Below, piece after piece: positions 1-64,000 of a stretch of DNA of 64,000 nt. The notes under the pieces are model-generated. The model saw nothing but the letters and a program-made list of their open reading frames with translations, was not told the origin of the DNA and made no database searches. Numbering within the stretch: position 1 is the first letter of the stretch; the number at the start of each line of letters is the position of its first letter. The position numbers were made by a program, and so were the translations under genes. The DNA is from Octopus bimaculoides (lineage: Eukaryota): the NCBI RefSeq assembly GCF_001194135.2, contig NC_068994.1:13021027-13085026 (forward strand), read 5' to 3'.

Positions 1-13269: not shown

Positions 13270-13800
13270 TACACTCTTATGGTAGTTGAGCCCCTATCAC
13301 TCCCTATGGAGCACTGGCTATCAACGGCTTTGCTCCACTGTTCTCGACTCTGGGGTGTTTTTTTCTGTTTTTCTCCAGTTGGATCCCTGCTTTTTTTTTT
13401 TTTAATTCAGCCTCGGTGTCCCACATCTCGCTATTTTCAGGGTATTCTCTCTTCCGCCTCCCTTCTGGGTTCCAAGTCAGGGCCTGATGTGTCATGTTTT
13501 CCCCTGAGAGATAGCCGCCTTCCCCTACCAGGTCTTTGTGGTTTTGAATTGTCACCAATGCTTTTGTAACTTTGCTTTTTATCTGGGTAGGAATGTTGGC
13601 CCAATGCGAATCCATTTTTACCTTTGGGAAGAGATGTTCAGTATTAGCTTGGCCTCTATCCTTTGATTTGTCCAGCACTGAAAGCCCTACCTGAAGCTTG
13701 CGCATCACTGGCATAGCTCTCAGGGTTATTCAGGCATGCAAGCTACCACATTATAACAAGGACTGGACCTTGTGGTGGATAGTTGAGCCTCATCAGCCGA
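13270..13800 (-). mobile_element. Degraded RTE-clade LINE 3' fragment
   Basis: THQALTWNPEGRRKR...DTEAELKK matches the RTE C-terminal TRQALTWNPEGKRKRGRP motif. Confidence 0.8.
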
Positions 13801-14183
13801 GATTGCCCTTGACAATGTGCATGAGGATTAAATTGCTTCCATGATGACTTATCCAAGAAAAACCATTGAAGGTTTGTTTCAATTCTCTCTTTCTCTCACG
13901 CTCTCCCCCCCCNNNNNNNNNNNNNNNNNNNNNNNNNNNNNNNNNNNNNNNNNNNNNNNNNNNNNNNNNNNNNNNNNNNNNNNNNNNNNNNNNNNNNNNN
14001 NNNNNNNNNNNNNNNNNNNNNNNNNNNNNNNNNNNNNNNNNNNNNNNNNNNNNNNNNNNNNNNNNNNNNNNNNNNNNNNNNNNNNNNNNNNNNNNNNNNN
14101 NNNNNNNNNNNNNNNNNNNNNNNNNNNNNNNNNNNNNNNNNNNNNNNNNNTCCCCCCTCTCTCTCCCCCCTCTCTCCTCCCTC

Positions 14184-14228
<45 letters not shown>

Positions 14229-14992
14229 AATCATCATCATTTAATGTCTGTATTCCATGCTGGTATTGGCTGAGCGATGTGTGACAAGTGCTAATAAGGC
14301 CGGGAACTGCACCAGGCTTCGTTGTCTGTTTCGGCATGTTTCGTACTGCTGGATGCCAACCACTTTACCGAGTGGACTGAGTGCTTTTTACATGGCACCA
14401 GCACTGACAGGGTCAACAAGCAACTTGCTAGACAAAACTTCTTGGCTGGGAGGTCGTGGGTTTGTGCCAGTTAAAAGATTTTTATATCAGTACATATTTT
14501 TAAGTACAATTATATATATATATGTATATATATTGCTGAAGCATTTTTCAAAGGTCGAGAAAAATGTTTTAGTATTGAAACAATTGTACAACTGTAAAAT
14601 AATTATTTCACCCATCCATTTTCACCACCCACTATTCCTGGGGGATCATTGTGGAAACCTCAAGCACCTTCTCCACAGGAGTTTTATCACTTTCCATGGG
14701 GTGGGGGTGGGGTCTTACCACCCACGGGGTCATTACACTTTCCTGATGGACTCTCAAGCATGACCATCTGAGACTGCAATCCTTCCTGCATCCTTTATTC
14801 TATTCCTTTCTTTTGTTTGTTTCAGTCATTTGACTGTGGCCATGCTAGAGCACCGCCTTTTAATCAAACAAATCGACCCGAGGACTTATTCTTTGTCAGC
14901 CTAGTACTTATTCTAGCGGACTCTTTTGCCGAACTGCTAAGTTATGGGGATGTAAACACACCAGCATCGGTTGTCAAGCGATGGTGGGGGAA

Positions 14993-15082
<90 letters not shown>

Positions 15083-17366
15083 TACATATATAGATATATA
15101 TATATATACTATGATGGGCTTCTTTCAGTTTCCATCTACCAAATCCACTTCCAAGGATTTGGTCAGTCCGAGGCTATTGTAGAAGACACTTACCCAAAGG
15201 TGCCACGCAGTGGGACTGAACCCAGAACCAAGTGGTTGGGAAGCAAGCTACTTACCACACAGCCACTCCTGCATGTGTTTATATATATATGAGTGTGTGT
15301 GTTAATTGCTATGAATGAAAAAAAGATACTCAATACCTTGAAGTAGAGAAAGAATTATTAAATTTAGTTGACTATAACCAGCACTGTTAGATACTTGTTT
15401 CACTGTAGAAATTGCATAAATCTTCAGTGTGCGATATTTGAATCTGAATTCTTTTTTTAAACATGGTGGGCTGAAGCGCCTGACAGTTTCTGTGAGGAAA
15501 CTAGCAACATGCCAGCATTGGATTATGTATGTAGATATATGTATGCGTGTGTGCTATGTACTTCCTTTTTCTGATTTTATTTTCTTAAATGTTATTCCTC
15601 TCTTTCTTTCTCTCTCTCTCATATATATCTCCAGCTGTCATAGATTTCTGTTCCTTTTTTCAGTAAAGTCTAAATATAAAAACAAAGTAGACAAAATATT
15701 GCTGTGAGGCAAGCATTCTGTCTTGAAGAGACACTGCTGACTAAAATCCAAGTTCTTCAAAAATCTCTGCTTACAGGAAAGGTTCGTGCCATGGGCAAAT
15801 TTCCTGTACATTCCACTTCTGCCGCCCTGTTTATTCCCACTTACTGCATGTCTGTCAGTTGTTCTTTATTATTAAAAGAGTTTTCTCTCTCTCTTTCTCT
15901 CTCTCTCTCTCCTCACATCTCACTCTTGCACATAGGGAACTAATTGTAACACATATATATTCATGCAGCTTAATGTCTATCTAGAACCATTGTTTTAAAG
16001 TTAATTTCCATCTTCTTCTTTTTCCATACACATGATAGTTAAGCTTTTGGGCAGTGGAATAGGAAGTCTTTAGGAAATCTAAATACTTCAAGCATCTCCC
16101 AGATGTAAATAATCAAAGTTAGCCATTTTTATGATTTTTTTATTTTTTCAATTCTAATTTCTTCATTAAGAGATACTGTCTTTAGCAGTGCACAATAACA
16201 GTAGTTGTAGTTTCATAGCATAGCCTTATTTTTGGCAGGGTGGGACAACTTAGGAAGTCCTAAATGACTCCAAAGTTCTCAATAACAGTAAAATTACTAT
16301 ACTAAGTAAAATCCATATATGTTAATTACACAAACAAGCTACTCTGTTTTTTAAAAAATTTTATTTACTTATTGCCTTCATCATAACCATTTTGTGTTTA
16401 AGGTACCAACAATTGTAGCTTATGGTTGGTGCAGATGTGGATTTGGCAAAGGTGTGGCTGTGTGGTTAAGAAGTTTGCTTCCCAACCACTTGGTTCTGGG
16501 TTCAATCCTCTTGTGTGGCAACTTGAGCAAGTCTCTTCTATTATAGATCTAGGCTGATTTAAAGCTGTGTGAGTGGAATTGATAGACAAAAACTGATAGA
16601 AGCTCATTGTAGATATAGTTATCAACCGAAAAATACTAAGGCCTAGTTTCATGCCTTTGATGATAAGACTAGGAACTTCATATATCAGCAGCGCCTGCGA
16701 GATTTGCGGAGTATTAGGGCTTGAGCAAACAAAATAATACAGAGTGGACACACGAAAGTAAACAACAGTAATTTGAAACAATAGACGAAGACAATAAATA
16801 AATATAGCCTTGGGGCCAAGCACGAGAATGATGGAGGCTTACAATGATGGAGAAATCCTCAAATGAATATAAAGAACAGAATTGAGAAGAGAAAAAAATT
16901 GACCAGCACACTAGGCGTCCAGTGGCAAAAAGGCAGAAGATAGAAAGATAGCCACTGTTCGCATGTGGGTAGCAGATAGAAGGGAAGGAGAGAGAGAGAG
17001 AGAGAACAGGGGAAGAAAGGGAGAAAGTCTACAATTAAGTATAAGAAGACGAGAGAGAGGGAGAGAGGAAGTAGAGTTGCTAGGAAAGGAATATTAAGGT
17101 GAGAGAGAAAGAAGGAGAGTCACAAAAAATGTAAACAAACTTACTCTCTTTCTTTTACTCTCTTTTACTTGTTTCAGTCATTTGACTGTGGCCATTCTGG
17201 AGCACCGCCTTTTAGTCGAGCAAATTGACCCTAGGACTTATTCTTTGGAAGCCTAGTACTTATTCTATCGACTTCTTTTGCCGAACTACTAAGTTACGGG
17301 GACGTAAACACACCACCTTCAGTTGTCAAGCGATGTTGGGGGGACAAACAGACACAAACATATACG

Positions 17367-17397
<31 letters not shown>

Positions 17398-17502
17398 NNN
17401 NNNNNNNNNNNNNNNNNNNNNNNNNNNNNNNNNNNNNNNNNNNNNNNNNNNNNNNNNNNNNNNNNNNNNNNNNNNNNNNNNNNNNNNNNNNNNNNNNATA
17501 TA

Positions 17503-17534
<32 letters not shown>

Positions 17535-18120
17535 CATACACACAAAACATATGCACATATCTATATCTATATACACACATACACAATGGGTTTCTACATA
17601 CATTTTGTCTATCAAATTCACTTATAAGGGCATTGGTCAGCTCAGAGTTATAGCAGAAGACACTTGCCCAAAGTGCTTGCTGCACAGTGGGACTGAACCC
17701 AAAACCATGTGGTTGCAAAGCGAGTTTCTAAACCACACAGCCATGCTTATAAAGTAAATATAAATATTGAAACAGGGATTTTTAAAATTATTTTTATTTT
17801 AAATAGATAAAAGAAAACAACACACTGAATGCACTTGGCACCTTTTGTTTTTTTTCTCTTTCCTTCCTTTCACTTTTCTCCAGTCACCTTATTGAGCACT
17901 CTAAGACAAACTGTTTTTTCTGTTTTTCTTATGAGCCGTATCAACAGCTTTCTTTTGATTCTTGGTTGAAAGAATTTAAGCTAATTAATTTAATTTAAGC
18001 AAATATCTTTTGAGAAGGGAGCATGAATATCACCCAGTGTCATTCTCTTTTTCTATAAATTTATGGTCTTGCATTGGAATATATTCTTGGAGCATAATAG
18101 GAGGTACTGGATGGGTGGAA

Positions 18121-18668
18121 TTATCAAAGCATTCTTGTCTGTCTTTACATTCTGAGTTCAAATTCTGCCGAGGTCGACTTTGCCTTTCATCCTTTTGGAG
18201 TCGATAAATTAAGTACCAGTTCTGTACTGGGGTTGATCTAATCGACTGCCCCCCCCCCCTCCGCTATAATTTCGGGCCTTGTGCCTAGAGTAGAAAATAA
18301 TTATTAAAGCATTCTTATCTGTCCTTACATTATGAGTTCAAATTCCGCCGAGGTTGACTCTGCCTTTCATCCTTTTGGGAGTCAATAAATTAAGTACCAG
18401 TTGTGTACTCGGGTCGATCTAATCAACTGGCCCCCTCCCCTATAATTTCGGGCCTTGTGCCTAGAGTAGAAAATAATTATTAAAGCATTCTTATCTGTCC
18501 TTACATTATGAGTTCAAATTCTGCCGAGGTTGACTTTGCCTTTCATCCTTTTGGGGTCGATAAATTAAGTACCAGTTCTGTACTGGGGTTGATCTAATCG
18601 ACTGCCCCCCCCCCTCCGCTATAATTTTGGGCCTTGTGCCTAGAGTAGAAACGAATTATTAAAGCATT
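18121..18668 (+). repeat. Tandem triplication of a ~180-bp family-C SINE fragment
   Basis: Three head-to-tail units starting near 18121, 18301 and 18479. Confidence 0.92.
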
Positions 18669-20096
18669 TTCAACAAAATGCTTTGCAGTATTTTGTAGTG
18701 GCTCCTTGCATTCTGAATTTAGCATTTTAGTATTTAAATTGCCCGTATCTAGCCCAAATATCCTCTCTGTTTTATATTCAAACTAGCCTGATTNNNNNNN
18801 NNNNNNCTTGAATCTATGATTTATCCTTTACTTGTTTCAGTCATTGGACTGTAGCCAAGCTGAGGTACTATCTTGAAGGGCTTGGTCGAACTAATCAACC
18901 CCTGTACTTATTTTTTTTTTTTAAGCCTGGAACTTAGCAGTTCAACAGAAAAGACTGACAGAATAAGTTACAGGATGTAAACAAACCAACACTGGTTATC
19001 AAGTGGTGGTGGTGGGAGGACAAACACAAAGACAGACATACACACGCACATGGGCTTCTTTCAGTTTCCGTCCACCAAATCCACTCACAAGGCTTTGGTC
19101 GGCCCAAGGCTATAGTAGAAGACACTTGCCCAAGGTGCCACGCAGTGGGACTGAACCCGGAAACATGTGGTTGGTAAGCAAGCTACTTACGACACAGCCA
19201 CTCCTGCGCCTAACAATTTTTTTTTATACAATTCCTAATAATATTTAATTATAAAAAATATTACAGGAATTTTTAAACAACAAATGGCTTTGGGGTACAT
19301 CTGAGTGAAATAGATAGGACTCAAAGGATTCCATTGATAAAAAATGGTCGAGAAACACTGAATTAGAGCAATGTCACCTATAGAACTCACCATGTATTGT
19401 TTTTGTTTTCTAGTTTGTTTGGGTTTTTTTTTTTTTGGAGGGGGAGTAGTGCATCTTATATGCCATCAAATTTTGTAACTTTTATACATAAAATGATTCA
19501 CCAGCCATCTGCATGCATAATTTAGAAGAGTTTTATTTATTTAAAGAAAGTTTTTTTTTCTTTCTCTTATTTTAGTCCTTGGAAAATTATTTTGCTGCTC
19601 TCCTCTCTCTTTCTCTCTCATGCACACACACACACACACAGTAGTTGCATGCTCCAACATGAACTAAATTTTTTCTCTAATTTTTTTTTAATGTAGATTT
19701 TATGAATATCAATGCAAACCATATTTGGACTGTGCTATTTTTTTTGTCTAGTTTTATATTTAGTGAATTTTTATATCTACATTATTGTAAAAATTAGTTT
19801 AGTTTTTTTTTTCTCTCTCTCTCTCTTTATTTTTTAATTTTGTTTGTAAGAACTCTTTTAACTCTTCAACTGCAAAATTAGGTTTATTCCAGTAATGATG
19901 TTAAAAATATTCGCAAAAAAAAAAAAAAAAAAAAAAAAAAGAAATAGAATCGGTGCTTTCTGCAAGTCACATTGCCCCAATAAATTTGGCCATATCTCAA
20001 CAGAAAATAATTTCAAACATGGCATTCATCAACAAAAGATATCTTGGTTACACAAAACTGCTTTCCACAGTTAAAAGCAATGAAACTTTTAGTGGA

Positions 20097-20516
20097 TAGG
20101 CGCGGAAGTGGCTGTGTGGTAAGTAGCTTGCTTACCAACCACATGGTTCCAGGTTCAGTCCCACTGCGTGGCACCTTGGGTAAGTGTCTTCTACTATAGC
20201 CTCGGGCCGACCAAAGCCTTGTGAGTGGATTTAGTAGACGGAAACTGAAAGAAGCCCGTCGTATATATATATATATATGTATATGTATGTGATGTGTGTG
20301 TGTGTGTATGTTTGTGTGTCTGTGTTTGTCCCCCCAGCATAGCTTGACAACTGATGGTGGTGTGTTTACGTCCCCGTAACTTAGTGGTTCGGCAAAAGAA
20401 ACCAATAGAATAAGTACTAGGCTTACAAAGAATAAGTCCTGGGGTCGATTAGCTCGACTAAAAGGTGATGCTCCAGCACGGCCACAGTCAAATGACTGAA
20501 ACAAGTAAAAGAGTAA
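20097..20516 (+). mobile_element. tRNA-derived SINE family A, full copy (CORE-like segment, central microsatellite, tail type i)
   Basis: A-box tggctgtgtggt, B-box ggttcagtccc, ccttggg[c/t]aagtgtcttct core, (TA/TG)n centre, tail ending gactgaaacaagtaaaagag; many other copies, e.g. 3178-3731(-), 10905-11300(+), 14805-15275(-), 17140-17750(-), 18826-19210(-), 21365-21712(-), 27195-27597(-). Confidence 0.9.
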
Positions 20517-20554
20517 CCAGATAATTTATTCTGGATAATAAATGGTATTGTAAA

Positions 20555-20741
20555 TACTGTATTTTCTAGCATACAAGTCAAACTTTTCAGACCAAAATTA
20601 ATCACCAAAGCAGATAGGTCAACTTATACACCACAATGACTTTGGAGGACCAAAAATCCTGTGTGAAATGCAGTAGTAATTGGAAAGACATTGACAATGT
20701 TTCTATATACTGTCAACTAGTATGCTAAAAAAAATACAGTA
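20555..20741. mobile_element. pogo/Tigger-like MITE
   Basis: TA|ctgtattttctagcatac ... gtatgctaaaaaaaatacag|TA; partial relative at 22155-22182. Confidence 0.75.
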
Positions 20742-20906
20742 GTTTTTCATTGGGAGCTGTTCTAACGGCACCAAAAGTGATTAGAAGACAAAACTAGCAT
20801 CAAAAATCATTATCCTTATCACTAAATTGTTGCATTTGCATGTTCCCTTGATGAAGTGTAGCCTCAAAGTTGTTTTAGAATAAGACCAGATATACTTATC
20901 TGTCTA

Positions 20907-21295
20907 GTGGAAGCTCAATGGCTCAGTGGTTAGGGCAGCGAACTCGTGGTCATAGGATCACGGTTTCGATCTCCAGACCGGGCGTTGTCAGTGTTTATTG
21001 AACGAAAAACACCTAAAAGCTCCACGAGGCTCCGGCAGGGGATGGTGGTGAACCCTGCTGTACTCTTTCACCACAACTTTCTCTCACTCTTATTTCCTGT
21101 TTCTGTTGTGCCTGTAATTCAAAGGGTCAGCCTTGTCACACTGTGTCATGCTGAATATCTCCGAGAACTACGCTAAGGGTACACGTGTCTGTGGAGTGCT
21201 CAGCCACTTGCACGTTAATTTCACGAGCAGGCTGTTCCATTGATCAGATCAACTGGAACCCTCGTCGTCGGAAGCGACGGAGTACCAACAACAAC
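20907..21295 (+). mobile_element. tRNA-derived SINE family B with (AAC)n tail and 13-bp TSD
   Basis: tggctcagtggtt A-box, ggtttcgatctcc B-box; TSD acttatctgtcta at 20894-20906 and 21294-21306. Confidence 0.92.
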
Positions 21296-21518
21296 TTATC
21301 TGTCTACCTGTTGGTTACAATTAGAAAATTGTCTTTTGTTTGTTTGTTTTGCTGATTGTCATGTTTTTATCTTTTACTGGTTTCAGTCATTGGACTGCGA
21401 CCATGCTAGAACACCTTGAAGGGTTTAGTCAAGGTTCTTTTTCTATCAGTTTCTTTTGCTGAAACTACTAAGTTATGGGGATGTAAACAAACCAACACCA
21501 GTTGTCAAGTGGTAGGGG

Positions 21519-21554
<36 letters not shown>

Positions 21555-22229
21555 ACTATGAGCTTCCATGCACTTTCTGTCTACCAAATTCACTCAGAAG
21601 GCATTGGTTGTCTTGGCTATAGTTTAGACACTCACCCAAGATGCCACACAGTAGGACTGAACCTGAAACAACATGATTGCAAAGCAAGCTTCCTAACCAC
21701 ACAGCCAAATATGTGTTTAATAGCTGTTTCTAGTAAGGCACAAGGCCTGCAATATCAAGGTGCTGGGTGGTCAATATCATTGACTCACAATGCTAAACTG
21801 GTAATCAACTCCAGAAGGATGAAAAGCAAAGTTGACGTCAACAGGATTTAAACTCAAAACATAAAGAGCCAGAACAAATACCACAAAGCAATTTTGCTTT
21901 CAACTTCTGCCAACCCAGCGTCCCATGCAATATAACCTCAGTTGTGTATTTTCTAATATTTTTCTCTTATTTTTCCTTTTTCTTTTTTCTATGTTTTCTT
22001 TTTAAATTACTTCCAAACCATCGTTGAGATATATGATAATTAATCGATGTGATTATTCTAATTGATAATTTTTCAGTTAATTAGCCCTCCGCCTTTCCTG
22101 TGCATCACATGTAATATATGGGACATATTTCCCTGACGTCCATGCATCATATATCATATTTTCTGGCATACAAGTCAACATAATACATAATATAAACATT
22201 CAAACATTGTCATTACCTTACATTATTTA

Positions 22230-22352
22230 CGAAAACTAAAAGAAGCAACACATATGCTAGGACACAACAACCTCCTAAGCAGACCGAGTGCAGATATGAA
22301 TAGCATATGGGAACCGGTATTGAGGAAAGATAGAAAAATAATAGATTTATAA
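22230..22352 (+). mobile_element. Penelope-like element, GIY-YIG C-terminal fragment
   Basis: RKLKEATHMLGHNNLLSRPSADMNSIWEPVLRKDRKIIDL* fits the PLE pattern RxIKEAxxI...WxPxL. Confidence 0.65.
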
Positions 22353-23189
22353 GCCCTAAAATTCACTCCATAATTGCCCATGGGCATATGGCGTAGTGGT
22401 TAAGAGCACTTATTTTGACTGTAAGTTTTGCTCAGAAAAATTCAACTTGTATGCCTGAAAATACAGTATTATACATATTCCTATTATTTTCTCCGCCACT
22501 ATTAACTTAGTACCTTTGAAAGAAAAGGTTTATGTTACTCAGAACATGTGAAACAAAGGCTAATGAACGATCTAAAAACAAGCATGGACGTTTAGAACAA
22601 ACTTATGGAAATGCTTTGGACAGACAGAGGGTTAAAACTCTTCTAATGCCACATTCTTTTTCTTGATTTGATTTTGTTTCCCCTTTCACAGATCACAACT
22701 ACTGGCTGTGCCGTGTAATGGTTACTACTATTAATACTACAATTATTATTACTAATACTATTATATGTAATTTGTGTTAGCTGTAAATATTTTTATCAAT
22801 GTATGTCTGTAAGCCTTTCCATAGTAAACTGTTTTATGCTGCAATTACTATATATATTACAACATATATAATTACTGGATATAACAAAGCATAGTTGTGT
22901 GATGAAGCAGTTTGCTTTGCAAATTTGGGGCTATAATACAAGGCATTTTAAGGGTCTTCTAATAACCTCAAATTCACTCACAAAGCTGATCAGTGCCTTG
23001 TGAATGAATTTTGGAGTCAAAAACTGCGGGAAATTTCTGTAGGTGTGTGTGTGGTATGTGAGTTAGACAAATGTGCATGAATGTTGATATTTCAGGTTTG
23101 TCACTGAGTGAAATGGTGATGTTGACGTTAAGACTGGTTGTTCTGTACTTTTGAGGACCTCTGGAATAAAAAAAAAAATGTCCCTTACT

Positions 23190-23647
23190 TGAAAAATGGA
23201 TAAGGGTTGGTGGTAGAGATGAATTCTTGATGCACAATACCACATTTCTGGAGGTGTCACTTGTGGCAGGTCTTCCAGATTGCCCACTGTCTTCCAGAGA
23301 CATTCTTCCACTTTTGAAGTGCCCATGCCACTCAAAACATTGTGTACAATCCATTGCCTTTCACCTTAAGCTTACCAAAACATGCTAAATGTCTCTGTAA
23401 CAGACTTCTCGAGTTTAAAACAAAATTTCACATTGGTTCTTTGTTCCTATCCAAGACAAAATCTCACATGACAGCATACACATGGTCAAAATTACACAAA
23501 TTTCATAACTTGCAAAGTAAACACAGCAATGTCACTCAGCACACTGCTTCATGAAGGTCACTGCTAGCTCTTACTGTGCATGCAACCATGTGCTGCCATC
23601 TATTGGCACACTACAGAACTAATCCAGGAACTTTTTGATGCAACACG

Positions 23648-23649
<2 letters not shown>
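23190..23649 (-). mobile_element. Mariner transposon, internally deleted and degraded
   Basis: TA|cgtgttgcatcaaaaagttcc TIR-like end; EQRTNVKFCFKL...TQCFEWHGHFKSGRMSLED...SGRP HTH joined to GIVHQEF. Confidence 0.82.
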
Positions 23650-23678
<29 letters not shown>

Positions 23679-24761
23679 NNNNNNNNNNNNNNNNNNNNNN
23701 NNNNNNNNNNNNNNNNNNNNNNNNNNNNNNNNNNNNNNNNNNNNNNNNNNNNNNNNNNNNNNNNNNNNNNNNNNNNNNNNNNNNNNNNNNNNNNNNNNNN
23801 NNNNNNNNNNNNNNNNNNNNNNNNNNNNNNNNNNNNNNNNNNNNNNNNNNNNNNNNNNNNNNNNNNNNNNNNNNNNNNNNNNNNNNNNNNNNNNNNNNNN
23901 NNNNNNNNNNNNNNNNNNNNNNNNNNNNNNNNNNNNNNNNNNNNNNNNNNNNNNNNNNNNNNNNNNNNNNNNNNNNNNNNNNNNNNNNNNNNNNNNNNNN
24001 NNNNNNNNNNNNNNNNNNNNNNNNNNNNNNNNNNNNNNNNNNNNNNNNNNNNNNNNNNNNNNNNNNNNNNNNNNNNNNNNNNNNNNNNNNNNNNNNNNNN
24101 NNNNNNNNNNNNNNNNNNNNNNNNNNNNNNNNNNNNNNNNNNNNNNNNNNNNNNNNNNNNNNNNNNNNNNNNNNNNNNNNNNNNNNNNNNNNNNNNNNNN
24201 NNNNNNNNNNNNNNNNNNNNNNNNNNNNNNNNNNNNNNNNNNNNNNNNNNNNNNNNNNNNNNNNNNNNNNNNNNNNNNNNNNNNNNNNNNNNNNAAAAGG
24301 ACGTGTGCGTTCAATAATGTAATAATACAAAGAGTATATATACATGTATACACACATATATGTACATACTTACATCTACATGTGTATATACATGCATATC
24401 AGGGTACAGGACGTTAGAACAATAAACTACAGACAACGGGACGAACATATAGGAAAACGGAAAGCCACTTGGAATATCCCTTCATCAGCTGTCTCTATTC
24501 TATCTAGACGTTTCAAAGATAAGACAGAACGTACTCTAGAATAGTCTCTTCCTGAGTAGTGGATCAACCCACTACACAGAGGATTCCAAGGTGGCAAACA
24601 CAAACCAAGACAGGAAAAAATGGACAGTGAAAACAACTATACATATACATATATTTATATATATATATTTTACTCTGTGAAACTTAATCTAATTTTAATT
24701 TTTAATAAATTGATTTTAATTGAGATTTTACCTGTAATTTTGGATTTTATCCCTAATATTA

Positions 24762-24798
<37 letters not shown>

Positions 24799-25668
24799 CA
24801 GAAAATGAATAGAAGAGGCTTTTCTGATAATTTTTCCACTTTAATAATTAGATGTTTATGAGATTAAACTTGTAAACGTCTTTATTAAAGTATAAAAGTT
24901 ATCAGAAAAGCCATTTCTATTCATTTTTTTTTTCCAAATATATAATACTGCATCAAGGACTTTCTATTTCTTATTCTACTGTGTATGTGTGTGTGATTGT
25001 GAGTATGTATGTGTGTATATTTGTATATGTGCTCATATATAAATATACATATAAACACTATAGACTTCCACACAGTTTCACACACAAAAGGCATTAATCA
25101 GCCTGGGGCTATAGCAGAAGACACTCACCCAAGATGTCACACAGTAGGACTGAACCTAAACCACATTTTGCAAAGCAAGCTTCTTAACCACATGGCCATA
25201 CTTGCATCCATAAATTTTTATTTTTCTCACTTATTTTCAGCTTTAAATGTTTTTTTTTTTGTATAACTTGTTTAAATATACACCATGAATGCAGAAATGG
25301 AATGAATATTGTATAAATATCATTGATGATGTGTTACTGAAGAGCTGACTGTCTCTGTCTTTGGCTGGTCTAGTGGATGGAGGCCAATGATAACAGACAG
25401 ACCTGCTTGTTGGCACCAGTGATAATGACAAAATTGACCTTTGGACAATGTTTTGATTTTAATTAGTATTAATTATATATTATTTATATTGTTTCACTTC
25501 CCTCTATATCTGTGTATGCATATATTTATATATATACATACATACATGCATACATATATATATATATTTATATGCATATATTATGCACATATATGCTCCC
25601 TCTCTGTTAGAAGGCACAAGCACTTACACACACTGCGGTAACTTCTGCCTACTAAATTCAATTACAAA

Positions 25669-25734
<66 letters not shown>

Positions 25735-26310
25735 NNNNNNNNNNNNNNNNNNNNNNNNNNNNNNNNNNNNNNNNNNNNNNNNNNNNNNNNNNNNNNNNNN
25801 NNNNNNNNNNNNNNNNNNNNNNNNNNNNNNNNNNNNNNNNNNNNNNNNNNNNNNNNNNNNNNNNNNNNNNNNNNNNNNNNNNNNNNNNNNNNNNNNNNNN
25901 NNNNNNNNNNNNNNNNNNNNNNNNNNNNNNNNNNNNNNNNNNNNNNNNNNNNNNNNNNNNNNNNNNNNNNNNNNNNNNNNNNNNNNNNNNNNNNNNNNNN
26001 NNNNNNNNNNNNNNNNNNNNNNNNNNNNNNNNNNNNNNNNNNNNNNNNNNNNNNNNNNNNNNNNNNNNNNNNNNNNNNNNNNNNNNNNNNNNNNNNNNNN
26101 NNNNNNNNNNNNNNNNNNNNNNNNNNNNNNNNNNNNNNNNNNNNNNNNNNNNNNNNNNNNNNNNNNNNNNNNNNNNNNNNNNNNNNNNNNNNNNNNNNNN
26201 NNNNNNNNNNNNNNNNNNNNNNNNNNNNNNNNNNNNNNNNNNNNNNNNNNNNNNNNNNNNNNNNNNNNNNNNNNNNNCCCATGCCAGGATGGAATAGAAT
26301 ATGTTACGAT

Positions 26311-26826
26311 GATTGATTGATAGATGGGTAGATTGATTGATGAATAGATAGATTGATGGATGGATAGATAGACTGATGGATGGATAGATTGGTGGATAGA
26401 AGGATGGATTGATGGATAGATTGGTGGATAGATTGGTGGATGGATTGATGGATAGATTGATGGATAGATTGATGGATGGATTGGTGGATAGATTGATGGA
26501 TGGATTGATGGATAGATTGATGGATGGATTGGTGGATAGATTGATGGATGGATTGGTGGATAGATTGATGGATAGATTGATGGGTGGATTGGTGGATTGA
26601 TGGATAGATTGGTGGATAGATTGATGGATTGATGGATAGATTGGTGGATAGATTGATGGATTGGTGGATAGATTGATGGATTGGTGGATAGATTGATGGA
26701 TTGGTGGATAGAAGAATGGATTGATGGATAGATAGATTAATATGTAGATTGATGGATACTTAGATACATGGAGAGATGGGTACATAGAGAGATGGACAGA
26801 CAGACAGACAGATAAATAGACAGATA
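26311..26826. repeat. Complex GATA/GATG/GGTG satellite (12-mer variants GATTGATGGATA, GATTGGTGGATA)
   Basis: Directly visible, nearly C-free on the + strand. Confidence 0.95.
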
Positions 26827-26869
26827 ACATATTTATTTGTATTTTTATTGTTCTTTCTCTTCCTTTCAG

Positions 26870-27034
26870 ACTTTACAATAGTTGTGTGCCCTGGCCATGG
26901 AAGCAACAGTGAGAGCTGTTACATTGGTTCATTTGTCAGCCATGCACAGAGTCAAGGTTACCGTGTTGTCATCCAGAATCACCTTGGGACACTAAAGGAT
27001 GTCAAACTCACTTCACCACGAGTTTTTAACTATG
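26870..27034 (+). CDS. ABHD2: ABHD2 coding exon (DFTIVVCPGHGSNSESCYIGSFVSHAQSQGYRVVIQNHLGTLKDVKLTSPRVFNYG)
   Basis: tttcag acceptor, gtaggt donor; phase 1 to 1 fits previous exon; matches ABHD2 VICPG...GYRCAVLNHLG...LTSPRMFTYG. Confidence 0.95.
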
Positions 27035-27764
27035 GTAGGTTAACAAATCATTTGCATGTCTCCATCTGTTACAAAATTCTTTTGCATTTTATAGTTCTTT
27101 GATAAGTGTGATTCCACAATACAATTGATTTTTGGTATCTGGGACATTATTTCGTGTATTTGTGTAAATTTTTATATAGCAAGTTATTGTAAGTGCTTCA
27201 GTCATTTGATTTTGACTGCGGCCATGCTGGGGCACCTCTTTGAAGAATTTTTTTTGTCAAATGAATCAACCGCAGTACTTATTTTTTTTAAAGTCTAATA
27301 CTTCTGTTATTCAGTCTCTTTTGATGACCCACTAAGTTACAGGGATATAAATACATCAACAGCTGTTGTCAAGTGGCGAGGAGACAAGTACACAAAGACA
27401 CTCGCATGTACATATATATATATATATATATATAATGAGCTTCTTTCAGTTTCTGTCTACCAAATCCACTCAGGAGGCTTTGGTTGGCCTGAGGCTATAG
27501 TAGAAGACACTTTGCCCAAGACGCCACATCATGTGACTGAATCCAGAACCATGTGATTGGTAAGCAAACGTCTTACACCACACAACCACACCTGCATGAG
27601 AAATAGTGTCATTGATTATAGGTTTCCAGTGGGTCAGTTACTAGTTTACTGCATTCCTAACATTAAGAGATATTAACTATGGTTTGTTTTTCATTCTTTT
27701 AACAAAGTCTTTATTATTATATCATTGCTTCATAACGTAATGTTATTCCCAAGTTAAATCAACG

Positions 27765-28254
27765 TTAATGACTGAGCAAGTAATGAATTAATCGTAATTA
27801 ATGATTGAGCAAGTAATAAATTAATCGTAGCTAATGACTGAGCAAGTAATAAATTAATCGTAGCTAATGACTGAGCAAGTAATAAATTAATCGTAGTTAA
27901 TGACTGAGCAAGTAATAAATCAATCGTATTTAATGACTGAGCAAGTAATAAATTAATCGTAATTAATGACTGAGCAAGTAATAAATTAATCGTAGTTAAT
28001 GACTGAGCAAGTAATAAATTAATCATAGCTAATGACTGAGCAAGTAATAAATTAATCATAGCTAATGACTGAGCAAGTAATAAATTAATCGTAGCTAATG
28101 ACTGAGCAAGTAATAAATTAATTGTAGTTAATGACTGAGCAAGTAATAAATTAATCGTAATTAATGACTGAGCAAGTAATAAATTAATTGTAGTTAATGA
28201 CTGAGCAAGTAATAAATTAATCGTAATTAATGACTGAGCAAGTAATAAATTAAT
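27765..28254. repeat. 33-bp minisatellite, ~15 copies (TTAATGACTGAGCAAGTAATAAATTAATCGTAG-like)
   Basis: Directly visible; gives the 11-aa periodicity of ORF 27754-28059. Confidence 0.97.
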
Positions 28255-28638
28255 AAATTAAATAAACCGCCGGTGGAGTGTGTGCCACCAGCAGACGAGG
28301 CTCTGTCGGTGGAAAGTGTGCCACTGGCAGAGCAGTCTGAGATCCCTTCTCATGAGGAAGAGGAGTTTGTTCTCCTTTTTCACGAGGGAGGGACAGTGGA
28401 CCGTTTTTTGGAAGGCCTGTGCGGCCAGGACCGTGAATGCTTGGCCTGCACAGATAGCCCAGTATGGCCTCCGCAGGTGATCGCGGAGGTTATAACAGTG
28501 GGAACCTTGTCAAAGGTCGTAGCGACCTTTGACAACGAAGAATACACCTCTCTCTTTATAGGCCCCAACCTGTCGATGTGGATTTGTCTGCAGGCGGCAG
28601 GTGAATTGCTTGGGGGCAATGAAGAGGAGGAGGATTGA
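28249..28638 (+). other. ATG-less open frame in a GC-rich intronic island; probable fragment of a mobile-element or viral gene
   Basis: About 130 codons without a stop (VECVPPADEALS...GGNEEEED*), then AT-rich spacer with AATAAA at 28699-28704; family not recognised. Confidence 0.5.
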
Positions 28639-29624
28639 GTGTAAACTTGAGAAATGATTTTCGTGACAATTGATGTATTATATGTTTGAAACAAATTAAA
28701 TAAAAGAACAGTGATTTCGAGGGGCCATCGGTCGGCAGGTGCTGGTGCCCCTCTCATCCTCGTCATAAGTGCTATCATCTCACCTCATCCTTGTTGTGTC
28801 CAGCCTGTCTTGCTACTTTAGTAACTTCTTTGTACTGCCTGTGTGGCAAATTTAATGAATAAAAGTAATAAATTAATCTAACATGTAAATTATGTAATCT
28901 CACAAGGCTTTGATCAACCCAAGGCTGTAGTAGACATTTGCCCAATGTGCTGCACAGAAGGACTGAACATGAAATCACAAGCTTCTTAACTACAAGGGTC
29001 CATGCCTGCACCTTATCTCTATCTTAAATCTTTAACCCTTCAGTATTCAAACCGGCCATATCTGGCCCAAATATTCTACCTGTTTTATGTTCAAACTGGT
29101 TAGATCCAACCTCTCACACCTACCCTACAATTCCATTCTAAAAGTAAACAATAACATCATTGAAACCCCAAAACCATGAGATAAATACCTGATTAATTCA
29201 AAACAATGTGAATAAATAGGTATTTCATTTTAGAATAATTTGAATGCTAAAGGAAAATTATGCCCAAGACCATATAATAAATTTACTGATGTCATAGCAG
29301 ACAATGATCCTCCTTTCCTTCTTGTCAAGAATGCTCTTCTTAAATTTAAGACTTAATTTATTGTCAGCATTTGAAAGCAGTCAGTAGTTTCAAGTTTGTT
29401 TTACTGCTATGTTGAGCAGATTATGTCTTTACAAAAAATGTTCATGTTAAGGTAGAATATCATTTAAATTATTGTAAAATACCTTTTTTCTTCTTAATTA
29501 TAAGATAGATGTTTTTAAAAGGCTGGATAGTTTTATTGTTTTAAAGTAATTTTTTTTAAGCTTAAATTTCACCTAAATCAAAATTTGACTTCAAGATCTT
29601 TACATAATCATAACAATTTTATAT

Positions 29625-29657
<33 letters not shown>

Positions 29658-29671
29658 TTTTTCGTAATTAG

Positions 29672-29855
29672 GTAACACTGACGATTTCCATAGCATCACA
29701 CTTGAGATACAAAAACTTTATCCGGATACTAAAATGAGTTTAGTTGGTTTTAGTATGGGGGCCAATATTGTTCTCAAGTACCTCGGAGAGAATTTTGAAA
29801 ATCAGAAGCGCTTTCTCTGTGGCCTGTCAATTTGTCAAGGATATGATGCTAATTT
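29672..29855 (+). CDS. ABHD2: ABHD2 coding exon with nucleophile elbow GFSMG
   Basis: AG/GTAAGT; 184 nt, phase 1 to 2; LVGFSMGANIVLKYLGE...SICQGY; catalytic Ser codon at 29752-29754. Confidence 0.95.
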
Positions 29856-30396
29856 GTAAGTACCATATATTTATCTTGCAAAAAAAAAAAAATATAAATT
29901 CGTTTTAATTTTTTTTTTTATCATTTTAAGTCAGAACAAAGCAAGTTTTAAAAGTAAACAGGTCAATAGTTTTACCTGGTATTTCAATATTTGAGATTTA
30001 GGACCCCTTCTTGAGCGAATCTTTGGAGGAAAGTTCTTAATAGCTGAATTCTCTCTCTACTCCATAAATGATCTCTAATATCAAGATAAACAGTGCCTGA
30101 CCTTGGAAGTGGGGCCCAGTTAGAATTTTCTTCAAGTCGAGTAGCCCATCTCACTCAAAAAGTCCCTGAATAAAGGTTGTTTAAGGATGATGAACAAGAC
30201 TATAGTAGAAAACACTTGCCCAAGGAGCCATGCAATGGAACTGAACTGGGAACCATGCAATTGGGAAGCAAACTTCATACCACAGCGACATCTGCCCCTA
30301 TAAACAGCCACATCTATAACTCCTTTCATTTATTTTGTATTATTTATTCCATAATCTGCATTTTCTATTCCATATCTATGCATTAAACTTCCTTGT

Positions 30397-30784
30397 GTGG
30401 AGGCGCAATGGCCCAGTGGTTAGGGCAGTGGACTTGCGGTCATAGGATCGTGGTTTCGATTCCCAGACCGGGCGTTGTGAGTGTTTATTGAGCAAAAACA
30501 CCTAAAGCACCACGAGGCTCCGGCAGGGGATGGTGGCGAACCCTGCTGTACTCTTTCACCACAACTTTCTCTCACTCTTTCTTCTTGTTTCTGTTGTGCC
30601 TGTAATTCAAAGGGTCATCCTTGTCACACTCTGTGTCACGCTGAATATCCCTGAGAGCTATGTTAAGGGTACCCGTGTCTGTGGAGTGCTCAGCCACTTG
30701 TACGTTAATTTCACAAGCAGGCTGTTCCGTTGATCAGATCAACTGGAACCCTTGTCGTTGTAAGCGACGGAGTGCCAACAACAA
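30397..30784 (+). mobile_element. SINE family B copy with 12-bp TSD
   Basis: TSD aaacttccttgt at 30385-30396 and 30783-30794. Confidence 0.92.
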
Positions 30785-30870
30785 ACTTCCTTGTATTCAT
30801 TTGTCTTTATACTTATATGCTCTTTCTTGTAGTTAATATTTATCTTCTTTATTTTGAATATCAAATCCAG

Positions 30871-31068
30871 AGCTGTGTCCCACTACTTTGACACCCTGAG
30901 TCCATGCAGTGCCTACTTATTGCTGTTGACCACTCGCCAGAAATCACTGCTGTGGGAACATAAAGACGTATTGTTCAGTGATGAAGCGAAGAACAGATAT
31001 GGAGCCCTAGATGAGGATCGCATCTTTAACTCACCCACTCTCTTGGAAATTGATGAATATTACAGCCG
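30871..31068 (+). CDS. ABHD2: ABHD2 coding exon (AVSHYFDTLSPC...IFNSPTLLEIDEYYSR)
   Basis: CAG acceptor, GTTAGT donor; 198 nt, phase 2 to 2; aligns to the ABHD2 lid region ending TSLMQIDDNVMR. Confidence 0.88.
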
Positions 31069-32126
31069 GTTAGTGAAAAACAATTCCTGTTCAACCCTCT
31101 TTGTCACTTTTCAAAATTTTTTTTTTTTTAAACATTTATTTTTCCCTGATAACATTAGTGAAATAGTTTCTGTTATGCAAATTCAGATATTTGCATACCA
31201 CTTTGTTTGCTTTGAGAGCTGGGGTTTTTTATTTTTATGCTGGGGGATTGTTTTTTGGTGGGGTGGTTTTGTTCATCAGTTAGTCTCACCTTCCTACAGC
31301 TAAGAGGCACTGTCTTCAATGGTTTAGAGAAATAAATCAACACTACTACTTATTTTTTTAATCTATTAGTCTCTTTTGCCAAACTGTTAAGTTATGGGTA
31401 CATAAACAAACCAACACTGGTTGTCAAATGCACACACACACACATATATACACTAAATTAATAATTATATACAACTGACTGGCCCTCGTGCTGGTGGCAC
31501 ATAAAAGCACCTACTACACTCTCAGAGTGGTTGGCGTTAGGAAGGGCATCCAGCTGTAGAAACTTTGCCAGATCAGATTGGAGCCTGGTGTAGCCTTCTG
31601 ACTCGCCAGTCCTCAGTCAAACCATCTAACCCATGCCAGCATGGAACGACGACGATAATGATGATCAATAATTATATAATTATATTAAAGAGATCAAGAA
31701 AGAATTTTCTACAACATGCTGAAAGAAGACACCAAAGGTGCTAAAAAGCCTCTGTATAACTCGGTTTGTGAGTGAGCAAATGAAAAATACTAAATAAAAC
31801 TTGTGCATTGGGTCCAATTTCAGGATTAAGACAATAAAGAGCTTATTTCCCATCCTCAGCACAATATTCAAAGAAACAAAGCAAAAGTGTACATCCATAT
31901 ACAAATATCTGTGCTTATATGCACCAGATAAAGTCAAATTTTTCTTTTCATTTCAGCCACGTGTTTTTTCATCGAAATAGCTTTGCAGAAAATGCGATTT
32001 CATTCAGGCGTAAAACTATTTCATTATTTATTCTTAATAGAATTCAGGATAAAATCACATTAATGATTATATTGAGTGGCCAGCATGATAAACATACATA
32101 TTTATGATATATATATATTTGTGACA

Positions 32127-32342
32127 TACTCTCTTTTACTTGTTTCAGTCATTTGACTGCGGCCATGCTGGAGCACCGCCTTTAGTCGAGCAAATCGACC
32201 CCAGGACTTGTTCTTTGTAAGCCTAGTACTTATTCTATCGGTGTCTTTTGCCGAACCGCTAAGTTACGGGGACGTAAACATACCAGCATCGATTGTCAAG
32301 CAATGGTGGGAGGACAAACGCAGACACACAAACACACATACG

Positions 32343-32378
<36 letters not shown>

Positions 32379-32567
32379 TATATACATATATATACATATA
32401 TACGACGGGTTTCTTTCAGTTTCCGTCTACCAAATCCACTCATAAGGCTTTGGTCGGCCCGAGGCTATAGTAGAAGACACTTGCCCAAGGTGCCACGCAG
32501 TGGGACTGAACCCGGAACCATGTGGTTGGTAAGCAAGCTACTTACCACACAGCCACTCTTGCGCCTT
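32127..32567 (-). mobile_element. SINE family A, young full copy
   Basis: Reverse complement of the 20097-20516 structure with CpGs largely intact. Confidence 0.9.
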
Positions 32568-34469
32568 ATATATATATGGTGGTTGGTTTATCTCCCACTG
32601 GTGATACAATCTTGGGCACTTATATGCACTAAAAGTCCATTTGAGAAGTTCTCTCATGGTAATGATGACAGTATTCTAACTCAACATCCACATTTAAATG
32701 GGGATAAATATTACCTTTTGTTGCTTCCCAACCACATGGTCCCAGATTCAGTCCCACTGTGTGGCACCTTGGGCCAGTGTCTTCTACTATAGCTTCAGGC
32801 TGACCAAAGCCTTGTGAGNNNNNNNNNNTGGGCCAGTGTCTTCTACTATAGCTTCAGGCTGACCAAAGCCTTGTGAGTGGATTTGGTAGACGGAAACTGA
32901 AAGAAGCCCGTTGTATATGTATGTGTTTGTCACCTCACCATCGCTTGACAACTGATGTTGGTGTGTTTATGTCCCCGTAACTTAGCGGTTTGGCAAAAGA
33001 GACCGATAGAATAAGTTCTTGGCTTACAAAGAATAAGTCCTGGGGTCGACTAAAGACAGTGCCCCAGCATAGCTGCAGTCAAATGACTGAAACAAATAAA
33101 AGAATATATATATATATATATGTATATATATGAGCTTCCGCACAGTTTCTATGTACCAAATTCATTCACAAGGTATTGANNNNNNNNNNNNNNNNNNNNN
33201 NNNNNNNNNNNNNNNNNNNNNNNNNNNNNNNNNNNNNNNNNNNNNNNNNNNNNNNNNNNNNNNNNNNNNNNNNNNNNNNNNNNNNNNNNNNNNNNNNNNN
33301 NNNNNNNNNNNNNNNNNNNNNNNNNNNNNNNNNNNNNNNNNNNNNNNNNNNNNNNNNNNNNNNNNNNNNNNNNNNNNNNNNNNNNNNNNNNNNNNNNNNN
33401 NNNNNNNNNNNNNNNNNNNNNNNNNNNNNNNNNNNNNNNNNNNNNNNNNNNNNNNNNNNNNNNNNNNNNNNNNNNNNNNNNNNNNNNNNNNNNNNNNNNN
33501 NNNNNNNNNNNNNNNNNNNNNNNNNNNNNNNNNNNNNNNNNNNNNNNNNNNNNNNNNNNNNNNNNNNNNNNNNNNNNNNNNNNNNNNNNNNNNNNNNNNN
33601 NNNNNNNNNNNNNNNNNNNNNNNNNNNNNNNNNNNNNNNNNNNNNNNNNNNNNNNNNNNNNNNNNNNNNNNNNNNNNNNNNNNNNNNNNNNNNNNNNNNN
33701 NNNNNNNNNNNNNNNNNNNNNNNNNNNNNNNNNNNNNNNNNNNNNNNNNNNNNNNNNNNNNNNNNNNNNNNNNNNNNNNNNNNNNNNNNNNNNNNNNNNN
33801 NNNNNNNNNNNNNNNNNNNNNNNNNNNNNNNNNNNNNNNNNNNNNNNNNNNNNNNNNNNNNNNNNNNNNNNNNNNNNNNNNNNNNNNNNNNNNNNNNNNN
33901 NNNNNNNNNNNNNNNNNNNNNNNNNNNNNNNNNNNNNNNNNNNNNNNNNNNNNNNNNNNNNNNNNNNNNNNNNNNNNNNNNNNNNNNNNNNNNNNNNNNN
34001 NNNNNNNNNNNNNNNNNNNNNNNNNCCCTCTCATAATACACATATGTATTTATGTCTGCATGTTTGTATGAGTGAGTGAGTATTACCCTTATCTCTGTGT
34101 GCATTCACTGACTATAAAGAGCTTTACTGCAAACACAGGTGTCCTTTGCTAGCAGTCAACTAGCAAAAAATGTCCATGCTTCTGTACATATCTTGACATG
34201 TTGTGTAATCTTTATGTACAGAAGGCTCAGCTACGTGGTGCTGTTTTTTTCCTGTTCACCATATAACTATGTCTGGGTTGTTCATTGCTCGAGAGACTGG
34301 AAGATATTACTTTGCTTGGAAACAAGTGAGGATTGGTGACAGGAAAGACATGCAAGCATAGAAAATCTGCATGAAGCACGGAAAAGTGAATGTCAAAATG
34401 ATGATGGTTGGCATTAGGAAGGGCATTCAGTTGTAGATGTTGATAATGATGGTATGTGTTTGTACATCT

Positions 34470-34678
34470 CTCTCTTTACTCTTTTACTTGTTTCAGTCAT
34501 TTGACTGTGGCCATGCTGAAGCACCGCCTTTAGTCGAGCAAATCAACCCCAGGACTTACTCTTTATAAGCCTAGTACTTATTCTATTGGTCTCTTTTTGC
34601 CGAACTGCTAAGTTACGGGGACGTAAAGATACCAGCATCGGTTGTCAAGCGATGGTGGGGGGAAGAAACACACATACG

Positions 34679-34727
<49 letters not shown>

Positions 34728-34891
34728 GACGGGCTTCTTTCAGTTTCCGTCTACCAAATCCACTCACAAGGCTTTGGTCGGCCCGGGGCTATAGTAGAAG
34801 ACACTTGCCCAAGGTGCCACGCAGTGGGACTGAACTCGGAACCATGTGGTTGGTAAGCAAGCTACTTACCACACAGCCACTCCTGCGCCTA
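34470..34891 (-). mobile_element. SINE family A, young full copy
   Basis: Near-identical to 32127-32567. Confidence 0.9.
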
Positions 34892-34996
34892 TACATACTT
34901 GTGCCTATACATACATATTTGCAAGGTATGATCTTAACTCATAATCCCTACCAACATTAATGTTTCAACTCTTTCTTTTCTATTTTTCCTCTCTAG

Positions 34997-35081
34997 ATCA
35001 AAATTCCATTATTGTTACTCAATGCTGCTGATGATCCTCTCGTCCCTCAAGATCTTTTAAGAATACCAAAAACTCAAGCAA
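34997..35081 (+). CDS. ABHD2: ABHD2 coding exon with catalytic Asp (IKIPLLLLNAADDPLVPQDLLRIPKTQA)
   Basis: Long pyrimidine tract + TAG, GTAAGT donor; 85 nt; NAADDPLV identical to the ABHD2 motif. Confidence 0.95.
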
Positions 35082-35546
35082 GTAAGTATTTTGCTGTTTG
35101 GAATGAGATAATCAGGTGCAACTGTTTGGACTTTGACCATTTGACATGGCTGATTGGTTACTGAACCTGCTTTGGCGAAGCCTCTTTTTGGTCCATAAAA
35201 TAATTATCAGTTGAACACTGGGGGGGTCACTGTAATCAATTTACCCCTTTCCCCCCAAAATTGCTGGCATTATGCCAAAATTTGAAATCATTATTAGAGT
35301 GGCAAGCAGGAAGAATTGTAAACATGTCAGACAAAATGCTTAGCGACATCTTCCAGTTCTTTACATCCTCGATTCAAATTCTACTGAGGTTGAATTTGGC
35401 TTCCATCCTTTTAGGGTCAATAAAATAAGTATCAGTTGATTACTGAGGTCAACATAATTGACCAGTCCTCTCCCTCCAAATTTCAGGTATTGTGCCTATG
35501 ATAGAAAAATTATTATTCTTAAGGCAGCAAACTGGCATAATTGTTA

Positions 35547-35933
35547 TTGTTGTTGTTCTTGTTGTTGTTGGCACTCCGTCGCTTATGATGTCGAGGGTTC
35601 CAGTAGATCCAATCAACGGAACAGCCTGCTCGTGAAGTTAACGTGCAAGTGGCTGAGCACTCCACAGACATGTGTACCCTTAACGTAGTTCTCGGGGATA
35701 TTCAGCGTGACACAGTGTGACAAGGCTGACCTGTTGAATTACAGGTACAACAGAAACAGGAAGTAAGAGTGAGAGAAAGTTGTGGTGGAAGAATACAGCA
35801 GGGTTCGCCACCATCCCCTGCCGGAGCCTCGTGGAGCTTTTAGGTGTTTTTGCTCAATAAACACTCACAACACCCGGTCTGGGAATCGAAACCGTGAGTC
35901 CACTGCTCTAACCACTGGGCCATTGCACCTCCA
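35547..35933 (-). mobile_element. SINE family B copy inserted into a family-C SINE head
   Basis: TSD ggcataattgtta at 35534-35546 and 35934-35946. Confidence 0.9.
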
Positions 35934-36678
35934 GGCATAATTGTTAGCATGCTAGATAAAATGCTTAGTGGTATATCTTCCAGCTCTCTACATTCATAGT
36001 TCAAATTACACCAAGTTTGACTTTGCCTATCATCCTTTCAGGGTCGATTAAATAAGTACCAGTTACACACTGGGGTTGAAGTAATCGACTTAATCCCTTC
36101 CCTCAAATTTGAGGCCTTGTGCTTCAGTAGAAACTGTTATTTCCGATTTACTTTTATCTAGAAATCAAAGGAAATGACTACTATTCCCTTCAAACTTTGC
36201 TTTTCTGACCTGGACATCAATGTTTTCAAACTGACCTATTTTCCATTACATTTCAGACAGATTCAGTGCTTAGTTGCTGAAGCAGAAATAGCGTTATAGC
36301 AAATATTCTGCTCAACATCACAGATTTGCTTGTCAGTTGATTGACCTTAACAATTTGAACATGTCACTTAGTGGCTGACAATATGTGCATGTCTGATCAC
36401 GAGCAGGAGTAGTGTGGGGAACATCATAGCCATGTATTGAGAGGGATTCTTTGGGGTTTGAATAAATACAACAAAAGTAAAGTTTGAAGGAAATATTAGC
36501 CATTTTTCATACTTTCTAGGGGGAAAGCAATTTGGAGATAACAGTTGCTACTCAAAGACAAAAACCATGTTACACAGTGTAATATTTTGATTATTTTGAT
36601 ATTAGTTTTTAAGATGGGAAGAAATGCCAGCATTAACTTAATCTCTTTTCTCTCTCTTTCTGTTTCTACTCATTGCAG

Positions 36679-36851
36679 TGAATAATGACAAATGTATTAT
36701 GGCTGTGACAACACACGGAGGACATCTTGGCTACCTTGAAGGTGGAAGCTTCTTTCCAAACGAAATCTCTTGGTCGGATAAGCTTATTGTCCAATATTTG
36801 GACACAATCATCTCACAACATATGGCCAACATTGCTGAACTACAAACCTAG
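36679..36851 (+). CDS. ABHD2: ABHD2 last coding exon with catalytic His (HGGHLGYLEG...SWSDKLIVQYLD...*)
   Basis: CAG acceptor, phase 1 fits previous exon; HGGHLG motif; stop TAG at 36849-36851. Confidence 0.95.
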
Positions 36852-36864
36852 TGAAATCGGACCA

Positions 36865-36870
36865 AATAAA
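36865..36870 (+). terminator. Candidate proximal poly(A) signal of ABHD2
   Basis: AATAAA shortly after the stop; usage not demonstrable and the UTR may be longer. Confidence 0.3.
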
Positions 36871-37589
36871 TCATCATTGTTAAATATATAATTATTATCA
36901 TTACTGCTATTATTAATAATATTGTTATTATTGCTTTCGCTATCTGTTTATTACTACTACTTTTATATCATCATTACCATCCTCATCATCCTCATCAACA
37001 TCATCATATCAAAGTGGCGAGCTGGCAGAATCGTTAGCATGCCAGACGAAATGCTTAATGACATTTCATCCATCTTTATGTTCTGGGTTCAAATTTCACC
37101 AAGGTTGACTTTGCCTTTCATCCTTTCGGGGTCGATAAAATAAGTACCAGTTGAGCACTGGGGTTGATGTAATTGACTAACCTCCTCCCCCATAACTTCA
37201 GGCTCTGTGCCTATAGTAGAAAGTCATTATTATTATCATTATTATTATCATTATTATTATTATCATTATTATTATTATCATTATTATTATTATTATTATT
37301 ATGTAATGAATGCTGTGAAGTCATAGTAAAGTTCCTGGTGAAACTTATTCTGCAATTCAGTTTCAATGCTTCCCTTCTGTCTAGTAAAAGCATGTGTGTT
37401 GCAACTCCCATTCCTTTCCATGCTATATAATGTCTAAGCTGTAAGCATCATTATCAATGCTATTATTATTATTATTATTATTATTATTCTGCTAAGGTCG
37501 ACTTTGCCTTTTTTCCTTTCGGGGTCGGTAAGATTAAGCACCAGTTGATCACTGGGGTCAATGTAATTGACTTATCCCCTCCCCGAAAA

Positions 37590-37618
37590 TTTCAGGCCTT
37601 GTGCCTATAGTAGAAAGG

Positions 37619-37653
<35 letters not shown>

Positions 37654-37740
37654 CAACATCATTATTTTTATTGTCAACATCATTATTATTTTTATCATCA
37701 TCACCATTATTATTATTATTGTTATTATTATTATTACTCC
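37590..37740. repeat. (ATT)n/(ATC)n trinucleotide tract; similar tracts at 37225-37300, 39510-39610, 40478-40525
   Basis: Directly visible. Confidence 0.95.
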
Positions 37741-37862
37741 TGTCATGTATTCTGCTGAACTCTTCCATGTATATGAGCTAACTAGAGAGGCTCTTGCTAC
37801 CAATAGGCGAAATTTGGGTATAATTTCCATAAACTGTATGTATATTTATGTGTGTGTGTGTT

Positions 37863-37917
<55 letters not shown>

Positions 37918-38097
37918 AATGGACTGTGATGTAATTATAGTGATATCAGTATGTTGATAATACCAATTTTTTTTTTACATTAATAATGTACATGTGGTTA
38001 TGTATGAAGTTATGTAATCTGCTGAACTCTTCCATGTATGTGAGCCAACTGGAGTGGCTCTTGATATTACAAATCCAAATTTGGGTGTATAATATGA

Positions 38098-38137
<40 letters not shown>

Positions 38138-39507
38138 TACTGTGATGTAATTATGGTTATATTAATACATTAATTATAAAAGTTATGACATAAGTTGGTT
38201 AGATATTGGGATATGTTTTGAGTTGATCTAACTGGTTATTGCTAAGAACTTGCTAGCAATAAAAATGCTTTTTAAGGTTACATGGAGTGCTTCAAGTGCT
38301 GTATGTGGTTCAGAAATACATCAGACGGAACATATCCTTAATAAAGAATTTAAAGAACTAGGACCAAAATCAAAATATTTCACATATGTTGCTAATGCCT
38401 TAGGGAAAAGTATGAATGACTCAACTTCCATTCCCTCCCACTTTCATTTATATAATAGTAAAAATTGTAACTGTTAAGACTAAGGATATAAAGAGAATAT
38501 ATAGAAATAACATAGTAATATTTAACCTTGAAGCATTCAGATTACTCTGTTAAATGTAATGCTTATTTATTTGGATTAATGCTGCATTGTCTCATATCTT
38601 TGAAATTTTGGTGATGTGATTGTTTAGTTTAGAATGACATTGTAAAGTAGTTGTGAGAGGCCAGTTTGAACATAAAACAGGTAGACTTTATGGACCAGAT
38701 ATGGTCAGTTTAAAGGCTTAATAGCTATAAAAAATGAGTCGCAGAAAATAGACAGCCTGCGTCTCTCTAGAGCAATCGCATCACATGGTACATGTAACGT
38801 CTGTGTAACACATCATCGAAAAGCAAGCATACTTCCTTCTTGTATCAAAAACAAGAAAGAAAGAAATGGATCTGTATTGATTCCACAGGCATGTTTTAGG
38901 TAGATCCATCAAAAGTACTCTGATTTCTTAGAGGGTGCCATTGGCTGTTCTAATAAGATATTATGAATTGCGTTAGAATACCTGGATGGTTACATGTACC
39001 CATACACACAAAAAGAAACATGTCCTGGTTCTGAATAGCATTATTCTGTGAGAGAAATGACAGTGATACTATATGTTTGGCTTCATAATACAATCTTTAC
39101 ATTATCCATAAGCCAATTAAAAAAAAAAAAAGAGCAAAAAACACCATCACTGATCAGTAATAGAAGAAAACTACTCTTCTAACAGATCGAGAGATTCTGT
39201 ACACTTACACTTTAGAATTGAAGTTTCAATATGGTACAAATGGTAATAATAATTAGCCTGTGTTTTAGCTGTGGGAGTTGAATAGAACTTATGTCCTTAA
39301 TCTCAAATATTTACAAATGACCATTTTCACAACTGGGGTCGTGCTAAATTTTCATTTTTTATTTTATTTTAATTTGGATATTGTCCATGACATTATTTGA
39401 AGTTCCGATAAATATTATGAAAGCTTTTTTTTCTAGCCATATGGACCAAGTGTTTTTTCTGTCAATGTCATTTTCTTTTTTAAAAAAATTTCATTTTTAA
39501 TTATTTA

Positions 39508-39548
<41 letters not shown>

Positions 39549-39576
39549 NNNNNNNNNNTATTATTATTATTACTAC

Positions 39577-39607
<31 letters not shown>

Positions 39608-41084
39608 TGTCCTTCTGGCTTTAAGAATTAACTTTATTAACTTTATTTCGGAATTTCATTATTCTCGAGTTATTATTTATTTACATAATTTCGTTTGCTT
39701 CGCTTTTAAAAATATATATATAATATTTATTTATTTATTTATTTATTTTATTAATATGGTGAACAATATCGACTTTTAACATTAGTATAATCGGTAGAGC
39801 ACCGGACAACATTGCTTGTAATATTTAGTTCGTAATTTTACATTCACCGTTCAAATCCTACTCTCGTTCAATGTCCCTTCTCTCTTGTCGTGGTAAATTC
39901 TGAATTTTCCTTTTCCGAGGAAGATTACGTATAGCACCATTCTCCTACCAGATTCTGTTTATTCGCATGTTAGCTCCAAACAGGAACTGGTATATCCCGA
40001 TGTGCCAAGGTGCCACGCAGTGGGACTGAACCCGGAACCATGTGGTTGGTAAGCAAGCTACTTACCACACAGCCACTCCTGCGCCTGTATATGTGTGTGT
40101 GTCACCATCGTGTAAGAAAAGGTGTTGGTATGTTTACGTTCCTGTAAATGAAGCAGTAATAAAATAAGTACCAGGCTTTTAAAAACATAAAAAGTAGTGC
40201 CCTTTCATTCGGCTAAAATTTTTTCAAAGGTGATGCCACAGCATGGCCGCACTCTAATGAGTGAAACAAGATAGCAGATAAGGATACAAGACAGTAACAT
40301 CGAATCGAAATCTTTCTCGAAAACGAAAGGAATTATGTTGAAATTTCACAAAAGAACTTTCAATGATTTCTATTTAACTTCGAGATTGCCATGGAATAAT
40401 GGACAAATTTGACTTACTTGGTTCATAGATTTCTGTTACAAAACGATTTAGAAAAAAAAAAAAAANNNNNNNNNNAGAATTATTATTATTATTATTATCA
40501 TCATCATCATCATCATCATCATCATTCCTTTCAAGGTCGATAAAACAACTACCAGTCAAGTACTGAGGTTGATGTTATCGGCTTAACCCCCTCTCCAAAA
40601 ATTTCTGGCCTTGTGCCAAAATTTGAAACCATCATCATCATCATCATCATCATTGTCATTATTATTATTATATTGAGTTGTGCATTATGATTATTTATTG
40701 GCAGAATTGTTAAAGTTGAACAAAATTGCCTTTAAGTTAAAACTTTGTATTTCTTTTTATTTGTGGAAATTGTAATGGAATCATTGCTCAGAGAAATTGA
40801 ATGTAAAGCAAAGATATACATCATTCATGCTTTGAACCTCTAAATGCTGCCGAAATAAAAATATATTTTTCTTTCATCAAACACCAACAACTGATTTTAA
40901 AATAAACCAAAATAAATGCTAAAAATAAAGATTAAAACAAAAAAAAAATACCAATTCTGTACAGATAGATAATGTTGTGAGTGAGATGAAATAAAGTTTA
41001 TCCTTTATAGAAATTTTGGTAGTCTCTTGTCTTTCTTTCATTACCAATGGCTAGAAATGTTATGATCTTTGTAATGAGTCACTC

Positions 41085-41205
41085 AAAGTAGGTGGAGCAC
41101 ATGAGAGTGGGAGACCCAGAAAGACATGGGATGAAATACTGAAGAATGACCAAAGGATGCTGAAGATTTCAGGTAAAATGACAAGGGACCGAGATGCCTG
41201 GGGCA
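41085..41205 (+). mobile_element. RTE LINE ORF C-terminal fragment
   Basis: GRPRKTWDEILKNDQRMLKISGKMTRDRDAW. Confidence 0.8.
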
Positions 41206-41324
41206 AACACTAGTGTAATAAATTATTTTAATAAACACTGTTGTTGTTGGCACTCCATCGCTTACGACGTCGAGGGTTCCAGTTGATCCGATCAACAGAA
41301 CAGCCTGCTCGTATAAATATATAT

Positions 41325-41523
41325 ATATAATCCTAATGGGTAGGAAGGTGGATGGAGCACAGGCCCCTTCGGGTGGATGGCCCTGCTCAGTGTGTGGAGA
41401 GGGAGTGGGTAGTGGCTCTGTGAGATGTGCCCGGTGCAGGCTATGGACACAAAGGAGGTGCAGCAACATCAGGGGCAGGTTAACTAGCAAGTTGGTTTTT
41501 GTTTGTGGCAGATGTTCAGGTGC
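41325..41523 (+). mobile_element. LINE ORF fragment encoding a PHD-like Cys finger
   Basis: WPCSVCGEGVGSGSVRCARCRLWTQRRCSNIRGRLTSKLVFVCGRCSG: C4-(H>Q)-C3 spacing; truncated by the gap. Confidence 0.7.
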
Positions 41524-42771
41524 NNNNNNNNNNNNNNNNNNNNNNNNNNNNNNNNNNNNNNNNNNNNNNNNNNNNNNNNNNNNNNNNNNNNNNNNNNNNN
41601 NNNNNNNNNNNNNNNNNNNNNNNATGTTTATATATATATATATATATACATATATATATGTTTATATATATATTTATAACCTGGGTTCTCATTCCTAAGG
41701 TATTTGTCCATGTTATTATTATTCAGGTCACTGCCTGGAATCACGCTCAGACTCTTAACCACTATGCCATATGCAATTATGGAATGAATTTTAGTGCTTA
41801 TAAATCTAATATTTTCCTATCCTTCCTATGGCGTAGTGGTTAAGAGTGTGGGCTACTAGCCCCAAGATTCTGAGTTCAATTCCAGGCAGTGACCTGAATA
41901 ATAATAACAACAGTTATGTCACATTCTGTCTCATGCTGAATCTCCCTGAGAACTATGTAAAGGGTACACGTGCCTGTGGAATTCTCAGCTCCTTGTAGGT
42001 TGATTTCACTAGCAAGCTGTTTTGTTGATCAGATCAACTAGAACCATCATCATTGTAACTGACGAAGTGCCAGTTGTATATATTTTTTTTTTTTTTTTTC
42101 CTTTTTATAGCTGGACCTTACTATTTATTTGTTCTCAGAAAAATTACTCTTCTTTAATGATGGAAAAGGTGGGATTTCATTTGTATTTGTCATTGAGCCA
42201 AGCTTTTGTTGTTTCTTACCACCAATAACTTGATTTGGATTAATCATATCTATAATTGTGCATATTGTTGCTTTAACTCCAACACATCTTCTCACTAAAC
42301 TGCATTTGACGACATAAAAGGCACAATGGCATCTATTATGCACCCCAAATTCAGCAGCACATATTCATTCGCATATAGAACCTGGGGGGTCCTATATGCG
42401 AATGTCATCAAATGTAATAATTTATTCTCGTACACTTAAATATTCAATTTCAACAGCACTGGATTATTTGTGGCACCTACACAAAGCAAGTGCAGATAAA
42501 TCTCACAGAACAAGTTGTTGTCTCCCCTCGCTGGTTTGCGTGTGTGCTATAAGCCGGTCGTAAGTGTGACATTTCTTCAGCTTTTCTTAAGATGTATTTG
42601 TACGGACAGATTCCTAAATACAAATTTGCAATTTTTTGACGGTGCTCTAGATTTAGGAACTGCCATTTTTTATTGCAGAGTATTTCGTACATTAAGTACG
42701 CCCTTACACATATATATCCTCTTTTATGGTGGGGCACTTAACCAGTGTGCACATATCGTTGCAGTCTGTTA

Positions 42772-42903
42772 GACAATTTCCAGGCAGGAATTCCTTTAAG
42801 AGCGACTGAAATGTACCAACTGTATGTTCAAAGTATAGTGGAGAAGGCTAACCACTGGATTTGGTTAAAAAGAAACGATGAGCGATGGCTAGAGAAATAT
42901 TGA
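42772..42903 (+). mobile_element. Probable 3' end of a HERO-like (REL-endonuclease) non-LTR ORF
   Basis: ...IVEKANHWIWLKRNDERW...* resembles the remembered HERO C-terminal AEKASxWLWLKRxDxxW; upstream frame degraded. Confidence 0.5.
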
Positions 42904-44616
42904 GCTTTGTTTTTAATAACCAGTTGATCTAGTAAGCGGGGCCTCATATCAAGAGGCAGGCCCCGAAACGGCGCGCATTCTCTCCTGATGACCCCATACA
43001 CCTGCTGGCTTCTGGTATGCGGAGTTCTCGACTGGTAGCACTTGCATATGCGAGCTGTTTGCAAGACATGTCCAGTCATTCTCTACGGATTGCAGTAGTG
43101 ACTGTATTGTCAAAATACGGTCTCAAGAAACATACACCATTATTGAACGTGTGAGCCTTTTCTGAGGGTGTATGGAAATGTTGACATTTGGCAAAAGATA
43201 GTAGATATGTTATTTAACAAAACCCTTTCGAATTGCCAAGGGGTTTAATCGCTTAGTGGCTTTATCTCATGTCTCACTGCACTTCTTGTGCTTATATATA
43301 TATTTTGTACATGAGCATTTAACATCTTCATCCAAAAATCATAATTTCGTGCCTTTAATGATAATATTGTTCATCTTGATGGCGTCAAGAGCAAAAAGCT
43401 GCTGGGAATAATGAGCGAACGTAAAGGATGGTGACGAAAACGAACATGACTCAGGTAAGATGTTACGAATATAAAATATGCAAAGAAAGTGAACGCTGCT
43501 TTCACCAAGTTATTATAAGATTGAATTGACTGCTAAAAAAAACTGGTACACCATCCAGAAGGTCTTGTTGATACCTGCTGGAGTTGTCTCCCTTAGTTGC
43601 TCGACAGATAATAAATAAATCGTTATATGCATGGGAACGGTGAGAATGAAAATGATTTGCATATTGGTTCTCAATATGGTCTGGTAGATTCGCTGTTACG
43701 TTACTAACTTTAGAATGAAAATATAACATACAAACAACACAAATTGTTTAGATTTTATTGATTCCTTATTATTATTTTTTTTGTAATTAAAAGAAATGTC
43801 ACTTGGGTTGTCTCTTCATTTAAAACTTATTTTTAAACAATTTCCCATCGATTTATTTTTCATATTAGTTTATTTATTTCACAGTTCATAAGAGGGCATT
43901 ACATTTATATCAGCTAACAAAATGACTGGGTGACAGATGATCAGAGTTTGAACATTTTAACTGGGAGGGAGGGGTCTCATTCCTTTTCTAATAATAATAA
44001 TCCTTTCTATTGTAGGCACAAGGCCCGAAATCTTGGGGAGGAGGTAAGTCAATTTCATCGACCCCAGTGTTTTACTGGTACTTAATTTATTGACCCTGAA
44101 AGGATGAAAGGCAAAGTGGACCTCGAGTGGTATTTGAACTCAGAAATGCTGCTGTACCAGCTTGTTACTTTAATAATAATGAAAAGTGATTGCTACCTTT
44201 GGAAGGCCACAACTTGAAAAGTGAGCAGGGTGCAATTGATTTAACTAGCAGGGATTATGGAGTGAAGATTGGGGAATGAAAAGCAAAGTCGACTTCTGAA
44301 GGATTTTAACTAGAGGAAACTAGCTAATCACTACAAGACATTTTTGTCCAATGTTTTTCTGATTCTATTATCAACCACTTACTACTATTATTAATAATAA
44401 TAATAATAATTGTTTCTGGTTTGGGTACAAAGCAGCAATTTTAGGGTAAAGATTTAGTTGATGTAATCAGCACTTTATTTTATTGGCCCCACAGGGAAGA
44501 GCAGCAAAGTTGATCCTAGCAGAATTTAAACTCAGAATGCAAAAATTCAGAATACCGCAAATTATTTTTCCATTTTCCCCAACATTTTAATGCTTCTGTC
44601 AATTTTTATCACACAA

Positions 44617-44647
44617 ACACACACACATACATACATACATACATACA

Positions 44648-44744
<97 letters not shown>

Positions 44745-45208
44745 ATGTGAGTGTATATGTATGTATGTGCATATGTACGTATGTATATATATATGTATGT
44801 ATGTATGTACGTACGTACGTATATACGTGTGTATGTATGTATGTACTATGTATGTGTATGCATGTGTGTATGTATGTACGTACGTGTGTGTCTGTATGTA
44901 TGTACGTACGTATGTATGTATATACGTACATATGTATATACGTACGGATGTATGTACATATACGTATGTATATATATGTACGTATATGTATATATACGTA
45001 TGTATATGTACGTACGTATGTACGTACGTATGTATGTATGTATGTGTGTATGTATGTACGTATGTATACGTGTATATGTATGTGCATATATATATATGCA
45101 TGTGTGTGTGTATATATATATGTGTGCATGTGTATATATGTATGTATGTGTGTATATATATGTATATATGCATGTATATGTGTGTATATATATGTAGTGT
45201 GTGTGTGT
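44617..45208. repeat. Compound (CATA)n-(TA)n-(TATG/TACG) alternating purine-pyrimidine tract
   Basis: Directly visible. Confidence 0.95.
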
Positions 45209-46041
45209 ACTACTTTTCCACTGGGACTGGTGTGAGGTGAGAGTGAATAGTAAAGAATTGCTACACAGAACAGGGTTGAATTACATACAGCAAGGAATTT
45301 TTTGCCCTGATCCCTGCCATTGCAGTGGGACCTGAGCATGGAATGTATGAGAGGTGAAGCTAAATGTTGTATGGCATTTGGAGCAGTATTACTGTTTCTG
45401 CCACCCAACTGATTCCCAAGATCACTACTACTATACATAATATTGGCTTCAAATTTTGGCAGAAGGCCAGCAATTTCGTGAGGAGCAGATATGTCGATTA
45501 CATCAACCCCCAGCATTCAACTGGTACTTATTTTATTGACCCCGAAAGGATGAAAGGCAAAGTCTACCTAGGCAGAATTTTAACTCAGTGCATAGCAATG
45601 GACAAAGTGCTGCTAAGTATTTTGCCCAGAGGGCTAACTATTCTGCCAGCTCACTACCTTAATACTAATAATAATTATTATAATAATAATAATAACAACC
45701 CTTTCTACTATAGGCACAAGGCCTGAAATTTCGGGGGAGGAGACTAGTCAATTACATCAAGCCCAGTGCTCAACTGGTACTTATTTTATCGATCCTGAAA
45801 GGATGAAAGGCAAAGTCGACCTCAGCAGAATTTGAACTCACAACATAAAGATGGACAAAATTCCACTAAGCATTTTGCCCGGTGTGCTAACAGTTCTGCC
45901 AGCTCGGCGACTTAATAATAATAATAATAATAATAATAATGATAAGTCTTTCTGCTATAGGCTCAAGGCCTGAAATTTTGGGGTAGGGGGCTAGTCGATG
46001 TTTCCAATAAATATAATATCACAATCACCGCTCAACAAACG

Positions 46042-46047
46042 TTTATT
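46042..46047 (-). terminator. Candidate TRAPPC12 poly(A) signal
   Basis: AATAAA on the minus strand ~300 nt after the stop. Confidence 0.4.
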
Positions 46048-46206
46048 GTGATACTGTGTGATAGTATGTGTGTGTGTATATGTGTGTGCATTGTATGGAT
46101 GTATGTATCTACATAACATAAACCGATATGTGAGTACAAGTCATGTATGCATGGGTGTGCATGTGTATAAATCAATACAGAAAAGGGATTTCATTTAATG
46201 TGCATG

Positions 46207-46244
<38 letters not shown>

Positions 46245-46345
46245 CACATTTAAGCAAAAAGTGATTCAAAGTTACTGATGAAGCATCCAACGTCCATCTT
46301 GTGTTGTTGGTTCATTTGTTAGAAGTCCCTTGAGTCAAATTTAAT

Positions 46346-46588
46346 CTATGACATTTTAAGACAAGCAACATGAAAGCTGTCCCCTTTATGTTTACTGACA
46401 AGGCTAAGTAAGGCTTGCTTCTTTTGTGGTGCATGTGATGATTCCAGTTCATATAGAGTGCATAAGTTAAATAATATGCCTTCATGAAGGTTGTGTGTTG
46501 GGTCTGACTGGACGAGGTCTTCCAAAGTGTCCAGAGCATCTTTCAGTTTGCCTAAATACAGTGACGATACGGCCATGTTGTTCACTGC
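46346..46588 (-). CDS. TRAPPC12: TRAPPC12 last exon ([19 protein letters not shown]...[12 protein letters not shown]...[12 protein letters not shown])
   Basis: CAG acceptor; near-identical to the TRAPPC12 C-terminus [19 protein letters not shown]...FNLTTMYELESS; stop TAG ends at 46346. Confidence 0.96.
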
Positions 46589-48337
46589 CTGCAAATAAAC
46601 AAACAAACAAACAATTAGTAACGAGAAAGTTCTAGTTTTGACATCATCATCATCAGCTGCAGCAGCAGCATCATTTTAGCAAAAACTTTTCCATGCTTGC
46701 AAGGGTCAGATGGAATTTGTTGAGGAGGATTTTCTATGGCTGGATGCCCTTCCTGTTGCCAAACCTCACCTATTTCCAAGTATAGTAATGTTTCCCCATG
46801 ACTAAACAAGTTTTCACAATAGATTGGAAATGAAGGACCCTGCTTGAATGAAAGTGGCACTTGCTTACAATTATCAAGCTATATCATGGCAAGATGGTAA
46901 CACACATACACACATACATACATACATGGATAGATGGATGGATGAATGGATGGATAGGCTCTTTCAGTTTCCAACATCATAATTACTCTGACATACACAG
47001 AAGCCATGGACATGATATAAAGAATGCTGAAGGATCAAGACTATTGGAGTTCTGAGGTGCAAATGATCTATCCATTTGTAGTAGGAGACAGACCAGTCAG
47101 CTAATCTCCTATCAATTAATTACACACACAAACCATATATCGAGTTGTTTGACTGAAAACGGAAGTCAGCCTTTAGTATTATCGTCATGTAATGTCCACT
47201 TTTACATGCTCACATATATCAGAGTTTCTTTGAGGTGGATTTTCTACAGCTGGATGCCCTTCCTGTTGCCAACCCTCACCTGTTTCCAAGCAAGGTAATA
47301 CTTCCTCATGGCCAGACATGTTCTCACAGAATACTGGTAATGAATTATTCTGCTTGCATGACAGTGACTCTCATTTATTCTGACATACACAGAGGCCATG
47401 GAAGTGATATAAAGACTTGGTGTTCTCAGGTGCAAACGATCTATCCATTTGTAGTAGGAGACAGACCAGCCACCTTATCACCTATCAATTAGGAATACAC
47501 ACACAAACCATATATCAAGTATATCAAGCAATGTCAAGACAAGGAAACCTCACACACACACACACAGGCATTCTGTTGGTTACAACAACAAGGGATCCAG
47601 CTGATCCAGTCAATAGAACAGCTTGCTCATGAAGTGGCTGAGCACTCTACAGACATGTGTGCCTTCAATGTAGTTCTCAGGGAGATTGAATGACACAGAA
47701 TGTGACAAAGCTGGCCATTTGAATTACAGGTGCAACATGGAGAAGTGTCTTGCTCAAGGACACAATGTGCCAGCAAGAATCTAACACATGATTGTAAGGT
47801 CATCAGCTGAATACCCCTAACCACTAAGCCATGTGCCTTCACTACACACACACATTATAGATGAGCTTGGGATTAACTCGATTACATCGACCCCAGTGCA
47901 TAACTGGTACTTAATTTATCGACCCCGAAAGGATGAAAGGCAAAGTCGACCTTGGCGGAATTTGAACTCAGAACGTAACGGCAGACAAAATACCGCTAAG
48001 CATTTCGCCCGGCGTGCTAACGTTTCTGCCAGCTCACCGCCTTCTTTCAGTTTCTATGAACCAAACACACTCACAAAGTTTTGGTTGGCTTAGGGATATA
48101 ATAGAAGACACTTGCCCAAAGTGCTGTGCAGAGGGAATGAACTCAAGATCACACAGTTGGGAAGCAAGCTTCTTAACCACACAGCCAAGTATGAGAACAT
48201 ATTGGGCAATCTTTTGGGGAATTGGAAACATAAAAGGATTAAGAACTCCAGGTATGGGGACTCTATTGTTGAATTTGTGACAAATTAAAGAAAAAGGGAG
48301 TACTGAAGAGTTTTAGGGGTGACATCAATATACATAC

Positions 48338-48425
48338 CACAGGATTACTGGGGTCTTCAACAACTGCAGCCTTGAAATGCTGGAATGCTTCGTGAAAGTT
48401 GCTGGTACACAATGCAACAAGTCCT
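48338..48425 (-). CDS. TRAPPC12: TRAPPC12 TPR exon (KGLVALCTSNFHEAFQHFKAAVVEDPSNPV)
   Basis: CAG/GTATGT; 88 nt, phase 2 to 0; TPR pattern with DP.N.V. Confidence 0.93.
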
Positions 48426-49259
48426 CTGAAAGTTAAAAAAAACAAAACAGAAGGCTGCCTGATCAAATAGTAAAATATAAGAAAACTGCAAAAAGTGGGA
48501 GGTTAGTTGATGAAGCAGGTGTAATACCTGCTGACAGGTGTCACCATTAGCAATTAAACTGAACCAATGATGATCTATTGAGCAAGACTCTAAAATGATC
48601 TGCCACAACTAACTTGCATTTTGTTAGTTACGACGATGAGAGTTCCAGTTGGTCCCATCAATGGAACTGGCTACTCATGAGATGAACATGCAAGTGGCTG
48701 AGTACTCCACAGACATGTGTATACCCTTAATGTAGTTCTCAGAGAGATTCAGCATGACACAGGATGTGATAAGGCTGGCCCTTTGAAATACAGACACTAC
48801 TCATTTTTACCAGTTGAGTGAATTGGAGCAACATGGAATAAAGTGTCTTGCCCAAGAAGACAATGCACTGACAGGTATCAAATTCACAACCTTACAACCA
48901 TTAGCCAAATACCTCGAATCACTAAGTGTGTGTGTGTGTATGTGTGTGTGTGTTTTTGTGTTTGCTTCCATCTACACTTCCCCAGGCTAGAAACGGTAAC
49001 ATTGCGGTCATTTCCCTTGTCAACAAGTCATCCACTGGCTTTGCATCTTTGAAGATGCATGGATTCCTTACTTGAAAAACAAAAGGTAAAAGTAACAGCA
49101 CAATAATATAGTCAACTAACCCATGCTGACATGGACAAATGGATGTAAAACAAACAAGAGATGGAGAGCTCAAGGGACAGGAAAAGTTGAGAAAGTTTCA
49201 AATCAAAACCAACAAATGCAACAAAAGTAAAAAACAAGAAAAACAATAGTCAAACTAAC

Positions 49260-49354
49260 TTGTTTAAAGCAGTCTTTGCAGCACTGCGTTTTATTCCAGA
49301 ATTGAGATCTTCAGATTTCTTGAAATAACTTTCTGCTGTTCCAATATCTCCCAT
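49260..49354 (-). CDS. TRAPPC12: TRAPPC12 TPR exon (MGDIGTAESYFKKSEDLNSGIKRSAAKTALN)
   Basis: CAG/GTTAGT; 95 nt, phase 0 to 2; matches IGDIKTAEKYF. Confidence 0.93.
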
Positions 49355-49528
49355 CTGAAAAGGAAAATGAAGCTTTTTAATCCCTTAGTATTCAGATTAC
49401 TCTGTTGAATATAATGCTATTTATTAACATTGTTCTGAATTAATCATGCATTATCTTGTAGCTTTGAGATTTCAATGATGTGATTGTTTATTTTTAGAAT
49501 AACATTGTTGGGAATATTGAGGCTAGCC

Positions 49529-49577
<49 letters not shown>

Positions 49578-50424
49578 CATATGCTTACATTAAATCCAGT
49601 TTGGTCGGCCTGAGGCTATAGTAGCAGACACTGGCCCAAGGTGCCATGCAGTGGGACTGAACCCGAAACCATGTGGTTGGTAAGCAAGCTACTTACCACA
49701 CAGCCACTCCTGCACCTATATACATATATATCATCATCACTCAACATCTGTTTTCCATACTGGTATGGGTTGGACAGTTTGACCAGAGCTGGGAAGGCCA
49801 GGGGCTACACCAAGCTCCCTTGTCTCTTCTGACACGGTTTCTATGGCTGGATGCCCTTCCTAATGCCGACCACTCCGAGAGTGTAGTGGGTGCTTTTACG
49901 TGCCACTGGCACGAGGGCCAGTCTGGCGGTACTGGCAACGACCACGCTCAAAATGGTGTTTTTTACGTGCCACCTGCGCTTGAATCTTTTGTTCACGTGC
50001 CACTGGCACAAGTACCAGTAAGGCAACACTGGTAACGATCACGCTCAAATGGTGCTTTTTATGTGCTACTGGCATGGAAGCCAGACAGCTGCTCTGGCAA
50101 TGATNNNNNNNNNNNNNNNNNNNNNNNNNNNNNNNNNNNNNNNNNNNNNNNNNNNNNNNNNNNNNNNNNNNNNNNNNNNNNNNNNNNNNNNNNNNNNNNN
50201 NNNNNNNNNNNNNNNNNNNNNNNNNNNNNNNNNNNNNNNNNNNNNNNNNNNNNNNNNNNNNNNNNNNNNNNNNNNNNNNNNNNNNNNNNNNNNNNNNNNN
50301 NNNNNNNNNNNNNNNNNNNNNNNNNNNNNNNNNNNNNNNNNNNNNNNNNNNNNNNNNNNNNNNNNNNNNNNNNNNNNNNNNNNNNNNNNNNNNNNNNNNN
50401 NNNNNNNNNNNNNNNNNNNNNNNN

Positions 50425-50459
<35 letters not shown>

Positions 50460-50653
50460 TTGTACATATGTGTATATATTTATATATTCCAAAGTTAGAA
50501 AGTTATTAAAAACAATGGGTCTTAAGTCTTTATAAGATATTTCAATTAATCTGATGTAACAGCTGAGTGCAGGTCGACCAAAACATTGTTTTTACTTTAA
50601 AAAAAAAAAGCAGAATAAAGAATAAAATATAATCTTCCAAAAATAATACCCAC

Positions 50654-50752
50654 CTGCAGGAATATACGTCCAATGCCAGTTAGCAAAGCACTCTGACTAT
50701 CCACATCTTTCTTCAGTAGTTCTTGATAGACATCGAGAGCAGCTACATAATC
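50654..50752 (-). CDS. TRAPPC12: TRAPPC12 TPR exon (DYVAALDVYQELLKKDVDSQSALLTGIGRIFLQ)
   Basis: TAG/GTGGGT; 99 nt; DYV.A...Y...LL.GIGRI.LQ conserved. Confidence 0.95.
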
Positions 50753-50834
50753 CTACAGCATGAGAAATAAACTAGTTAAAAGACAGAAACACAGGAGAGA
50801 GAGGGTGTGTGAATGTGTGCCAAAATTTGAAATA

Positions 50835-62552: not shown

Positions 62553-63032
62553 CTCTTCTCCTGGTGACTTCTTTTCATCTTCACTTGATGATGCTGCTGC
62601 AGTATCCAATGTGGTGGGTGAAGTTATCGTTATCATTATATCCTGTTGGTCTTGTGGCTCCACTTGGGGGATCACTTCTTCATCATCAACAGCAGGTGTC
62701 ACCTCTACTACATCATCCGCTGCTGCTGCTGTTGCCGTTGTCGTTGCTGCTGCTGCTGCTGCTTCTACAGCATCACTTTCAAGATCTTGCAATGAAGTAT
62801 CGTCGGGGATTGGACTTACTGATGTGCTTTTTGCCAGCTCCTCTCCATCCTGCTCCTCGCTGCCGTCTTCGGAAGGAGAAGGCTCCAGCATCACAGAGTC
62901 CAGTGTATCGGTGGTAGGTGAGTGGACTAGTGTGGAGCTCAAAGGATCCTGGTCAATGTTGAGATGAGCAGTGTTAACGATATCGGAGATGATATCGTCG
63001 TCGTCATCATCCAGACACACAGACTGGTCCAT
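62553..63032 (-). CDS. TRAPPC12: TRAPPC12 first coding exon, acidic low-complexity N-terminus (MDQSVCLDDDDDD...KKSPGEE)
   Basis: ATG at 63032 in accATGg context, 19 nt after acceptor AG 63053-63052; 160 open codons; GT donor 62552; phase 0 joins next exon. Confidence 0.82.
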
Positions 63033-63051
63033 GGTGATGCTTATGTAGCCT
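63033..63051 (-). other. TRAPPC12: 5'UTR part of the TRAPPC12 start exon; transcription start lies further upstream
   Basis: Strong ttttcttttcttatag acceptor implies an upstream non-coding exon. Confidence 0.6.
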
Positions 63052-63764
63052 CTATAAGAAAAGAAAAGAAAGAGAGAAACACATTTCATAAATAGACTCA
63101 AACACAGTGTAACTACTATCCACCAACACACACACACACAGAGTAAGGGAGTTTATCTATGTATAATGATTGTTTCAAAAATAGGCACAAAACCTTCAAC
63201 TTGGGTAAGGGGGCGAGTTGATTATAGCAACCCCAGAGCTCAAATGGTACGTATTTTATTGACCCCAAAAGGATGAATAGCAAAGTTAACTTTGACGAAT
63301 TTTGAACTCAGAATCTAAAGATTGTATAAAAATGTCGCTAAAGATCATGTCTGACTGGCTAATGATTTTGCCAGCTTACCATCTTTAATCCATCTATAAT
63401 GGTTTCAAATTTTGAAAATAAGACCAGTAATTTCAAGGGTAGCAATAAGCCAATTACATCAATCCCAGTACTCAACAGATACGTTATTTTATCAACCTCA
63501 AAAGGATGAAAGGCAAAGTCAGCCACAGCAGAATTTGAACTCAGAGTGTTAAGACAAATGAAATGCCGCTATGCACTTTGCTTGGCATGCAAACGATTCT
63601 GCCGGCTCACTGCCATCTATAATGACACGTCAGATATAATGTAAATACAAGTCAGGTTCAGTAGAAGCTGCTGTTTAATTTCAGGTCAGCCTTGATCAAG
63701 AAGACCTGTGATCAAAGGCGTTCCAGTCATGGCCATTATTTTTGTTCAGGATTAGGTGCAGGCA

Positions 63765-64000
63765 TGTTGTTGACACTCCGTCGCTTACGACGTCGAGGGT
63801 TCCAGTTGATCTAATCAACGGAACAGCCTGCTCGTGAAATTAACGTGCAAGTGGCTGAGCACTCCACAGACACGTGTACCCTTAACGTAGTTCTCGGGGA
63901 TATTCAGCGTGACACAGTGTGACAAGGCTGACCCTTTGAATTACAGGCACAACAGAGACAGGAAGAAAGAGTGAGAGAAAGTTGTGGTGGAAGAGTACAG
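63765..64000 (-). mobile_element. SINE family B copy running off the window end
   Basis: gttgttg tail + gacactccgtcgcttacgacg 3' end. Confidence 0.88.

What the first reader, a model, noticed from the sequence alone, without database searches (positions are those of the whole stretch)
28249..28704. Unidentified GC-rich ORF island inside an ABHD2 intron
Seen: an abrupt switch from AT-rich DNA to a CpG-rich, stop-free frame of about 130 codons with no ATG. It starts with two 12-aa near-repeats (VECVPPADEALS / VESVPLAEQSEI), has a Cys cluster (LCGQDRECLAC), ends in an acidic tail, and is followed by an AT spacer with AATAAA. It matches none of the SINE, LINE or MITE families elsewhere in the window and has no splice signals linking it to ABHD2. 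Inference: the 3' fragment of a compact foreign gene (Polinton/adintovirus-like, other endogenous virus, or an uncharacterised TE accessory ORF), young enough to keep its CpGs.
Basis: partly seen in the sequence, partly recalled or inferred. Interest (0 to 1): 0.75.

Follow-up and report, generated by a model that had tools for sequence, protein, structure and literature searches.

The report
Octopus half-LINE fragment, SINE-targeting family
This is a broken-off tail copy of an octopus jumping gene that carries only an RNA-binding gene, likely borrows its copying enzyme from a full-length relative, and usually lands at one exact spot inside a very common short repeat; the fragment itself is an ordinary dead insertion, not a viral gene.

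Summary
The 129-codon frame is real but not viral. Window 28255-28862 is a 608-bp, 5'-truncated retrotransposon copy between identical 15-bp target-site duplications (TSDs). At least 150 relatives occur genome-wide. They have no ORF2 (0 of 82 domain ends are followed by ORF2).

Most copies sit at one site in an abundant SINE-like repeat. A 5.6-kb L1/Tx1-type LINE (endonuclease + RT) uses the same site and shares the 3' tip, including a covarying hairpin; it is the likely helper. A second ORF1-only family (about 1.45 kb) shares both features.

The window copy is an off-target, almost untranscribed intronic insertion.

This is a likely Tx1-type counterpart of HAL1, HeT-A and Ag-Sponge. I found no description in seven paper searches, but this scan reported such a system before on other octopus DNA (e1-8666087, e1-9518204).

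The parts
28240..28254 (+). Left target-site duplication (15 bp), within the last units of a 33-bp tandem array
   Evidence: Identical to 28863-28877; array 27764-28254, period 33, 14.9 copies
28255..28862 (+). 5'-truncated copy (608 bp) of the ORF1-only non-LTR retrotransposon family A
   Evidence: Bounded by TSDs; 40 matches elsewhere at 65-91%; held as DNA in 4 of 4 holder runs laid
28255..28264 (+). A/T-rich 5' junction without homology to other copies (likely untemplated)
   Evidence: Homology to other copies starts at about 28261-28265
28265..28353 (+). End of the ORF1 linker with degenerate V-x-x-V-P-[PL] repeats and an acidic patch
   Evidence: Same repeats precede the domain in longer copies
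28354..28638 (+). Family-A C-terminal ORF1 domain (about 90 aa, WPPQV motif) plus stop codon
   Evidence: 150 of 150 scored genome hits; dN/dS below 1; AlphaFold pLDDT 83.6; no hit in 20 RT-bearing loci
28639..28862 (+). 3' UTR of the element, ending ATGAATAA
   Evidence: Median 247 nt from domain end to element end in 71 of 82 copies; UTR search
28836..28848 (+). 3' hairpin (4-bp stem, 5-nt loop) shared with the RT-bearing partner and family B; predicted recognition signal
   Evidence: Tail alignment; outer pair Watson-Crick in 77 of 82 tails, shuffled mean 29, max 42
28863..28877 (+). Right target-site duplication; begins AAGTA like the preferred SINE site but is not a SINE (off-target insertion)

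Best explanation
Window 28255-28862 is a 5'-truncated, TSD-flanked copy of a multi-copy non-LTR retrotransposon family that encodes only ORF1 and was likely mobilised in trans by an L1/Tx1-type LINE sharing its insertion site and 3' tip.

Inferred: the full-length RNA makes ORF1p (two predicted RRMs plus a CCHC knuckle), which would coat the RNA. The partner's ORF2p would bind the 3' hairpin, nick the SINE site and prime reverse transcription (TPRT). Early termination gave this 608-bp stub, inserted at a minimal AAGTA site in an intronic tandem array. The C-terminal domain was under purifying selection in the source lineage. Its most likely role is a protein- or RNA-contact module that helped the ORF1-only particle engage the partner's machinery (about 35%, untested). 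The window copy has no promoter or start and is most likely dead.
For: TSD identical at 15 of 15 bases. 40 other DNA matches and 150 of 150 scored protein matches from 545 candidates. 35 of 76 parsed 3' junctions passed a TSD filter: 17 stubs of 136-1003 bp, 16 of 1.66-2.43 kb and 2 two-unit arrays; five full-length ones have no N gap (1858-2125 bp). 0 of 82 domain ends have ORF2 before the element end or within 1.5 kb; 71 end 122-523 nt later. zf-CCHC hits; N-terminal model pLDDT 81.7, with RRM matches over both halves, best Z 8.9, rmsd 2.3, 81 aligned. Target: 62 of 85 3' ends carry the core site, 45 with SINE sequence behind; 641 exact 21-nt junctions genome-wide against 0 for the control. 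Partner L177: 5.6 kb with a TSD on both sides, Exo_endo_phos E 8e-8, RVT_1 E 2e-15; zf-RVT E 1e-6 in L176; nearest solved relative L1 ORF2p, E 2e-35. 8 of 20 RT loci end at the same site with the same tail. Hairpin covariation. Of 60 consecutive exact junctions, 19 have the family-A domain upstream (plus 1 family-A N-terminus), 9 have ORF2 within 700 nt (plus 2 further off), and 29 have no coding hit, mostly short UTR stubs by eye. dN/dS 0.33-0.97 for the window copy against 46 pieces; median 0.34 for the deepest pairs. RNA depth 0-2 on the insert against about 2-8 on the next exon in 3 runs; an RNA contig covers only the exon.
Against: Family-A ORF1 is far from every sampled autonomous ORF1 (long branch, 100/100 support). 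It hits ORF1s of other RT-bearing loci (25-28%, E 1e-10 to 1e-21) but not L177's own broken ORF1 at E 0.01 or better, so its direct parent was not found. 12 of 20 RT loci showed no target motif. 23 of 85 ends, the window copy included, are off the SINE site. 11 of 82 domain ends had no detectable 3' end. Many loci contain N gaps. dN/dS is biased by choosing pieces through protein similarity, and one locus was counted twice. The covariation control ignores relatedness. The RRM Z-scores (7-9) are in the range the tool calls a common arrangement. No trans-mobilisation was tested.
Confidence: 0.9

Rival explanations
1. Family A is a set of internally deleted, passively copied LINE relics whose ORF1 was never needed after loss of ORF2 (in effect a long SINE-like passenger).
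For: All N-free full-length copies whose translation I saw (L062, L088, L093, L094) carry stops or frameshifts. Shallow pairs have dN/dS 0.6-0.7. Shorter internally deleted copies also exist (L065 463 bp, L120 1003 bp).
Against: dN/dS falls to 0.34 in the deepest pairs inside a domain that was found only in ORF1-only copies, and the subfamilies keep the frame and the WPPQV core, so selection acted during the family's own diversification.
Confidence: 0.05
2. The fragment belongs to a Polinton, adintovirus or other endogenous virus.
For: The peptide has no Pfam, PDB or atlas hit; GC/CpG-rich island.
Against: Full-length copies are about 2 kb with a LINE-type ORF1, variable 5' truncation, 7-19-bp TSDs and a LINE-shared 3' tip; no integrase, polymerase or capsid-sized ORF lies between the TSDs; no viral fold match at E 0.001 or better.
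Confidence: 0.01
3. The window copy has been domesticated as a host exon or small gene.
For: The frame is open; no substitutions in four other DNA runs over 489-545 nt.
Against: 33 of 47 family pieces are equally stop-free; 2 of 4 runs carry a 1-nt indel near the end of the frame; near-zero RNA depth and no splice joints into it (about 6% of each of 3 runs read).
Confidence: 0.02

Closest known systems
'ORF1-present' bipartite non-autonomous LINEs: HAL1 (L1 clade), HeT-A (Jockey), Ag-Sponge (CR1) (PMC5786205 and PMC5753468, passages read)
   Same: One ORF1-type protein, no ORF2, LINE-type 3' end, dependence on an autonomous partner; the paper infers that such ORF1 proteins multimerise with the partner's proteins.
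   Different: Type-I ORF1 (RRM-RRM-CCHC) with an added C-terminal domain not found in the partner loci; strong sequence preference for a SINE site; likely Tx1-type partner, a clade not listed there; at least two ORF1-only families share one site.
Tx1-clade target-specific LINEs: Xenopus Tx1 (in Tx1D), crocodilian Tx1-Mar with SINEU-3 (in Mariner-N4_AMi), Keno, Kibi, Koshi (PMC4494074, passages and section 15 read)
   Same: Insertion into another mobile element at one site, a TSD of about 15 bp, tandem copies sandwiching a TSD, and a non-autonomous passenger sharing the target with the autonomous element.
   Different: The target here is a SINE-like repeat, not a DNA transposon, LTR element, RNA gene or microsatellite; the passenger encodes a protein rather than being a SINE.
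Type I ORF1p of diverse L1/Tx1 elements (PMC5203782, passages read)
   Same: At least one RRM plus a CCHC knuckle.
   Different: Extra C-terminal alpha/beta domain with no sequence or fold match.

Membership tests
ORF1-present non-autonomous LINE (HAL1/HeT-A/Ag-Sponge class) | Full-length element encodes ORF1 only | tested here: met
   Five N-free TSD-bounded copies of 1858-2125 bp, single decayed ORF seen in four of them; 0 of 82 domain ends followed by ORF2
ORF1-present non-autonomous LINE (HAL1/HeT-A/Ag-Sponge class) | ORF is homologous to the ORF1 of autonomous LINEs | tested here: met
   tblastn E 1e-10 to 1e-21 to ORF1s upstream of ORF2; joint alignment; RRM-RRM-CCHC model
ORF1-present non-autonomous LINE (HAL1/HeT-A/Ag-Sponge class) | TPRT hallmarks: TSD, 5' truncation, fixed 3' end | tested here: met
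ORF1-present non-autonomous LINE (HAL1/HeT-A/Ag-Sponge class) | 3' end shared with an autonomous partner | tested here: met
   About 35-70 nt shared tail and hairpin
ORF1-present non-autonomous LINE (HAL1/HeT-A/Ag-Sponge class) | Origin by internal deletion of an identified autonomous parent | tested here: inconclusive
   Family A is on a long branch away from the 4 autonomous ORF1s sampled; parent not found
ORF1-present non-autonomous LINE (HAL1/HeT-A/Ag-Sponge class) | Mobilised in trans by the partner's ORF2p | not testable with these tools
   Needs a retrotransposition assay
HAL1 in the strict sense | Derived from mammalian L1 with type-II (Transposase_22) ORF1 | tested here: not met
   ORF1 is type I; Pfam gave zf-CCHC only; not a mammal
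Tx1 clade (partner element) | APE endonuclease + RT + C-terminal zinc finger, L1-group ORF2 | tested here: met
Tx1 clade (partner element) | Target-sequence preference | tested here: met
   8 of 20 RT loci end at the site; 9-11 of 60 exact junctions have ORF2 upstream
Tx1 clade (partner element) | RT phylogeny groups with reference Tx1 rather than L1 | not tested
   No reference Tx1 sequences were at hand; 'Tx1-type' rests on architecture and target preference
tRNA-derived SINE (the target repeat) | tRNA-related head with A and B boxes | tested here: inconclusive
   Box-like motifs seen by eye (consensus recalled); ARAGORN called no tRNA at these heads in 28 loci; Rfam gave no tRNA on a stretch holding only the downstream half; 13 unoccupied sites in the window
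Polinton / adintovirus / endogenous virus | Terminal repeats, integrase, pPolB or capsid genes | tested here: not met
   TSD-bounded gap-free copies of about 2 kb hold only the ORF1-type frame

The most novel reading that the evidence does not exclude
Octopus genomes hold a guild of hyper-parasites around one SINE site: an autonomous Tx1-type LINE and at least two separately derived ORF1-only families. Family A gained a new folded C-terminal domain that lets its ORF1p capture or redirect the partner's ORF2p, overcoming cis preference and so rivalling or outnumbering its helper at the shared site.
Probability: 0.25. Interest if true: 0.65.

Novelty: new variant of a known kind. Interest (0 to 1): 0.4.

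Why it matters
The insertion itself is an ordinary dead intronic copy. The family is of interest to transposon specialists for three reasons. It would extend ORF1-only non-autonomous LINEs to a target-specific L1/Tx1-type lineage. It uses a SINE-like repeat as a safe landing site, cutting between the putative A and B boxes. And it offers a natural test of why such elements keep ORF1, because family A carries an extra selected domain that the partner and family B appear to lack. It also explains a 'species-specific uncharacterised protein' annotation (LOC115225585) as transposon ORF1.

Tried and rejected
C-terminal domain homologue searches: Pfam none; ESM atlas no usable hit; PDB sequence profile none; Foldseek PDB and viral libraries no hit at E 0.001; VIA-align best Z 4.6, rmsd 4.7, 84 aligned, with KH and ferredoxin-like rows at Z about 4, a common arrangement only; word-indexed search of longer proteins none. 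The search of 1.84 billion representatives gave one hit, P0004, E 2.6e-4, rejected as summed weak scores over 6 stretches of a tandem-repeat protein that also draws spurious Pfam hits. There is no profile similarity to the N-terminal RRMs. These blanks do not show that the fold is new.

The N-terminal alignment found no longer homologues; a single-sequence search found only an Octopus sinensis protein.

Metal-binding Cys cluster: rejected, not conserved. Origin of the domain from ORF2 or from autonomous ORF1: no HMM hit in 20 RT loci. The list 'loci with ORF2 hits' printed was a scripting artefact; one search gives the real hits, all outside family-A elements. L259 (ORF2 piece upstream of a family-A stub) looks like two separate insertions.

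The HAL1 paper was not held. No listed holder run was on record as RNA. Earlier scan notes: none by sequence or by place. Naming the target SINE (OR1/OR2/OK) was not possible.

Full report
Observation. The + frame 28249-28638 is stop-free for 129 codons and has the features listed. GC is 0.55 and CpG o/e 0.59, against 0.38 and 0.39 for the window; 78 of 2000 shuffles gave a frame as long. It follows a 33-bp tandem array at 27764-28254. The same 15 bases occur at 28240-28254 and 28863-28877, so the insert is 28255-28862. Flanking exons match alpha/beta-hydrolase models weakly.

It is a dispersed repeat. A DNA search of the own genome gave 53 matches: self, 12 within the tandem array and 40 elsewhere at 65-91% (131 candidates, 40 scored). 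The 94-aa core gave 150 matches of 150 scored, from 545 candidates. Longer copies extend upstream into a basic linker, a CX2CX4HX4C knuckle (zf-CCHC in 6 of 10 pieces, best E 3.5e-4) and an N-terminal region of about 190 aa. AlphaFold on 28 aligned N-terminal pieces gave pLDDT 81.7; the best structural matches are RRMs over both halves (Z 8.9, rmsd 2.3, 81 aligned). That is the type-I ORF1 layout described for diverse L1/Tx1 elements (PMC5203782, passages). The only database homologue is an uncharacterised Octopus sinensis protein (51% identity), which nests inside the family.

No ORF2. A profile of the 3' UTR found 85 distinct 3' ends in the fetched loci. Of 76 with a parsed junction, 35 passed my TSD filter: 17 of 136-1003 bp, 16 of 1.66-2.43 kb and two two-unit arrays; five full-length ones have no N gap (1858-2125 bp). 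The four of these whose translations I could see hold one decayed ORF. Of 82 distinct C-terminal-domain ends, 71 reach the element end 122-523 nt later (median 247) and 11 had no detectable end; none has an ORF2 match in between or within 1.5 kb. Fixed 3' ends, variable 5' truncation and TSDs are the marks of target-primed reverse transcription (established knowledge).

Target site. 62 of 85 ends are followed by AAG[AT]AGCT[TC]GCTT (up to 3 mismatches), 45 of them by further sequence of one abundant repeat; 23, the window copy included, are not, though most of these still begin AAG[AT]. The repeat has 13 unoccupied sites in this window. It looks like a tRNA-derived SINE by eye, but ARAGORN and Rfam did not confirm this. 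The exact 21-nt junction occurs 641 times genome-wide, control 0. Copies stack in tandem at the regenerated site.

Partner and sister family. A divergent ORF1 in one locus led to family B: 13 of 20 fetched loci are 1.36-1.66 kb between target motifs, with the same site and 3' tip and a different C-terminus. An RT fragment at the same kind of site led to 20 RT loci. Of these, 8 end at the target with the shared tail and 12 show no target motif; L177 is 5.6 kb with a TSD on both sides. Its ORF2 has Exo_endo_phos (E 8e-8) and RVT_1 (E 2e-15); L176 has zf-RVT (E 1e-6); the nearest solved relative is L1 ORF2p (E 2e-35). All three groups share a 3' hairpin whose outer pair is Watson-Crick in 77 of 82 tails, in four pair types (shuffled mean 29, max 42 of 2000; the core was fixed by the search pattern and relatedness was not controlled). 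Of 60 consecutive exact junctions on one chromosome, 19 carry the family-A domain, 1 a family-A N-terminus, 9 ORF2 within 700 nt, 2 ORF2 further off, and 29 no coding hit, mostly UTR stubs by eye. In an ORF1 tree, A (17 rows) and B (6 rows) each lie on one side of a fully supported branch. A is far from the four autonomous rows, which were not shown to use this site, so A's direct parent was not found and separate origins are likely but not shown.

It is the linker end plus a domain of about 90 aa with an invariant Trp in WPPQV and only one conserved Cys. dN/dS against 46 other pieces is 0.33-0.97. Over 981 pairs the median falls from 0.70 to 0.34 with depth, as expected for selection on source elements followed by neutral decay (pieces chosen by protein similarity, one locus duplicated). 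The model is confident (pLDDT 83.6, mixed alpha/beta), but no credible sequence or fold relative was found, and its profile has no hit in the 20 RT loci. Its role is unknown by test. By analogy with HeT-A ORF1, which binds partner ORF1s and directs them (bioRxiv 10.1101/2025.06.09.658640, passages), I favour a contact module for the partner's machinery (about 35%).

Status of this copy. Four DNA runs, chosen because they hold it, have it without substitutions; two carry a 1-nt indel near the end of the frame. In three RNA runs (about 6% of each read) depth is 0-2 on the insert and about 2-8 on the next exon, with no joints into it. 33 of 47 family pieces are equally stop-free. It is most likely a dead intronic insertion.

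Comparison and novelty. PMC5786205 (passages) lists ORF1-present non-autonomous LINEs from Jockey (HeT-A), L1 (HAL1) and CR1 (Ag-Sponge); PMC5753468 (passages) defines HAL1. PMC4494074 (passages and section 15) describes Tx1 families and SINEU passengers targeting other transposons, but not SINEs. PMC13282606 (first third read) lists L1-Tx1 families in O. vulgaris without such detail in the part read; PMC4758252 (passages) names octopus SINEs only. Seven searches showed no paper on ORF1-only or SINE-targeting octopus elements. Repbase, Dfam, subscription papers and supplements were not seen and may hold them. The scan itself noted such a system twice on other octopus DNA and a similar one in a shark; my reading was recorded before that look-up. 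Verdict: new variant of a known kind, interest 0.4.

Noticed in passing
L155-L174 (e.g. L158, L170, L172): Second ORF1-only family (B), about 1.45 kb, with the same SINE site and 3' tip, an N-terminal extension and a different C-terminus; 2843 first-look candidates.
   Followed up: partly
L155:3961-4596: A third divergent RRM-RRM-CCHC ORF1 type just downstream of a family-B copy; its element was not delimited.
   Followed up: no
L177 (G000:C2:153792100-153802099, - strand), L175-L181, L184: Autonomous L1/Tx1-type LINE, 5.6 kb, SINE-targeting; an RT query gave 8554 first-look candidates.
   Followed up: partly
L065 second unit (463 bp), L120 (1003 bp), L074 first unit: Internally deleted or gap-containing short derivatives keeping the 5' start and 3' tail; L120 joins the ORF1 start directly to the C-terminal domain.
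   Followed up: no
window 27764-28254: 33-bp tandem array (14.9 copies, 94% match) whose last unit received the insertion; its reverse strand is a 167-codon stop-free repeat frame.
   Followed up: partly
window, 13 sites incl. 27549 (-), 30253 (-), 20114 (+): Unoccupied copies of the target SINE-like repeat, about one per 5 kb.
   Followed up: partly
window 29030-29270: Very high-copy, partly palindromic repeat (read joints that skip or go back; huge contig depth) in the same intron, probably a MITE.
   Followed up: no
P0002 (LOC115225585, Octopus sinensis): An annotated 'uncharacterized protein' that is the N-terminal two thirds of family-A ORF1, i.e. a transposon gene model.
   Followed up: yes
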